From: Alphaproteobacteria bacterium
GTDB taxonomy: Bacteria; Pseudomonadota; Alphaproteobacteria; SP197
Direction of reading: 5' to 3'
Length of the DNA stretch: 64,000 bases
Assembly (NCBI GenBank): GCA_964291415.2
Contig: OZ219918.1
Coordinates: forward strand, 928,001 to 992,000
Under the pieces are notes generated by a model. The model made no database searches and was not told where the DNA came from. It saw only the letters and a list, made by a program, of their open reading frames with translations. The translations under genes were made by a program, and so were the position numbers. Shown here in pieces: positions 1 through 64,000 of this stretch. The first letter of the stretch is position 1, and every line of letters starts with the position of its first letter.

Positions 1-595
1 CCGGATCGGCGCCGTCCGCCCAGTAGCCGTCAAGCCTGCCGCTTGCCAGCCAGGCCAGGTCGAGTGACGGCGCACCAAGGCAACGCAGTCGGGGACCCTT
101 TTTCAACAGCCGGGCGATGCCAAGGGCACTTGGCACGCCGTCACCGTGCCCAAGGACGCTCCCGGAGAGCGACCTGGTCCGGGAGACCCGCAAACGCCGT
201 GAGTGCATGAAGGCGCCGTGCCCGCGTTCGGCCCAGAAGAGTTCGTCCCTCAGGGGGTCGAGGACGACACCGGCGACAACCTCGCCGGTCATCTCGACAG
301 CGACGGCAATGGAGACATGGGGAACGGCATGGACGAGGTTGTCGACGCCGTCAAGCGCACTGACGACCCAGCGACTGCCGCCCGCCGAGTCATCAAAGGA
401 AAAATCCGGACGGGCCCGGGCGAGTTCCCGTCTGATGGTCTCTCCCGCGCGACGCCTGGAGGCCTCGACGAACCGTGTCGCCCCCGCCATCGAAGACACG
501 AGGTTGTCGGCCTCGTTGTAGTCCCGGATCAGGGCGACCGCCGCCTTCGACGCCGCCTTCGCCATGACGGTGATGAGAGGCGATTGGGAGGCCAA
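1..595 (-). CDS. suhB: SuhB/inositol monophosphatase family protein, active-site motifs degenerate (runs off window edge)
   Basis: Manual translation from TTG at 595: MASQSPLITVMAKAASKAAVALIRDYNEADNL...RRELARARPDF...WVVSALDGVDNLVHAVPHVSIAVAV...DPLRDELFWAERGHGAF...LRCLGAPSLDLAWLASGRLDGYW; directly downstream of efp, the usual alphaproteobacterial synteny. Confidence 0.85.
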   Translation of the reverse strand, partial: MASQSPLITVMAKAASKAAVALIRDYNEADNLVSSMAGATRFVEASRRRAGETIRRELARARPDFSFDDSAGGSRWVVSALDGVDNLVHAVPHVSIAVAVEMTGEVVAGVVLDPLRDELFWAERGHGAFMHSRRLRVSRTRSLSGSVLGHGDGVPSALGIARLLKKGPRLRCLGAPSLDLAWLASGRLDGYWADGADP

Positions 596-604
596 GACCG
601 TCGA

Positions 605-1171
605 TCAGTCCTTCGCGCGTTCCCGGTAGGTCGCATCCACGGTACTGACCACCACCCTGACACCGGTCTCGATGTGTGGTGGAACCATGATGCGCAGTCC
701 GTTCTCCAGGATGGCGGGCTTGTAGGATGACGCGGCAGTCTGCCCCTTGACCACCGCTTCGGTTTCGACAATGGCGAGGACGACCGTCTCCGGCAGGGAG
801 ACGCCGACAACCTCGTCTTCATGGGACTGGATCATGACCTCCATGCCGTCCTGGAGGAAGGCTGCACTGGAACCCAGCATGTCACGGTTGATGATCGTCT
901 GCTCGAAGGTCTCGGAGTTCATGAACGTGAAGGAGTCCGCATCGGCAAAGAGGAACTGGTGCGGCGTGTCCCAGAGCCTGACCCGTTCCACGGATTCCGA
1001 CGACCGGAACCGCTCGTTGAGCTTCGTGCCGTCGCGGATGTCCTTGAGTTCCACCTGGAGGTAGGCGCCACCCTTGCCAGGCTGGGTGTGCTGGATTCTG
1101 GTGGCGACCAGAAGCCGGTCCTTGTGGTGGATCACCATGCCAGGACGGATCGCGTTGCCGTCGATCTTCAT
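605..1171 (-). CDS. efp: Translation elongation factor P
   Basis: QPGKGGAY loop, KGQTAASSYKPAILENG C-terminal motif, 188 aa. Confidence 0.98.
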   Translation of the reverse strand: MKIDGNAIRPGMVIHHKDRLLVATRIQHTQPGKGGAYLQVELKDIRDGTKLNERFRSSESVERVRLWDTPHQFLFADADSFTFMNSETFEQTIINRDMLGSSAAFLQDGMEVMIQSHEDEVVGVSLPETVVLAIVETEAVVKGQTAASSYKPAILENGLRIMVPPHIETGVRVVVSTVDATYRERAKD

Positions 1172-1253
1172 GACATCACTACCTGATGTTGGGAGTTTCG
1201 AGCGGCGCGGACGCTAGCACCACCCCTTACCCAAGGCAAGGTCGCGCGCGTTC

Positions 1254-1353
1254 ATGATCCGATGATCATACGGTCTCAATATAGTCTTCGTGATATATTT
1301 TATGGTTATGATCCCTGAGACATATTGACAGAAAATGATCCGATGATCATATT
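1254..1353 (+). promoter_or_regulatory. hipBA promoter with palindromic operators
   Basis: ATGATC-CGAT-GATCAT occurs identically at 1254-1269 and 1335-1350, with a degenerate copy at 1308-1323; TTGACA at 1325-1330 is 17 nt before CATATT (1348-1353), so the operator lies between -35 and -10. Confidence 0.75.
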
Positions 1354-1370
1354 TCTGCGAAAGGACCATC

Positions 1371-1625
1371 ATGATGAACACGATTGCCCGCACCACCAAG
1401 GACATCGGCAACGTCCTGCGCAACGTGCGCAAGGCAAAGGGCCTGACACAGACCGAGCTGGCCAGTCGCGCCGGCGTCTGGCAGCGCACGATCTCGAACA
1501 TCGAGACCAGCGCCAGCGAGGCCAGGCTCGATACGGTATTCGATCTGCTGGCAGCGCTCGACCTCGAATTCCGCATCGTCCCGCGCAGCAAGATGAAGCC
1601 TGGCGACCTGGAGGACATATTCTGA
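1371..1625 (+). CDS. hipB: HipB-like XRE-family HTH antitoxin
   Basis: 84 aa, GLTQTELASRAGVWQRTISNIE HTH; TGATG overlap with hipA. Confidence 0.9.
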   Translation: MMNTIARTTKDIGNVLRNVRKAKGLTQTELASRAGVWQRTISNIETSASEARLDTVFDLLAALDLEFRIVPRSKMKPGDLEDIF

Positions 1626-3041
1626 TGGGGCGCAAGCGCACCTACGCGCCGCTGGACGTCTACATGAACCGTCGCAGGGTGGGTCAGTTCCTCCGCGAAC
1701 CGGACGGCGCCTTTGCCTTCGCTTATGACGGGGAGTGGCTGGCATGGGAGAACACGCTGCCGGTGTCGCGGTCGCTGCCGTTGCGCCCGGAACGCCACGT
1801 CGGCCGCTCGGTCATCGCGGTCTTCGACAACCTGCTTCCCGACGGTGGCGACATGCGCAGGCGCGTAGCCGAACGTGTCGGCGCGGACGGGCTTGATGCC
1901 CACTCCCTGCTTGCCCGGATCGGACGGGATTGCGCAGGGGCCCTGCAATTCCTGCCTGAGGGAGAGGAACCGGAGCCCAGCGACGTGTTGAAGGGCGAGC
2001 CGCTGAGCGACGATGAGATCGCCATGATGCTCAAGGATCTGGGGCGTACGCCGCTTGGCATCCGGCGCGGGCGGGACTTCAGGATCTCCGTCGCCGGCAC
2101 GCAGGAAAAGACCGCGCTCCTCTTGCACGAAGGCCAATGGATAGAACCGACCGGCACGACGCCGACGACGCACATCCTCAAGCCGGCGATCGGCGTCTTG
2201 CCGAATGGCATGGATCTGACTGACAGCGTCGAGAACGAGCACTTCTGCCTGCGGCTGATGGCAGCATTCGGTCTGCCCGTGGCCCGCACCGGGATGAGTC
2301 ACCTTCGCCGATACCCGTGCGCTGGTGATCGAACGCTTCGACCGGCTCTTCGCACGTGATGGCCGTCTGATCCGCCTGCCACAGGAAGATTGCTGCCAGG
2401 CGCTCAGCGTACTGCCAACCCGCAAGTACCAGAATGAGGGCGGCCCCGGTATCGTCGAGATCTGCGAACTGCTTCAGGGAAGTGACGAACCGGCCCGTGA
2501 CCGTGCCAGTTTTTTCAAGGCCAATGTCCTGTTCTGGCTGATCGGCGCGACGGACGGTCATGCGAAGAACTTCAGCATCGCGCTGATGCCGGGTGGGCGC
2601 TTCACCATGACTCCGTTCTATGATGTGCTGTCCGTGCAGCCGATGCTGGATGCGGGGCAGCTTCGGATCAAGGACATGAAGCTTGCGATGCGGGTGGGCA
2701 GGAATCGTCGCTACAGGGTGGTGGATATCCTGGGTCGGCATTTTGCCGAAACCGGGCTTGCCGCGTCCTTTTCGCGCGAGCAGATCGCGCAGGTCTCGAG
2801 CACGATCCGCCCAGGCGCGTTGAGATGCCGCCCGAGCATTCCAGCAGCCTTGAACGACATGCGGGGACTCCGGTATTGCGCCCAGGGAGATGCCGCCCGG
2901 TTTTTCGAGATTCACTCGGACGCGGATAGGGCATTCGAGACCGCCCTGTCAGAGATGCCGCCCGGTTTTCCCATGGCCCTCATCGAGGCCGTCAAGCGCG
3001 GGTTCCAGCAACGAATCGGGCGGCTCGTGCCGACGACATAG
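1625..3041 (+). CDS. hipA: HipA-family serine/threonine kinase toxin (frameshift near 2300; 35-aa in-frame insertion near C-terminus)
   Basis: LPVSRSLPL, FDNLLPD, IGRDCAGAL, ISVAGTQEKTAL, THILKP, ENEHFCL, then in another frame LVIERFDR, RLPQEDCCQAL, DGHAKNFS, TPFYDVLS. Confidence 0.92.
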
Positions 3042-3363
3042 CAGGCGGCGGCATCGTTTCAGCCAGTCATGATCGCGTTGGCTGCTCACCCCGAGCCATG
3101 AGACGCAAGTCTGTTGCACTTGGACACCTCGGGTGTGCCCAACCTTCACGGTTGAGCGGAGTGCCCTTTCGCCAGGGACGGGAGAGGGGGAGATCTGCCC
3201 ACTCCCGCGCTGCCGCCGTGCTCCAATGGCCTCCTTTTTTCCTGCGTCACTGCGTGTCCGGTCGCCGCCAGTCATCGCGGAAACGCACCGCCTCTATCGA
3301 TCCGGTGACGCAGCCGCGGCTGGCCGCGCCGCTGCTGTCTGGTTCAATCCGACATCGAGCGGC

Positions 3364-3728
3364 TCAGGGCGGCGGGGGCGTCTCACCCCTGTCGTTGGGG
3401 GCAGGGAGTTCGTGGTGGAATGTGCCGCCACATGTTCTGGTCATGTCGGCGATGCGGGCCACGATGGAAGGCTCGCCCATGAGGTGAATGTCGCGCCAGC
3501 CCAGGCGCAGGGCGAGCATGGCGTATCCGGCATCGGGGCCGCAGTCGATCAGCGCCCGCACGGTGGGGGTATCGGCTCCGGCCTGGCGCATCATCTCCAG
3601 AAGATAGGCCGGACCCAGCCTTGCGCAGGCTCCCGGTGCGGTGACAAGGAGGATCTCCCGGCCGCGCCGCCGGGCCTCCGCCACGGCCGCGCGGGCTTCC
3701 TCCAGGGTTTCGACGACGCGGGGTGTCA
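3364..3728 (-). CDS. Hypothetical protein downstream of pgk (start uncertain)
   Basis: About 120-aa open frame ([15 protein letters not shown]...LIDCGPDAGYAMLALRLGW) fused to pgk in the ORF track only because of the pgk frame disruption. Confidence 0.6.
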
Positions 3729-4947
3729 GGCCGCCTCCAGCGCCACCAGTCCGGGCAGCGGTGTTCCCTCGAGCCATTGCAGGAAGGCGCCGCCCGCCGT
3801 GGAGACGTAGGAGAAGCTCTCCGTGACTCCCGCATGGGTGAGAGCTGCTGCGGTATCGCCGCCACCCGCCACCGAGAAGATTTTCCCTTTCTGCGTGAGA
3901 TCCGCGATCGTCCGAGCGAGAAGACTTTTCCTTTCTGCGTGAGAGTGCGAGCGAGTTCGCAACGGTGCCTGAGTCAAACCCGGCGCGTTCGAACATCCCC
4001 ATGGGGCCGTTCCAGACCACGGTCCTGCACCCCTCGATGAGGCGCGAGACCGCCGCCACGCTCAGCGGCCCGATGTCGAGAATCCGCGCCTGGCGGCCGA
4101 TGGCATCGAGACCGCAGGGCACCGGTCGGCCATCCTCCTCGACGACGGCATCGACGGGCAGGTGAATGGCATGACCGCGTTCGCGGGCCGTTCTCATGAT
4201 GCGATCGGCGGTATCGATCATGTCGGCCTCGTGGAGCGAGGCGCCGATCCTGGTGCCTTGCGCGGCGAGGAAGGTGTTGGCCATGGCGCCGCCGACGACG
4301 AGATGATCCGCCCAGCGCGACAGACGGTCCAGAATGGCAAGCTTGGTTGACACCTTGGCGCCGCCGACGACGGCGGCCACCGGGCGTGCGGGGTGAGTGA
4401 GCGCCCGGGCGATGGCGTTGACTTCCTCCTCCATGAGACGCCCGGCACAGGATGGCAGCAGACGCGCCAGCGAGGTGACCGAGGCATGGGCGCGGTGGCT
4501 GACGGAAAACGCATCGTTGACGTAGATGTCGCCGAGGGCGCCGAGGGCATGGGCGAAGTCGCGATCATCAGCCTCCTCTCCCGGGTGGAAGCGGAGATTC
4601 TCGAGCACGGCAACGTCACCGGGTCCGGTGGCCGCAATGATGTCCGCGGCGCTGTCACCGATCGTGTCCGTGGCGAAGGCTACCGGACGGCCAAGGGCAT
4701 CCGCGATCGCCGCGGCGACGGGAGCGAGCGACAGCGAGGGATCGGGCCTGCCGCCCGGTCTGCCGAGGTGGGCGAGAATGATCGTGCGGGCCCCCTTGTC
4801 CGCGAGCTCGCGCACGGTGGCAAGGCTCCGAGCGATGCGTTCGCTTCCCGTGACGCGTCCGCCGTCGATCGGCACGTTGAGGTCGAGTCGCAACAGAACC
4901 CGCCTGCCGGCGGGACTGATGTCATCAAGTGTGCGGAAGGCGCCCAC
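3726..4947 (-). CDS. pgk: Phosphoglycerate kinase (frame disrupted by a short duplicated segment at about 3916-3955)
   Basis: [57 protein letters not shown]; C-terminus VAGGGDT and [15 protein letters not shown] in ORF 3726..3977. Confidence 0.95.
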
Positions 4948-4966
4948 GGCCGGGCAGGGCGTTCTC

Positions 4967-5973
4967 CTAGAGGAACCTGGCGAGCGACGCTGCGGTGTCG
5001 CTCATCCGGTTCGAGAATCCCCATTCGTTGTCATACCAGGAGAGCACCCTGACAAACCGGCCGTCGATGACCTTGGTCTCGCCGAGATCGAAGACGGAAC
5101 TCGCAGGGTTGTGGTTGAAGTCACTGGAAACGAGGGGCTCGTCGTTGACGGCAAGAACACCCTTGAGACGGCCGCGGGCCGCCTTGCCGACGGCGCGATT
5201 GACGTCTTCCACGCTGGTTTCCTGCGACGCCTCGAACTTGAAGTCGACGAGACTGACATTGGGCGTGGGAACCCGGATCGACGTGCCGTCGAGCTTGCCT
5301 TCGAGTTCCGGAAGCACCAGGCCCACGGCGCGGGCAGCTCCGGTGGAGGTGGGAATCATGGACGCCGATGCGGCGCGTGCCCGGCGTGGGTCGGCGTGCA
5401 GGGTGTCGACGGTTCTCTGATCCCCGGTGAAGGCATGGATGGTCGTCATGAATCCGTGTCGGATGCCGACCGCCTTGTGAAGCACGGCGGCGACGGGCGC
5501 CAGGCAGTTGGTCGTGCACGAGGCGTTGGAGATGACATCGTGCGCCTTGCGAAGCTTGCCGTGATTGACCCCGTAGACCACGGTGAGATCCGCCCTTGCG
5601 CCGGCGCGGAGACCAGGACCTTGCGGGCGCCGGCCTCGAGGTGCTGGGACGCCTTGTCGCGGGAGGCAAAGATGCCCGTGCATTCCATGACGACGTCGAT
5701 CTCGAGGTCGCTCCATGGAAGATGGGAAGGATGCCGTTCCTGGAGCACAGTGACACTCTTTCCGTCGACTTCGAGCGTGGACCCGCGCGCCGAAACCTCA
5801 CCCGGGTAGATGCCGTGAACCGTGTCGTACTTGAGGAGGTGAGCGTTGGCCTCGGCGGTGCCCAGATCGTTGATGGCAACGAACTCCAGGTCATCGCGTC
5901 CAGATTCCATCGCGGCACGAAAGACAAGGCGACCGATACGGCCAAACCCATTGATGGCAACGCGAACCGCCAT
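4967..5973 (-). CDS. gap: Type I glyceraldehyde-3-phosphate dehydrogenase (1-nt frameshift near 5593)
   Basis: [52 protein letters not shown] split over two ORFs at a G run. Confidence 0.96.
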
Positions 5974-6064
5974 ACCTGCCTCCAGGGTCGATGAGTGATC
6001 CCGTCCTAACTGTTTACATGGCCGCCGGTCAACGCATCCCTCGGGACGGCCGGGTTCTTCCGTG

Positions 6065-8056
6065 TCAGAGACGCTGTCTGACCGCCTCGACGACCGCCTC
6101 GGGCGTGATGCCGAAGTGCTCGTAGAGCGCTCCGGCGGGCGCCGATTCACCAAACCCGCTGACGCCGACAAACCCGCCTTCTTCGCCGATGATGTCCGTC
6201 CACCCGAAGGGCAGGGAGGCCTCGACGGCGACGGTCGCCCGGTCGCGCGGGATCAGGGCGGCGCGGGCATCCTGACCCTGGCTCCTGAAGAGTTCCTGGC
6301 ACGGCATCGACACGACCCGCGTGCCGATGCCGTCGTCCTCGAGAATCCGGCCTGCCTCGATGGCGATCGCGACCTCCGATCCACTGGCAACGATGGTCGC
6401 CCTGTGAACTGCTGCAGCCTCGCGAATCACGTAGGCACCCGTGCTGCAGGGATTGCCGGGAAGAGGTTCATGCCTCGCCTGGGGAAGACCCTGGCGGGAG
6501 AGCGCGATCACCGATGGCGTCGTCTGCGATGTCAGGGCCAGTTCCCAGCACTCGGCGGTCTCGATGGCATCCGCGGGGCGGTAGACATGCAGGTTGGGAA
6601 TGGCCCTCAGGCTGGCGAGGTGCTCGACCGGCTGGTGTGTCGGCCCGTCCTCGCCGAGTCCGATCGAGTCATGTGTCATCACGTAGATGACACGCTGCTG
6701 CATGAGCGCGGCAAGGCGGATTGACGGACGGCAGTAGTCGGTGAACGCAAGGAAGGTCCCGCCGTAGGGGATGATTCCGCCATGGAGCGCCATGCCGGTC
6801 ATGGCGGCGGCCATGGCGTGTTCGCGGACTCCGTAGCGAACGTAGGTTCCGGAATAGTCCCCGGCGGTGATGTCGGCCATCGCGGATGTGCGCGTGTTGT
6901 TGGAGCCGGTGAGGTCGGCCGAACCACCGATCATTTCGGGCAGGACTCCGGTCAGACGGTCAAGCGCCAGTTCACTCGCCTTTCGGGTGGCGACGCGGAC
7001 CGGATCGGCGAGCAGACCGGAGACATGGTCGGCCGTGACATCGCGCACCCGATCTTCGATGTCGCCGGCCATGCGCCGCTCGAACTCCCCGCGCGCGGCG
7101 GAATCGAGTGCATCGAGCTTGCGTTGCCATTCCTCGTGGAGGGGGGCGTTGCGCCTCCCCGCCTCGTTCCAGGCGTCGAGAATGTCACCGGGAATGACGA
7201 AGGGCTCGGAATCCCAGCCCAGTTCGCTTCGCGCCGCGGAAACCTCGTCCGCGCCCAGAGGAGAGCCGTGGGCCGCCGCCGTTCCCGCCTTGCCGGGAGA
7301 CCCGAATCCGATGACGGTGCGGCAGGCGATGAGACTTGGACGGTCGCTGTCGAGGGCCCGTTCCAGAGCGCCGGCGATCGCCTCGCCATCATGGCCATCC
7401 ACGCTTTCCACTGCCCAGTTCAGGGCCCTGAAACGCGCCAGGGCGTCGTCGGAGACGGCGAGCGAGGTCGGTCCGTCGATCGAGATGCCGTTGTCGTCGA
7501 ACAGAACGATCAGGCGGTTGAGCGCGAGGTGGCCGGCCAGAGAGGCGGCTTCGTGGCTGATTCCCTCCATCAGGCATCCGTCGCCGGCAATGACCCAGGT
7601 GCGGTGATCGACGAGGTCGCCGAAGCGGTCCGCCATGATCCTTTCGCCAAGGGCCATGCCGACGGCGTTGGCGAAACCCTGGCCGAGCGGTCCGGTGGTC
7701 GTCTCGATGCCGGGGCTTGCGCCGTACTCGGGATGGCCCGCGGTACGGCTTCCCAGCTGTCTGAACCTGCGGATCTCGTCCAGCGACATGTCGGCGTAGC
7801 CCGACAGATGGAGCAGCGCGTAAAGCAGCATGGACCCGTGACCGGCCGAGAGCACAAAGCGGTCCCGGTCCGGCCACTCCGGATGCCTCGGGTCGAACTT
7901 CAGAAACCGGGTGAAGAGCACAGTGGCGACATCCGCCATGCCCATGGGCATGCCGGGATGTCCGCTCGCTGCCGCCTCGACGGCATCCATGGCAAGGGCC
8001 CTTATGGCGTTTGCCATCCTGCGTTGTGTGACTCGTTCCACCGCCTGCCCGTCCAT
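6065..8056 (-). CDS. tkt: Transketolase
   Basis: SGHPGMPMG, DRFVLSAGHGSM, GDGCLMEG, YGVREHAM, THDSIGLGEDGPTHQ. Confidence 0.98.
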   Translation of the reverse strand: MDGQAVERVTQRRMANAIRALAMDAVEAAASGHPGMPMGMADVATVLFTRFLKFDPRHPEWPDRDRFVLSAGHGSMLLYALLHLSGYADMSLDEIRRFRQLGSRTAGHPEYGASPGIETTTGPLGQGFANAVGMALGERIMADRFGDLVDHRTWVIAGDGCLMEGISHEAASLAGHLALNRLIVLFDDNGISIDGPTSLAVSDDALARFRALNWAVESVDGHDGEAIAGALERALDSDRPSLIACRTVIGFGSPGKAGTAAAHGSPLGADEVSAARSELGWDSEPFVIPGDILDAWNEAGRRNAPLHEEWQRKLDALDSAARGEFERRMAGDIEDRVRDVTADHVSGLLADPVRVATRKASELALDRLTGVLPEMIGGSADLTGSNNTRTSAMADITAGDYSGTYVRYGVREHAMAAAMTGMALHGGIIPYGGTFLAFTDYCRPSIRLAALMQQRVIYVMTHDSIGLGEDGPTHQPVEHLASLRAIPNLHVYRPADAIETAECWELALTSQTTPSVIALSRQGLPQARHEPLPGNPCSTGAYVIREAAAVHRATIVASGSEVAIAIEAGRILEDDGIGTRVVSMPCQELFRSQGQDARAALIPRDRATVAVEASLPFGWTDIIGEEGGFVGVSGFGESAPAGALYEHFGITPEAVVEAVRQRL

Positions 8057-8230
8057 CAGGATCGTGAACCTCCTAGCTCCATGCCCCCGTGTCCGGTGGC
8101 ATCGGCACCTTACATAAAGAGTGGAGGGAAACGGGACAAGGTCCGCCGGGCCATGGCGATCTGCAACGCCTGCCTTTATTGGCGTGCGCCATGGCGCTAT
8201 TGTCGCCCCGACTTCGGACCGGGAGCGAAC

Positions 8231-8492
8231 ATGGCTTCAAGGGACAGGACGTTGATGAGGCTGGACAAGGCCGTCAAGCGACTGGAACGTGCCCTTGACG
8301 TATCGCAGGATGCACGCAAGGGATTGCGCAGGGCCGGGCGCAGGGGATCTCGGTGGTGCCGGGCAGGGAATGAAGGAACTCGAAGAGCGGCTGAAGACGG
8401 CGGATGCCCGCCTGGGATCCGTGATCTCGGAACTGAAAACGATGTTGGAGCGCGGTGATGCCCCAGGTGACGGTACTGATCAACGGTCATGA
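8231..8492 (+). CDS. Small coiled-coil protein upstream of zapA (ZapB/DUF4164-like), apparently frameshifted
   Basis: MASRDRTLMRLDKAVKRLERAL, then in another frame ELEERLKTADARLGSVISELKTML; conserved position between tkt and zapA. Confidence 0.55.
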
Positions 8493-8772
8493 GTATGACG
8501 TGGCCTGTGGCGAGGGGCAGGAAAGACGCACCTGCGAACTCGCCGGCTATGTTGACGGCAAGATAAAGGAACTCGTCGGCCAGCTCGGCAATCTTGGTGA
8601 TCAGCGCTTGCTGCTCCTGGCGTCGCTTCATCTTGTCGATGAGCTCTGGGACTACCAGGAGGCCGGAGCCAGGGGGACGACGAAGGCGGTGGATGTGCGC
8701 AGGGCCGCTGCCATCGATGCGCTGGCGGAGCGGATCGAGCGCATGGCCGAGCGTATCGAGGGCAGCAGGTGA
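8458..8772 (+). CDS. zapA: Cell division protein ZapA
   Basis: MPQVTVLINGHEYDVACGEGQE, RLLLLASLHLVDEL. Confidence 0.92.
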   Translation: MPQVTVLINGHEYDVACGEGQERRTCELAGYVDGKIKELVGQLGNLGDQRLLLLASLHLVDELWDYQEAGARGTTKAVDVRRAAAIDALAERIERMAERIEGSR

Positions 8773-8877
8773 CACCCGTTCCGGCTGGCCCTGCAGCGCC
8801 CGGCGCGCGAGGGTTCCCCGGCGAAACCTTCAAATTGCCTGTATCCATCGGCCGGGGACCGGTTCTATAAGGAGACC

Positions 8878-9043
8878 GGGGCGGTTGTCTGCCCGGCAGG
8901 TTGTCACATCAATCCCCGGGGCCAATGCACATCATCCGGGAGCTGTCCCTGGCGGGGGTGTGCCCCCGTTATCACGGCGCCCACCTGCACACGCAGGCCA
9001 CGGAGGAGTGCCCATGGAACAACGGCGCGGGTGGTGCCGCCCC
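8878..9043 (+). ncRNA. ssrS: 6S RNA (boundaries approximate)
   Basis: Canonical position between zapA and ygfA; motifs ATCCCCGGGGCC, GGGAGCTGTCCCTG and GGCGCCCACCT resemble alphaproteobacterial 6S; ends GGGGCGG/CCGCCCC can pair; TATAAG just upstream. Confidence 0.8.
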
Positions 9044-9045
9044 TG

Positions 9046-9621
9046 ATGGACGAGAAGGCGCTGCAGCGCAGGCGCTGCATGGAGTTGAGGAAGCGGCTTC
9101 ATGCCTCCCCCGGCGATGCCGGCGAGAGAGCGTGCCGTCACTTCCTGTCGACAATCGGATTTCCTTCCGGCGCCGCCATATCCGCCTACATTCCGGTCGG
9201 TTCGGAGTTCGATGTCCTGCCGCTCGCCAGGGCAGCCCATGCCGGCGGACATGAGGTCGGCATGCCCGTTGTCGTGGCAAGGGACCGGCCCCTTGTCTTT
9301 CGGGCATGGACCCCGGGCGACAGACTGGAAGCCGGTGCGTGGAACATTCCGGTTCCAGCCGCCGGTGCGGCGCCCGTGGTCCCGCGCCTTCTTCTTGTTC
9401 CGATGCTGGCGTTCGATCCGGAAGGATACCGACTGGGCTATGGCGGCGGATTCTACGACCGCACGCTCCAGGAACTCAGGCGCAGTGGCCGGACGGTCAC
9501 CGCCGTGGGTGTGTGCTATGCCGGGCTCGAAGTCGACGCGGTGCCTCGCCAGACCCATGATGCCCGCCTCGACTGGATCGTGACCGAGGACGGCGCGTGG
9601 TCAACAGGAGAGGTGGCGTGA
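9046..9621 (+). CDS. ygfA: 5-formyltetrahydrofolate cyclo-ligase
   Basis: LVPMLAFDPEGYRLGYGGGFYDRTL, HDARLDWIVTE. Confidence 0.95.
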   Translation: MDEKALQRRRCMELRKRLHASPGDAGERACRHFLSTIGFPSGAAISAYIPVGSEFDVLPLARAAHAGGHEVGMPVVVARDRPLVFRAWTPGDRLEAGAWNIPVPAAGAAPVVPRLLLVPMLAFDPEGYRLGYGGGFYDRTLQELRRSGRTVTAVGVCYAGLEVDAVPRQTHDARLDWIVTEDGAWSTGEVA

Positions 9622-9643
9622 TTGCCCCAGGGAGAGACGAGAG

Positions 9644-11696
9644 ATGACTGACAGCAGTGCGACGAGGATCGTCAGCGGATTTCCGTGTCCAGGTGAAGGA
9701 GATCGAGCATGTCTGGATTCCCATGGCCGACGGGGTGCGCCTGTCGGCGCGCATCTGGATGCCCGACGATGCCGAAGACAAGCCGGTGCCCGCGATTCTC
9801 GAGTACATCCCCTACCGCAAGCGCGATCATACGCGCGCCTGGGATGACCCCCGCCACCACTACTGGGCCGGACACGGCTATGCCTGTGTGAGGCTCGACA
9901 TTCGCGGCACCGGCGAGTCGGAGGGTCTCATCACGGATGAGTATGCGCTCTCCAGGAGCAGGACGACGCCCTGGAAGCGATTGCCTGGATCGCCGCCCGG
10001 CCCTGGTGCAGCGGCCGTGTCGGCATGACGGGCATCTCGTGGGGCGGCTTCAACAGCCTGCAGGTGGCGGCGCGCCGGCCACCGGCCCTGAAGGCGATCA
10101 TTACCCACTGTTCGACCGATGACCGCTACAGCGACGACGTGCACTACATGGGCGGATGTCTGCTGCTCGAGAACTTCTTCTGGGGTTCGGCGTACCTGAT
10201 GCTCATGGCGCGCTCCGGCGATCCGTTGATCCAGGGGGAGCGATGGCGGGACCAGTGGCTGGAGAGACTGGAGAACCAGGAGCCCGTCGCCGCCACTCTC
10301 TGGCTCGCCCACCAGCGGCGGGATGCCTACTGGAAGCATGGATCGGTCTGCGAGAACTGGTCGGACATCGACTGCGCGGTCTATGCCGTGGGCGGCTGGA
10401 ACGACGGTTACTCGAATGCCGTGCCACGCATGCTCGAAAATCTTGACGTTCCGGCCAGGGGACTCATCGGTCCGTGGGGCCACAAGTACCCCCAGGACGC
10501 CATTCCGGGACCCTCGATCGGATTCCTTCAGCATGGCCTGCGCTGGTGGGACCACTGGCTGAAGGACGAGGACCCGGAGTTTGCAGACGAACCTCAGCTG
10601 ACGGTCTGGCTCGACGAATTCCAGTCGCCGGACGCCTGCCTGGCGCAGTCGAAGGGACGCTGGGTGAGCGAGGCCGCATGGCCTTCACCCAATTCCGTCG
10701 CCCACACCCTCTTCCTCAATGCCGACGGCCTTGCGGCGGAAGCCGGTGAGCACGTGACCATGGACCACCGGTCCTCCGGAGACCGTTGGTGTCGCGGCCG
10801 GAAACTGGTGTCCCTACGGGCTCGGCGGTTCCAGCCCTGACCTGCCGCTCGACCAGCGGGAGGATGATGCCGTGTCGCTCGTGTTCGATGGTGAACCGCT
10901 CGACGAGCGCCTCGAGATCCTCGGGGCGCCGGAAATCGTGCTCGACGTTGCGGTGGACCGTCCTCAGGCGATGGTGGTGGTGCGGCTCAATGACGTCGCG
11001 CCGACCGGAGAATCCATGCGCGTGACATGGGGAGTGCTCAATCTCTCGCACGCCCGCAGCCACGAGGAACCATCCTTGATGACGCCGGGAGAATCGGTGA
11101 CGGTCCGTCTCAAACTGAACGACTGCGCCCACGCCTTTCTGGCCGGACACCGGATTCGCGTCGCCATCTCGACGAGCTACTTTCCCGTCGTGTGGCCGGC
11201 GCCGGAAGTCTTCACCCTTTCTCTCACTGGTGGCGCCGCCAGCAAACTGATGCTGCCGGTCCGGCCCTTGCAGGGCGACGATGATCCGCAGGTCGTCTTC
11301 GACGAACCCGAAATGGCGCCGTTTCCCGACATGACGGTCCTGGTGCCTCCCTCGTCTTCGAGGACGGTCGAGCGGGATGTCGCGAGCGGTGAGCAGGTCA
11401 TGCGCCTGGTGGAGGACGGTGGCGTCTGCCGCCTCGAGGCGATCGACATGGAGTGTGCCGACGGCACCCGGTTCGAGTTCGCCATCACGAAAGGTGATCC
11501 GCTTTCGGCTCGGGCAGTCTGGCGCTGGTGGAGCCGCCGCAGCCGGGGCGACTGGAGTGCCGGTGTCAGGGTACGGATGGAGATTCGGTCGTCGGCAGAC
11601 ACCTGGCACGTGGCCAGCGACCTTGAGGCCTTCGAGGGAGACCGGCGAATCTTTTCGCGCTCATGGAATCATGACATTGCGAGAGATCACTGCTGA
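9644..11696 (+). CDS. CocE/NonD (peptidase S15) family hydrolase, split by about 3 frameshifts (near 9685, 9950, 10790)
   Basis: WIPMADGVRLSARIW, EYIPYRKRD, nucleophile GISWGG, GPWGHKYP, C-terminal PepX-like GHRIRVAISTSYFP. Confidence 0.88.
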
Positions 11697-12778
11697 GCGG
11701 CGATTCCGGCCAGCATGACCTTCTCGACCGCCGTCGCCCTGTCGAAGACCATCTCCTTCCAGGCACCGGTGTCGGGATAGAAACAGCGCCGGATCTCCGC
11801 CTTGATGGCGCGGCCAAGATCCGAGTCGAGATCTCCGTGACTGTGGAGCCAGCAGTCCGCCATCAGGGATTCAAGAACCTCGTCGAGAGGTGAGGTGCCG
11901 TATTCCAGGGTCGCCATGGTGAGACGGGCGTGATCGGCGGCCCTGGCGACTGCAAGGTTGTTGGTGCCGGTGAGCGGCGCGGAGACCGAACTGCCGTCGC
12001 TGGTCGATGTCACGGCGCCTTCACCGAACCAGTCGACCAGACGCCGGTGACCGGGTTCGCCTGCATCGTGATCGGAAATCAGCTCGCCGACGCCAAAGGG
12101 GCCCAGTCCGGTATGGTAGTCGAGGAACGCGACGTGGCGGGCGCCCGCAGCATGCCGGCGGACGATTGAGGTCAACGTGGTGGCCGACCAGGAAAGGGCC
12201 GATCCGCCGTAGAAGAGGCCCTCCGCGTGACTGTGCTGACCGGTCGAAATGGCGCCCTGCAGAGCCATGTCCCCCAGGCGTTCGCGATAGCTCTCCATCG
12301 CCGCACGACATTGGGCCCGCGATTCAGCCGTCCACTCATCCGGGCACAGGGCCTCCTTTAGCTCCTCGTAGCCTTCGTTGATGGCGTACGGCTGGTCATG
12401 GTCGACATGATTGCGGTTGAGATCGACGTTCTCCTGGGTCACGCGGCGCAGCCAGGAAAAGCCGAAGGGATTGATGGCATGGATCAGGACAACGGCGACA
12501 TCGTCATCCCGGCCGTCGTAGAGGCCTGATGCAAGGGCGCCGGTCTGGACTCCCGAACCGCAGAATCCCTCGACGCCGTGGGTGGCCGACATGGTCATGA
12601 AGACCCGTCCGGCGTCGTCGGGGCCCAGGCGCGCGACATCCGTGGCCAGGACCTCGCCGTCCCGGCCTGCCCTGGGGTGGAGGTGCTGCTCGACACGCGC
12701 TCCACATGACAGGCAGGCATCGAGAAAGGCCTGACGGGCGTCACGGTAGGTTGCGGAAAAGAACTGCTCAGGATGCAT
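11687..12778 (-). CDS. M14-family metallopeptidase (DUF2817)
   Basis: FSATYRDARQAF, SATHGVEGFCGS (HxxE), HAINPFGF, NVDLNRN, DYHTGLG. Confidence 0.88.
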   Translation of the reverse strand: MHPEQFFSATYRDARQAFLDACLSCGARVEQHLHPRAGRDGEVLATDVARLGPDDAGRVFMTMSATHGVEGFCGSGVQTGALASGLYDGRDDDVAVVLIHAINPFGFSWLRRVTQENVDLNRNHVDHDQPYAINEGYEELKEALCPDEWTAESRAQCRAAMESYRERLGDMALQGAISTGQHSHAEGLFYGGSALSWSATTLTSIVRRHAAGARHVAFLDYHTGLGPFGVGELISDHDAGEPGHRRLVDWFGEGAVTSTSDGSSVSAPLTGTNNLAVARAADHARLTMATLEYGTSPLDEVLESLMADCWLHSHGDLDSDLGRAIKAEIRRCFYPDTGAWKEMVFDRATAVEKVMLAGIAAQQ

Positions 12779-12836
12779 CGCCGGTCCCGGTGCTGTTGTC
12801 ACGGGGTGACACGGTAGCACTCGCCCTTGCCGGCGA

Positions 12837-15563
12837 TCACGCGTTTTCCCGCAGGTGCTCTCTGACACAGCCGATGGCCTGATCCAGCTTGAGCCGGGCG
12901 ACCTCCACCCCTTCCGGAAAGGCGCTCGCCATGCGCGAAGGCAGGCGCGGATCGAGGAGCACGAAGACGCCACGGTCGTCCATCCGCCTGACGAGACGAC
13001 CGTAGGCCTGGCGCAATCTGAGCCGCGTGATGAGATCGTTCCACTGCAGGTCCCCGAATGCGGAGTGTCGGGCCCTGTGCAGAAGATCGGGCCGCGGCCA
13101 GGGCACGCGGTCGAAGACGATAAGGCGCAGGGAGCGTCCGGGAACATCAACGCCGTCGCGCACGGCATCGGTGCCGAGCAGACAGGAGTTCTCTTCGGCA
13201 CGAAAGATGTCCACCAGGGTTCCGGTGTCCATGGCGTCGACGTGCTGCGCATAGAGGGGCAGCCCTGCCTGCTGGAGGGGAAGGGCAATGCGCTGGTGCA
13301 CGCGTCTCAGGCGTCTGATGGCCGTGAAGATTCCGAGGCCGCCTCCCCCGGCGGCCGTGAAGAGATCGCGAAAGGCAATGCTGACCCCTACCTCCTCCTG
13401 GCGCGGTACGTCCGTGACCACGATGACCCGCGTGAGGTCCGGGTAGGCAAACGGGGAGGAGATGGCTGAACGGGCCGGCGGGTCGGCAAGGTGGCGCAGG
13501 CCGGTCCGCAGGCCGGCTGTAAGCCAGGTTCCGTCACCTGTCTGTTGGTGGTCACGCGCATCACGCAGTGTCGCCGAGGTGATGACGACACCATGGGCCT
13601 TCGAGACAACATTTTCGGCGAAGGGCTTGCCCGGATCGATCCAGTGACGGTGCATGCCCGTATCGAGCTCACGTCCGTCAATGCGATTGATCGACAGGAA
13701 GTCGTGGTACTCTTCCGGGGTCTCGGTCCCCAGTGTCTCGAGCATGTGCCGCCACTCGGCAACGACGTCGACGCCGCGCAGGCGGATGCCACGCATCGTC
13801 GCTTCCATGCGTTGTTGCGTGTGCTCCTCGAGGTGTTCCTTCTGGCGGATCAATTCCTCGCCCAGGTGCGCGATGAGATCGGTGAGCGGCCGCTCCAGGG
13901 CGCCCAGCGCTTCGTGGAGGGCGATGGCCGCTGCCAGGAGTGGCTCAGGAGGGCGATCGGCCAGGCACTCCAGACTGTAGCTGCCCTGAGCATCGCCGGT
14001 CCGGTCCAGCACCTGGCGGCGCACCAGGAAGAAGAAGGCTTCTGCCTTTCCCGCCGGGGCGCCGGCGGAGAACCGGTCAAGCCAGCCCGGTGCCGGCAGA
14101 ACGGAGGCCGTGCGCGCGATGTCGGCGATGAGGGCACGGCCTTCGTCACCGATGAGGTCCCGCACCCTCTGCATGAGGCCGCGTGCCCGCGACTGGCGGC
14201 TCCCTGCACCGAGCAGCCAACGGCGCAGGTCCTCCGCTTCGCGGCAGGTGAGTTCGGTGGCAAACACCCTGTCGGCAGCATCGAAGATATGATGTCCCTC
14301 ATCGAAGATGTAGCGCGTCGGGGCATGGGGATCGCCTTCGCCGCTGTGCCAGGCCTGCAGCAGGCTGAGCGCGTGATTGGAAACGACAATGTCGGCATGG
14401 TGCGCCCGGCGCACGGACCCTTCGATAAAGCACTTCCGGAAGTGATCGCAGGCGCTGTAGATGCACTCGCCGCGGCGGTCCGCGAGATCCATGGTTTGCC
14501 GGTAGCCGAGCAGCTCGAGAAGCCAGCCGGGAAGAGAACCGCCCTGCATGTCGCCGTCGGACGTGGTCTGGATCCAGCGTCCGATGAGACCCAGTCGGAC
14601 CGTGTCCCCGACCGAACCGACACGGCGATTGACCGCGTCGGCGAAGTTGAGCAGGCACAGGTAGTTCTCGCGACCCTTTCGCACGACCACACGCCGCCGC
14701 CTGGCCTCGCTCTCGGGGATGAGCCGGTCGAGTTCCTGGTTGATCTGGCGCTGCAGGTTCCTGGTGTAGGTGCTGATCCACACGGTGCCGCGGTTCTTTT
14801 CCGCCCACAGACTGGCCGGCGCGATGTATCCAAGGGTCTTTCCGACCCCCGTGCCGGCCTCTGCCAGCACGGCGGCGACCGCACCCGGCTCGCGCCGAGG
14901 GGCGAAGCCTGGGATCAGCGACTGTGCATATCGCAGCTGTTCGGACCGGTCCTCGGCATTCTCACCGAGAAGGGACACCAGCCGGGATGCCACGTCATCC
15001 TGGCCGATGATGTCGGCGCGTGGTGGTGGGCGCGGTTCCCTGTCCGACCATTCCCGTAGAGTGGACCAGACGTCAAGACTGCCTTGCGTATCCGGCGTCA
15101 GGTTCAGTGCAGCAGCGACATCGCCCGCCCAGGGCCAGGCGCTGTCGACCATGGCGGCCGCAATGGCAGCCGCCTCGTCCCTCTGCTCGCGGTCGAACGC
15201 CGCCAGTTCGTCGAGCAGGAGCGCTGTACACGTCCGCAGCGCCATCGCCTGATCAGCCATGTCGCGGGGCAGGCCACCGCCGAGTGCGCGGGCGACGCCG
15301 AAGGGCGTGGGAACCGCAAAGGAACCAGGGCGCACGAATGCGAGGATTTCCAGGATATCGAAGGCCGGCAAGTGGCGGGTCCCGGTGCGACCGCCGGTGG
15401 CTACGGCATGGCACAGGAGAGGTACGGTCCCGCGTTTCCACCTCTGACCGGCCTCTTCGCGGTCGATTTCCTCGATCACGCCGTCGGCGGTCAGCCAGAC
15501 GGCACTGGCAGCGCCCGCCACAAGTGTCGGAGCCTCGGCCCAGGTCATGGCGCGATCAGTCAC
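12837..15563 (-). CDS. dinG: ATP-dependent DNA helicase, DinG/YoaA family
   Basis: [20 protein letters not shown], Fe-S cysteines, [22 protein letters not shown]. Confidence 0.93.
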
Positions 15564-17133
15564 ATGCGAGCTTGCCGCGGATGAGCGCGAGAGTCTCGCT
15601 GCGTCCGTAGAGGGCCATGAAACTGCCGAAACGCGGTCCGGAGGGCTGGCCGAGGAGAACTTCGTAGAGGGTTGCGAACCAGGTCCTCAGAGGCTCGAAC
15701 CCGTGGTCCCGCCCGGTGGCATAGGTCTCGCTCTGGAAGTCCTCGCCGGTTGCCGTATCCGGGAGTGTCTCCAGGCGGCCGGCCAGGTCGGCGAGGGCAT
15801 CCCGCTCCTTCTCGTCGGGAATGCGGTAGTGCTTCTCCTTCCTCACCACGTCCCGGTAGTAGTGGACGGCGAGGCGCGCCAGACGGTCGAGCAGGGGGTG
15901 GGTCTCAGGAGAGGTTCCGGGAAGATAGCGGCTGATGAAGCCCCACAGGATGGCTTCGTCGGCGGCATTGCAGACACTGGCGAGGTTGAGAAGCATGGCA
16001 TAGGAGAGAGGCTGCTCCTCGACCGGCGGATCGCCGGCGTGGATGTGCCATACCGGGTTGGCAAGGCGCTGATCATGGTCCTGGCTGTGGTAGAGCTCGA
16101 GGTGCCGCGCATGTTCGTCGACGTGACGCGGGATGACGTCGAAGTAGAGCCGCTTCGCCGTGCGCGGCTTGGTGTACATGAAGAGCGCAAGGCTTTCCGG
16201 AGTGCCGTAGCGCAGCCACTCATCGATGGTGAGGCCATTGCCGCGGGACTTCGAGATCTTCTCGCCGTTCTGGTCGAGGAAGAGTTCGTAGTTGAAACCC
16301 TCCGGCGGCGTGCCGCCCAGGGCCCGGCAAATGCGCCCGGAGATGGTCACCGAATCAATCAGGTCCTTGCCGGCCATTTCGTAGTCGACGTCCAGGGCAT
16401 GCCAGCGCATGCCCCAGTCCGGCTTCCAGTTGAGCTTGCAGTGTCCTCCCGTGACCGGCACTTCCGCCCTGGTCCCGTCCTCGTCCTCGAAGACGACCGT
16501 TCCCTTTCCGGGATGGCGTTCGAGGAGAGGCACGTAGAGGACCCGGCCGCTCACCGGGGAGATCGGCAGGAAGGGCGAATAGGTCTTGCGGCGCTCCTCC
16601 CTCAGGGTCGGCAACATGATTTCCATGATGGCGTCGAACCGCTCGAGGACGCGCAGGAGGGCGTCGTCGAAGGCGCCGGAACGGTACATTTCGGAGGAAC
16701 TCACGAACTCGTAGTCGAAACCGAATCGGTCCAGAAAGGACCTCAGCATCGCATTGTTGTGGTCCCCGAAGCTCGCATGATCGCTGTCGAAGGGGTTGGG
16801 AATCCTCGTCAGTGGATGGCCGATGTGGCGCGCCATCATGTCCTTTTCCGGGACGTTGTCGGGCACCTTGCGCAATCCGTCCATGTCGTCGGAATAGGCA
16901 ACCAGACGTGTCGGCACGTCGGACATCTGCGAGAAGGCGTGGCGAACCATGCTCGTGCGGACGACCTCGCCGAATGTGCCGATATGGGGCAGACCCGACG
17001 GCCCGTAGCCCGTCTCGAACAGCACATGGCCCTTCTGCGGCGTGCGGCCTTCCAGCCGTTCAAGGAGCTTCCGCGCCTCCTCGAATGGCCAGGCCCTGAT
17101 GGCGCGGGCCCGTTCTTCAGACAGCTCCACCAA
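15556..17133 (-). CDS. lysS: Lysine--tRNA ligase, class I
   Basis: [32 protein letters not shown]; RBS GAGGAG before the TTG start. Confidence 0.96.
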
Positions 17134-17258
17134 CCTGGTGACTCCTCGAAATGTGCGCTGAAACCTATGTCCGGATGCTGCCGTTCGCAAGGCAGGCACC
17201 ATGAGCCCCTGGCGGTCTCGAAGGTCGTGCGACTCGCGGCACGTTCGGTCAGGATCGA

Positions 17259-17292
17259 GTTCCCGGCGCCTGCCGCAACAGGCGCCGGGAAC
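17259..17292. terminator. Perfect 14-bp inverted repeat between the GNAT gene and lysS
   Basis: GTTCCCGGCGCCTG-ccgcaa-CAGGCGCCGGGAAC; no U-tract. Confidence 0.5.
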
Positions 17293-17325
17293 AATGTCGA
17301 CGAATCAGACTCGGGAACCGTCCTG

Positions 17326-17850
17326 TCAGCCGCAGGCGGGCTCCGGCGAGACGGCAGGCAGGCGGCGCCAGTCGGAAAACGGGATGTCGCGGCCGGGAAA
17401 GGCGGGTGAGCGGAAGGGCCATGTGGAGGCAATCCAGTGGCGGACCGTGGCGTAGAGTTCATCATCGAGGCCGCTGGCAAGCTCGTCGGCCCGGACCCAC
17501 ATCGTCACCTTGGCGTCATGGTCCCGCTTGAGTGTGGGCATGATGTAGACGCAGCCCAGGCAGCGGCTCTCGTCGGGAGCCATCACCGTATAGGCAAAGG
17601 ACACGCGCAGGGTGAACTCCCGCTGATGCCAGCCGAGATCGACGAGGTCATCCTCCAGCGTCAGGCCGGCGGGCCAGTCGCTGCCGCTCTCCCGGGAGTA
17701 GGTCGCGCGCAGGTGGTCGACGCTCGACATGACGGCGTCGTAGTCCCTGACGAGATCGTTCACCGTCAGCATGCGCAGGCGAAAGCTGGAATGCTCGAGC
17801 GTGGCCGGAACGTCGAAGTCGTCCGGCACGAGACGTGGTCGATCATGCAT
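17326..17850 (-). CDS. GNAT-family N-acetyltransferase-like protein
   Basis: FDVPATL, DYDAVMSS, DLGWHQREF, FAYTV, CLGCVYI, WVRADE. Confidence 0.8.
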   Translation of the reverse strand: MHDRPRLVPDDFDVPATLEHSSFRLRMLTVNDLVRDYDAVMSSVDHLRATYSRESGSDWPAGLTLEDDLVDLGWHQREFTLRVSFAYTVMAPDESRCLGCVYIMPTLKRDHDAKVTMWVRADELASGLDDELYATVRHWIASTWPFRSPAFPGRDIPFSDWRRLPAVSPEPACG

Positions 17851-19057
17851 GGTTCGTTGACCTCCTCGATGGGTGACGCAGGGACGTGGCGCCAAGAAAG
17901 CGGCACAGGCGTGCGAGCGCGCTGGCGAGCGCCGCAGCCCGTCCCTTGCCCTCGACGATACCAGGCTCCCACCACAGGCCCTCGACCACCAGTTCACCGG
18001 TGGATCGATGAAGTTTCATCGAGGCGCGTCCGGTCAGGCGATCACCCTCGAGAATTGGCAACACGTAGTAGCCGTAGCGCCGCCGTGCCCTGGGAACGAA
18101 GGCTTCGAAGCGATAGTCGAAGCCGAACAGGCGCAGGGCTCGGCGCCGGTCGCGCAGCACCGGGTCGAATGGGCTCAGGAACCGCATTGTCGAAGGGGGA
18201 GAATCGAGTTGGACGAGAGTGTCCTCGATATGCGTCCATGCAAGAGAACTCCTTGGAGCGCCGTTGCCGTATCCCTCAACCTCGATCGTCATCAGACGAT
18301 GGCGGTTGGCGGCGGCCCACCGCCTGGCATCGTCCGGGGACACGGCATCCCAGAAGGCCGCGATCTCGCCTGGCGTCGCGGTGCCCAGGCGATCCAGCGC
18401 CGATGAACAGGCCCACTCGAGATGTTCCCCGGGCGACACCTCCCGGTTGAGGACATCTCCGGGTATCACCCGTTCGGTGAGGTCGTACACCTTCTGGAAG
18501 TTCTCGCGCCGCACCACCTGGATGGTTCCCTTCCACCACAGGTATTCAAGGGCCGCCTTGGCCGGCTTCCAGCCCCACCAGGGTTCATTCTGTCCACCCG
18601 TCTCGTCGGTGAGTTCCCGTGACATCGTCGGTCCGTGCGTGGTGATCCGGTCGAGCACCCGTGCAATGACATGGGCGGGATCGTCACCGATGCGTTCGCG
18701 GAACCAGGCGCTGTTCTCGAGACTCGCCGTCATGCGGGCAAACCGCGGCTTCCAGTGTGCATACCATGCAAGGGGAATGGCGCTGGCATCGTGGGTCCAG
18801 TGCTCGAAGAGACTGCGTTCGCCTTCCAGAAGCGCCGCCAGATCCTCCCTGCGATAGGTCCGGTTGCGCGAATGGAGCGTGAGGTGGTGGGCCCGTTCAA
18901 CGGTGGAGATGCTGTCGAGCTGCACGAATCCCATGCGCTGGATCAGTGACAACAGTCCCGATCGGCCAAGGCGCCGACCGGGCGGCTCGCCAAGTCCCTG
19001 GAGTTGCAGAAGCAGACGACGCGCGGTCCGGGCATCGAGTGTGAGGCGCGCAGGCAT
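17843..19057 (-). CDS. ycaQ: YcaQ/AlkZ-family (HTH_42) crosslink-repair DNA glycosylase
   Basis: GFVQLDSISTVERAH (QxD), LFEHWTHDAS, LSPFDP, RYGYYVLPIL. Confidence 0.88.
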   Translation of the reverse strand: MPARLTLDARTARRLLLQLQGLGEPPGRRLGRSGLLSLIQRMGFVQLDSISTVERAHHLTLHSRNRTYRREDLAALLEGERSLFEHWTHDASAIPLAWYAHWKPRFARMTASLENSAWFRERIGDDPAHVIARVLDRITTHGPTMSRELTDETGGQNEPWWGWKPAKAALEYLWWKGTIQVVRRENFQKVYDLTERVIPGDVLNREVSPGEHLEWACSSALDRLGTATPGEIAAFWDAVSPDDARRWAAANRHRLMTIEVEGYGNGAPRSSLAWTHIEDTLVQLDSPPSTMRFLSPFDPVLRDRRRALRLFGFDYRFEAFVPRARRRYGYYVLPILEGDRLTGRASMKLHRSTGELVVEGLWWEPGIVEGKGRAAALASALARLCRFLGATSLRHPSRRSTNHA

Positions 19058-19129
19058 GTCCGCATCATAGCGTCACGCGCCGTCACGGCATGTCTTGATT
19101 TTGCGATCCACCCGGATAGGTTCGCGGCC

Positions 19130-19996
19130 ATGTCCAGTCCCCAGCCCGGCATCCTCGACGGTGTCCCGTCCCATGCCCGATTTCTGGAGTTCCACCGGCG
19201 TCCCGGTGACGTGCCGGCGGCCGTGGTGCTGCGTGATCTCGCGAGCATCAGCGTGGATCTCGGCGCGGTCATCGGTCTTGGCCCGGGTCTGCTCGCGGGC
19301 CTGGGCGCCTCCATCCGCGGACACATGGCCTTTCCGGCCCTCTCCGGTCCGGGTTGCGAGGTGCCGTCGACGCAGGCGGACCTGTGGGCGTGGGTGAGGG
19401 GCGAGGATCCTGGCGAGGTGCTCCTGAACGCCCGTGCCATCGAACGCGAGGTGGCCGATGCATTCGGCATCGAGCGCATGATCGACGGGTTCCGCTATCG
19501 CGATGGCCGTGATCTCACCGGCTACGAGGATGGCACCGAGAACCCCACAGGAGATGCCGCCGTTGCCGCTGCCTGCAATGCCGGAGGCGAGAGCTTCGTC
19601 GCGGTGCAGCAGTGGATGCACGATCTCGATCTCTTCGCCTCCCATCCGCCTGGCGTTCGGGATCGCATCATCGGTCGGCGCCTCGAAGACAACGAGGAGC
19701 TTGCCGACGCTCCCTCCACCGCCCATGTTTCCCGCACGGCGCAGGAGAGTTTCGAACCCGAGGCGTTCCTGTTGCGCCGTTCGATGCCTTGGGCCGACTT
19801 CTCGGGAGAGGGGCTGATGTTCGTGTCCTTTACCGCAACCGTCGATCCGTTCGTTGCCCAGATGCGGCGCATGGCGGGTCTCGATGACGGCATCGTCGAT
19901 GCTCTCTTCGGCTTCACGCGTCCGGTGACCGGGAGCCTGTTCTGGTGCCCGCCCGTGCGTGACGGCTGTCTCGACCTGCCGGAGTTTCGCCCATGA
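19130..19996 (+). CDS. Dyp-type peroxidase
   Basis: TQADLW, RDLTGYEDGTENP (GxxDG), IIGRR, AHV, LRRSMPW. Confidence 0.93.
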   Translation: MSSPQPGILDGVPSHARFLEFHRRPGDVPAAVVLRDLASISVDLGAVIGLGPGLLAGLGASIRGHMAFPALSGPGCEVPSTQADLWAWVRGEDPGEVLLNARAIEREVADAFGIERMIDGFRYRDGRDLTGYEDGTENPTGDAAVAAACNAGGESFVAVQQWMHDLDLFASHPPGVRDRIIGRRLEDNEELADAPSTAHVSRTAQESFEPEAFLLRRSMPWADFSGEGLMFVSFTATVDPFVAQMRRMAGLDDGIVDALFGFTRPVTGSLFWCPPVRDGCLDLPEFRP

Positions 19997-20871
19997 ACGG
20001 CACTGTTCTCGGCGTCCTCGGCGGGAGTGGCGTCTACGACATCGACGGTCTCGAGAATGCCGAGTGGGTGACGGTCGACACACCCTGGGGAGCGCCTTCG
20101 GACCAGTTGCTGCGCGGCAGGCTGGACGGTCTCGAAGTGGTGTTCCTGCCGCGTCACGGCCGCGGCCATCATGTTTCACCCACCGGCATCAACGCGCGCG
20201 CCAACATCGATGCCCTGAAACGCTCAGGCGTCACCGACCTCGTCTCCGTGGCGGCGGTCGGATCACTCCGGGAAGACCTCCCGCCTGGCACTTTCGTGGT
20301 GTGCGACCAGTATGTCGACCGGACGGTGAACCGAACGAGAAGTTTCTTTGGCGAGGGGTGTGTGGCCCATGTCTCGCTGGCCCACCCGACCTGTGATCGC
20401 CTGGCGCACCACGTGACGAAGGCCGGCCAGACGGCCGGCATCTCCATGGTCCGGGGCGGCACCTACATCTGCATCGAGGGACCCCAGTTCTCGACGCTGG
20501 CCGAATCGCATCTCTTCAGGTCGTGGAACATGGACGTCATCGGCATGACGGCCATGCCGGAGGCGCGCCTCGCGCGGGAGGCGGAGCTTTGCTATCTCAC
20601 AGTCGGCATGGTGACGGACTACGACTGCTGGCACGAAGACCATGATGCCGTCACCGTGGAGCAGGTCATCGGCGTGCTGTTGGCCAACGCCGGAAATGCA
20701 AGGCGCCTTGTCGGGAATCTCGTGCCTCTGGTGGCCGGCATCGATCACCCGTGCCCCCACCGCTGTGACCGGGCTCTCGACCATGCCATCATCACCAGGC
20801 CGGAAGCCCGCGACAGGGACGTCGTCGCCAGGCTCGACGCGGTGGCCGGACGTGTCCTGGGGAGCGGCTGA
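19993..20871 (+). CDS. mtnP: S-methyl-5'-thioadenosine phosphorylase
   Basis: GGSGVY, PRHGRGH, RANIDALK, EGPQFSTLAES, IGMTAMPEA, VTDYDCW. Confidence 0.95.
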   Translation: MNGTVLGVLGGSGVYDIDGLENAEWVTVDTPWGAPSDQLLRGRLDGLEVVFLPRHGRGHHVSPTGINARANIDALKRSGVTDLVSVAAVGSLREDLPPGTFVVCDQYVDRTVNRTRSFFGEGCVAHVSLAHPTCDRLAHHVTKAGQTAGISMVRGGTYICIEGPQFSTLAESHLFRSWNMDVIGMTAMPEARLAREAELCYLTVGMVTDYDCWHEDHDAVTVEQVIGVLLANAGNARRLVGNLVPLVAGIDHPCPHRCDRALDHAIITRPEARDRDVVARLDAVAGRVLGSG

Positions 20872-21389
20872 TGGACCTTCGCCCTCTCATCCGCACCATC
20901 CCGGATTTTCCCCGCGAGGGGGTCATGTTCCGTGACATCACGACGCTGTTTGCCCATGGGGCAGGCTTCGCCCACGCGGTCGACGGCATGACGGTCCCCT
21001 TTGCCGATTCCGCGGTCGACGTGGTTGCTGCCATCGAGGCACGGGGGTTCATCCCGGGTGGCGCCGTCGCCCGCCAGCTGCAGGCGGCCTTCGTCGCCAT
21101 ACGCAAGAAAGGCAAACTGCCCCGCCGGGCCATCGGCGAGGACTACGAGCTCGAGTACGGCATCGACCGGATCGAGATTCACGACGACGCCGTCAGGGAA
21201 GGAGCGCGGGTCCTGGTGGTGGACGACCTGATCGCCACCGGAGGCACCGCGATGGCCGCCGTTCGCCTGCTGCGCCGCGCCAACGCCAACATCGTCGGCG
21301 CCAGTTTCGTGATCGATCTCCCGGCTCTCGGCGGCGCGGACCGCGTCCGCCAGCTCGGCGTTCCCTGCCACTCCCTCGTCAGCTTCTGA
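20871..21389 (+). CDS. apt: Adenine phosphoribosyltransferase
   Basis: IPDFPREGVMFRDIT, IEARGF, RKKGKLP, VVDDLIATGGT. Confidence 0.97.
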   Translation: MDLRPLIRTIPDFPREGVMFRDITTLFAHGAGFAHAVDGMTVPFADSAVDVVAAIEARGFIPGGAVARQLQAAFVAIRKKGKLPRRAIGEDYELEYGIDRIEIHDDAVREGARVLVVDDLIATGGTAMAAVRLLRRANANIVGASFVIDLPALGGADRVRQLGVPCHSLVSF

Positions 21390-21680
21390 GCATCGCCAGT
21401 TGTCGTCTGGCGGAAAGAGGACGCGTCCTCCCATGGCCGCGAAGCGACCTTCGCTCAAACGGGGTTGTCGCCAGCATTGGTACGGACGCCGGCCGGAAAG
21501 TCCGGACGTTTCGAGGCAACCTGCATGGCATGGTCATTTGCCTCAGGGCTGATGTGCCTGACCAGGCAGGCGTTCACGCTGCCAGGCGGTCTTCGCGACC
21601 GGCGCCACGGCCCAAGGCTCTCCATCGCTGGACTCGGCGACACGTATGAACCCGAGGAACTGTGGTAGCCGATGTCCGGG

Positions 21681-23195
21681 TCAAACCATGTTCGGGAGCC
21701 TGTTCCGCTGGATCTTGCCGGAGGGGCCCTTGGGGAGCGTCTCGAGAACATGGATACGGTCGGGGGCGCGGAAGACGCCGACCCTGGAGCGGCAGTGTTC
21801 GATGAGCTGCTGCACGGTGACGTTGGAAGCCTTCGTGAGGCGCACCGCGGCTTCGACGCGCTGTCCGTAGTCGCTGCACGGCTGCGCGAAAGCGGCGGCC
21901 TCGACGACATCGGGATGGGCATAGAGGGCATCGTCGATCTCGCGGGGCGCAATGTTCTCGCCGCCCTTGATGATGAGTTCCTTCAACCGGCTCGTGACAT
22001 ACACGTAGCCGTCGCCGTCGACATGGCCGAGATCGCCCGTGCGCAGCCATCCGTCGGGCATGATCGTGTGTCCCGTCGCTTCCTCATCGTCCAGGTAGCC
22101 CTCCATGACATTGGGGCCGCGTACCGCGATCTCCCCCGCCTGCCCAGGTCCGAGGATGCGCCCGCCGCCATCGAGAATGGCGACCTCGTTGCCGAAGGCT
22201 ATGCCCGGAGAGCCGATCTTGCGAAGGGCGGGGGGCAGGGGATTGGCGAGTATCTGCGCGGCGGTTTCGGTCAGGCCCATCGTCTCGATGATTGCGATGC
22301 CGAAGCGGGCCTCGAAAGCCTGATGGACATCCGGCGGAAGCGCGGAGGAAGCCGAACGGCCGAATCTGAGCCGCCGCACCGCATCTGCGTGCGGTTCCGC
22401 GTCATGGTGGAGCAGGCGCGAGATGATCGTCGGCACGACGGAGAACCAGGTGGCTTCGTGCTCCAGGCAGTCGTCCCAGAAGCGCCGCACCGAAAACCGC
22501 GGGCAGACGATCACCGAACCGCCTGAGACGAGCGGCGCCATCAGGGTGACGCAGAGACCGTTGATGTGGAAATGAGGAAGAACGCAGAGCGCCCGATCCT
22601 GAGGGCCGAGGCGGTGCGCCGTGGCCGTGGTCCATCCTCCTGCAAGGAGGCTTCGATGACTGTGAAGCACACCCTTGGGCCGGCCTGTCGTTCCGGAGGT
22701 GTACATCAGCAGGGCCGGATCGCCTGCTGCGGGCGAGAAGCCCGGCTCCGACGATTCGGGCATCTCCTGCGAGCCCGCAAGACCATCGGCATCGATGACG
22801 GCGAGACCGTCCAGACCTGCTTCGTCGAAAGACGTGTGCTCGTCGGCGCCGACGATGGCGAATCGGGCGCCGCTGTGGCGCACCGCGAATCGCTGGGCCT
22901 CCGCGCCGGTCGCGAGGTTTATCGGTGTCGCCCGGAATCCTCCGAGGAAGAGGCCGAAAAGAACGAGAACGGCCGCGCGGCCGTTGTTGAGGAAGGTCGC
23001 GACACTCTCGCCCCTGACGGCGCCGGCGGCCTTCAGACGGCGGGCGACCCTTGCGGCGCCCGTCCGCAGATCAGAGTAGGAGAGTTCCGGCGACCCGTCG
23101 GTAAAGAGATGGCTGACCGCATGGGGGGTTTCGCAGGCTCGCCGTTCGATCCAGTGACCGACCGAGCCGGCTGGCGGACCGCCGTCTGCCGTCAT
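21681..23195 (-). CDS. sauT: Acyl-CoA synthetase, probable sulfoacetate--CoA ligase
   Basis: YTSGTTGRPKG, ETMGLTE, LRTGDLG, LIIKGGENI; ATGA overlap with sauS. Confidence 0.8.
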   Translation of the reverse strand: MTADGGPPAGSVGHWIERRACETPHAVSHLFTDGSPELSYSDLRTGAARVARRLKAAGAVRGESVATFLNNGRAAVLVLFGLFLGGFRATPINLATGAEAQRFAVRHSGARFAIVGADEHTSFDEAGLDGLAVIDADGLAGSQEMPESSEPGFSPAAGDPALLMYTSGTTGRPKGVLHSHRSLLAGGWTTATAHRLGPQDRALCVLPHFHINGLCVTLMAPLVSGGSVIVCPRFSVRRFWDDCLEHEATWFSVVPTIISRLLHHDAEPHADAVRRLRFGRSASSALPPDVHQAFEARFGIAIIETMGLTETAAQILANPLPPALRKIGSPGIAFGNEVAILDGGGRILGPGQAGEIAVRGPNVMEGYLDDEEATGHTIMPDGWLRTGDLGHVDGDGYVYVTSRLKELIIKGGENIAPREIDDALYAHPDVVEAAAFAQPCSDYGQRVEAAVRLTKASNVTVQQLIEHCRSRVGVFRAPDRIHVLETLPKGPSGKIQRNRLPNMV

Positions 23196-24604
23196 CGACC
23201 GCATTCGGTCCAGTAGTCGGCGAGCACATCCTCGAGAACGGGCTCCCGGGCCGGGATTGTCCGCACCACGCGCGTGATGTTGAGAAAGTGCTTCCAGTGG
23301 AGGTTCTCGTCGATCGAGTTGCCGCCCCAGCTGCCGCACCCCATGGAGAGCGAGAATGGCACGCCGTTGTCGAAGGAGCCGCCGGTGGCGATGGCGTGGG
23401 CCTGGTTGACGATGATGCGGCAGGCGGGAAGCGTCAGTCCGAGGTCGACCGCGCGCTGGTCGAGGGCGGTATGAAGACCCACCGAGTGCCCTGCTCCGGC
23501 GTGCTGAAGGATGCGCGTGACGATCGCCTTGGCGTGTGCGAAGTCCCGGGCGCGGTAGAGCGCTGTCACCAGCGAGATCTTTTCACCCGCTATCGGGTGG
23601 TTCGGGCCCGCATGTTCGGTTTCCACCGCGAGAAAGCGCGTTCCGCAAGGGACCTTGCCATCGAGCTCGAGAATGTTGATCAGCACGTCGCAGTTCCGTG
23701 CGATGGCCAGCGGGTTGAGTTTGCCGCGGGGCCAAAGACGATCGACGACATGGCTCTCGTAGGAGGGATCGAGGATGGAGCATCCCTCGTGTACAAGCGC
23801 CGCGGCAAAGGAGTCGTAGACGGTATCGACCACGACCAGGGCGTTTTCCGAGGAGCAGGACGTCGCATTGTCAAAGGTCTTGGAGCGCGCGATCCTTGCC
23901 GCGGCGGCGCGAACGTCGGCGGTTTCGTCGACAATGACCGGGACATTGCCGGTGCCTACGCCAATGGCGGGTGTGCCCGAGGAGTAGGCGCGCCTCACGT
24001 TGTCCTGCGAACCGGTCACGACCACGAGATCCGCCCCCTCGAGAAGTCTCTGGGTTCTCGCCTTGTTACCGGGAGCGGGGATCATCTGGACGAGACCGGG
24101 ATCGACGCCGGCCTTCGAGAACTCATGGTGGATGTAGTCCAGCAGCTTCCCGCACGCTTCGGTTCCCTTTGGCGATGGCGACAGCACGATGGCGTTGCCG
24201 CACTTGAGGGCATTGATGATGTTGTTGGCCGGCGTTGCGACCGGGTTGGTCGATGGGACGACGGCGCCGATCACGCCGATCGGCCGTGCGATCTCGGTGA
24301 TTCCTCTCTCGCGATCTTCGGCAATGACCCCGCATGTCGCGACAGGCGCGATATCGCGCAGCAGACCGAGTGTCTTGCGATGATTCTTGGCGACCTTGTC
24401 CTCGACATTGCCGAGTCCGGTCGTCCGGACCGCAAGTTCCGACAATGTCCGGTTGCGGTCCGGTTCCAGCAACGCCCAGGCGACCGCCTGGGCGGCCCTG
24501 TCGTAGCGCGCCTGGGTTGCGCCCGTTTCGTAGCGCGCCTGAGCCGCCCGGGCCCGGGTCAGGAGATCGTCGACAACAGCGATATCATTCTTGAGAGCCA
24601 TCAT
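23192..24604 (-). CDS. sauS: Acylating sulfoacetaldehyde dehydrogenase
   Basis: KNHRKTLGLLRD, VPSTNP, GVGTGN, SKTFDNATSCSSEN, GAGHSVGLH, PFSLSMGCGSWG. Confidence 0.85.
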   Translation of the reverse strand: MMALKNDIAVVDDLLTRARAAQARYETGATQARYDRAAQAVAWALLEPDRNRTLSELAVRTTGLGNVEDKVAKNHRKTLGLLRDIAPVATCGVIAEDRERGITEIARPIGVIGAVVPSTNPVATPANNIINALKCGNAIVLSPSPKGTEACGKLLDYIHHEFSKAGVDPGLVQMIPAPGNKARTQRLLEGADLVVVTGSQDNVRRAYSSGTPAIGVGTGNVPVIVDETADVRAAAARIARSKTFDNATSCSSENALVVVDTVYDSFAAALVHEGCSILDPSYESHVVDRLWPRGKLNPLAIARNCDVLINILELDGKVPCGTRFLAVETEHAGPNHPIAGEKISLVTALYRARDFAHAKAIVTRILQHAGAGHSVGLHTALDQRAVDLGLTLPACRIIVNQAHAIATGGSFDNGVPFSLSMGCGSWGGNSIDENLHWKHFLNITRVVRTIPAREPVLEDVLADYWTECGR

Positions 24605-24633
24605 CTGTCCTCGCCAGCATGACCGTCCGGGAG

Positions 24634-24663
24634 GGACCGGGGCAGGGGAGGGCGCCCCGGTCC
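24634..24663. other. Intercistronic stem-loop after the TTT binding-protein gene
   Basis: GGACCGGGGC-N10-GCCCCGGTCC. Confidence 0.45.
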
Positions 24664-24674
24664 GACCCGAGGGT

Positions 24675-25637
24675 TCAGAGATCCTTGAGAAGTTCGCGAA
24701 GATACACGTCGCGCTCCTCCCACATGGCGAGGACTTCCTCGCGGTTCATGACGTGAACCGGGGATCCTCCCGCGGCCATCTTGCCGAGAACGCGGGAGTT
24801 CATGAACATCTCCGGCACGATGCTCGCGAGTTTCTCGACAATGGCGTCGGATGTCCCCTTGGGAACCATGATGCCGCGGAAGTTGACGGAACTGTCGTCG
24901 ACGTCGAGGCCCTCCTCCATCATGGTCGGCACGTCGGGGAGGAACTCCTCGTTCCTCTGGATATCCGCTACCGCGAGGATCTTGATGTTGCCGGCTTCGC
25001 GGGCGCGGAAGGCGTCCGAGAGATTGTTGATGCCGGCCATCACGTCACCCGCGATCACTGCCTTCATGGCTGCGGCGCCCCCGCCCTTGGTGGGAACGTA
25101 CTGCATGGTGACGCCGGCGGCCTTCTCGATCTGCAACGCGGCGATATGGTGTCCGACGAAGAGGCCAGCGCCCGAGAAGGTGAGCTTGCCCGGGTTCTCC
25201 CCCGCCCAGCCAATGACATCCGCCATGGAATTGAAGGGGCTGTCCTTGCCGACAATGAAGACAGCCGGGTCGGCGCCCCAGTTGGCGATGGGCTCGAAAC
25301 TGTCCTTCGAGTATTCGACCCCGCCCTTGATGCTCTGTGCGATGAAGTGCGGAACGTTGTAGGCGGCGAGCGTGTATCCATCGGCCTCCGCCTCGGTGGC
25401 AAACCAGTTCCAGCCGACGCGGCCGCCGGCGCCGGGCTTGTTGATGATCGCGATCGGCACGCCCAGGGCGTCTTCGTTTCCGGCGGTCATGGTGACGATG
25501 CGCGCCTGGAAGTCCGTGGCTCCACCGGCGCCGTAGGACACCATGAGCATGATCGGCCGGTCGGGATATTCATCCGCCTCGACCGTTCCGGCGACTGCGG
25601 CCAGTACCAGTGCGAGACCTGCAAGGACGTGTTTCAT
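24675..25637 (-). CDS. Tripartite tricarboxylate transporter substrate-binding protein (TctC/Bug)
   Basis: Signal peptide, YPDRPI, GAGGATD, NKPGAGG, DGYTL. Confidence 0.92.
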   Translation of the reverse strand: MKHVLAGLALVLAAVAGTVEADEYPDRPIMLMVSYGAGGATDFQARIVTMTAGNEDALGVPIAIINKPGAGGRVGWNWFATEAEADGYTLAAYNVPHFIAQSIKGGVEYSKDSFEPIANWGADPAVFIVGKDSPFNSMADVIGWAGENPGKLTFSGAGLFVGHHIAALQIEKAAGVTMQYVPTKGGGAAAMKAVIAGDVMAGINNLSDAFRAREAGNIKILAVADIQRNEEFLPDVPTMMEEGLDVDDSSVNFRGIMVPKGTSDAIVEKLASIVPEMFMNSRVLGKMAAGGSPVHVMNREEVLAMWEERDVYLRELLKDL

Positions 25638-25674
25638 GGAAGTTCTCCTTTTGTGTGGACAGGCTCGTGCCTGC

Positions 25675-26130
25675 CTAGATGAACAGTCCTCGTGGTGTGA
25701 ACACCTTGAGAACAATGGAAAAAAGAAAGTACATCACGGCAAGATACCCGGCCGTGACGGCAAGTCGCTTCAGCCATGTCCGGACCTGGTCGTGGGGTGC
25801 CGGATCGAAAAGCGAGAGAATGACGACGAATGCGATCGCCGACGAGGTGTAGAAACCAAGCCATTTTGCCGCGAAGAAGACGTAGACACCGGCCACAACG
25901 ACACCCGGCAGGATGTTCCACACCAGTTCCCGGGTGATACCGCCTTCGGCAGCCTGCGGGTCAAGGAGCGCCCGCGCGAATGTCCAGCCGGCCAGGGCTA
26001 CGAAAGCCACGGAGATCAGTCTGGGAAACAGAAAGGCCTCGGCGGGGGTCTGGCTGAAGCTGATCCAGCATACCCAGATTGAAACGAGCAGAATGATGCC
26101 GGAGGCCAGGCGCGGCTGCAGGGCGGTCAT
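25675..26130 (-). CDS. Tripartite tricarboxylate transporter small subunit TctB
   Basis: About 150 aa, four hydrophobic segments, FPR and LGF motifs, between tctA and tctC. Confidence 0.85.
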   Translation of the reverse strand: MTALQPRLASGIILLVSIWVCWISFSQTPAEAFLFPRLISVAFVALAGWTFARALLDPQAAEGGITRELVWNILPGVVVAGVYVFFAAKWLGFYTSSAIAFVVILSLFDPAPHDQVRTWLKRLAVTAGYLAVMYFLFSIVLKVFTPRGLFI

Positions 26131-27638
26131 GGTGCGCCTCCTCCCGCAACTCCGGTGCGTCGCGCGCGAAGCTCCGCGTGGAGCGAGTAGCCGACCGATG
26201 CAACGACGATCGCGACGAGAAGAAGGTTGAGCGTTCCCCCGAAGAAGTAGGCGAACGGCCCCACCGTCGCTTCGGCGATCAGCGATCCCTGGATGAAATT
26301 GGATTCGGCGATGGGCCCCAGGATGAGGCCGAGGACCAGCGGCGCGGCGGAGAAACCGAACCGTTCCAGGAAGTACATCATGATGCCGAGGGCCGCCATG
26401 ACATAGACGTCGCCCATGGAATGCTGGACCGAGTAGGATCCGAACACCGCAAGGCCCAGGACAATCGGCGCCATGATCGACTTCGGGACCAGCGCCACGC
26501 GGGCCGCAAGCGAGGCGACGTAGAGGCCGAACACGCACATCAGAATCTGGCCGATCAGCATCGAGTTGATGAACGGCCAGGCGACATGGGGATGATTGTC
26601 GAAGAGATCGGTGCCGGGAAAGATGCCGTGGATCAGCAGCCCGCCGAGCAGCACGGCGGCGGTCGGGCTGCCGGGAATGGAGAGGGTCAGGAGCGGGACG
26701 AGAGAGGGACCGACCATCGCGTTGTTGGCGGATTCGGCGGCAATGATGCCCTCCGGATGGCCGGTTCCGAACTTGTCGCGTTCAGGAGACACCTTGCGTG
26801 CCTGATCATAGGCGACCAATCCGGCGATCTGTCCGCCGATACCGGGAATCAGCCCTATGACGGAACCCGAAACGGTGCCGATCACCACGGCGCGCAATCT
26901 CGACAGGAGCTCCCGGACTGCCCGGGAGAGCGGGTGCCTCTCGACCGAGATGGCCTCGATCGATGACGACCGCCGGCCATCTGCGAACATGGCGATGACC
27001 TGCGGAATGGCGAACAATCCGATGAGGGCCGGAACGATACTGATGCCGCCGCTCAGGGAGGAATGGAAGACAAAGCGCTGCACACCGAGAATGTCATCGA
27101 ACCCCACTGTCGCCAGCCACAGCCCGATGCATCCCGACAGCAGGCCCTTGACGACGCTGGATGTGCCGAGAGACCCGATGATCGTGACGCCGAGTATGGC
27201 GAGCCAGAACAGTTGCGAGGGTCCGAAAGCAAGCGCCCATTCGGCCAGAACGGGTGTCAGGAAGATCAGAAGCGCGACTCCGATGAGGCCTCCGACAAGC
27301 GAGGCAAGGAAAGCAAGCTGGAGGGCCCTGGCGCCCTGGCCCCTGCGTGCCATTTCGTGTCCGTCGAGGGTCGTGGCGATATTGGCCGGCGCTCCCGGTA
27401 TCTTCAGCAGGATGGCGCTGACCGCGCCGCCGGCGACCGTGGAGGTGTAGGCCGCGCCCAGCAGGATCAACCCGTGCACGGCTTCGAGCTGAAACGTGAA
27501 GGGAATCAGCAGGGCAACGGCCATCGTCGGGGAGAGCCCCGGCGTGGCGCCGAGGATCAGGCCACCGATCGTTCCGCCGATGAGCAAAAGCATGGCCGGG
27601 ACCGTAAACACGTCCCCGAAGTAGGTCAGGAACTCCAT
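26127..27638 (-). CDS. Tripartite tricarboxylate transporter large subunit TctA
   Basis: GATPGLSPTMAVALL, IPGAPA, DGHEMA, AESANNA, LSIPGS. Confidence 0.93.
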   Translation of the reverse strand: MEFLTYFGDVFTVPAMLLLIGGTIGGLILGATPGLSPTMAVALLIPFTFQLEAVHGLILLGAAYTSTVAGGAVSAILLKIPGAPANIATTLDGHEMARRGQGARALQLAFLASLVGGLIGVALLIFLTPVLAEWALAFGPSQLFWLAILGVTIIGSLGTSSVVKGLLSGCIGLWLATVGFDDILGVQRFVFHSSLSGGISIVPALIGLFAIPQVIAMFADGRRSSSIEAISVERHPLSRAVRELLSRLRAVVIGTVSGSVIGLIPGIGGQIAGLVAYDQARKVSPERDKFGTGHPEGIIAAESANNAMVGPSLVPLLTLSIPGSPTAAVLLGGLLIHGIFPGTDLFDNHPHVAWPFINSMLIGQILMCVFGLYVASLAARVALVPKSIMAPIVLGLAVFGSYSVQHSMGDVYVMAALGIMMYFLERFGFSAAPLVLGLILGPIAESNFIQGSLIAEATVGPFAYFFGGTLNLLLVAIVVASVGYSLHAELRARRTGVAGGGAP

Positions 27639-27713
27639 TCCGCCTCTTGCTGCTTCCTCCGACAGCACGAACTTTCTGCCCGCAATCTGGAATGGTAGGG
27701 GATGAAAACAACG

Positions 27714-27729
27714 ATGCAAACGTTTTCAT
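27714..27729. promoter_or_regulatory. LacI-family operator
   Basis: ATGCAAACGTTTTCAT near-palindrome with the central AAACGTTT LacI core, plus half-site ATGAAAAC at 27702, between divergent tctA and LacI genes. Confidence 0.7.
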
Positions 27730-27760
27730 TGGGGGAATTTGGTCTAGACTTGGTGGCGCG

Positions 27761-28798
27761 ATGGCAAGGCGGCATGTGGATATCGTTCACGTTGCAAGAC
27801 GGGCCGGGGTGTCTCCGGCGACCGTGTCGCGTGCCTTCAATCATCCTTCGCTCGTGCGAGCCGATACACGGTCGAAAATCTCGGCAGCGGTCGACGAACT
27901 CGGCTACATCCGCAACCGGGCGGCGCGATCCATCCACGGCAAGAGAAGCGGAACCATCGGCCTCATCGTTCCGACCGTCGACAACGCCATCTTCTCCCGG
28001 CTGATCCAGTCGTTTTCCGATGCCTTGAACCGCAAGGGCTTCACCCTCCTGCTGAGCGCCCACGGCTACGACCTTGAACGGGAGAAGGACCTGCTGCGTT
28101 CCTTTCTCGAGCATCGTGTCGACGGTATCGCGGTGATCGGCCTCGATCACGAGGACGCCACGTTCGCCCTGATCGAGGCCCGCCACGTGCCTGCGGTGGC
28201 GTTGTGGAACCATGATGGCGACTCGCGGATGTCCTGCGTAGGGCCCGAGAACCGCCAGGCGGGCTACCTGGCTGCGCGGCACCTCGTGGATCTCGGCCAC
28301 CGGCGGATCGGCCTGCTGTTTCCACCGACACCGGGCAACGACCGTGCGGCATCAAGGCTCGAGGGAGCCGAGGCGCTGCTGGAAGAACGCGGGGTCGATG
28401 TGCCGGACCGCTGGCGTATCGAGGCGGTCTACAGCATCGCGGCAGCCAAGCGAGCCTTCATCGACCTCATCGGCGACGGCGACATCCCGACGGGCCTCGT
28501 GGCTGGCAACGATGTCCTTGCCCAGGGCGCCGTGTTTGCGGCCACAGAGTGCGCGGTCTGTGTCCCCGACCAGGTGTCCGTGGTCGGGATCGGAGACTTC
28601 AGCGGTTCGGCCGAGATGACTCCTTCCCTCACGACGGTGCGGTTGCCGGCGGCCGGGATCGGCGAGGCAGGGGCGGAAGTCCTGCTCGAACTGGTGCGTT
28701 CCGAACGGCGCCATCCGCTGATCCGGCGCAATCTCCCGCTCGAACTCGTCACGCGCGCCTCCACGGCGCCACCGCCTGCCCCTGGAGAAGGAGCGTGA
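27761..28798 (+). CDS. LacI-family transcriptional regulator
   Basis: IVHVARRAGVSPATVSRAFN HTH, LGYIRN, LGHRRIG, PSLTTV. Confidence 0.95.
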   Translation: MARRHVDIVHVARRAGVSPATVSRAFNHPSLVRADTRSKISAAVDELGYIRNRAARSIHGKRSGTIGLIVPTVDNAIFSRLIQSFSDALNRKGFTLLLSAHGYDLEREKDLLRSFLEHRVDGIAVIGLDHEDATFALIEARHVPAVALWNHDGDSRMSCVGPENRQAGYLAARHLVDLGHRRIGLLFPPTPGNDRAASRLEGAEALLEERGVDVPDRWRIEAVYSIAAAKRAFIDLIGDGDIPTGLVAGNDVLAQGAVFAATECAVCVPDQVSVVGIGDFSGSAEMTPSLTTVRLPAAGIGEAGAEVLLELVRSERRHPLIRRNLPLELVTRASTAPPPAPGEGA

Positions 28799-28996
28799 CA
28801 ACGGTGTGGTGGTTGGTGACGTCGACCTGATCATGGATCGTAGACATCGTTGACGAGCAAGCACGCCGACTGGCACAGGCGTTCGGCAGAACAGTCGCCG
28901 AGCCAGTCGATCTGCTTGAGCCGCGCACCTCCACCTTGAGGTCCCGGCATGCCAGCCCACGAGGGTCAGCCCAGCGATCCTCGTGTTCCGCGACAA

Positions 28997-29221
28997 CACG
29001 ACGCCGTCAGGGAAGGAGCGCGGGTCCTGGTCGTGGACGACCTGATCGCCACCCGAGGCACCGCGATGGCAGCCGTTCGCCTGCTGCGCCGCGCCAGCGC
29101 CAACATCGTTGGCGCGGACCGCGTTCGCCAGCGCGGCGTTCCCTGCCACTCCCTCGTCAGCTTCCGAGCATCGGCAGTTGTCGTCCGGCGACAAGAGGTA
29201 ACGTCCTTCCATGGCCGCGAA
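28997..29221 (+). repeat. Decayed direct-repeat copy of the apt 3' end and downstream DNA (partner about 21183-21443)
   Basis: ACGACGCCGTCAGGGAAGGAGCGCGGGTCCTGGT...GACGACCTGATCGCCACC...CCCTGCCACTCCCTCGTCAGCTTC...CCATGGCCGCGAA shared; internal deletion and lost stop in the copy. Confidence 0.95.
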
Positions 29222-29325
29222 CTCGAACGATGCCAGTTGGAGGTTGTCCCGAAGGAACCCGACTTCGGGTACGACACCCAGAGCGGCCCTTCTCAGTGCC
29301 CTTCGGCGCTCAAGCCCTGCCGTGA

Positions 29326-29430
29326 GTGATCCGCAAGCTCCCGGACTTGACCAGGATTCACCGCAACGGTATCCCGCTGGTCCGGCTCAAGAGGATGTTC
29401 CCCACGGCGAAGGCGCAGTGTGTGACACTG
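29326..29430 (+). pseudogene. Possible IS1595-family transposase N-terminal remnant
   Basis: HRNGIPLVRLKRMFP resembles the recalled HRxGISLxxLxxMFPD start of IS1595 transposases; nothing further retained. Confidence 0.3.
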
Positions 29431-29588
29431 CATTGGCTGCGGATCAACGAACGCGCAGCCCGGCAGAGCACGAGACGCCGTTTCGTTGCCATGAGCGGCA
29501 ATGTCACAGACGCTTCGCTGCGGCGACTTCACCTCTGGCACCGCGGTGAATTCGGGAACGAGAATGTGACCATGGTCAGGAGATAGCC

Positions 29589-30752
29589 ATGTTCCAGCAA
29601 AGCAGGATGTCAGAAACCAAGGCCACCTCGACCTGGAAGGTCGCCAGGCCCGAGGACGCTCACCAGTTGCCGTCGCGCTATTACTATGACGAAAACCTGC
29701 ATCGCGAGGAGCTCGACAAGATCGTCTACCCGGGATGGCACATGGCTTGCCACAAGAACGAGATTCCCGAGATCGGCGATTACGTCCTGCTCGACATCTG
29801 TGGTCAGAGCATCTTCGTCGTTCGCACTTCGGATCGCGAAATTGCGGGATTTCACAACGTTTGCCAGCACCGCGGATCATTGCTTCTTGGGGCATCGCGG
29901 GGAAAGGTCGAGCGCACGATTCGCTGCCGGAACCATGCGTGGTGCTATGGCCTGGACGGGGCGCTGCGCACTGCGCCCGCAGCAAGGGATGTCGAGGGCT
30001 TCGACCGCTCGAGATACTCGCTGAAACGCGTGTTGGTCGAAGAGGCCATGCACTGCATCTTCGTGAACATGGACCTCAATGCGGGTTCGTTGGGAGAGTC
30101 CATCCCGGGTGCCGCCGAATTGATGGCCGAGAGAATTCCCGACCTGGCGGACATGCGCCTGATTTCGGAAAACAGCTATGACGTCGAAGCCAACTGGAAG
30201 ATCATTATCGAGAATGCGATCGAAGGATATCACTTCAAGCTGTCCGACATGGGGCCCTATCATCAACAATTGATCCAGCACATCAACTGCAGGGAATATG
30301 ATCCGACGGCTTACGGAAAGTTCTGGGTTTACCAGGGCCATCGAGGGGAGCGTCTGACGGAAGCATATGGCAAACCGGTCGGCGATGAGCCGTTTCAGAC
30401 GGAATGGTTCTTCAACATGCAAATCTGGCCGATGACGACGCTGTTCACATTTCCCTATGTTGATTTCTTCGGCACGTTCAATCTCATGCCGCTCGGACCG
30501 GAAAGGACCAGGGTGGGTTTCAACTACTATCACCCGGACCGCGACGTCAGCGATGTCACCAGGGCATGCATCGAGTTCCAGACCAATCTGCTGGGTCCGG
30601 AAGACATTGCCCTGAATGAACTGCAGCAGCGCGGCATGCGGTCATTCGGGTACGACGCGGGCCCCTACATGGTGAACGACGCCCGGAAGGACTGGAGCGA
30701 GCATCTCCTCCATCACTTTCACGCCCTGATCCACGACGCGATGGCAGGCTAG
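29589..30752 (+). CDS. Rieske non-heme iron oxygenase alpha subunit (choline monooxygenase/CntA-like)
   Basis: CQHRG...CRNHAW Rieske ligands, ANWKIIIENAIEGYH, PEDIALNELQQRG, SEHLLHHFH. Confidence 0.9.
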   Translation: MFQQSRMSETKATSTWKVARPEDAHQLPSRYYYDENLHREELDKIVYPGWHMACHKNEIPEIGDYVLLDICGQSIFVVRTSDREIAGFHNVCQHRGSLLLGASRGKVERTIRCRNHAWCYGLDGALRTAPAARDVEGFDRSRYSLKRVLVEEAMHCIFVNMDLNAGSLGESIPGAAELMAERIPDLADMRLISENSYDVEANWKIIIENAIEGYHFKLSDMGPYHQQLIQHINCREYDPTAYGKFWVYQGHRGERLTEAYGKPVGDEPFQTEWFFNMQIWPMTTLFTFPYVDFFGTFNLMPLGPERTRVGFNYYHPDRDVSDVTRACIEFQTNLLGPEDIALNELQQRGMRSFGYDAGPYMVNDARKDWSEHLLHHFHALIHDAMAG

Positions 30753-31084
30753 AAGTCCGACATGCACCGACCGCATTTCACGATGCTGTCCCTCGAAGCG
30801 CAAGATTCGTCCCCTGACGGCTGGTGATGGATAACGCCCAGAATCACGACCAAATCAGCGCTGACGCCGTATGCAATCAGGCGAGCGCCGTTGACGGTCG
30901 GTTCACGTGCCACCGGTGCCGGCACTCTCAGGGCAAACAAAGAAAACAAGGGGGATTACATACGAAAAGCACAAGTCCCGAGGCGTTCTGACACCATTTC
31001 CCAGACGACCGTGAACGACCTTGTGCCCGGAACGCATTTCCACAGACTCGATGCAACTGCCGTTTCGTTCGGCTAGTCGTCCCC

Positions 31085-31843
31085 CTATGTCATTCCCCTA
31101 AACTCAACCATGAGTGGAGCTGCTTCTTTACGGGGTCGAGCTTCTGTATCCACCCACGCCTTGCTGAGGCGCCGTGCTAGGGATTCGCTTGCCAATGCGA
31201 GATGAAGCCGAGAGGTGCCTTCGGCACTCCATCGAAAGCCGAAGGTAAAGCCGCGCGCCTGTTTCGGGTCTGGATGGGCCTCGCGATAGAGGTCGATGAA
31301 ACCCTGGTCCAGCAGCCGTTCAAGCGTGCTCTGCTCCCGTACCGAGTACCAGGGTTGTCGCGGTGGACCGTCCGCCCTGACGATGACGTTAAAGTCTCCG
31401 CACAACAAGCAGTCCCTGCTCGCATAGTCCGCACTACCTACATGGTCTCGCAAACGGTTCAACCACGCTACTCTTTGTGCAATCGCCGCGTCGGGTTTCT
31501 GACCACCCCCGTACGGAGCGTACACCGAGGCGATGCGGAGGCGGCCGATGTCCACGGCCAGAAATCGTGCTTCCTCCCCTTGGGAGTCCGGCAACCGGTC
31601 AGCGAACAACTCGGGTCGTCGCAGGTGGCAACGGCTTAGGAGCGCAACCCCAAGGTCCGACGCCGACACTCGACCAAGAAACACGCTCTCGTATCCGATG
31701 CCGCGTAGCGATTCGGTCGGGAAGTCCTTCGCCGCTCCAATTTTCTGGAGCGCTACGATATCCGGGCGCTGCTTGAGCAACCAGTTCCGAAGGTAACTCC
31801 ATCGTGTACGCATGGTATGGATGGAGAGAGTAGCGATCTTCAT
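31085..31843 (-). CDS. Exodeoxyribonuclease III (EEP-fold)-like protein with substituted catalytic residues
   Basis: MKIATL, PDIVALQK, GVALLSR, EARFL, SVYAPYG, LCGDFNV, GFIDLYR, APL. Confidence 0.85.
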   Translation of the reverse strand: MKIATLSIHTMRTRWSYLRNWLLKQRPDIVALQKIGAAKDFPTESLRGIGYESVFLGRVSASDLGVALLSRCHLRRPELFADRLPDSQGEEARFLAVDIGRLRIASVYAPYGGGQKPDAAIAQRVAWLNRLRDHVGSADYASRDCLLCGDFNVIVRADGPPRQPWYSVREQSTLERLLDQGFIDLYREAHPDPKQARGFTFGFRWSAEGTSRLHLALASESLARRLSKAWVDTEARPRKEAAPLMVEFRGMT

Positions 31844-32078
31844 GGTGGAGCACGACCAAGCCATTTGAATCGCCAAATCAAACGCAGAAACGAACTCGCT
31901 GCAACGATGAACTGCCGACTGCCCGGATAGCCGTTCCGGCTCCGCCACAAACGTTCGGCGAAATCCGTCCACACAGGCCGGTTTCATGGAATTGTCCGTC
32001 GGTCTTGCGGCTGTGAGTGGGCGTCGAGGTCGAGAGGTTTCTGAAATCCGTGGAGCGGCGCTTTGCTGATGACACCCT

Positions 32079-33260
32079 TCAGGCCTTCTCCCGTCGCTCG
32101 AATCGCTCAAGCATGTCGCTCAGGGCGTCCAGGGGAACGACTTCTCCGTCTTTGCGTGACTGCCGGTCCGAGCCTCCGTAGATGACTGCCCTCGCGCCGA
32201 TTGGCGGCAGGGCTTTCGCCACCCGGTTGAGCGAATTGAACCAGTCGGAGGCGACCGTCGCGCCGGACTTGATCTCGATGGCCCCCATGCCGCTGCCGTT
32301 CTCAAGGAGCAGGTCGCATTCCAGACCGCTGCTGGCACGGAAGAAGGACAGGTTGGACCGGCGTCCGCGATTGAAGCGATGCTTGAGCACCTCCACCACC
32401 ACGGCATTCTCGAACAGCGGCCCACGAAGCGGATGGGTGCCGATCTGCCCTGCGTGGTCGATGCCGATGAGGTGGCTCGCCAACCCGACATCGTAGAAGT
32501 AGAGCTTCGGTGTCTTGACCAGTCTCTTGCGGATGTTGGCGTGAAATGGCGGGAGCCGGAACACGACATAGCTCGCTTCCAGGACCGTAAGCCAGTGGCT
32601 TGCCGTGGTGTGGGATACGCCGGCGTCCGCGCCAAGGGACGACAGGTTGGCCAATTGGCCTACGCGCCCGGCGCAAAGGCGGACAAACCGGCGGAAGTTA
32701 GCGAGATTGCGGATCTCGCCGATCCTGCGCACGTCGCGCTCGACATAGGTCTCGAAGTAGTCGCCAAGAGCCTGCCGGGGTTCGAGCTTCCGGTCGTGAA
32801 TCCGGGGATAGAAGCCGGAGTACAGGATGTCGTCGATGCGGTCGCTCGCACCCGTCTGCCGGCGTTCTGCGAGCGAGAACGGCAGCAGGCGAAGCAATGC
32901 CGTGCGCCCGGCAAGCGACTGGCTTATGGCGTTGGTGAGCCGGAAGTGCTCGCTTCCGGTCAGAACGAAGAGGCTGTTCCGTCCCGCCTCGTCTGCCAGA
33001 ACCTGAAGGTAGGACAGGAGATCGGGGGCACGCTGGATTTCGTCCAGGATGGCCCCTTCGCCAAGGCGGGCGAGAAAGCCCCGGGGATCGGATTCTGCAA
33101 ACTCCCGCTGATCGGGCGCTTCCAGATTGACATAGTCAAGATGCGGGAAGGCCGCGCGGCAGAGCGTGGTCTTGCCCGACTGTCGGGGCCCGGTCACGGT
33201 GACGAATGGGTACTGTTCGAACAATCCGACCAGGCAAGGTGTGATTTCGCGCTCGATCAT
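32079..33260 (-). CDS. AAA_14 ATPase with DUF4143 domain
   Basis: GPRQSGKTT, LDEIQRAP, LTGS, TYVERD, KTPKLYFYDVGL, LFENAV, ECDLL...IEIKSG. Confidence 0.92.
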   Translation of the reverse strand: MIEREITPCLVGLFEQYPFVTVTGPRQSGKTTLCRAAFPHLDYVNLEAPDQREFAESDPRGFLARLGEGAILDEIQRAPDLLSYLQVLADEAGRNSLFVLTGSEHFRLTNAISQSLAGRTALLRLLPFSLAERRQTGASDRIDDILYSGFYPRIHDRKLEPRQALGDYFETYVERDVRRIGEIRNLANFRRFVRLCAGRVGQLANLSSLGADAGVSHTTASHWLTVLEASYVVFRLPPFHANIRKRLVKTPKLYFYDVGLASHLIGIDHAGQIGTHPLRGPLFENAVVVEVLKHRFNRGRRSNLSFFRASSGLECDLLLENGSGMGAIEIKSGATVASDWFNSLNRVAKALPPIGARAVIYGGSDRQSRKDGEVVPLDALSDMLERFERREKA

Positions 33261-33463
33261 GACGCATCGTGATTCATGATCAGTAATATTGCAAGTTCTA
33301 CTTGCAATTTGCACAACACTGGCGGTTTCTATGGCGCCTGCATTCATCAACCATGTCGATACGGTTCCGCCGGACCCGGTGCTCGTATTGGTGGCCCGGA
33401 GTTCGACAAGGGCACGGGGCTGCAACAATCCTCGCCCCAGGAAACCTTGCGGACGCCGTACTC

Positions 33464-33705
33464 GACGCCCGGAAGGACTGGAGCGAACATCCTCCATCAC
33501 TTTCACGCGCTGATCCACGACGCGATGGCAGGTTAGCAGCCGGACACACACTGGCTGCAGTTTGCGATTCTATCCTGCGGAGCGCAGGGTGCGTCGTTGG
33601 CGAGTGCCGATAGACCATGTCCAAGGTCGCGATCAAGGCAACATCGATGGGGTTCGCAAGCAGGCGAGCACCGATGATGGTCGGCTCACGTGGCAACGGC
33701 GCCGA
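33464..33705 (+). repeat. Direct-repeat copy of the Rieske gene 3' end and downstream DNA (partner about 30678-30925)
   Basis: GACGCCCGGAAGGACTGGAGCGA...CTCCATCACTTTCACGC.CTGATCCACGACGCGATGGCAGG.TAG near-identical for about 73 bp, then weaker similarity. Confidence 0.92.
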
Positions 33706-33934
33706 TGATTTCAGTGCAGGCATGCAAACAGGCGCAGAAATGAACTCGCCGCGTCGATGACCAACTGGATGCCCCGGTCCGCCGTTCCGGTTCCGGCCAT
33801 GTCAAAAGCGTTCGCCGAATCTGTCCACACTTGCTGTTTTCATGGAGTATCCGCCGATCTTGCGGCCGGTGAGTTGGCGTAGAGGTCGAGAGTTTTGTGT
33901 ACCCCGTGGAGCGGCGCTTTGCGGATGATACCTG

Positions 33935-34370
33935 TCAGGCATTCTCCCGTCCCTCGAATCGTTCAAGCATCTTGCCCAGAGCGGCCAGGGGAACGACTTC
34001 ACCGTCTTTGAGTGACTGCCAGTCCGAACCTCCATAGATCACCGCCCTGGCGACGATCTGAGGCAGCGCCCTTGCTGTCCGGTGGAGCGAATCGAACCAG
34101 TCGGAAATCACTGTCGCGCCGGGCTTGATCTCGATGGCTCCCATGCCGCTGCCTTTCTCAAGGAGCAGGTCGCACTCCAGACCGCTGCTGGCACGGAAAA
34201 AGGACAGGTCGGACCGGCGGCCCCGATTGAAACGGTGCTTGAGCGCTTCCATCACCACGGCATTCTCGAACAGCGGCCCGCGTAGCGGGAGAGTGGCGAT
34301 CTGCCCGGCATGTTCGATGCCGATGAGGTGGCTCGCCAGCCCGACATCGTAGAAGTAGAGCTTGGATGAC
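33935..34370 (-). pseudogene. 5'-truncated paralogue of the AAA/DUF4143 gene; similarity extends downstream (33728-34363 vs 31880-32510)
   Basis: KLYFYDVGLASHLIGI...LFENAVV.E.LKHRFNRGRRS.LSFFRASSGLECDLLLE shared; N-terminal ATPase domain absent. Confidence 0.9.
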
Positions 34371-34781
34371 CTGATCAGCCGCTTGTGGGAAGTGTTGCGG
34401 GCTGGGCGGGAGCCGAAACCGTTCAAACTACGTGACGTCAGTGATTGCGGTCGGGGATTGCAGGCTGCGTGACGGCATGGCGGCTGGGAACGCATAGGTG
34501 ACGCCACCTTTGAAGCGCGGGGAAGTCGACCGCCGTCGTCACGGACATCCTTGCCCGTGCCCACCGGGCGAACTCGACGTAGTTTCGGCCAACCCGTATG
34601 GGCATCGAGGAGCCGGCCGAGGAGCGCGTGCGCCGGGACCTGCCCTGCCCTGCGTTCAGGAATTCATCGCCATTGTGGCACGCCCGCAGATCTATGGCCC
34701 GCCATGGTCAACAGTGGAAGGGCTTGGACAGGTGGATGCCAGGCCCGAATCTCCGACATTGGACCCTGGAAACTGACGTTA

Positions 34782-34875
34782 TTGACTGTTGGCGCTCAAG
34801 CACCTACAACTGGGCACCAATTGCGCCCCGCCGGACTCGCCGAAAGGCCCCGGCGGGGTTATTGATGCGCGAGTC
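34782..34875 (+). promoter_or_regulatory. Promoter and structured leader RNA of the NYN gene
   Basis: TTGACT-17 nt-TACAAC; stem CCCCGCCGG (34826-34834)/CCGGCGGGG (34850-34858), ACTC/C internal loop, GCC-GAAA-GGC apical hairpin. Confidence 0.65.
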
Positions 34876-35502
34876 ATGCCAGTCGAGCCAGAAAGTAAAC
34901 GTGCCGTTTCGTTCATCGACGGCCAAAATCTGTTCCGGCATGCCAAGGATGCCTTCGGTCACCATCATCCCAACTACGATCCGGCCAAACTCGCCGCGAC
35001 CGTCCGTGCTGCCAACGGTTGGATCGATGCTGGCGTCCGCTTCTACACCGGCGTTCCGGACGCAGACAGATCGCCGATGTGGCATGCCTACTGGACGCGG
35101 CGTCTTACCGTCATGCGCCGCGCCGGCATCGTCGTAACTTCCCGGCGGCTGCGTTACCGGATCGAGCAAATACGCCTTCCGGATGGCGCGACACACGATG
35201 TGCCGGTGCAGCGGGAGAAGGGGATCGATCTTCGACTGGGCCTCGATGTGGTCCGCATGGCGCGCAACGGCGACCTTGATGTGGCAGTGATCTTCAGCCA
35301 GGACCAGGACCTGGCCGAGGTGGCGCGCGAAGTCCGCGATATCTCGCGGACCCGAAATCTCTGGCTGAAGGTCGTCTCAGCCTATCCCTACGGATCAAGC
35401 GCGAGTTCCACCCGTGGGATTGATCGGACCGACTGGTTCCGGATGGACCGCGAATTCTACGATTCCTGCCTCGATCCGAGAGACTATCGACCTGGCCGCT
35501 GA
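34876..35502 (+). CDS. NYN-domain (LabA-like PIN fold) ribonuclease
   Basis: FIDGQNLF, VRFYTG, EKGIDLRLGLD, IFSQDQDL. Confidence 0.9.
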   Translation: MPVEPESKRAVSFIDGQNLFRHAKDAFGHHHPNYDPAKLAATVRAANGWIDAGVRFYTGVPDADRSPMWHAYWTRRLTVMRRAGIVVTSRRLRYRIEQIRLPDGATHDVPVQREKGIDLRLGLDVVRMARNGDLDVAVIFSQDQDLAEVAREVRDISRTRNLWLKVVSAYPYGSSASSTRGIDRTDWFRMDREFYDSCLDPRDYRPGR

Positions 35503-35726
35503 ACGAACGCATACGCTGCATGTAGCGCAAGCGTGTCGGGAAGGGCCATGCCGCGCGGGCCATGATGTCGGAACAACAGTGAGAGCGATTGATCGCCATC
35601 GCCATTGCAGTGGGAAAGGAGACATCTGCGAATGGTTCGATCGGAGTCCGGCCTGGAGCGCGTCGGATGAAAGTCGCGCGCGTTGTCGATGTCATGTCGG
35701 GAGCCGTGGCGACGTGGCCGGAGAGG

Positions 35727-37088
35727 TCAGGTTGCGAGGAGGGTGTCGATCCAGAGACGGGCGACGTCGAGGTAGAGATCGATGTCGGCCCGGGTCATGG
35801 CGAAGGAGACCGTCGGGCCGGCGGTGGCGGTGGCTTCCCAGATACCGCGGTTGGCCATGAAGATGCGCCGTGAATCGGTGAGAGGGATGTCGGCGAGACG
35901 CGCCGCCTCGGCGCCGCTTCGGGGCTCGTCGCGGTGGTAGAGCCAGCCGGCCCGGCTGTGGAGATGTTGCGCCTTCCAGCCGAGGTTCGCGTCATCGATG
36001 ATCTTCTGGATGCCCCGGGCCAGAACGCCGCCGAGTTCGGATGTTCGCGCGTAGGCCTCGCGGGTCATGACATGGTCAAGGCAGGCGCGGGCGGCGGCAA
36101 ACGAGAGCGCATTGCCGTAGAGCGTGCCGCCGACGGCGAGACCGCCGGCGTCGCCGAACGGATCGAAGAGATGGCGGTCCATCAGTTCCGCGAGGTGTGA
36201 CTCGAAACCGTAGGCGCCGATCGGCACGCCCCCGGCGAAGTTCTTGCCGATGACGACGATGTGCGGATTGAGTTTGGCGTGCCGTGCCAGGCCGCCCCAG
36301 GCGAACATGTGGGTATGGGTCTCGTCGACAACGAGAAGGGTGCCTTGGGACTCGGCAAGCGCGCGCAGGCTCTCGAGAAACCCGTCACGAGGGAGGACCA
36401 GACCGACATTGGTGAGCGCCGGCTCGACGACGAGGGCGGCAATCCTGCCCCCCGCGAGTTCCCGGCGAACGGCTTCAAGGTCGTTGTAGGGCACGATGGT
36501 GGTGTGCCGGCCATGATCGTGCGGCAGTCCCAGGGAACCGGACGACGGTTCATCGTGAGAGTAGTCGGCCAGCGTCTCGTCGATGTGACCGTGGTAGCTG
36601 CCATCGAACATGAGGATGCCGTCCCGCCCTGTGGCAAGGCGCGCCAGGCGCAGCGCCTCGGTCATCGCCGATGACGCAGACAGCGTGAACTGCCAGTAAC
36701 CGAGGACAAACCGGTTGGCGAGATCGCCGGCAACCGACACGGCGTCCTCGCACGGCATGAGGAACTGGCCCCCCGCCCTCATCTGTCGTGACACGGCCTC
36801 CACCACTTCGGGCGTGGCATAGCCCGCCGTCGATGAAAGGTCGGCCTGGTTGAAGTCGACATAGCGGTGGCCGTCCACATCGGTGAACGTGGCCCCGTGT
36901 CCCGATTCCACGAAGACCGGTTCATGATGCTGGAGGCCCCGCATCCATGCCATGGGCACTCCTGACGGCATGAGTTCGCCAGCACGTCGGACAAGGGCTG
37001 CGGACTGCGGTCTCGCCTGGTGAAACCGGTCGTTCTCGCGCCTGACGAGTTCGGCAACGGCGCAACGCCGGATGCGGCGCTCAGACAT
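35727..37088 (-). CDS. Class III aminotransferase (glutamate-1-semialdehyde aminomutase-like)
   Basis: MPSGVPMAW, DVDGHRYVDF, GSYHGH, EPALTN, VVDETHT, IGKNFAGG; overlaps ychF stop. Confidence 0.88.
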   Translation of the reverse strand: MSERRIRRCAVAELVRRENDRFHQARPQSAALVRRAGELMPSGVPMAWMRGLQHHEPVFVESGHGATFTDVDGHRYVDFNQADLSSTAGYATPEVVEAVSRQMRAGGQFLMPCEDAVSVAGDLANRFVLGYWQFTLSASSAMTEALRLARLATGRDGILMFDGSYHGHIDETLADYSHDEPSSGSLGLPHDHGRHTTIVPYNDLEAVRRELAGGRIAALVVEPALTNVGLVLPRDGFLESLRALAESQGTLLVVDETHTHMFAWGGLARHAKLNPHIVVIGKNFAGGVPIGAYGFESHLAELMDRHLFDPFGDAGGLAVGGTLYGNALSFAAARACLDHVMTREAYARTSELGGVLARGIQKIIDDANLGWKAQHLHSRAGWLYHRDEPRSGAEAARLADIPLTDSRRIFMANRGIWEATATAGPTVSFAMTRADIDLYLDVARLWIDTLLAT

Positions 37089-38184
37089 TGAAGCGGAAGC
37101 AGAAGACATCGCCATCCATCACCTTGTAGTTGCGACCTTCGCGGCGCATCAGGCCCCGTGACCGCGCATCCTGCTCGCTGGCACAGGCGACAAGGTCACA
37201 ATGGGCAATGGTCTCCGCGCAGATGAAGCCGCGCTCCATGTCGCTGTGGACGGTTCCCGCGGCCTGGGCTGCCGTGGCGCCGTTCGTGATCGACCAGGCG
37301 CGCGCCTCCTTCGGTCCCGTGGTGAAGAATGTGATGAGCCCGAGCATCTCGTGGGTGGCGCGGATGATGCGACTGAGACCAGGCTCTCCCAGACCGAGTT
37401 CCTCGAGAAAGGCCTCGCGTTCGTCCCCGCCGGGCAGTGCGGCGAGTTCGGATTCCAGGGAGGCGGCAACGGCGACCGCGCGGCTGCCGTTGCGCTCGGC
37501 AAGGCACCCCACCTCGCGGACGAGAGGGTTGCAGTCCGCTACGGCATCGTCGTCGACGTTGCACACGTAGAGGACCGGCCGGGCAGTCAGCAAGTGCAGC
37601 ATGGCGAATGCCTTCGCCTCGCCCAGGGAGAGTTGAACGGAGCGCGCCGGCCTTCCGGCGGCAAGAGCCTCGAGCGCCCGCTGCATGAGAGGCAGGATCT
37701 CTGCCGCTTCCCTGTCACCACCCGCAGCGCGCTTCGACGCCGCCTCGGTCCGTCGCTCCAGACTCTCCAGATCGGCCAGCATGAGTTCTGTTTCGATGGT
37801 TTCGATGTCGCGCAGCGGATCGACCGCGCCATCGACGTGGGCGACGTCGCCGCCTTCGAAGCAGCGGACAAGGTGGAGGATGGCATCGACTTCGCGGATG
37901 CTGGCGAGAAACCGGTTTCCCAGGCCCTCGCCCCGACTCGCCCCCTTGACCAGACCGGCGATGTCGAGGAATTCGATATGGTTGCGGACGGCCTTCGGTG
38001 CCTGGCTGAAGGCGGCAAGGGCGTCGAGACGCTCATCGGGCACGCTGACGCGTCCGATGTTGGGCTCGATGGTCGAGAACGGAAAGTTGCCGACCTGGGC
38101 TGCCGCCGTTGACGTCAGGGCATTGAAGAGCGTCGACTTGCCGACATTGGGCAGACCGACGATGCCGCACCTAATGCCGGACAT
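37081..38184 (-). CDS. ychF: Redox-regulated ATPase YchF
   Basis: GIVGLPNVGKSTLFNALT, DIAGLVKGAS, HSDMERGFICAE, DGDVFCFRFNV. Confidence 0.97.
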   Translation of the reverse strand: MSGIRCGIVGLPNVGKSTLFNALTSTAAAQVGNFPFSTIEPNIGRVSVPDERLDALAAFSQAPKAVRNHIEFLDIAGLVKGASRGEGLGNRFLASIREVDAILHLVRCFEGGDVAHVDGAVDPLRDIETIETELMLADLESLERRTEAASKRAAGGDREAAEILPLMQRALEALAAGRPARSVQLSLGEAKAFAMLHLLTARPVLYVCNVDDDAVADCNPLVREVGCLAERNGSRAVAVAASLESELAALPGGDEREAFLEELGLGEPGLSRIIRATHEMLGLITFFTTGPKEARAWSITNGATAAQAAGTVHSDMERGFICAETIAHCDLVACASEQDARSRGLMRREGRNYKVMDGDVFCFRFNV

Positions 38185-38767
38185 CGCCGTCACCGGGTTC
38201 CGGTCCGACCAGGAGGGCGACCCGGCTCTGGAACCTGTCATCCGCACCGTCGGCGAGGAATGGCGCGGCATCGGCGATCGCATCGAGAACGACGTCGACC
38301 CGCCGGCGTTCCGAAGCCGGAAAGTCCTTCAGGACGTGACCGATCACAAAGTCCCTGTGGCCTGGATGACTGACTCCGATCCTCACGCGCCGGTAGTCCG
38401 CGCCGATATGGGCGTGAATGCTCCTGATGCCGTTGTGCCCGGCATGGCCACCTCCCTGTTTCACCCGCACCTTGCCCAGCGCCAGGTCGATCTCGTCATA
38501 GAGGACGACGATTCCGGATCCAGGCAGGTGGAAGAACCGGACGATCTCACCGAGGGCCCGCCCCGAGTTGTTCATGTAGACGAGGGGCTTGAACAGCAGT
38601 GTCTTCAGTCCGCCGAGCACGCCTTCGGCGGCTTCACCGTGGAATCGCTTCCGCCAGGCGCCAAATCCGTGTGCTGCCGCGATCCTGTCGACCGCCATGA
38701 AGCCGATGTTGTGGCGCTGGCGCGCATGCCGGGTACCGGGGTTGCCCAGCCCGGCGAGCAGCAACAT
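38171..38767 (-). CDS. pth: Peptidyl-tRNA hydrolase
   Basis: GLGNPG, RHNIGF, YMNNSG, GGHAGHNG. Confidence 0.96.
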   Translation of the reverse strand: MLLLAGLGNPGTRHARQRHNIGFMAVDRIAAAHGFGAWRKRFHGEAAEGVLGGLKTLLFKPLVYMNNSGRALGEIVRFFHLPGSGIVVLYDEIDLALGKVRVKQGGGHAGHNGIRSIHAHIGADYRRVRIGVSHPGHRDFVIGHVLKDFPASERRRVDVVLDAIADAAPFLADGADDRFQSRVALLVGPEPGDGDVRH

Positions 38768-38792
38768 GTCAGGACCGTGCAGGACGACCGGT

Positions 38793-39452
38793 TTACTCTC
38801 CGGTATCGACGTCTCCCGCATCCACGCCTTCCTCGGCGTCTTCCTCGTCCACCTCTTCTTCCTCGTCTTCGACAAGGTCGGTCGCCACCGTCGGTGCGGC
38901 GATCGTGGCAATGGTGAAGTCCCGGTCGTCGATCGTGGGCGCGACTTCAGCCGGCAGGCTGACGGCGCTGATGTGGACGCTGTCGCCAATGTCGAGCCCT
39001 GCCAGATCAATCTCGATGGTGTCGGGAATGGCGTTGGCCGGGCAGTGGCACTCGATTTCGTGGCGCACGACATTGAGCACGCCGCCACGGCGCAGACCCT
39101 GACAGTCCTCCTCGTTGACGAAGGTGACAGGGATGTTGACCGCGATGGTCGAATCCGCGGTGACCGCGAGAAAATCGACATGCAGGATGGTGTCGGTGAC
39201 CGGATGGAGCTGCAGGTCGCGCGCCACCACATCGAGATTTCGGTCCGCCACCTTCAGGCGATACAGCGTGGAAAAGAACCCCGCGGTTCCGGCTTCGCGG
39301 GCGAGTACGTCGCGCGGCACCGAGATGGAGATGTTCTCGAGGCTGGCGCCGTAGACCACGCCCGGGATCAGACCATTGCGCCGCGCCTCGCGGGCGGCAC
39401 CGGTCCCGGAACGACTGCGCAGTTCGGCTGCAATGGTGGCCTGGTTGTCCAT
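38793..39452 (-). CDS. rplY: 50S ribosomal protein L25/Ctc
   Basis: IPGVVYG, QLHPVTD, HVDF, GLDIGDSVH, acidic tail. Confidence 0.96.
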   Translation of the reverse strand: MDNQATIAAELRSRSGTGAAREARRNGLIPGVVYGASLENISISVPRDVLAREAGTAGFFSTLYRLKVADRNLDVVARDLQLHPVTDTILHVDFLAVTADSTIAVNIPVTFVNEEDCQGLRRGGVLNVVRHEIECHCPANAIPDTIEIDLAGLDIGDSVHISAVSLPAEVAPTIDDRDFTIATIAAPTVATDLVEDEEEEVDEEDAEEGVDAGDVDTGE

Positions 39453-39480
39453 GTTTTCATACTCCGGGCAGAAACGTGAC

Positions 39481-40413
39481 CTAGTCGAAGAGGCTGGATA
39501 CCGAGCTTTCCTCGCTGATTCTCTGGACGGCGCTGGCCATGAGCGGAGCCACGGTGATCACCCTCAGAGTCCGGGACTCCAGGACCTCCGGGGTCGGCTC
39601 GATCGAATCCGTGATTGTCATGCTGGCGATCTCCGATGCATCAATCCGTTCGACAGCACAGCCAGACAACACGCCGTGAACAATGTAGGCGTCGACCCCG
39701 GAGGCACCCGCTTCGAGCAACGCTGTCGCTGCGTTGCACAGTGTGCCGCCTGAATCGACGATATCATCGACAATGATGCAGCGCCGGCCATTGACGTCCC
39801 CGATGATGTTCAACACCTCGGAAACTCCGGCGCGCTCGCGGCGCTTATCGACGATTGCAAGGTCCGCGTCAAGCCGCTGGGCGACCTGGCGGGCGCGGAA
39901 GACGCCACCGACGTCCGGGGAGACGATGGTCAGGTTGCTGTCGCCGAGCGTCGCGCGGATATCCTGAACCATACCGGGGGCGGCGTAGAGGTTGTCGACC
40001 GGGATGTCGAAGAATCCCTGGATCTGGCCGGCATGGAGGTCCAGTGTCAGGATGCGGTTGGAGCCGGCTTCGGTGAGGAGGTTGGCCACGAGCTTGGCCG
40101 AAATCGGGGTGCGAGATCCGACTTTCCTGTCCTGGCGGCCGTATCCGAAGTAGGGGATCACGGCGGTGATGCGCCGGGCCGACGCGCGGCGCAGGGCATC
40201 GATCGTGATCAGCAGTTCCATGACGTGATCGTTTGCCGGGAAGGAGGTCGACTGGATCACGAAGACGTCCTCTCCACGCACGTTCTCGTGGACCTCGACA
40301 AACACCTCCATGTCGGCAAAGCGCCGGATGCTGGCGTCGGCAAGGCTGAGGCCAAGACCGGCGGCCATGGCCTCGGCCATCGGCCGGTTGCTGTTGCCGG
40401 AGACAAGTTTCAT
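39481..40413 (-). CDS. prs: Ribose-phosphate pyrophosphokinase
   Basis: [46 protein letters not shown]. Confidence 0.98.
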
Positions 40414-40569
40414 GAAGCGTTCCGCACCCTCCAATGCCGGGCACTCATAGCGAAGGGCGTCCGGCAGCGCAATTCCTGTCAGGCGGTGCAGATGACGCGG
40501 ATCCTCCGGCCATGGTTCGGTTCATGCCGGAGTACGCTCCGGCGACAGCTAGTGAAGCACTCCTCCTCG
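40294..40569 (+). repeat. Direct repeat A of the prs 5'/intergenic/pgeF 3' junction (partner 43973-44234)
   Basis: GCCATGGCCTCGGCCATCGGCCGGTT.CTGTTGCCGGA, TGAAGCGTTCCGCA, AATGCCGGGCACT, CGGTTCATGCCGGAG.ACGCTCCGGCGA shared; this copy has the intact prs start and a decayed pgeF end. Confidence 0.93.
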
Positions 40570-40583
40570 TGACCAGTCCTCAT

Positions 40584-40910
40584 TCAGTCCGTAACCCGAT
40601 GGATGCGTTGATGCAGATCGCTCGATAGCGTCTCTATTGCGCGAGGGACCAAAGGCAGCAGGTCCGCAAGACGGTTTCGCGGCGCCAGCATGAGGATGAC
40701 CGGGAGCGGTAGTGCATTGAGGTTCTGCTGATGTTCGATACCGCGGTCGACGGTGATCATCGCATCAATACCATCATCGGCGGCAAGCGCCATCAGGGGA
40801 CCATTCTCAACTCCCGCCCAACCCATTTGTTGGACCGTACGCACCGTGAACACTTGGGGAAAGGATCCGGCAAGACGCCTTGGCACCGATTCATCAAACA
40901 GCAGCTTCAT
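40584..40910 (-). CDS. DUF5615 PIN-like toxin
   Basis: MKLLFDESVP, TVQQMGWAG, MITVDR..EHQQNL; overlaps DUF433 gene. Confidence 0.82.
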   Translation of the reverse strand: MKLLFDESVPRRLAGSFPQVFTVRTVQQMGWAGVENGPLMALAADDGIDAMITVDRGIEHQQNLNALPLPVILMLAPRNRLADLLPLVPRAIETLSSDLHQRIHRVTD

Positions 40911-41118
40911 CGTCACCGATCACCAACATCCTGGTTGCACGTTCGAGTAACGCGACCGCTTGGTGCCGCGAGACCGTCGGGTAGTCGTCCAGAAAGTCGT
41001 CCAGCCGGTCCCCTGCTTCAAGATGCTCCATGAGGATGCGCACGGGAACCCTGGTTCCCGCGAAAACGGGCGTGCCGCCGAGGATGTCCGGGTTCCGGTC
41101 AATCAGCCTATCGGTCAT
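40894..41118 (-). CDS. DUF433 antitoxin
   Basis: PDILGGTPVFAGTRVPV, FLDDYPTV. Confidence 0.9.
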   Translation of the reverse strand: MTDRLIDRNPDILGGTPVFAGTRVPVRILMEHLEAGDRLDDFLDDYPTVSRHQAVALLERATRMLVIGDDEAAV

Positions 41119-41338
41119 TGCATTGCTCCGTGCCAGAAGACGTGGATGTTGAGCGATTCTGCCATCATTGTCGTTCAACTAGCGAGGCTTCGCCTCAGAC
41201 CGACGAAGTTTGGTTTGTTGGTGTGAAGGAGGACTCCGCCCGCTGTTTCGCTCCGCGGTGTGACCCGCCTGATACAGCCCGAGGGCCAAGTTGGCTTATG
41301 ATAGCCATGTGGGGAACCCATCGTTCGGAGTCCAGAAG

Positions 41339-41935
41339 ATGACAACAGCGCGATCTGCCGGTGTCGTCCTCGAGAATCATGTGACGCTGGATCTTGAACG
41401 CCTCGACAGGCTGTATCTCGACGCCTGCGTACCGATGCTGCAGACGGGCGGAGGGACGGCCTGGTTCTTTCGCGAAGTGCGGGGCAATCCCGTTCCCATC
41501 GGTCCTGATGGCGCCGATGACCCGGCGGCTCGTGACAAGTCTGGAGCGCTTTGCCCAGCATCAGGGTGTGGACCTTGTCAGCCTCAGAAAAGGTGAGCGC
41601 AAGGACGACGTGACGAAGAAGTACCTTCGTCGCTGGTCCGGTGGCGAGGATGTTCTCTACATTGGCAAGGCCCAGGAGAAGGCCCGTGTGCTGCGCACGC
41701 AAAGTCGTGTGGATCCCGTCACCGGCAAGGCGTCTCCCGAACTGGTCCCCAGCACGGCGATTGTCAATGCCTGCTACATCTACCTCGTCGACGACGACTT
41801 CGGCCCCTGCTTCGTCAAGTTCCGTTCGTACTTCCCCTACAATGCCAAGCTGTGCCTCAACGGTCACGAGACCTTGAAGCGGCAGCTGGGCAAGCGCCGG
41901 GTGTCCGCCCTGCGCTTCGGCGACTCCCGGACACC
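41339..41935 (+). mobile_element. Frameshifted, internally deleted remnant of an uncharacterised putative transposase family
   Basis: HVTLDLERLDRLYL, RKDD, IGKAQEK, DDDFGPCFVKFRSYFPYNAKLCLNGHE, joined directly to SALRFGD; family recalled from memory. Confidence 0.6.
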
Positions 41936-42129
41936 TGCCGGCGTGGACGGGAAGTCAAGACTGCCCTCGACAAGGTGCGCTTGCAGCTCCCCGACAGCGA
42001 GACGCTTTCCGGCCTCACCGGAGCGATCAAGGCGAACCGGGCCGCCTTGGAGAGCTGTCGGACAAGCGTTCTGGCGGTCAGCGAACGCCTGCCCGGGGAC
42101 GACGAGACACTCGCTGGGCGGGCTCCTGA

Positions 42130-42458
42130 AGTCGTTCGCGGATACCACAACGTGGTGTTGGAGCTTCTGCGCCCGTCGGCGAAGCGGAGTCGTACTACGG
42201 GGTGGCGACCCTGCCGGCAGGCAGGCGCAGGGACATGTTGGCTCTGGCCTTCGAGGCCATTCTGGGGGAGGAGTTCGAGGGTCGCGTGCTGACATTCGAC
42301 AGCGACGCCGCGGGCGAGTGTGCGAAGATTGCCTCCGCCCGCACTCTGGCGCGATGGACTGCCGGATTGCGGCGATCGCCCGCTCGCTAGGCATGGCGGC
42401 AGCGACGCGTAATGTCCGGCATTTCCGCAACGCAGGTGTCGAGGTCGTCAATCCCTGA
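42130..42458 (+). pseudogene. Decayed VapC/FitB PIN toxin
   Basis: Fragments in several frames: ELLRP, GVATLPAGRRR, FEGRVLTFD, DCRIAAIARSLGMAAATRNVRHF...VVNP. Confidence 0.75.
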
Positions 42459-42587
42459 ACGGCGGCGTGACCGGAGCTTTCCCGAACACGGCGATGGCGT
42501 GCGACGACAGTCTGGTGGGCGTGTCTGTTGCAATTCCTTCTGCACGGGGCCATCTAGGCTGTCGCGTTTCTGGTGGAGCGGACCGGC

Positions 42588-43808
42588 ATGTCAGAGAGCG
42601 ATCGCATTTTCGATATCGTCAGCGGTTCCGTACTTCGCGAAGGGCCGCCCGAAATCGACATGGGGCGGCTCTACCGCTATCGCACCGGAAGGTTGCGGGA
42701 AGCGCTCGAGCGCCACGACGCGGCGATGGTCATGCTCGTCAATCCGGTCAGCCTTCGCTATGCCGCGGACTACAGGACCTATCCGCTCTTCCAGTCGCAC
42801 ATTCCCTCGACCTACCTGTTCGTTGCCCGGGACGGCCCCTCCATCATGCACAACGGGTTCGGGGCGCAGCCCGGTGTCGACGAATCCCGGCCCGGCCGCT
42901 CGATCTCCTTCTTCGACGGCGCCGGCGAGATGGCCGAACAGGCAAGGCTGCTTGCAGGAGATATCGTGGACTATCTCGATGCCATCGGCAGCGACAATCG
43001 GCGGGTCATGATCGAGTACGTCAATCCCAGCGTGACCCAGGCGCTGTTGCAGCGAGGCCTCGAGGTGCTCGACGGCGTCGCCGCCGCCGAGGAGGCGCGG
43101 ATCATCAAGTCCGACGACGAGATTGCCTGCATGAAGTGGGCGGTGGCGGTGGCGGAGTTCGGGATCGGGCGGATGCGCGAGGCGCTCAGGCCCGGCGTCA
43201 GCGAGCTGCAGCTGTGGGGCCTGCTCAACTACACCAATCTCGCCAACAACGGCGACTGGCATGAAGGCCGCATGCTGGCCTCGGGTCCGCGGATCAACCC
43301 GTGGCTCCAGGAGGCCTCGCCCCGGACCGTCGAGGACGGCGACCTCGTGGGATTCGATACGGACATGGTGGGACCCTTCGGCTACTTCGCCGATATCTCG
43401 CGGACCTTTCACTGCGGCCCCTCGAGGCCGACGCGGCGCCAGAAGGAACTCTACCGGCTGGCTGTCGAGGAGGTCGAAAGCAACATCGAACTGCTCAAGC
43501 CCGGTATCACGCTGGAAGAGTTGCGTGACAGGGCATGGCCGGTGCCGGAGGAGTTCCGCGAGAACGCCTATTCCTGTGTCATCCACGGCGTCGGCATGTG
43601 CGACGAGTATCCCCAGGTCAAGCCGGCCTTCCGCCACAACACCGTCTATGACGGCACGATCGAGGCGGGCATGGTGATCTGCGTCGAGAGCTACATCGGC
43701 GCCGTCGGCGAAACCGACGGCGTCAAGCTCGAGCAGCAGGTTCTCGTGACCGCAGACGGCGCCGAGCCGCTGTCGACGTTCCCCTGGGAAGAATCGCTCC
43801 TCGACTGA
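42588..43808 (+). CDS. M24 peptidase-family protein, DddP-like (candidate DMSP lyase)
   Basis: MLASGPRINPWLQE, FDTDMVGPFGYFADISRT, HGVGMCDEYP, CVESYIG, KLEQQV. Confidence 0.75.
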   Translation: MSESDRIFDIVSGSVLREGPPEIDMGRLYRYRTGRLREALERHDAAMVMLVNPVSLRYAADYRTYPLFQSHIPSTYLFVARDGPSIMHNGFGAQPGVDESRPGRSISFFDGAGEMAEQARLLAGDIVDYLDAIGSDNRRVMIEYVNPSVTQALLQRGLEVLDGVAAAEEARIIKSDDEIACMKWAVAVAEFGIGRMREALRPGVSELQLWGLLNYTNLANNGDWHEGRMLASGPRINPWLQEASPRTVEDGDLVGFDTDMVGPFGYFADISRTFHCGPSRPTRRQKELYRLAVEEVESNIELLKPGITLEELRDRAWPVPEEFRENAYSCVIHGVGMCDEYPQVKPAFRHNTVYDGTIEAGMVICVESYIGAVGETDGVKLEQQVLVTADGAEPLSTFPWEESLLD

Positions 43809-43972
43809 CTCTCAGTCCGGTCCTTCGCGGCGCCTCCTTGCCGGGGCGAGGCCGACTTCGGACCCTTGTCAAGAGTGTCGCGGGTGACGTCCGTGTGCAG
43901 TCGGGTGTGACGGATCAACGGCATGGTCGTGAGGTCCTGCCAGCCGTCCCCGGCGCCTGGCAGGACCTTGTG

Positions 43973-44234
43973 CTCGACAAGCGCCTCCATGTCGACAAGG
44001 CGCCGGACACTGGCGTGGGAAGGTTGATGCCATGGCCTCGGCCATCGGCCGGTTTCTGTTGCCGGAAAAAGGTTTCGTGAAGCGTTCCGCATCTTCGAAT
44101 GCCGGGCACTTACGGCCAAGGGCGTCCGGCAGTGCAAGTCATGTCAGGCAAGGCGGATGACGGAGATCTGCCGGCCATAGTCCGGTTCATGCCGGAGCAC
44201 GCTCCGGCGATAGCTGAAGAAGCGCTCTTCCTCG
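43973..44234 (+). repeat. Direct repeat B of the prs/pgeF junction (decayed prs start, intact pgeF end)
   Basis: Partner of 40294-40569; prs ATG mutated to ACG. Confidence 0.93.
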
Positions 44235-44902
44235 AGACAGGTGTCGCCGCCCGTCCAGGCGGCATGGCGGATACCGCTTTGGCGAAGGCGATGGAGCACG
44301 TAGGCCGGGAGATCGAAGTGGAAATGACCCGGCCGGCGGGCAGTGCGGAAGTACTGTCCGTTGCGGGAGTCATCATCGGTGAATCTCTGGTGAAACTCCG
44401 GACCGACCTCATAGGACTCAAGGGCAATCGCTGGTCCGACCACGGCAACGATACGCTCGTGCCGGGCGCCAATTGCGACCATGGCGGCGACCACGGCGTC
44501 GGTGATTCCCCGCAACGCGCCTCCCCAGCCGGCGTGGGCGGCGCCGATGACGCCGGCTTCGCCGTCGGCCAGCAACACGGGCGCACAGTCAGCCGTCAGG
44601 ATGCCGAGCCCCAGCCCAGGCTCGCCGGTCACCATGCCGTCGGCCTTCGTGTTGGCCTCGGTTCCGTCCCTGACGATGACGGCATCGGCGCTGTGGACCT
44701 GATAGAGCGTGACGAGACCGGCCGGCTCGAGGTCGAGGGCGCGGGCAATGAGGGCGCGGTTCGCGGTCACACACTGCCGGTCGTCCCCGGAGCCTCGGCC
44801 GGCATTGAGGGATGCATAGAGCCCCTGGCTGGTGCCTCCCTTTCGCTCGAAGAATCCGTGACGCACGCCGGGGCAACCGGTGAGGAGGGGGTCCGTGATC
44901 AC
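44144..44902 (-). CDS. pgeF: PgeF/YfiH family protein
   Basis: RHGFF, SLNAG, QVHS, TADCAPVL, AAHAGW, FFSYRR. Confidence 0.94.
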   Translation of the reverse strand: MITDPLLTGCPGVRHGFFERKGGTSQGLYASLNAGRGSGDDRQCVTANRALIARALDLEPAGLVTLYQVHSADAVIVRDGTEANTKADGMVTGEPGLGLGILTADCAPVLLADGEAGVIGAAHAGWGGALRGITDAVVAAMVAIGARHERIVAVVGPAIALESYEVGPEFHQRFTDDDSRNGQYFRTARRPGHFHFDLPAYVLHRLRQSGIRHAAWTGGDTCLEEERFFSYRRSVLRHEPDYGRQISVIRLA

Positions 44903-45957
44903 TGCTCGAAACCCGCTGGCGGAACGGCTCCGGCGGGAAGCAGCGCCATCACGCGGAAGTCCTCACCCATGGCATCCGGCGATGTCAGCCGGTGCACACC
45001 CTGATCGATACCGTTCGCTGTTTCCGCCGCTGCGCAGCGTTTCAGGCGTTCGGCACGCACGGCAATCCCCATCTCTTCCAGGAAGGCTCCCTGGGATACC
45101 GGACCAAAGACCTCCAGACCTTCTGCCTTGGCAATGTTGCCGAGAACGGCAAAATCCACTGCGGCGGCAAGGTCCGCCTCTCCCGGGGCGGCCAGGCGGT
45201 CGGCGTGCCGGTGATGCCGGACCGCCTGGAGCGTATCGCGCACCGGCATGCCGGGAGCCGTGAAGTCGATCACCAGCATGGCGCCACCCTCCGCCGCCAG
45301 TTTCGCGGCAAGGGTCCGCATGAGCCTGTCACGGGCCGGCGAGATCTCGCACACGCGCCCTGTCGGAGCATCAGGCAGTGAAGCGGCGAGGCCGCAGTTG
45401 TCCATGCCGAGAACGAATGCGACCGTGTCATCCTCGACCATGACCAGGCGTTCCCGCCAGCCGGCGGCGGTGCGCACGAACTGCCTCACGGGCAGGGCAT
45501 CAAGAAACTCGTTGGCGATGATGAATGCCGGCCCGCGGCATGGAAGCTCCTCCACGCTGGAACACCACGAGACGGCCCTGCCGGAAAGAGTTTCGCGCTG
45601 CCGTCGGGCAAGACGGGCGCTGGCCTCGACCAACACGACATCGAAGGGCTGGGGTTCGCCAGTGGCCGACTCGATGGCACGCAGGGCATCGGCCATGAGT
45701 GTTCCGCTTCCGGGCCCGAGCTCCACGAGCATGGCAGGGCGTGGCGAACCTGCCGTCTGCCATGCCGTGTAACACCACAGGCCGAGCAGTTCGCCGAACA
45801 TCTGGCTGATTTCCGGAGCGGTCACGAAGTCGCCGGCAGCACCGAAGGGCTGCCTGCGGATGTAGTAGCCGTGATCGGGATCGAGCAGCGCGAGTTCCAT
45901 GTAACGTTCGACGGTGATCGGTCCGGCCTCGCCGATCCTCTGGACCAGCGTCGTCAT
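44899..45957 (-). CDS. SAM-dependent methyltransferase, MidA/NDUFAF7 family
   Basis: GDFVTAPEISQMFGEL, VELGPGSGTL, ANEFLDALP. Confidence 0.92.
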   Translation of the reverse strand: MTTLVQRIGEAGPITVERYMELALLDPDHGYYIRRQPFGAAGDFVTAPEISQMFGELLGLWCYTAWQTAGSPRPAMLVELGPGSGTLMADALRAIESATGEPQPFDVVLVEASARLARRQRETLSGRAVSWCSSVEELPCRGPAFIIANEFLDALPVRQFVRTAAGWRERLVMVEDDTVAFVLGMDNCGLAASLPDAPTGRVCEISPARDRLMRTLAAKLAAEGGAMLVIDFTAPGMPVRDTLQAVRHHRHADRLAAPGEADLAAAVDFAVLGNIAKAEGLEVFGPVSQGAFLEEMGIAVRAERLKRCAAAETANGIDQGVHRLTSPDAMGEDFRVMALLPAGAVPPAGFEQ

Positions 45958-46745
45958 GCCCGACGGCGCGCCATCACGAGGAGCGCGATGCCGGCCGCCG
46001 CCATGGGCAGGGACAACAACTGCCCCATGGTCATGGCTCCGGCGACGAAACCAAGGTGACTGTCGGGTTCCCGGAACACCTCGGCCGCTGACCGGAAGAC
46101 CGCGTAACCCGTGAGAAAGAGACCGGTCATCAGGCCGGGCCGCTCACGCCAGCCGGGCCGCGCCCATGCAATTCTCATGACGACGAGGAGCACCAGTCCC
46201 TCCAGTGCCGCCTCGTAGAGTTGGCTTGGATGGCGCGGCGTCTCCGGATCCGATGGAAACAGGACGGCCCATGGCACCTCCGTTGGCCGGCCATAGAGTT
46301 CACCGTTGACGAAGTTGGCGAGTCGTCCGAGCAGGAGGCCGATCGGCGCCACGCACGCCATGACATCCGAAAACGCCAGCAACGGTGTTCCGTGGCGTCG
46401 CGCATGGAACACGGCGGCGAGGGCCACGCCGAGACAGCCGCCGTGGAACGACATGCCACCCTGCCACAGGGCGAAGGCTTCCAGCGGGTGGTTCAGGAAC
46501 CACGCGGGCTGGTAGACCAGGACATAGCCCAGGCGACCGCCGACGATGATGCCCAGCGTTGCCCAGAGCAGGAAGTCATCGACTGCGGCGCGCGGGATGG
46601 TCGCGGGAGACGAGCGGGCCAGCACGATGGCGTAGCGCCAGCCCAGCAGGATTCCGGCGATATAGGCAAGGGCATACCACCTGATGGCGAGAGGGCCGAT
46701 CTCGATCAGGGTGGCATCGATGGCTGGAAAGGCGATGGCGAACAT
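45954..46745 (-). CDS. lgt: Prolipoprotein diacylglyceryl transferase
   Basis: IRWYALAY, GGMSFHGG, GRLANFVNGEL, HPSQLYEA. Confidence 0.97.
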   Translation of the reverse strand: MFAIAFPAIDATLIEIGPLAIRWYALAYIAGILLGWRYAIVLARSSPATIPRAAVDDFLLWATLGIIVGGRLGYVLVYQPAWFLNHPLEAFALWQGGMSFHGGCLGVALAAVFHARRHGTPLLAFSDVMACVAPIGLLLGRLANFVNGELYGRPTEVPWAVLFPSDPETPRHPSQLYEAALEGLVLLVVMRIAWARPGWRERPGLMTGLFLTGYAVFRSAAEVFREPDSHLGFVAGAMTMGQLLSLPMAAAGIALLVMARRRA

Positions 46746-46869
46746 GGGCGGCACCCGGAGATACCCGAAGATAAGGGCGAGGTCGTGCTGGCGTCCACCT
46801 CCGGAAAGTCTGGATTTTGCCCGCCGGATACGGCAACCATGGGATCAGACGGTCGCCCGGAGATCCGCC

Positions 46870-47133
46870 ATGCAGACAGACAACAGGATCCTCGACGACA
46901 TGGCTCGCGTTCTGTCAGGCGCGCTCAGCGTTGCCGGCGGCGCCAGAGCCGAGATGCGGCAGCGCGCCCGCCAGCATGCCGAATTGCTGCTGGCGCGCAT
47001 GGACCTCGTGCGTCGCGAGGAATTCGAGGTGGTCCGTGACATGGCGGCCCTGGCGCGCGAGGAGAATGAGAGACTCGCCCGGCGCGTCGACGAACTCGAG
47101 AGTGCCGTCAAGCGTCGTAAACGGCGCACCTGA
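46870..47133 (+). CDS. ubiK: Accessory factor UbiK family protein
   Basis: RILDDMAR, MDLVRREEFEVV, coiled coil. Confidence 0.88.
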   Translation: MQTDNRILDDMARVLSGALSVAGGARAEMRQRARQHAELLLARMDLVRREEFEVVRDMAALAREENERLARRVDELESAVKRRKRRT

Positions 47134-47227
47134 GGCGCCTGGCTCCACCTTGCCAGCGTCACCGCAGTTTGGCAGTTTGTTGGCGATTCCACGATCTCCT
47201 GACATTTCGTTCTGGTAGGGCCTTCAT

Positions 47228-47731
47228 GTGACCAGTCTCCAGGAACATCCCGGCAAGCCGGATCAGCATGCGCTTGATCCGGTCGAACGGTTCATTGCCT
47301 ACCATGGCTGGACACACGAGCGGGTCAACGACAACGAACTCGCGGTCGAGATTGCCGGCCGCTGGTGCGTCTACCGAATCTGGTTCGGCTGGGAAGAGGA
47401 ACTGGCCTGCATCATGATGTCATGCGCGCTCGACATGCAGGTCCCGGAAGCCAGCATCAAGTCTGTTCATTCACTCCTCGCCTATGTGAACGAGCGCCTC
47501 TGGGTCGGCCATTTCGACGTGTTCGCCGACGAGAGCGTGCCGACATTCCGCCAGGCCATTCTGCTCAACGGACAGGGATATCCCACCGAGGAACTCCTGG
47601 GCGACGTGATCGACATCACCATTTCGGAATGCGAACGGTTCTACCCCGCCTTCCAGTACGTGATCTGGCAGGGCAAGTCTGCCGAAGAGGCGGTCCAGGC
47701 GGCGATCATCGATCCCGTCGGCGAGGCCTGA
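47228..47731 (+). CDS. YbjN domain protein
   Basis: VNERLWVGHF, CERFYPAFQYVIW; conserved upstream of proC. Confidence 0.85.
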   Translation: MTSLQEHPGKPDQHALDPVERFIAYHGWTHERVNDNELAVEIAGRWCVYRIWFGWEEELACIMMSCALDMQVPEASIKSVHSLLAYVNERLWVGHFDVFADESVPTFRQAILLNGQGYPTEELLGDVIDITISECERFYPAFQYVIWQGKSAEEAVQAAIIDPVGEA

Positions 47732-47734
47732 CCG

Positions 47735-48550
47735 GTGGCGTTGCCGGCTCCGATCCTGCTCCTGGGGTGCGGCAGGATGGGCAGTGCCATGCTGTCCGGC
47801 TGGGTGAGCCGGGGCGTGGCTCCGGACACCATCACTGTGGTCGAGCCCGACCCTGAGGCGGCCGGACGTGCGCACCGGCGCCACGGCGTCGAAGTCGCGG
47901 AAACGGTGCCGTCGGGTCTGGAACCGGCTGTGGTCGTCTTTGCCGTCAAGCCGCAGATCATGGAGGACGTCGCCGGATCACTTGGAGATGCTCTGGACCG
48001 GCGCCCGCTCGTCGTCTCCATTGCCGCCGGCAAGACGCTCGCCTGGTTCGAACGGCATCTCGGGCCGGATGTTCCGGTGGTACGCACCATGCCCAATACG
48101 CCAGCGGCCATCGGCAGGGGAATCACGGCCCTGGCAGCGAACAGGCACGTGACGCGCGCGTCGAGGGGAACGGCCGAGTCATTGCTGGCAAGTGTCGGGG
48201 AAACCGTCTGGCTGGATGACGAGTCGCTCATGGATGCCGTGACGGCGCTTTCCGGCGGTGGTCCTGCGTATGTCTTTCTGCTCATCGAGACCCTGACCCG
48301 TGCCGGTATCGCGCATGGCCTCCCCGAGGCGGTTGCGTCCAGGCTGGCTCTCCACACGGTGGCCGGTGCCGGTGAACTGGCCCTGCAGGCGGACGAGACT
48401 CCGGCCGAACTGCGGCGCAACGTCTCGAGTCCCGGCGGAACAACGCTTGAAGCCCTCGGCGTTCTCATGGCCGAAGACGGCTTGCAGCCGTTGTTTGACC
48501 GCGCCGTCGGTGCGGCGACCCGCCGCTCCAGGGAACTCGGCCGGCAGTAA
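47735..48550 (+). CDS. proC: Pyrroline-5-carboxylate reductase
   Basis: GCGRMG, AVKPQ, RTMPNTP, ALSGGGPAY, VSSPGGTT. Confidence 0.96.
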   Translation: MALPAPILLLGCGRMGSAMLSGWVSRGVAPDTITVVEPDPEAAGRAHRRHGVEVAETVPSGLEPAVVVFAVKPQIMEDVAGSLGDALDRRPLVVSIAAGKTLAWFERHLGPDVPVVRTMPNTPAAIGRGITALAANRHVTRASRGTAESLLASVGETVWLDDESLMDAVTALSGGGPAYVFLLIETLTRAGIAHGLPEAVASRLALHTVAGAGELALQADETPAELRRNVSSPGGTTLEALGVLMAEDGLQPLFDRAVGAATRRSRELGRQ

Positions 48551-48620
48551 CGCAGCGGTTCCGGTTTGCCACCGAAGGCATGGCGGACTACTCTCGATGC
48601 AGCCGGAAGCGGGAAGGAGA

Positions 48621-49226
48621 ATGCCCAGGAAAGCGAAGGTTTCCGATGTGGTCCTCGACGCCGCCCTGGAATTGGCGGCCACGGCAGGCTGGCGCGATCT
48701 CACCATGCGTGACGTCGCCGAGGCAAGCGGTGTCTCCCTGGCGGAACTCCACGCGGTCTATCCGACGCGCAACGCCATTCTGAAGGCTTTCTCGGCCCGC
48801 ATCGATGCCGCGGTGCTGGCCGCCGATGCCGGCGATCTTGGCGATGAGTCACCAAGAGACCGCCTGTTCGATGTCATCATGCGCAGGCTTGATGTGCTGT
48901 CGGCCCACCGCAAGGCGGCCTGGTCCATCATCCGTGCCTCACTGGGGAACCCGGCGTCGGCCCTTCAGGGGTTCTGCCTGACGCAGGCCTCGATGCGATG
49001 GATGCTCGAGGCGGCGGGGATCGATGCCGGAGGCCCGGCAGGTGCCCTGCGCACGAAGGGCCTCGTGCTGGTCTGGCTCGATGTCCTTCGAGTCTGGCAG
49101 TCGGACGAGAGCGAGGACATGGCGCGTACCATGGCCCATCTCGACAGGAGGCTGGCCCTGGCCGAACGTCTGCAGAACTTCGCCTGGCGTGCGCCGAGGC
49201 CGGAACCCGAAGAGGCCGGTGCGTGA
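48621..49226 (+). CDS. TetR/AcrR-family regulator
   Basis: N-terminal HTH MRDVAEASGVSL, RDRLFDVIMRR, TMAHLDRRL. Confidence 0.85.
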   Translation: MPRKAKVSDVVLDAALELAATAGWRDLTMRDVAEASGVSLAELHAVYPTRNAILKAFSARIDAAVLAADAGDLGDESPRDRLFDVIMRRLDVLSAHRKAAWSIIRASLGNPASALQGFCLTQASMRWMLEAAGIDAGGPAGALRTKGLVLVWLDVLRVWQSDESEDMARTMAHLDRRLALAERLQNFAWRAPRPEPEEAGA

Positions 49227-49567
49227 GCACCTCCGTCATTCCGTTCGACACATTCCTGGACGTCGATATGCGGGCTGGCACCGTGGTCCGTGCCGAACCC
49301 TTTCCCGAGGCCCGCAAACCGGCTCTGAAGCTGTGGATCGATTTCGGAAAGGACATCGGCACACGCAAGAGTTCTGCGCAGATCACCGACCACTATTCGG
49401 CCGATGATCTTGTCGGCCGTCAGGTCGTCGCCGTGGTCAACTTTGCGCCGCGCCAGATCGGTCCCTTCATGTCGGAGGTCCTCACCCTGGGATTTGCCGA
49501 TCACGATGGCGCCATCGTGCTCGTTTCTCCCGACAGCAGCGTCCCCGACGGAGTCCGTCTCGGGTAG
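49223..49567 (+). CDS. csaA: tRNA-binding protein/chaperone CsaA
   Basis: VDMRAGTV, FPEARKPA, SSAQIT, VVNFAPRQIG. Confidence 0.92.
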   Translation: MSTSVIPFDTFLDVDMRAGTVVRAEPFPEARKPALKLWIDFGKDIGTRKSSAQITDHYSADDLVGRQVVAVVNFAPRQIGPFMSEVLTLGFADHDGAIVLVSPDSSVPDGVRLG

Positions 49568-49573
49568 GACGTC

Positions 49574-50350
49574 CTACAACCAGCCGTTCTCCCGCAAGGC
49601 CGGCTGGAAGGAGCGGCTGACCGGCACCCTGGAACCATTGCTGAGTTCCAGAAAGATGCGGCCGTCTCGCCGCACCACACGACTGACAGCGTCCCGCGCC
49701 ACCCAGTGGGAACGATGGACCTGCATGCCATCGAGACCCTCCACTTCGCGCAGGGCATCGCGGAATCGCAGCAGCACGAGCTCGCTTCCCTTCGCCGTCG
49801 CCGCCTCGACATAGTGATCCTGCATGTGAAGGTGAAGCAGGTCCCCACCCAGCCGGGCGGGCAAGCGTGACAGGAAAGGCGACCGGGCAGGCGGAGGCGA
49901 CGTGGCGCTCGCTTCGCGCGCCTGCAACGGCAGTTCGACGAAGTGCCAGGCAAGGAACGCCAACACGAGATAGACCACCAAGACGCAGGCGTAGAGCCAC
50001 GCCAGCATGGTCGCCGATGTGGCGGTTCCGGCAAGCCCCCATTCGAGAATCCACACGATGCCCGTGCCGGGCAGGGCGGCGATCAGGGAGCCTGCTGCAA
50101 TGCCGGCAAAAGCGGGCTTTCCCGCCTGCAGGAAGAGGCGGATGGCGAAGGGGACGGTCGCCAGGGCAATCAGCCAGTTGCCGGCAATGGCCACGGCCCA
50201 GTAGGCCACCAGGACCCCCGGCTCGAGGCGGGTGGCCGTGCCGAAGGGTCCGAGCCACGAAAAGACGGCAATCGCCAGCACCACAGCGATGAGATGGCGA
50301 CGCAGGCGTCGTGTCGATTCGCGTGACGCGAACGGCAACGTGACATTCAT
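49574..50350 (-). CDS. Membrane-anchored LytTR-family regulator
   Basis: Four hydrophobic segments plus QDHYV, QVHRSHWV, VPVSR. Confidence 0.9.
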   Translation of the reverse strand: MNVTLPFASRESTRRLRRHLIAVVLAIAVFSWLGPFGTATRLEPGVLVAYWAVAIAGNWLIALATVPFAIRLFLQAGKPAFAGIAAGSLIAALPGTGIVWILEWGLAGTATSATMLAWLYACVLVVYLVLAFLAWHFVELPLQAREASATSPPPARSPFLSRLPARLGGDLLHLHMQDHYVEAATAKGSELVLLRFRDALREVEGLDGMQVHRSHWVARDAVSRVVRRDGRIFLELSNGSRVPVSRSFQPALRENGWL

Positions 50351-50448
50351 CGGCGAATGATCCCTGCCTTTCACGCAATGACGATTGAAGCTCCGCAGGA
50401 CCGTGCCGAAATGACGGCGGTGTTTCAACTGACAGGGGCCAATTCATC

Positions 50449-50877
50449 ATGAAACGACTGACGACACTCGCTGCTGCGATCCTCGGATTCCATGCTCCCG
50501 TTCTCGCGGGCGAACTGGCCATCGACGTGACCGGAATCCGCTCCGGTGACGGGCGTGTTCTCCTGGCCCTGCACCAGGAGCATGCCGGCATCAGCTTCCC
50601 CGATGACCGGGGCGCCGTGGCAGGCGTCTGGGTGAATGCGGTCGCTGGCACGTTCAGCCTCGTGTTCCCGGATCTTGCCGAAGGCCGCTATGCCGTTTCC
50701 GTCATGCACGACGAGAATGGCGACGGCGCACTCGATGCCAACCTCCTTGGCGTGCCAACGGAGGGCTACGGTTTCTCCAATGATGCCACCGGCATCATGG
50801 GTCCCCCCGACTTTTCCGATGCCAGCGTGGTGGTGGGCGATGAGCCTGTCCATTCCGTCATCACGTTGCGCTACTAG
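50449..50877 (+). CDS. DUF2141 secreted protein
   Basis: Signal peptide, YAVSVMHDENGDG, GVPTEGYGFSN, GPPDF. Confidence 0.9.
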   Translation: MKRLTTLAAAILGFHAPVLAGELAIDVTGIRSGDGRVLLALHQEHAGISFPDDRGAVAGVWVNAVAGTFSLVFPDLAEGRYAVSVMHDENGDGALDANLLGVPTEGYGFSNDATGIMGPPDFSDASVVVGDEPVHSVITLRY

Positions 50878-50888
50878 GGGAGGTGACC

Positions 50889-52375
50889 ATGCATGACCGC
50901 AGGAAGTTTCTGGCCATGACCGGAGCCGCTCCGCTTGTTGTCCGCCCGCTCGGCGCCTCGCAAATGGAAGACTCCTTCGATGCCGCCCTTGCCGGGGACC
51001 GCCGGTTGCTGGGCTGGGCAACGCCGCCCGTTGATGACTTCGAACCACGGTCGCTGGAGACCGAGGGCACGTGGCCCGCCGACCTCCGGGGAACGTTCCG
51101 GCGCATCGGTCCGGCAGCTCACTCCCGACACGGCCTGCGCTACCGTCACTGGTTCGATGCCGACGGCATGATCCAGGAGTTCCGTCTCGACGGCAGCGGC
51201 GTCACCCACAGGGGACGCATGCTCAAGACACCGAAACTCGCCCTGGAGGACCGGGAAGGAAAGCGCCTGCTGCCCGCCTTCGGCACCCGTCCCGCTGGTG
51301 CCCGTACGGTACGCCGCGCCGATGACATGAATGTCGCCAACACGGCGCTTCTCGATCGCCAGGGCGAACTGCTGGCGCTCTGGGAAGGTGGATCGGCAAG
51401 CATCATTGACCGAGAATCCCTTTCCTGGGAGACCTTCAAGTCATGGGGCGAGGGGCTTGAGGGGCTGCCGTTTACCGCCCACCCCAAGGTCGAGCCGGAC
51501 GGAACGCTCTGGGCCTTCGGCCTCGTTTCCATCCCCTTTGGGGCGTTGGTGCTCTACCACATCCCGGCGAACGGCGCGGCGGCCAGGGCAGAGGTGGTTC
51601 CGCTGGAGCAACCGGGATTCGTGCACGATTTCGTGGTCACAAGAGACTATCTCGTCATCGTCGTGCCGCCCTTTGTCTACAACCCGGATGTGGGGGGCAC
51701 CTATCTCGACGGCCATGCGTGGAAACCCGAACTCGGCTCGCGCGTCCTCGTGGTGCGCAAGGACGACTTTTCCGCCAGGCGCTGGATCCAGCTTCCGGCG
51801 GCTTTCGGCTTTCATCATGGCAACGGCTGGAACGAGGATGACGGAACCATCCACTTCGACATCTTTCTTGCCGATGATCCCTCGCTTCTCGAGGACGCCT
51901 TCACCAAAGTCATGGACGGACTCCTTGTCGATGCGTCGGTCCCGCGTTTCACCAGGATCGTGCTCCGCCCCGACGGCTCGTTCGCGATTGCCGGGGACGG
52001 CGGCGGGGGGATTTCCCGACGATCAACCCGGCGAGAGTGTCGCGGCGTCATCGGTATCTCTACAGCGTCTCCTCGATGTCAGGCACACCCGCCTGGTTGC
52101 CCGGAGCGCTTGAGAAGAGGGACCTCGAATCGGACCGCCTGGAGCGCTTCGATCCCGGCGCGGGAATCCAGATCGAGGAACACCTCTTCATCCCCTTTCG
52201 GAATGCGACGAAGGAGGACGACGGCTGGCTCATCGGTTCCTTCCTGGAGAGTTCGACGGCGCGGAGCGGCGTGGCCGTGTTCGATGCCAGGGGTGTGGCG
52301 GACGGCCCACTCGCGCGGGCATGGCTGCCATTCCCGCTGCCGCTCGGATTTCACGGGCAGTTCAGCCCTGCCTGA
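50889..52375 (+). CDS. Carotenoid/lignostilbene oxygenase (RPE65 family) with Tat-like signal; frameshift near 52010
   Basis: DRRKFL, HWFDADGM, NVANT, FTAHPK, FVHDF, FHHGNG, EEHLF, PLGFHG (four Fe-binding His). Confidence 0.9.
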
Positions 52376-52418
52376 CCGAGGGCAAGGACCGCACCCAGGG
52401 AGCCGCGGCGTCACCGTG

Positions 52419-53699
52419 TCAGGTGTTCGGCAGCGTGATCTGGACCCTGAGGCCGCCGAGCGGTGAGCTGGCAAGGATGATGTCGCCGCCGTGGCCCCTG
52501 ACGACGTCGCCGGCGATGGTGAGGCCCAGGCCACCGCCACTCAGGTTGGGGTCACGGGAGGAGTCGAGCCTGACAAAGGGCTGGAAGGCCTCCTGCCGGG
52601 ATGCTTCAGGAATGCCCGGTCCATCATCGTCAAGGGTGACGATGATGGAGCCGTCCCTGGCGCATCCCTCCAGAACGGTCCGGTGTCCGTACCGGCAGGC
52701 GTTGTCGACGATGTTGGTGAGGCAGCGTTTCATGGCGCCCTGCCGGCCGACAAACGGCAGGGAATCCGTCACCTGGATTTCGACCGGGGACGGGGCCTCC
52801 GATGCCACCTCGTGGATCACCGTGGCGAGATCGAACTCCCCGGAAGCCTCCTCCCCCTGGCCTCTCGCAAAGGCGAGGTAGACATCGATCATGTGCTCCA
52901 TTTCCTCGATGTCACGCTTCAGGTTCGCCACTTCCTCGGTGTCGCCGAGGAGGGCGAGTTCCAGCCTCATGCGCGTCAGGGGGCTGCGAAGGTCATGGCT
53001 GACCGAGGCCAGCATGATCGTACGCTGCTGGATCTGCCGGCGAATCCGTTCGCGCATGGCGAGAAACGCATGGGCGGCCCGACGCACCTCGGCCGCTCCG
53101 GAGGGTCTGAAGTTGACGTCGATGATACCGCGCCCGAATTGCTCGGCGGCCTTGGCAAGCCGGTTGATCGGGCGGATCTGCTGGCGCACGAAGTAGGCGG
53201 CGATGAGGGTCAGCGCCAGGGAGGTTCCCAGCATCCAGTAGATGAAGAGGTCCGTTGTCCGGCTTTCCATTCTCTTCTTCGGAATGGTGATCACCAGCAG
53301 ACCGTCCGGCAACTCGATGCTGACAATGGTGTCGGGCGAACGGAAGGTGTCGATGGCGAAGGGCGTGGAAAGCCCGCCGAGAGCCTGCGCGAGGTGCCGT
53401 TCGACCCGCGTCGGCCTGCGGGCGAGACTCCTTTCGGGCAGTCTGCCACCGGGCAGAAACTGCGAAGAAAACTGGAAGAAGTCCCCTTCGATGACAACAG
53501 CTTCGTCGACATCAGGACTGTTGTACATCCAGATCAGCGCGTCGATCTCGTCAGCCACGGCGGCCGTCAGGTACTGCGTGACGTTCTCCCAGTGCCTCTC
53601 GTAGAAGACGATGGCGAGCACGATCTGAAGAATGACGAGAGGCACCAGAACGATGAGCAGGGAGCGGACGAAAATGGATTTCGGCAGCCAGCGCTTCAT
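52419..53699 (-). CDS. EnvZ-like sensor histidine kinase
   Basis: Two TM segments, HAMP, SHDLRSPLTR, NIVDNA, DDDGPGI, GLGL. Confidence 0.94.
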   Translation of the reverse strand: MKRWLPKSIFVRSLLIVLVPLVILQIVLAIVFYERHWENVTQYLTAAVADEIDALIWMYNSPDVDEAVVIEGDFFQFSSQFLPGGRLPERSLARRPTRVERHLAQALGGLSTPFAIDTFRSPDTIVSIELPDGLLVITIPKKRMESRTTDLFIYWMLGTSLALTLIAAYFVRQQIRPINRLAKAAEQFGRGIIDVNFRPSGAAEVRRAAHAFLAMRERIRRQIQQRTIMLASVSHDLRSPLTRMRLELALLGDTEEVANLKRDIEEMEHMIDVYLAFARGQGEEASGEFDLATVIHEVASEAPSPVEIQVTDSLPFVGRQGAMKRCLTNIVDNACRYGHRTVLEGCARDGSIIVTLDDDGPGIPEASRQEAFQPFVRLDSSRDPNLSGGGLGLTIAGDVVRGHGGDIILASSPLGGLRVQITLPNT

Positions 53700-54376
53700 G
53701 AGGTCACCAGGACATAGCCCTTGCCGCGAATGGTCCTGAGATACTGCGGCTCGCCCGGGTTGTGCTCGATCTTGCGTCGCAGGCGGGACACCTGCACGTC
53801 GATCGTGCGTTCGGCGGCAATGGTTTTCTGGGCCAGCCGGAAGCGCGACATGGTGACGCCCGGTGATCCGGCGAAGACCGCGAGCAGGGAGGTTTCGCTG
53901 TCGGTCAGCGGTACCGGGCGACCGCCTCGGAAGAGTTCGAGTCGGCCCCGGTCAAACGTGAAGGGCCCGAAGGCGAGGACACCGGATTGTTCCGGGGGTG
54001 GCGGAACGAGACGCAGGGCGTTGCGCATGCGCAGGACGAGTTCACGTGGCTCGAACGGTTTGGAGAGGTAGTCGTCCGCACCGACTTCGAGTCCGGCCAC
54101 GCGGTCATCGGCCATGTCGCGGGCGGTGAGCATGATGATCGGTATCCCCGCACCCTGCCTGATGCGGCGGGTGAAACTCATGCCGTCCTCGCCGGGCATC
54201 ATGACGTCGACGATCATGAGATCGAAGACCAGCGACTTGAGCTTGGCCTCGGCATCGGCGGCACTGCTTGCCGTGCTCACCAGGAACCCCTGGGCCATGA
54301 GGTACTTTTGCAGGCGCGCCCGCAGGCGCTGGTCGTCATCGATAACGAGGATGTGGGGACCGTCCGGGTTCATCAC
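53696..54376 (-). CDS. OmpR-family response regulator (PetR-like)
   Basis: VIDDD, DVMMPGEDG, GADDYLSKPF, RTIDVQVSRLRRK. Confidence 0.94.
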   Translation of the reverse strand: MMNPDGPHILVIDDDQRLRARLQKYLMAQGFLVSTASSAADAEAKLKSLVFDLMIVDVMMPGEDGMSFTRRIRQGAGIPIIMLTARDMADDRVAGLEVGADDYLSKPFEPRELVLRMRNALRLVPPPPEQSGVLAFGPFTFDRGRLELFRGGRPVPLTDSETSLLAVFAGSPGVTMSRFRLAQKTIAAERTIDVQVSRLRRKIEHNPGEPQYLRTIRGKGYVLVTS

Positions 54377-54837
54377 CCGCCGTCATCGTCGATGATGCCA
54401 CCGAGCACGCGGCGATATCCGGCGACCGCATCGGGTCCCGCCTCCCGCCACGCCTTGGCGATACGGGCACGCTGGTCGGCCGTGAGTCGCGCCTCGAGCT
54501 CGATCCCCCGTTCGGTGAGGTAAAGGAGGCGCCTCCGGCGGTCTTCCTGGCAGTGTCGCTGCTCGACGAATCCCTTGGTCACGACCTTGCGAAGCACCCG
54601 TGCCAGACTCTGCTTGGTGATCTTCAGGATGGCGAGAAGATCCTTGACGGTCATTCCCGGATGGCGGCCGACGAAGTAGATGACCCTGTGATGGGCGCGT
54701 CCCAGACCGTGTTCGGCGAGAATGGCGTCGGGCCTGGCGGTGAAGTCGCGGTAGGCAAAGTACAGCATCTCGATCCCTTCGCGCAGATCGGCGTCGCGCA
54801 GGAACAGGGGATTCGGTCCGCGTGTTATGTCAGCCAT
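54373..54837 (-). CDS. MarR-family regulator (PetP-like)
   Basis: LYFAYRDFT, GRAHHR, ITKQSLARVL, DRRRRLLYLT. Confidence 0.92.
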   Translation of the reverse strand: MADITRGPNPLFLRDADLREGIEMLYFAYRDFTARPDAILAEHGLGRAHHRVIYFVGRHPGMTVKDLLAILKITKQSLARVLRKVVTKGFVEQRHCQEDRRRRLLYLTERGIELEARLTADQRARIAKAWREAGPDAVAGYRRVLGGIIDDDGG

Positions 54838-54846
54838 ATTGACATA
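54826..54846. promoter_or_regulatory. Palindromic operator over the MarR start / ilvE promoter
   Basis: TATGTCA-N7-TGACATA containing TTGACA and spanning the MarR ATG. Confidence 0.7.
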
Positions 54847-54920
54847 TATGACGAACCGGTCTACCGGGACAAGGGGTTGCAACGGCAGGCGGCAGAGATT
54901 CCCCGAGTCAAAGAGGAGCC

Positions 54921-55799
54921 ATGGCTGAACTCATCCCGTTCGATGACAGGGACGGCACGATCTGGTTCGACGGCAGGCTGATCGACTGGCGTGATGCCAG
55001 GGTCCATGTCCTGACCCACGGACTTCACTATGCGAGCAGCGTGTTCGAGGGCGAGCGCTGCTACGGCGGCAGGATCTTTCATGCGCGCGAGCATGGAGAG
55101 CGTCTTCTGCGCTCCGCCAGGATCATGGGGTTCGACCTGCCGTATTCGATCGAGACGCTGGAGGCAGCCCGCTACGAGGTGCTCCGCGCCAACGGCATTG
55201 TCGACGGATACGTGCGTCCGGTGGCCTGGCGCGGCAGTGAGATGATGGGCGTGTCGGCCCAGCAGAACACCATCCACGTGGCGATCGCAGCATGGGAATG
55301 GCCGAGCTACTTCTCCGAGGAGGCGCGCATGCGTGGCATCCGCCTCGCCATTTCCGATTGGCGCCGGCCAGCCCCCGACACCGCTCCGGTTCACGCGAAG
55401 GCCGCCGGTCTCTACATGATCTGCACGCTCGCCAAGCACAAGGCAGAGCGCGAGGGCTTCGACGACGCGCTGATGTACGATTACCGCGGATTCCTGGCCG
55501 AAGCGACCGGCGCTAACCTGTTCCTGGTGATCGACGACAAGATCCACACGCCGACGCCTGACTGTTTCCTTGACGGCATCACCCGCCGTTCGGTGATTGC
55601 CCTGGCGCGGCGCCAGGGAATCGAGGTTGTCGAACGCCACCTCACCGACGACGACCTCGCCCAGGCGACGGAGGTCTTCATCACGGGCACGGCCGCCGAG
55701 GTCACGCCGGTCGGCCAGATCGGCGACCTGCATTTCCAGCCGGGCCGCATGTGCCGCACTCTCATGCAGGACTTCGACGCCGAAGTCAGAAGCGGCTGA
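54921..55799 (+). CDS. ilvE: Branched-chain amino acid aminotransferase
   Basis: LHYASSVFEGER, AKAAGLY, EATGANLF, LDGITR, TGTAAEVTP. Confidence 0.96.
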   Translation: MAELIPFDDRDGTIWFDGRLIDWRDARVHVLTHGLHYASSVFEGERCYGGRIFHAREHGERLLRSARIMGFDLPYSIETLEAARYEVLRANGIVDGYVRPVAWRGSEMMGVSAQQNTIHVAIAAWEWPSYFSEEARMRGIRLAISDWRRPAPDTAPVHAKAAGLYMICTLAKHKAEREGFDDALMYDYRGFLAEATGANLFLVIDDKIHTPTPDCFLDGITRRSVIALARRQGIEVVERHLTDDDLAQATEVFITGTAAEVTPVGQIGDLHFQPGRMCRTLMQDFDAEVRSG

Positions 55800-55852
55800 C
55801 GGCGCCTGTCTTTCCGCCGCACGCGACTCCAGTTGAGGTGCGAGCGTCCCGC

Positions 55853-56240
55853 CTACCTCCCTGACCAGGGATCGAGGATCTCGACTCCGGTGACCTCGAA
55901 ATCGGCAACATTTCCCGTCACCACCATCGTTCGTCGGATGATCACGGTTGCCGGGTTCAAAACACCTCGTTCGGGCTTTGGGTCGAGCATATGCAGGTGA
56001 CTGACGTCGACGGTGGAATCGACCGGCGGTACATGTTTGTCGAGTCCCGGCAGGACATGACAGTCCATCCATGCCCGGAGGCGTTACCCTTGATGCCGAA
56101 GGTCACGTTGCTCAAGTCGAAGCATGACGCATGAGTGTGAGCCCGAGATGCAGGAACGTCTTGCATCCCACCCGGAGGCTCGTATTGCATATCCGGCCAA
56201 ACTGACCAAGACTGGGGAAGATTCTGAGGGGGGGCATGCA
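55853..56240 (-). pseudogene. Decayed VapC/StbB-type PIN toxin (5' limit uncertain)
   Basis: LRLEQRD, HVLP, LHMLDPKPER, VVTGNVADFEVTGVEILDPW. Confidence 0.65.
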
Positions 56241-56339
56241 ACCCTGAGCGCCAGGTATGGTTCCGGTTGGCTGATCGGCCTTGTCCCGGCCAAGTCTTTC
56301 GCGGTAGCCAAGCATGGAAGGCCGGTCGTTGTCGTGCTT

Positions 56340-56577
56340 TCGCTGGTAGTATAGAGCGGTACGCAACGGCCATGAGGAGTGCGAGGGTGCTTGGAGAATC
56401 GATGCCGAGGACATCAAGGCACGCGGTTACAACCTTGACATCAACAATCCTCATTTCGAAAGAGAAGACCACGCAGACCCCGAAGCACTCCTGGCGGAGT
56501 TGAATGCCGCCGAAGCTGATGTGACAGCGGTGCGTGGCCAGTCAAAAGATGTCTTGGCGACGGCCCTGCTTCGATGA
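56340..56577 (+). pseudogene. C-terminal remnant of type I R-M methyltransferase HsdM
   Basis: Manual translation AWRIDAEDIKARGYNLDINNPH...DHADPEALLAEL...LATALLR-stop, with an in-frame stop just upstream. Confidence 0.75.
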
Positions 56578-56622
56578 CGTGGAGAATTGGTATCGATTGC
56601 CGCCGCAACCGGAGATTTGGCC

Positions 56623-56934
56623 ATGCATGCTGCCATCGCTGGAAAGAAGGACGAACTAGGTGAGCTCTGCCGTCAACACGGTGTGGTTCGTCTGGAAGTG
56701 TTCGGTTCCGCTGCACGCGGTGCGGATTTCGATCCGAAATCTAGCGATGCGGACTTTCTCGTGGAATTCAGGCTCGACGGCGACCGTGCACCGCTCCGGC
56801 AATACTTCGACTTTGCCGAGGCATTGCGCCGTATCTTGGGTCGGCCCGTCGATCTGATTGAAGCGGACGCGATCCAGAATCCGTACCTGCGCGCAACCAT
56901 CGACAAGTCGCGCGAACTTGTCTATGCATCCTGA
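56623..56934 (+). CDS. Minimal nucleotidyltransferase (MNT) antitoxin
   Basis: LEVFGSAARGADF...SDADFLV, GRPVDL, NPYL. Confidence 0.9.
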   Translation: MHAAIAGKKDELGELCRQHGVVRLEVFGSAARGADFDPKSSDADFLVEFRLDGDRAPLRQYFDFAEALRRILGRPVDLIEADAIQNPYLRATIDKSRELVYAS

Positions 56935-57280
56935 CCCCCGCATCCTGCTGGCGGATGTTGATCGCGCGGCCGCCGACATCACGCGCTTTACTGAAGGCAT
57001 GGACTGCAAGACTTACGTTGGGGACGCCCTGACGCAAGCCGCGGTCGAGCGCAAGTTCGAGATCATTGGCGAGGCCCTGAATCGTCTGCATCAAACCTGC
57101 CCCGAAGTAGCCGAACGAATTCCTCCGTTGCGCGAGGTTATCGACTTCCGCAACCTGTTGATCCATGGCTATGCGGTCGTGATTCCCGAGCGCGTATGGG
57201 ATTATGCCCAGAATGACCTCCCGGGATTACACCGGGTGGTGCAGGCATTGCTCGCCGAAATGGACACCCCGAAGGTATGA
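56924..57280 (+). CDS. HEPN (DUF86/HepT-like) ribonuclease toxin
   Basis: AVERKFEIIGEA, RNLLIHGY (Rx4HxY). Confidence 0.9.
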   Translation: MHPDPRILLADVDRAAADITRFTEGMDCKTYVGDALTQAAVERKFEIIGEALNRLHQTCPEVAERIPPLREVIDFRNLLIHGYAVVIPERVWDYAQNDLPGLHRVVQALLAEMDTPKV

Positions 57281-57480
57281 ATGCCAAATGCCTGCTTGCA
57301 CTCAGCAAGCGGATGGCCGAGACGCCCGACGCGGTTCCCTACTCCCGGCGTTTGGTGCTCAACCTTGCTGTGAGGGGCGGATGGTCGAGCAGAATGCGAC
57401 GGATGAAACTGTGGCGGAATTGTGGAATCGATTTGCGGCAGAAAGGGGACGCCTGGCGAAGTCGGGCAAGTTCAAGGGGC
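57277..57480 (+). pseudogene. N-terminal remnant of type I R-M specificity subunit HsdS
   Basis: MNAKCLL...PDAVP..RRLVLNLAVRG, then frameshifted MVEQNATDETVAELWNRFAAER. Confidence 0.65.
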
Positions 57481-57802
57481 GAATACTCTCCAACAAGGCT
57501 CCGTCGTCTGCAAGAAGTCGCGTACTCTGAGTTGGCAGCACAGATGAGGCCGGGAGCCTCAGCCACAAAAGCATTGGTCTGTGCGCAGGTGTGCGCCGTT
57601 GCAGGTGGCGAAATGTGCACGGGCAGTGAGCAAAAGTCTATGAGAACCGGGGTTGCCGCCCGAGGGCGTTGCGGTAATAGGCAAGAATGGCCAGACTTCC
57701 TCTTCCACGAAGCGCCACGCCGCAAGTCCTTGTAAGCAGCCTTCCATACAGACGAAAATTCTGAAACGACGCGCAAAACTGAACCGCTGACCACGAGCAG
57801 TA

Positions 57803-58591
57803 TCAAGGCAGAAATTGATCGGACAAGGGAATCAAGCCCTCAAATGCTACGAATATCCCATGGCCGCGGTACAAGGGCAGTGTCGGAACCTTGTTTGACG
57901 CACTGCAGGAATCTCCCGAATTCGCGACGGCAACGGAGGCAAAGTGACCGACAGCACTAAGTCGCGCGCAGTTTGCAGCGATGTCGGCAATGTTGTCCGG
58001 CATGGTTGCTTTCCTTTCCGGAAACCTTACACATCGAACGACGATCCACTCCGGGCCATTGTCACCAACAAACCATATTGACGGATTGACTTGAGGATTG
58101 CCCTGTGACGACATCAATTCGCGCCCAAGTTCCTTGGCAACATGGTCACGAACGACCTGAACCGCGAAGTCGTGCACTTCCCAATCGGTCATCTCGACCT
58201 TCTCCTCTGAGATGAGCGCGGTCGGGTCAATCGATCTGCCGGTTGTCGCATGGATCAGACCCCAGCCAGGAACTGGCGGACTCCACGTCGACCCAATGCA
58301 CCGCATAGGCATTCTGCATGGAATGCCGTTGCAGCCTTCGGCGATTATCCGGAAACCATCAGCATTTCCTGGCCCCGTGACGCGTCCATCCACATCCTCA
58401 ATGCGGATAAAGTAGAGTTGGTTTCCCATTCGAAACGATAGGTGTTCAAGGAATGGCGGAGTCAGGTCGGCTTTCAGCCAACCGAGCTGACCGTCTCCCG
58501 TCCTGGCTTGAAGATGCCTCCCGGCCGCTTGCCAGCACTGGGAAAACTCCTTCGACACTTCGTGCATTTCAATATCGAACATCGTTCCCAC
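57803..58591 (-). CDS. Hypothetical protein
   Basis: 262-aa intact ORF with protein-like composition, GGAGG RBS-like signal near the start, lower GC than the core. Confidence 0.75.
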   Translation of the reverse strand: MGTMFDIEMHEVSKEFSQCWQAAGRHLQARTGDGQLGWLKADLTPPFLEHLSFRMGNQLYFIRIEDVDGRVTGPGNADGFRIIAEGCNGIPCRMPMRCIGSTWSPPVPGWGLIHATTGRSIDPTALISEEKVEMTDWEVHDFAVQVVRDHVAKELGRELMSSQGNPQVNPSIWFVGDNGPEWIVVRCVRFPERKATMPDNIADIAANCARLSAVGHFASVAVANSGDSCSASNKVPTLPLYRGHGIFVAFEGLIPLSDQFLP

Positions 58592-59225
58592 CTCCAGGGG
58601 TGCTTATGTCATCAACAGGCCCGTAGCGCGACTGACCTCCAGCCTATGGTTCATAACGGATTTCTGGGCGTCAAAAGGATTGAGGTTCTCAGCGACAGGG
58701 ACTGACGCCCCGCCGTTCAACGACCGGAAGCGGTACTCCGAGAACTCGCTCCACCTTGCCATTACCGTCATGCTCGTGTCGGTGATCACCAAGCTGCCCG
58801 GACACAGACTACGATCCACCTTTTGCCGCGTCGATTCCCGCTGGCTGCCGGTGGTTTGGCTCTGATCGGCACAAAGCGCTCGGCAAAGCAGACCGCGGCC
58901 TGGAGACATGACGGCCAAGCGATACACGGGACCATCGGTCGAGACTTCACTACAAAGAGATCCTGGGAAGTACATACTCAGTCAATCGATATCAACGTTT
59001 GAGCTATGGCACCAAATTCATCTTTGAGGGTTTCGAATCGGTGTTTCGCTTCTCGATCGGTGAAGTTTGTCTTTGGATGCTCCTGAAGGAATTGTATTTC
59101 CAATTGAACAAGTCGCTGCTCAACCTGTTGACGACATTCGGAAATCCAATGTTGTGTACATCCCCAGTTACGCCCAACAACAAGCAAGGTGCGCGTTCTG
59201 ACCATACGGGCGTCCGGCAGAAGCA

Positions 59226-59507
59226 TCAGGCAAGGTCGGCCTCATGGGACCTGATTCGGGCACGGTGCGGATCGAATTCGATATCGGCCAGTCCTGGCAA
59301 CGACAGTGCATCCACTAGACTGCGACGCTGACCGGAAAACCGTCTGTAGTTCTCCATGCTGAGCAGCACGTGCGTGGGCTTGCCCCGATCGGTGATGAAC
59401 ACCGGGCCTGAGAGCGCAGCTCTCTTTGCGCCTGCCACGTCCTGATTGAAGGTTCGGCTGGTCACGGTGGTAATGGTCGAGGCGGGACCGGACTTCCCTT
59501 TAGCCAT
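59226..59507 (-). CDS. Phd/YefM (StbC-like) antitoxin; cognate toxin apparently lost
   Basis: SRTFNQDVAGAKRAALSGPVFITDRGKPTHVLLS. Confidence 0.88.
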   Translation of the reverse strand: MAKGKSGPASTITTVTSRTFNQDVAGAKRAALSGPVFITDRGKPTHVLLSMENYRRFSGQRRSLVDALSLPGLADIEFDPHRARIRSHEADLA

Positions 59508-59699
59508 GTCACTGCATTAGGAAATGTAGTCCGGGACATCAAGGCCCACGGTCAAGGGACCATGACACAACGTCCCGGCGCCTGGCGGCAACAGGGGAGG
59601 ATGACGCTACAAGGGCGTCATTCGTTTCACGGCAACGGAGCGAGCCCGACCATGACACGGGGAAGCGTCGCTGTTGTCGGCATGCGACAACGGTGAGAT

Positions 59700-60455
59700 A
59701 TGGAGCCAGATCGGGTCACTGCGTTGTTTTTCGAACTGTTCAGCGGGCTGCCCAGGCAGGGACCGGGAAGCGCGGCGGACACGCGACGCGCCCTCGCGTT
59801 CGTGCCGGACGTTGGGTCGCGGACACGCATTCTCGACATCGGTTGCGGGACGGGTGGCCAGACACTGGTGCTGGCCGCGTCGTCGCCCGCGCGCATCGTG
59901 GCGGTCGACACTCATCCGCCGTTCATCGATGCGCTGAACCGGGAGGCCCGCCGGCTGGGCATCGAGGATCGGCTGCAGGCGTGCGTGGCGGACATGCGCA
60001 ATCTGGATTTCGCCGACGGTTCCTTCGATCTCATCTGGTGCGAGGGCGCCATCTACAACGTCGGGGTCGAAAGGGGACTTGGCGACTGGCGGAGATTGCT
60101 GTCACCCAACGGGTACATCGCGCTGAGCGATGCGTGCTGGCGGAAACCCTCGCCACCTGCTGAATGCGCGGCGTTCTGGAACCGGGAGTATCCGGCAATC
60201 CGCAGCACGTCCGCGCTCCTGGAAGCCGTCGAAGCGTGCGGCTACACGATTGTGGCGCACTTTCCGCTTTCCGACTCGGCGTGGTGGGACGACTACTATC
60301 GGCCGCTGCAGGACAACATCAACGCATTCCGCGAACGTCACCGCGGTGCGCCGGACGCACAGGAACTGGCGGATCAATGCCAGCACGAAATCGACATCTG
60401 GCATGCTCATTCGGAGTTCTACGGCTACGAGTTTCTGGTGCTGCAGGCCCGTTGA
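59700..60455 (+). CDS. Class I SAM-dependent methyltransferase
   Basis: LPRQGPGS, ILDIGCGTGGQT, FDLIWCEGAIY. Confidence 0.92.
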   Translation: MEPDRVTALFFELFSGLPRQGPGSAADTRRALAFVPDVGSRTRILDIGCGTGGQTLVLAASSPARIVAVDTHPPFIDALNREARRLGIEDRLQACVADMRNLDFADGSFDLIWCEGAIYNVGVERGLGDWRRLLSPNGYIALSDACWRKPSPPAECAAFWNREYPAIRSTSALLEAVEACGYTIVAHFPLSDSAWWDDYYRPLQDNINAFRERHRGAPDAQELADQCQHEIDIWHAHSEFYGYEFLVLQAR

Positions 60456-60550
60456 AACAGGCATCCGTGGGAGGGACATGGATGTTCGGGAAGGGGCGGG
60501 CCCGGAAGCCGTCATTCAACCGGTCGGCAGGTCGTTCCCTGTCCCGGCAA

Positions 60551-60634
60551 GCTGTGGCATCGTCATCGAGGTGTGGGCCTTGACCCGGCGGCCACCCCTG
60601 CGTGAATCCTTGAACTTCCGGAAGGGCGCCCTTG
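60551..60634 (+). repeat. Decayed direct-repeat copy of the moaE 3' end (partner 61981-62065)
   Basis: GCTG.GGCATCGTC...GGGCCT.GACCC.GCGGC...TCCT.GA.CTTCC.GAAGGGCGCCCTTG; about three quarters identical by manual alignment. Confidence 0.85.
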
Positions 60635-60659
60635 CTGTCGGTCGTGGGGCGAGAGTCCT

Positions 60660-61775
60660 TCAGGTGATCTCGGCGATGGGTGGGCCCAGGACGTCCATTG
60701 CGGGTTGGACCCCGAGACCCGGCGCCTCGGAGGCGCTGATGCAGCCGTCCCTGGGGCGCGGGCAACCCTCGGCGAGGCTGACGGTGACGTAATCGGTGAG
60801 GTCGGTGGTTGACAGCACGTTGCGGGTCGGCGTGCTGGAAGCAAAGTGAGTCAGCGCCGCAGTGGTGATATCGCTTCCCCAGACGTCGTCAGCGACGACC
60901 GCGAGGCCGAGGTCGCAACAGAGGTCACGCATGCGACGAGCCTTGGTGAGCCCGCCGACACGCGCGATCTTGATGCAGCAGACGTCGACGGCGCCGGCCT
61001 CGTAGGCCCGGATCAGGTCCTGCGGCGTGGTCATCACCTCGTCAAGCTTCACAGGCAGCGGGCAGTGCTTTCGGAAGTGAATGCACTCCTCGAGGGTGAG
61101 GCAGGGCTGCTCGATCACAACGCTGTCGAGACCCCGCAAGGCCTGGGCGAAGCGGATGGCCTCATGCAGCGTGAAACGCGTGTTCGCGTCGGCGATGATC
61201 AGTTCGCCCGGCTGCAGGACGTCGGCGGAGGCCGCCACCCGTTCGATGTCGACGTCGACGTCGACGCCGACCTTGAGCTGAAAGTGGCGGTAACCGTCAT
61301 CGCGGCACGCGAGCATCGGAGCGACGATGTCCTCGGGCGAGGTGCGGTCCCCGAACAGAACGGAGCGATAGAGCGGTACCGGGTCGGGCCATCGGCCACC
61401 AAGAAGATCGCACACCGGTCGCCCGGTCACCTGTCCCATGATGTCCCAGAGCGCGGTGTCGAGGGGCGCCTTCAGATACAGCGAACCGTTGAAGCTGCGG
61501 TCCCACTCCCGGTTGATTTTCTCGACGTGGAAGGGGTCGGCGCCGATGAGTCCCTCGGCGACGATCGGGATGCCCGCTTCAGCGCCCTGCGAAAACGCGG
61601 GCGCGTAGTGCGTTCCGATCGGGCAGGTCTCGCCCGCACCCGTGATGCCCGCATCGGTGTCGACGAGCACGACGACGGACGTGTCGATATGTGGCACAAA
61701 TCCGCTCCCGGAACTGTATCCACCCGTTTTGGGCGGCATCGTGACGCTGTAGACGCGAACGCGCGTGATCTTCAC
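60660..61775 (-). CDS. Mandelate racemase/MLE-family enzyme (hydroxyproline-betaine epimerase / cis-3-hydroxyproline dehydratase-like)
   Basis: GETCPIG, DTALWDIMG, FQLKVG, ADAN, IEQP, KLDE, KIARVGGLT, DVWGSDI. Confidence 0.85.
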   Translation of the reverse strand: MKITRVRVYSVTMPPKTGGYSSGSGFVPHIDTSVVVLVDTDAGITGAGETCPIGTHYAPAFSQGAEAGIPIVAEGLIGADPFHVEKINREWDRSFNGSLYLKAPLDTALWDIMGQVTGRPVCDLLGGRWPDPVPLYRSVLFGDRTSPEDIVAPMLACRDDGYRHFQLKVGVDVDVDIERVAASADVLQPGELIIADANTRFTLHEAIRFAQALRGLDSVVIEQPCLTLEECIHFRKHCPLPVKLDEVMTTPQDLIRAYEAGAVDVCCIKIARVGGLTKARRMRDLCCDLGLAVVADDVWGSDITTAALTHFASSTPTRNVLSTTDLTDYVTVSLAEGCPRPRDGCISASEAPGLGVQPAMDVLGPPIAEIT

Positions 61776-61961
61776 TGCCCTGTTCTCCCGTGGGACCGTT
61801 GCCATGCAGCATCCGCCAACAGCCTTGGGACTGTCGTGCGAATACGTGCCCCTGGTTCAGGTTCCGTCATGGCCTCTGAGGGAGGATGTGCGCTGCCCGG
61901 CACCGTGTGCAATCGGAAACGTTCGGCAACGACCCGCCTGCGTGGGCCGCGTTGAGCGACC

Positions 61962-62414
61962 TCAGTCCTTCTCCCAGCGGGCTGCGGCATCGTCGTCATG
62001 GGCGCGGGCCTCGACCCAGCGGCTGCCGTCGGGTGTTTCCTCGAGCTTCCAGAAGGGCGCCCTTGTCTTCAGCCAGTCGATCAGGAAGGCGCAGGCCTCG
62101 AGGGCGGCGTGGCGATGCGCCGAGGCCGTCACCACCAGCACGATCCGGTCGCCGGGCTTGAGGCGGCCGTACCGGTGGATAATGAGGCTCGCCTCCAGCG
62201 GCCAGCGGCGGCAGGCCTCCTCGTCGATCTCCCGCAGCATCCTCTCGGTCATCCCGGGATAGTGTTCCAGTGTCATTGAGGATGGGCGGCCATCGCCTGC
62301 CATGTCGCGCACCACGCCGACGAAAGAGGCGATGGCGCCGAGCGATGTCGAGTTGGAGGCGATGGCCTCCATCTCGGCCGCAATGTCGAAGTCCTCTGCC
62401 TGGACGCGAATCAC
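61962..62414 (-). CDS. moaE: Molybdopterin synthase catalytic subunit
   Basis: LEHYPGMT, HRYGRL, SAHR, LKTRAPFWKLE. Confidence 0.96.
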   Translation of the reverse strand: MIRVQAEDFDIAAEMEAIASNSTSLGAIASFVGVVRDMAGDGRPSSMTLEHYPGMTERMLREIDEEACRRWPLEASLIIHRYGRLKPGDRIVLVVTASAHRHAALEACAFLIDWLKTRAPFWKLEETPDGSRWVEARAHDDDAAARWEKD

Positions 62415-62419
62415 GGGAC

Positions 62420-62671
62420 CTAACCGCCGGTCACCGGAGGGAAGAGAGCGACCTCGTCATCGTCCGTGACCGGAGTGCCGGCATGGCCATAGGCCTGGTT
62501 GACCGCAATGCGCACATGACCGGGTTGCGCGAGAGCCTCGGCGTAGACACCGCCACGCCGTTTCAGCCAGTCGACAAGCCCTCCCGCATCGACAATGTCC
62601 GCGGGAAGCGTGATCTCCTCGCCGGCAAGGCCGATGGTCTGCCTGACGGACGCGAAATAGAGAAGCTTCAC
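62420..62671 (-). CDS. moaD: Molybdopterin synthase sulfur carrier
   Basis: KLLYFA, AVNQ, DEVALFPPVTGG. Confidence 0.96.
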   Translation of the reverse strand: MKLLYFASVRQTIGLAGEEITLPADIVDAGGLVDWLKRRGGVYAEALAQPGHVRIAVNQAYGHAGTPVTDDDEVALFPPVTGG

Positions 62672-62699
62672 GGCGCGTCATTCCCCTGTGTGTGGAACG

Positions 62700-63911
62700 T
62701 CATGACAGGACCTCGCTGAACGGCAGCACCTCGATCATGTCACCAGCCTCGAGGCGCGTCATGTCTTCGGGGAGTTCGGCGAGGCCGTCGGTGTCGACCA
62801 GCGACGACAGCAGGCCGGCACCTTCCCTGTCGAAGGCGTGGGCCTCGGTCACGCCGTCAGCGTTGCGGCGCAGGTGGACACGGACGTACTCGCGGCGCCC
62901 GCCCCTCTTGTTGCGGGCGAATGCCGAGCGAACGTCGAAAGTCATCGGCGCGATATCGACAGCACCGCCGAGGCGCAGCAGCAACGGCCGGGCGAAGCGC
63001 AGAAAGGTCACCATGGCCGCGGCCGGATTGCCGGGCAGCCCGATGAACGTCGCATGGCCGATGTCCCCGAGCACCAGCGGGCGGCCGGGCTTGATCGCCA
63101 TGTACCAGGCATGGAGCGTGCCGTGTTCACGGACGGTGCGCTGCACGTGATCTTCATCGCCGACGGAAACCCCGCCCGATGTCATGAGCGCATGATGCTC
63201 ACCGGCGGCGTCGAGAATGGCCCGCCGGGTCGCGACCGCATCATCAGGCAGGATGCCGAGATCGGTGACCGTGCAGCCGACGGCCTCGAGCAGCGCCCGC
63301 ACGGCGTGACGGTTGGCATCGAAGATGGCACCGGGCCTGAGAACGCCTGGCGGATCGGTGACCTCGTCACCTGTCGAGAAGAGGGCGACCCGGAGTTGCT
63401 CCCTGCAGGGCAGGGCCGTGAGCCCCGTCGAGGCTGCAAGACCGATGTCGAACGGTCCCAACCGGCGCCCCTGGCGCAGGATGGTGCTTCCTGCGGCGAC
63501 GTCCTCGCCGGCCTCGCGCCTGTTGGCGCCGCGCCGGGTGCGGGAATCGAGAACGATCGAGTCACCCTCGGTGCGGACATTCTCCTGCATGGCAACCGTG
63601 TCGCAGCCGTCGGGCATCGGCGCTCCGGTGAAGATGCGGATGGCTTCGCCCCGCCGCGCCTGGCGGTCGAGGGCCATGCCTGCGGCCACTCTCGCCGTCA
63701 CGGGAAGGAACGTTTCACCGGCCTCGGCGAGATCGTCATGGAAGAACGCGTAGCCGTCGACGGCGGCGTTGGCGTGGGGAGGAACATCCATCGTCGAGAC
63801 GATGTCACGGGCAAGAATGCGCCCTGCGGCACGGGCAAGCGGAACGTCCTGGGTGGATGTCACCGGGGTGGCAATGCGCGAGACGAGATCGAGCGCCTCC
63901 GCCGCCGTCAT
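62700..63911 (-). CDS. moeA: Molybdopterin molybdotransferase MoeA (frame stays open to the window edge; true start may be upstream)
   Basis: NAAVDGYA, RIFTGAPMP, FSTGDE, TSGGVSVGDED, IKPGRP, GLPGNP. Confidence 0.96.
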   Translation of the reverse strand: MTAAEALDLVSRIATPVTSTQDVPLARAAGRILARDIVSTMDVPPHANAAVDGYAFFHDDLAEAGETFLPVTARVAAGMALDRQARRGEAIRIFTGAPMPDGCDTVAMQENVRTEGDSIVLDSRTRRGANRREAGEDVAAGSTILRQGRRLGPFDIGLAASTGLTALPCREQLRVALFSTGDEVTDPPGVLRPGAIFDANRHAVRALLEAVGCTVTDLGILPDDAVATRRAILDAAGEHHALMTSGGVSVGDEDHVQRTVREHGTLHAWYMAIKPGRPLVLGDIGHATFIGLPGNPAAAMVTFLRFARPLLLRLGGAVDIAPMTFDVRSAFARNKRGGRREYVRVHLRRNADGVTEAHAFDREGAGLLSSLVDTDGLAELPEDMTRLEAGDMIEVLPFSEVLS

Positions 63912-64000
63912 CAGCCGGTCGCCGCGCGCTTCGGGACTCGCCAGGCCGGAATTCAGGGGGCGATGCCTGGAGTCGGGGGGGCGTGTCGGTGCAGGACTCA

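Follow-up and report, generated by a model that had tools for sequence, protein, structure and literature searches.

A conserved hairpin leader upstream of NYN-domain nuclease genes: a candidate transcription attenuator on a putatively mobile cassette

The window analyzed here is a 64,000-nucleotide stretch of an alphaproteobacterial genome (GenBank assembly GCA_964291415.2, contig OZ219918.1, positions 928,001 to 992,000 of the forward strand). Its plus strand carries, at 34876..35502, a gene coding for a 208-aa predicted nuclease with a LabA/DUF88-like NYN domain, a class of proteins that is widespread in bacteria and almost unstudied. The assignment is based on a match to Pfam PF01936 over residues 13-157 (30.5 bits against a cut-off of 24.2, E = 6.1e-7), on homologues and on an AlphaFold model (pLDDT 90.3). 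The ATG at 34876 is supported as the start codon by 21 homologues, and residues D15, E114, D118, D124, D143, D145 and E148 are invariant in an alignment of 22 NYN homologues. Foldseek searches with the model returned 2qip (VPA0982; E = 6.4e-7) and the MARF1 NYN domain (E = 7e-4), with the PIN domain of ZC3H12C also among the top matches. The protein shares its fold with LabA/DUF88-type NYN proteins (2qip; MARF1 NYN, 5yaa/6fdl), but it differs from them by a conserved C-terminal extension of 50 aa (TDWFRMDR..CLDPRDYRP) and has no sequence match in the PDB at E values up to 1. NCBIfam gave nothing meaningful for the protein, PHROGs gave no match, and PADLOC returned only a weak match to HEC-09 (E = 1e-6). 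We collected 4156 NYN relatives, with 280 loci in contigs taken from one genome per species.

Two congeners that lack the NYN gene at this site (L302 and L305) align with the window on both sides of it, the left alignment ending at about 34765 and the right one resuming at about 35715. In place of the intervening stretch, both have an undisrupted 3′ half of a vapC/PIN-like gene, whose open reading frame runs on to its stop codon. In the window, only the 5′ part of this gene is left (34378..34765, plus strand, 76-78% identity to L302 and L305), which we take to code for a PIN protein on the strength of a C-terminal motif recognized by eye in the two congeners. As judged from these alignments, the end of the vapC-like gene is replaced in this genome by a ~950-bp NYN cassette (34766..35715, plus strand, approximate extent) comprising the promoter, the leader, the NYN open reading frame and a 3′ tail of ~210 nt. 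The gene is patchily distributed, being present in 7 of 32 other genomes of the same family, all of one genus. We found no conserved 3′ element after the NYN stop codon and no conserved partner or neighbor gene among the loci compared: no family occurred more than three times among 106 flanking ORFs of 57 loci, and these ORFs showed no defence-island enrichment. An earlier reading made from the sequence alone (the sequence-only reading) had described a solo nuclease gene with no adjacent protein antitoxin, which agrees with this lack of a recurrent neighbor.

Upstream of the gene, on the same strand, a -35-like hexamer TTGACT (34782..34787) is followed after a 17-nt spacer by a -10-like hexamer TACAAC (34805..34810). 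The coordinates of this promoter-like pair, already noted in the sequence-only reading, can be read directly, and a TTGnn word recurs at a fixed distance, 42-45 nt 5′ of the stem described below, in 70 of 74 distinct homologous leaders; relatives mostly have TATAAT-like words as the -10 element. The missing final T of the -10 hexamer kept the site out of the list from a consensus promoter scan of the window. Transcription would start at about 34817-34819, as placed by promoter spacing. It would thereby include a single-stranded 5′ flank, AAUUGCG (AATTGCG in the DNA, 34819..34825, plus strand), for which the consensus is A-M-U-U-G-S-U, with position counts of 73/74 for A, 73/74 for U and 68/74 for a further U among the distinct leaders. 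The leader hairpin itself (34826..34858, plus strand), which is supported by its fold, by covariation and by a covariance model (R1), has a 9-bp outer stem in which CCCCGCCGG (34826-34834) pairs with CCGGCGGGG (34850-34858). Inside this stem lie ACTC (34835-34838) and a bulged C (34849), forming an ACUC/C internal loop, and a 3-bp inner stem of GCC (34839-34841) and GGC (34846-34848) capped by a GAAA loop (34842-34845). The 49-nt leader folds exactly into the GC stem, internal loop and GNRA-capped hairpin that had been drawn from the sequence (−26.9 kcal/mol, z = −3.19), and 0 of 200 shuffles folded as well. A further closure by GCGC/GCGC, also proposed then, is present in the window's own minimum free energy fold but is not conserved across relatives, in which the 3′ spacer varies.

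The tail begins at 34859 with TTATTGATG and, together with the spacer to the start codon, occupies 34859..34875 on the plus strand; it contains a degenerate U-tract and no Shine-Dalgarno sequence. The latter absence, pointed out previously for the window, is shared by most relatives, with an SD-like word in only 15 of the 74 leaders. The claim that there is no strong U-tract is correct for the window, which has 5 U in the first 9 nt of the tail, but not for its relatives: in 64 of 74 distinct leaders, U fills 6 or more of the 9 positions that follow the stem. UUAUU in the tail is at least 90% conserved in the leader alignment. With respect to intrinsic termination, the window offers a GC-rich hairpin followed by a weak U-tract (UUAUUGAUG), and most relatives offer a U-rich tail, with stems of −25 to −27 kcal/mol in the leaders folded.

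The 33-nt hairpin is present as a single copy in the window and in the 4.44-Mb genome, and R1 gave 68.3 bits at 34816-34870, the one strong match in this genome; a second match of 22.5 bits on C4 was dismissed, as it lies inside a GC-rich, apparently coding sequence. Searches of Rfam 15 returned no covariance-model match at the window leader (E up to 10) and none on the leaders of L015, L053, L216 and L142 (E up to 1), and the leader of L230 gave only a sub-threshold match to anti-hemB (22 bits against 49.5). A literature search found no paper on the NYN leader hairpin.

R1 matched 83 of 84 NYN loci, once each, on the coding strand and directly upstream of the gene; 65 of the matching loci are seeds of the model, and the non-seed NYN loci (18) all match except L009. 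When 65 distinct leaders were aligned with MAFFT, 99.6% of cells were paired, compared with 34-60% in slid controls, and compensatory changes on both sides were found in 6 of 12 pairs, a level reached by 0 of 500 shuffles. The leader structure is not a product of chance. The check set out in the sequence-only reading, for a conserved and covarying structure upstream of NYN homologues, was therefore answered positively across many phyla, and the absence of structure that would have spoken against it did not occur. In an unbiased pattern scan, 55 of 72 full or near-full hairpins were linked to NYN; 40 of these loci look intact, 10 are split or truncated despite available DNA, and in 5 the contig ends within the locus. 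In a class-wide sample, the motif was found in 3 of 151 genomes, in one of which (L092) it again precedes an NYN gene, and among IMG/VR contigs, 11 of 13 NYN loci have it. The comparative evidence supports a conserved, probably RNA-level structured leader tied to NYN. This strongly conserved element, which has covariation support and no counterpart in Rfam, goes with a single large NYN family through many phyla and onto predicted viral contigs.

NYN loci with the leader span more than 10 phyla, the carriers including Alpha- and Gammaproteobacteria, Dehalococcoidia, Thermoanaerobaculia, Vicinamibacterales, Binatia, Gaiellaceae, Spirochaetia, Entotheonella and Planctomycetota. Blastochloris sulfoviridis DSM 729 (L078) and Aureimonas altamirensis A31 (L080) are named strains among these loci, and Frankia represents the second, actinobacterial NYN subfamily described below. 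The leader is near-constant among NYN proteins that are 55-94% identical. Across loci, the arms are spaced by 15 to 73 nt with pairing kept, the inner stem varies in length with compensatory changes, ACTC is commoner than ACTT in the internal loop, and the ATG lies 7-29 nt downstream, only 7-9 nt after the stem in some loci. An actinobacterial NYN subfamily of ~30-35% identity has a promoter, AYUUnCU, CCCCGCC...GGCGGGG and a U-tract in all 23 loci inspected, with an apical module that differs from that of the window-type leader. The CCCCGCC/GGCGGGG common to both subfamilies may be convergent, because any strong terminator is expected to be GC-rich.

The hairpin is also found without the nuclease gene. 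Ten genome loci carry a full hairpin with no NYN within 1.2 kb, two of which (L152 and L155) keep NYN remnants. Eight IMG/VR contigs and L116 carry the complete hairpin, conserved unpaired bases included, inside the operon of a ParB/primase/methylase element, mostly without the U-tract, and these mobile-element copies keep the 5′ flank with no promoter in front. ORFs flanking the mobile-element copies were considered as hidden NYN relatives and rejected (hhalign probability 0.1-0.2%). A profile search found an NYN homologue in none of 5 genomes with an NYN-free hairpin, genomes of unknown completeness. Such hairpins in genomes without NYN imply that some reader other than NYN must exist, at least there. 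In L100 (Pseudomonadales), the same promoter and hairpin precede a gene for an AAA_21/DUF4435 ATPase.

Our best reading, to which we assign a probability of roughly 0.38 jointly with the view of the NYN unit as a self-contained, horizontally mobile cassette, is that the leader RNA attenuates transcription and thereby gates a nuclease that could do harm, and that NYN itself recognizes this RNA. According to this model, a strong constitutive sigma-70-type promoter would drive the cassette, and the transcript would begin ~7 nt before the GC hairpin. The hairpin would act as an attenuator of the intrinsic-terminator type at which most transcripts end as a ~50-nt RNA, so that only read-through RNA would include the nuclease ORF, which starts at the foot of the hairpin. 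The nuclease, which we infer to be toxic if unchecked, would thereby be held at a low level. Attenuation may be leakier in the window than in most relatives, as its U-tract is degenerate. The unpaired bases (A-M-U-U-G-S-U, ACUY/C, GNRA and UUAUU) are conserved far beyond the needs of termination, which suggests that the RNA has a protein reader. The hairpin has no constant protein companion other than NYN, so feedback by NYN, binding or cutting its own leader, would be the most likely second layer of control.

Comparable arrangements are known. In Escherichia coli, the ribonuclease genes rne, rnc and pnp have autoregulatory structured 5′ leaders. Like these, the NYN leader is a 5′ stem-loop before a nuclease gene, conserved beyond its fold, and the logic of an enzyme acting on its own mRNA is presumably common to them. 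However, there is no sequence or model relation, the NYN hairpin lies at the very 5′ end and would double as a terminator, and the NYN gene is accessory and moves horizontally, whereas rne, rnc and pnp code for housekeeping RNases. In the PR′-tR′ arrangement of phage lambda, a constitutive promoter is followed at once by a terminator that gates the late genes. The NYN cassette resembles it in having a predicted strong promoter with an immediate terminator, which would yield a short RNA and make downstream expression depend on read-through, but it has no linked Q-like antiterminator, contains a single gene and has a hairpin far more conserved in sequence. An RNA of ~50 nt and a protein of 208 aa provide a concrete experimental handle on how a stand-alone nuclease is kept harmless, on whether single-hairpin RNAs serve as antitoxins and on why mobile elements reuse this hairpin.

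The sequence-only reading had cast the leader as an RNA antitoxin of NYN. By analogy with type III toxin-antitoxin systems, an abundant terminated hairpin RNA would bind and neutralize NYN, a stop in transcription, such as that caused by phage infection, would let the labile RNA decay and free the nuclease, and copies of the hairpin alone would serve as immunity or decoy genes. Part of this proposal stands, namely the conserved structured leader tied to a solo NYN gene and the type III-like layout. The order promoter, short RNA, terminator and endonuclease gene is that given for ToxIN-type loci in PMC8860590 and PMC3401426, and ToxIN, CptIN and TenpIN share with the cassette, besides this order, an accessory and mobile character and RNA-only copies on mobile elements. 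The patchy, horizontally spread gene, with 13 loci on viral contigs, the decay of NYN at loci where the hairpin stays, the hairpin-only copies carried by mobile elements and the position of the window cassette in a vapBC-like locus all fit as well. However, in these systems the toxin processes an antitoxin built of tandem repeats, whereas the NYN leader is a single hairpin; the sole repeat reported by Tandem Repeats Finder, CCTGC x3 at 34639-34653, is unrelated and does not fall within the leader. The toxins of ToxIN, CptIN and TenpIN are ToxN/AbiQ-like, which NYN is not, and most relatives have a terminator-like hairpin, yet that hairpin is itself the whole RNA. The surroundings of the gene lack the defence-island signal, PADLOC contributes only its weak HEC-09 match, and in none of the 5 genomes searched that hold an orphan or mobile-element hairpin was there an NYN to neutralize. 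We consider an antitoxin role unlikely. Another candidate is a cis element that does not depend on NYN, a portable module for expression control or RNA stability. It could be a terminator or insulator, a 5′ stabilizer or a processing site; its reader, if it has one at all, would be a host factor of universal occurrence (RNA polymerase, Nus factors or an RNase, for instance), and it would travel with NYN merely because promoter, leader and gene move together. That the element works across more than 10 phyla favors a universal reader, and the features of an intrinsic terminator, the hairpin and 5′ flank conserved in the mobile-element operon and in orphans, and the ATPase gene of L100 point the same way. 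Against it stand the strong and deep NYN link, with the same layout kept at ~30% protein identity, an apical module that shifts with the NYN subfamily, and the visible decay of NYN at several orphan loci (L152 and L155); moreover, termination does not need conserved letters in the loop and bulge. We hold this explanation to be doubtful, if quite conceivable. Very improbable is a role at the DNA level, as an operator palindrome or as a recombination site that moves the cassette. It would suit a mobile cassette with sharp borders and the insertion of another element in or next to the hairpin at L009 and L152, but the variable arm spacing and the compensatory changes indicate a single-stranded fold rather than an operator of fixed spacing, and the hairpin is internal to the cassette, with ~60 nt between it and the left border. 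Sites of the attC type have complementary R″/R′ flanks, which the hairpin lacks; an attC-like or REP-like element was rejected for this reason, for the single copy in the genome and for the promoter inside the unit.

A further explanation builds on a likeness to the rifamycin-associated element (RAE). The pattern GGACTYGCCGNAAGGCCCC, derived from NYN leaders, also matches 23 actinobacterial loci before rifamycin-resistance genes, where it directly follows a TAYAnC -10 element; the genes behind it code for HelR (1232.7 bits, cut-off 750), rifampin monooxygenase (853.7 bits, cut-off 800) and partial Rph and Rgt. The apical module would then be a relative of the RAE that makes read-through respond to rifamycins or other insults to RNA polymerase; in one variant, the responsive part would be a second promoter (TTGCCG - 17 nt - TATTTT) that overlaps the hairpin. 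Both elements are GC-rich and symmetric and lie right after a promoter start site. PMC10719064 and PMC12802891 place the RAE in the 5′ UTR, where it overlaps the -35 of promoter 2 and lies ~20 bp downstream of the promoter 1 start, and give its mechanism as unknown; PMC10719064 describes the RAE as needed for induction by rifamycin. Rifampicin-stimulated read-through of terminators is also on record (Newman 1982, as cited in PMC6181997), and the conserved A in UUAUUUU and the missing Shine-Dalgarno sequence would suit a -10 element giving a near-leaderless mRNA. However, in 24 of 29 HelR loci the general RAE is a palindrome, GGGGnCTTGCsGCAAGnCCCC, mostly with a central G and A17, which cannot form the NYN inner stem and folds differently; it is because these 29 loci reveal a different, palindromic element that we downgraded membership. 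The RAE is a 19-bp palindrome before rifamycin-resistance genes, whereas the NYN module is an asymmetric hairpin within a 9-bp outer stem followed by a U-tract. The window module GGACTCGCCGAAAGGCC is not palindromic, the inner arms of CCGGACTCGCCGAAAGGCCCCGG (CTCGC and GAAAG) are not complementary, and the downstream gene is NYN and not helR, rox, rph, rgt or arr. In addition, ACTC, a poor -35, outnumbers ACTT, the ATG follows the stem by only 7-9 nt in some loci, and the RAE core is absent from actinobacterial NYN leaders. Some 29 further pattern matches have no extended stem and mostly resemble chance matches inside genes, so that the overlap of two GC-rich elements could be coincidence, and a literature search, judged by titles, found no paper linking NYN and rifamycin. 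We thus regard an RAE-related sensor as improbable. The same long odds attach to its broadest form, in which the apical module would be the RNA form of the RAE and promoter-proximal hairpins a cross-phylum sensor of RNA polymerase inhibition by rifamycins or phage shut-off; if true, this sensor would turn on resistance enzymes in Actinobacteria and nucleases elsewhere (NYN, or the OLD-like ATPase in L100), and the RAE would gain an RNA-level or tandem-promoter mechanism testable in many hosts. As it stands, the apical 19 nt of many NYN leaders are letter-identical to a subset of actinobacterial RAEs, an overlap that we treat as a lead, and a cheap one, rather than as a sign of membership.

On the forward strand of the window, a −35-like TTGACT (34782-34787) and, 17 nt after it, a −10-like TACAAC (34805-34810) are followed by the 5′ flank AAUUGCG, the hairpin CCCCGCCGG-ACUC-GCC-GAAA-GGC-C-CCGGCGGGG (34826-34858), the tail UUAUUGAUG directly 3′ of its stem, and an ORF of 208 aa whose ATG (34876) lies 17 nt past the stem and which ends at 35502. 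The translated product matched the NYN family in a profile search (Pfam PF01936, 30.5 bits against a cut-off of 24.2), and its alignment-based structure model (pLDDT 90.3) had the LabA-like protein 2qip and the MARF1 NYN domain as top structural matches; a PDB sequence search with the protein matched no chain. Folding of the 49-nt leader (−26.9 kcal/mol, z = −3.19, none of 200 shuffles equally stable) reproduced the fold drawn in the sequence-only reading, i.e. a GC outer stem of 9 bp, an ACUC/C internal loop and a GAAA-capped inner stem of 3 bp. The hairpin is present once, in the window as in the whole 4.44-Mb genome.

L302 and L305, two congener loci lacking NYN, align with the window up to ~34765 and again from ~35715, and between these points a vapC-like ORF continues intact to its end. 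The window retains only a 5′ remnant of this gene (34378-34765, forward strand), which is whole in both congeners and which we take to be of PIN type from a C-terminal motif recognized there by eye. These breaks therefore indicate that a NYN cassette of ~950 bp replaced the 3′ half of the vapC-like gene, the left border of the cassette falling within ~20 nt of the −35. On the reverse strand, an AAA_14/DUF4143 ATPase gene (32079-33551; PADLOC candidate PDC-S01, E = 4e-95) is accompanied, 1856 nt away, by a truncated second copy (33935-34564), a direct repeat that extends over 300 nt or more at 84% identity. The NYN gene is patchy: of 32 other genomes in the family, 7 have it, every one from the same genus as the window, and several of the seven copies are fragmented or frameshifted. 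Neither a conserved neighbour gene nor a shared element 3′ of NYN was found among the compared loci: of the 106 ORFs flanking 57 loci, which include integrases, transposases and some phage proteins, at most three belong to any one Pfam family, and PADLOC families occur once each. Thirteen IMG/VR contigs carry the NYN cassette, 11 of them with the motif.

The NYN protein has 4156 relatives at E-values up to 0.001 in a large protein collection, and all of 22 diverse members share its start codon and seven acidic residues. Contigs representing one genome per species provided 280 stretches encoding a NYN relative, the best 80 of which were used; their hosts, by record title, include Alpha- and Gammaproteobacteria, Dehalococcoidia, Thermoanaerobaculia, Vicinamibacterales, Binatia, Gaiellaceae, Spirochaetia and Entotheonella. 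Nearly all upstream regions of the NYN loci contain a TTGAC-N17-TAnnnT promoter, A-M-U-U-G-S-U, the hairpin and UUAUUUUUU. In a MAFFT alignment of 65 distinct leaders, 99.6% of cells were paired under the structure that we specified, and 6 of the 12 pairs displayed compensatory two-sided changes (e.g. G-C to A-U or C-G, C-G to U-A); none of 500 shuffles did as well, and sliding the structure lowered pairing to 34-60%. The structure first proposed from a single leader is thus conserved and covarying upstream of NYN homologues. The length of the inner stem-loop differs among leaders, the outer arms being 15 to 73 nt apart, with pairing retained. R1, a covariance model built from NYN leaders, matched 83 of 84 sources, each time once, on the coding strand and upstream of NYN. 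All of 18 non-seed loci matched except L009, whose hairpin is interrupted by the insertion of another element. In one Binatia locus only (L032), the match lies ~450 nt upstream of NYN because an unclassified ORF of 125 aa (2563-2940) separates the hairpin from the NYN start. In six dehalococcoidial leaders (L058-L060, L064-L066; 25-42 bits with R1), purine-purine oppositions (GGA/GAA) stand in place of the three middle pairs of the outer stem. In a class-wide sample, R1 matched in 3 of 151 genomes, one match (L092) being upstream of a NYN gene. Two weak matches (L093 and L094 on G098:C30, 31.9 bits each) lie 459 nt apart in a small genome of this sample. Rfam 15, scanned with the window and a few related leaders, contained no family matching the leader, and a full-text literature search (NYN domain with RNA motif, terminator, rifamycin, type III toxin-antitoxin or candidate structured RNAs), judged by listing and abstracts and exclusive of the supplements of large motif surveys, turned up no RNA motif described in front of NYN genes.

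Across 74 distinct leaders, a −35-like word lies 42-45 nt upstream of the stem in 70, and an A precedes the stem by 7 nt in 73, suggesting that transcription starts there. At least six U occupy the 9 nt directly 3′ of the stem in 64 leaders (five in the window), the start codon follows the stem by 7-29 nt in 72 (mode 17), and an SD-like word is present in only 15. Given these features, most copies are, by every sequence criterion, a predicted strong promoter with an intrinsic terminator immediately behind it and, beyond that, an ORF that initiates poorly. In the actinobacterial class reached through L103, 10 of 301 sampled genomes had NYN homologues, all distant (at most 38% identity), and 8 of 11 such loci carry a promoter, AYUUnCU, CCCCGCC-GUCC-UNCG-GGAY-U-GGCGGGG and a U-tract. 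A scan with one actinobacterial NYN protein retrieved 30 loci (Frankia, Microbacterium, Propionibacteriaceae, Actinomadura, Streptomyces and others), and this leader, there usually followed by GGAGG, was present in all 23 full-length loci inspected. The outer stem, 5′ flank and U-tract are common to both types and the apical module differs; the putative promoter-hairpin layout is thus a trait of the wider NYN family.

A degenerate 19-nt pattern of the apical module matched at least 119 genome stretches and 8 viral contigs, and 126 matches were sorted. Among the matches listed, 55 have NYN downstream (40 genes seemingly intact, 5 cut by contig ends and 10 split or truncated despite available DNA), 10 are full hairpins on genome contigs with no NYN within 1.2 kb, 8 are full hairpins on viral contigs without NYN, 1 is cut by a contig end, 23 are a short form in Actinobacteria and 29, most of them chance-like, have no extended stem, a few of the latter (e.g. 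L118, L170 and L192) resembling further short actinobacterial forms. Two of the 10 orphans, L155 and L152, retain NYN remnants. At L009 (~1240-1500) and L152 (1584-3340), an element with terminal inverted repeats GCAAGCGTTCGG / CCGAACGCTTGC lies in or just after the hairpin; that of L152 carries an Mrr_cat endonuclease gene, with the NYN fragment beyond it. In L100, from one Pseudomonadales MAG, an AAA_21/ABC+DUF4435 ATPase gene (2582-3880) replaces NYN 299 nt downstream of the same promoter and hairpin; downstream of the related orphans L127, L176 and L201, either a long ORF is missing or the available DNA is too short. The L105 locus has an acyl-CoA dehydrogenase gene. In L116 (993-1047) and most viral copies (L214-L218 and L220, IMG/VR), the hairpin and 5′ flank, without U-tract, lie between two unclassified ORFs that proved unrelated to NYN; the surrounding mobile element, examined in L216, encodes ParB, a DUF5906 primase, a DNA methylase and a helicase. 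Profile searches found no NYN homologue in five possibly incomplete genomes with orphan or element hairpins, that of L116 included, although an empty result of such a search is weak evidence of absence.

Unpaired leader positions are kept across hosts whose synonymous gene sites are long saturated, thereby implying a reader of the RNA; that the conserved element is a DNA-level site is highly improbable. We infer that this reader is NYN, as argued by co-inheritance down to ~30% identity, subfamily-specific apical modules and the lack of any other linked protein. Our preferred reading, held tentatively (probability about 0.38), is an attenuating leader that doubles as the nuclease's own RNA target: at the 5′ end of the NYN transcript it would attenuate transcription, and it would also be bound or cut as a target by the NYN nuclease itself. 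The NYN-free hairpins speak for a reader supplied by the host or the element in some settings at least, and a cis module independent of NYN is possible, if doubtful. The sequence-only reading had cast the leader as a candidate RNA antitoxin neutralizing or autoregulating the nuclease. NYN is often decayed beside intact hairpins, as would fit an RNA working like a type III antitoxin, but the tandem repeats that define strict type III systems are absent at the leader, and we consider a neutralizing RNA unlikely.

The 23 actinobacterial short-form matches among those listed all read TAYAnC-(6-8 nt)-GGGGGACTTGCCGCAAGGCCCC and lie upstream of genes for HelR (1232.7 bits, cut-off 750), rifampin monooxygenase (853.7 bits, cut-off 800) or N-terminal parts of Rph/Rgt, identifying them as rifamycin-associated elements (RAEs). 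In three reports, the RAE is a palindrome of 19 bp located in the 5′ UTR, required for rifamycin induction, reported within Actinobacteria and of unknown mechanism (10.1101/2021.05.10.443488; PMC10719064; PMC12802891). At 29 inspected HelR loci (one unpublished genome left out), we found the RAE in 24, mostly as GGGGGCTTGCGGCAAGACCCC; this is a true palindrome, with occasional covariation between positions 5 and 17, that has no way of pairing into the GCC/GGC inner stem seen in the NYN hairpin and that, folded alone, adopts the palindromic fold. Since the general RAE is palindromic and lacks the NYN inner stem, the overlap with the NYN module is confined to a subset of RAEs, and the apical module in the window is itself non-palindromic. 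A sensor of the RAE type is an improbable account of the NYN leader, and the overlap is a lead, cheap to test because of the shared position after the start site, a possible −35/−10 pair TTGCCG-17-TATTTT and an old report of rifampicin-promoted terminator read-through (Newman 1982, as cited in PMC6181997). The promoter preceding the RAE has its −35 overlapped by a second conserved inverted repeat, GGCAAGGAG-N4-7-CTCCTTGCC, which lies some 40 nt ahead of the RAE (L103, L107, L134, L142 and other actinobacterial loci) and is common to helR, rox, rph and rgt loci.
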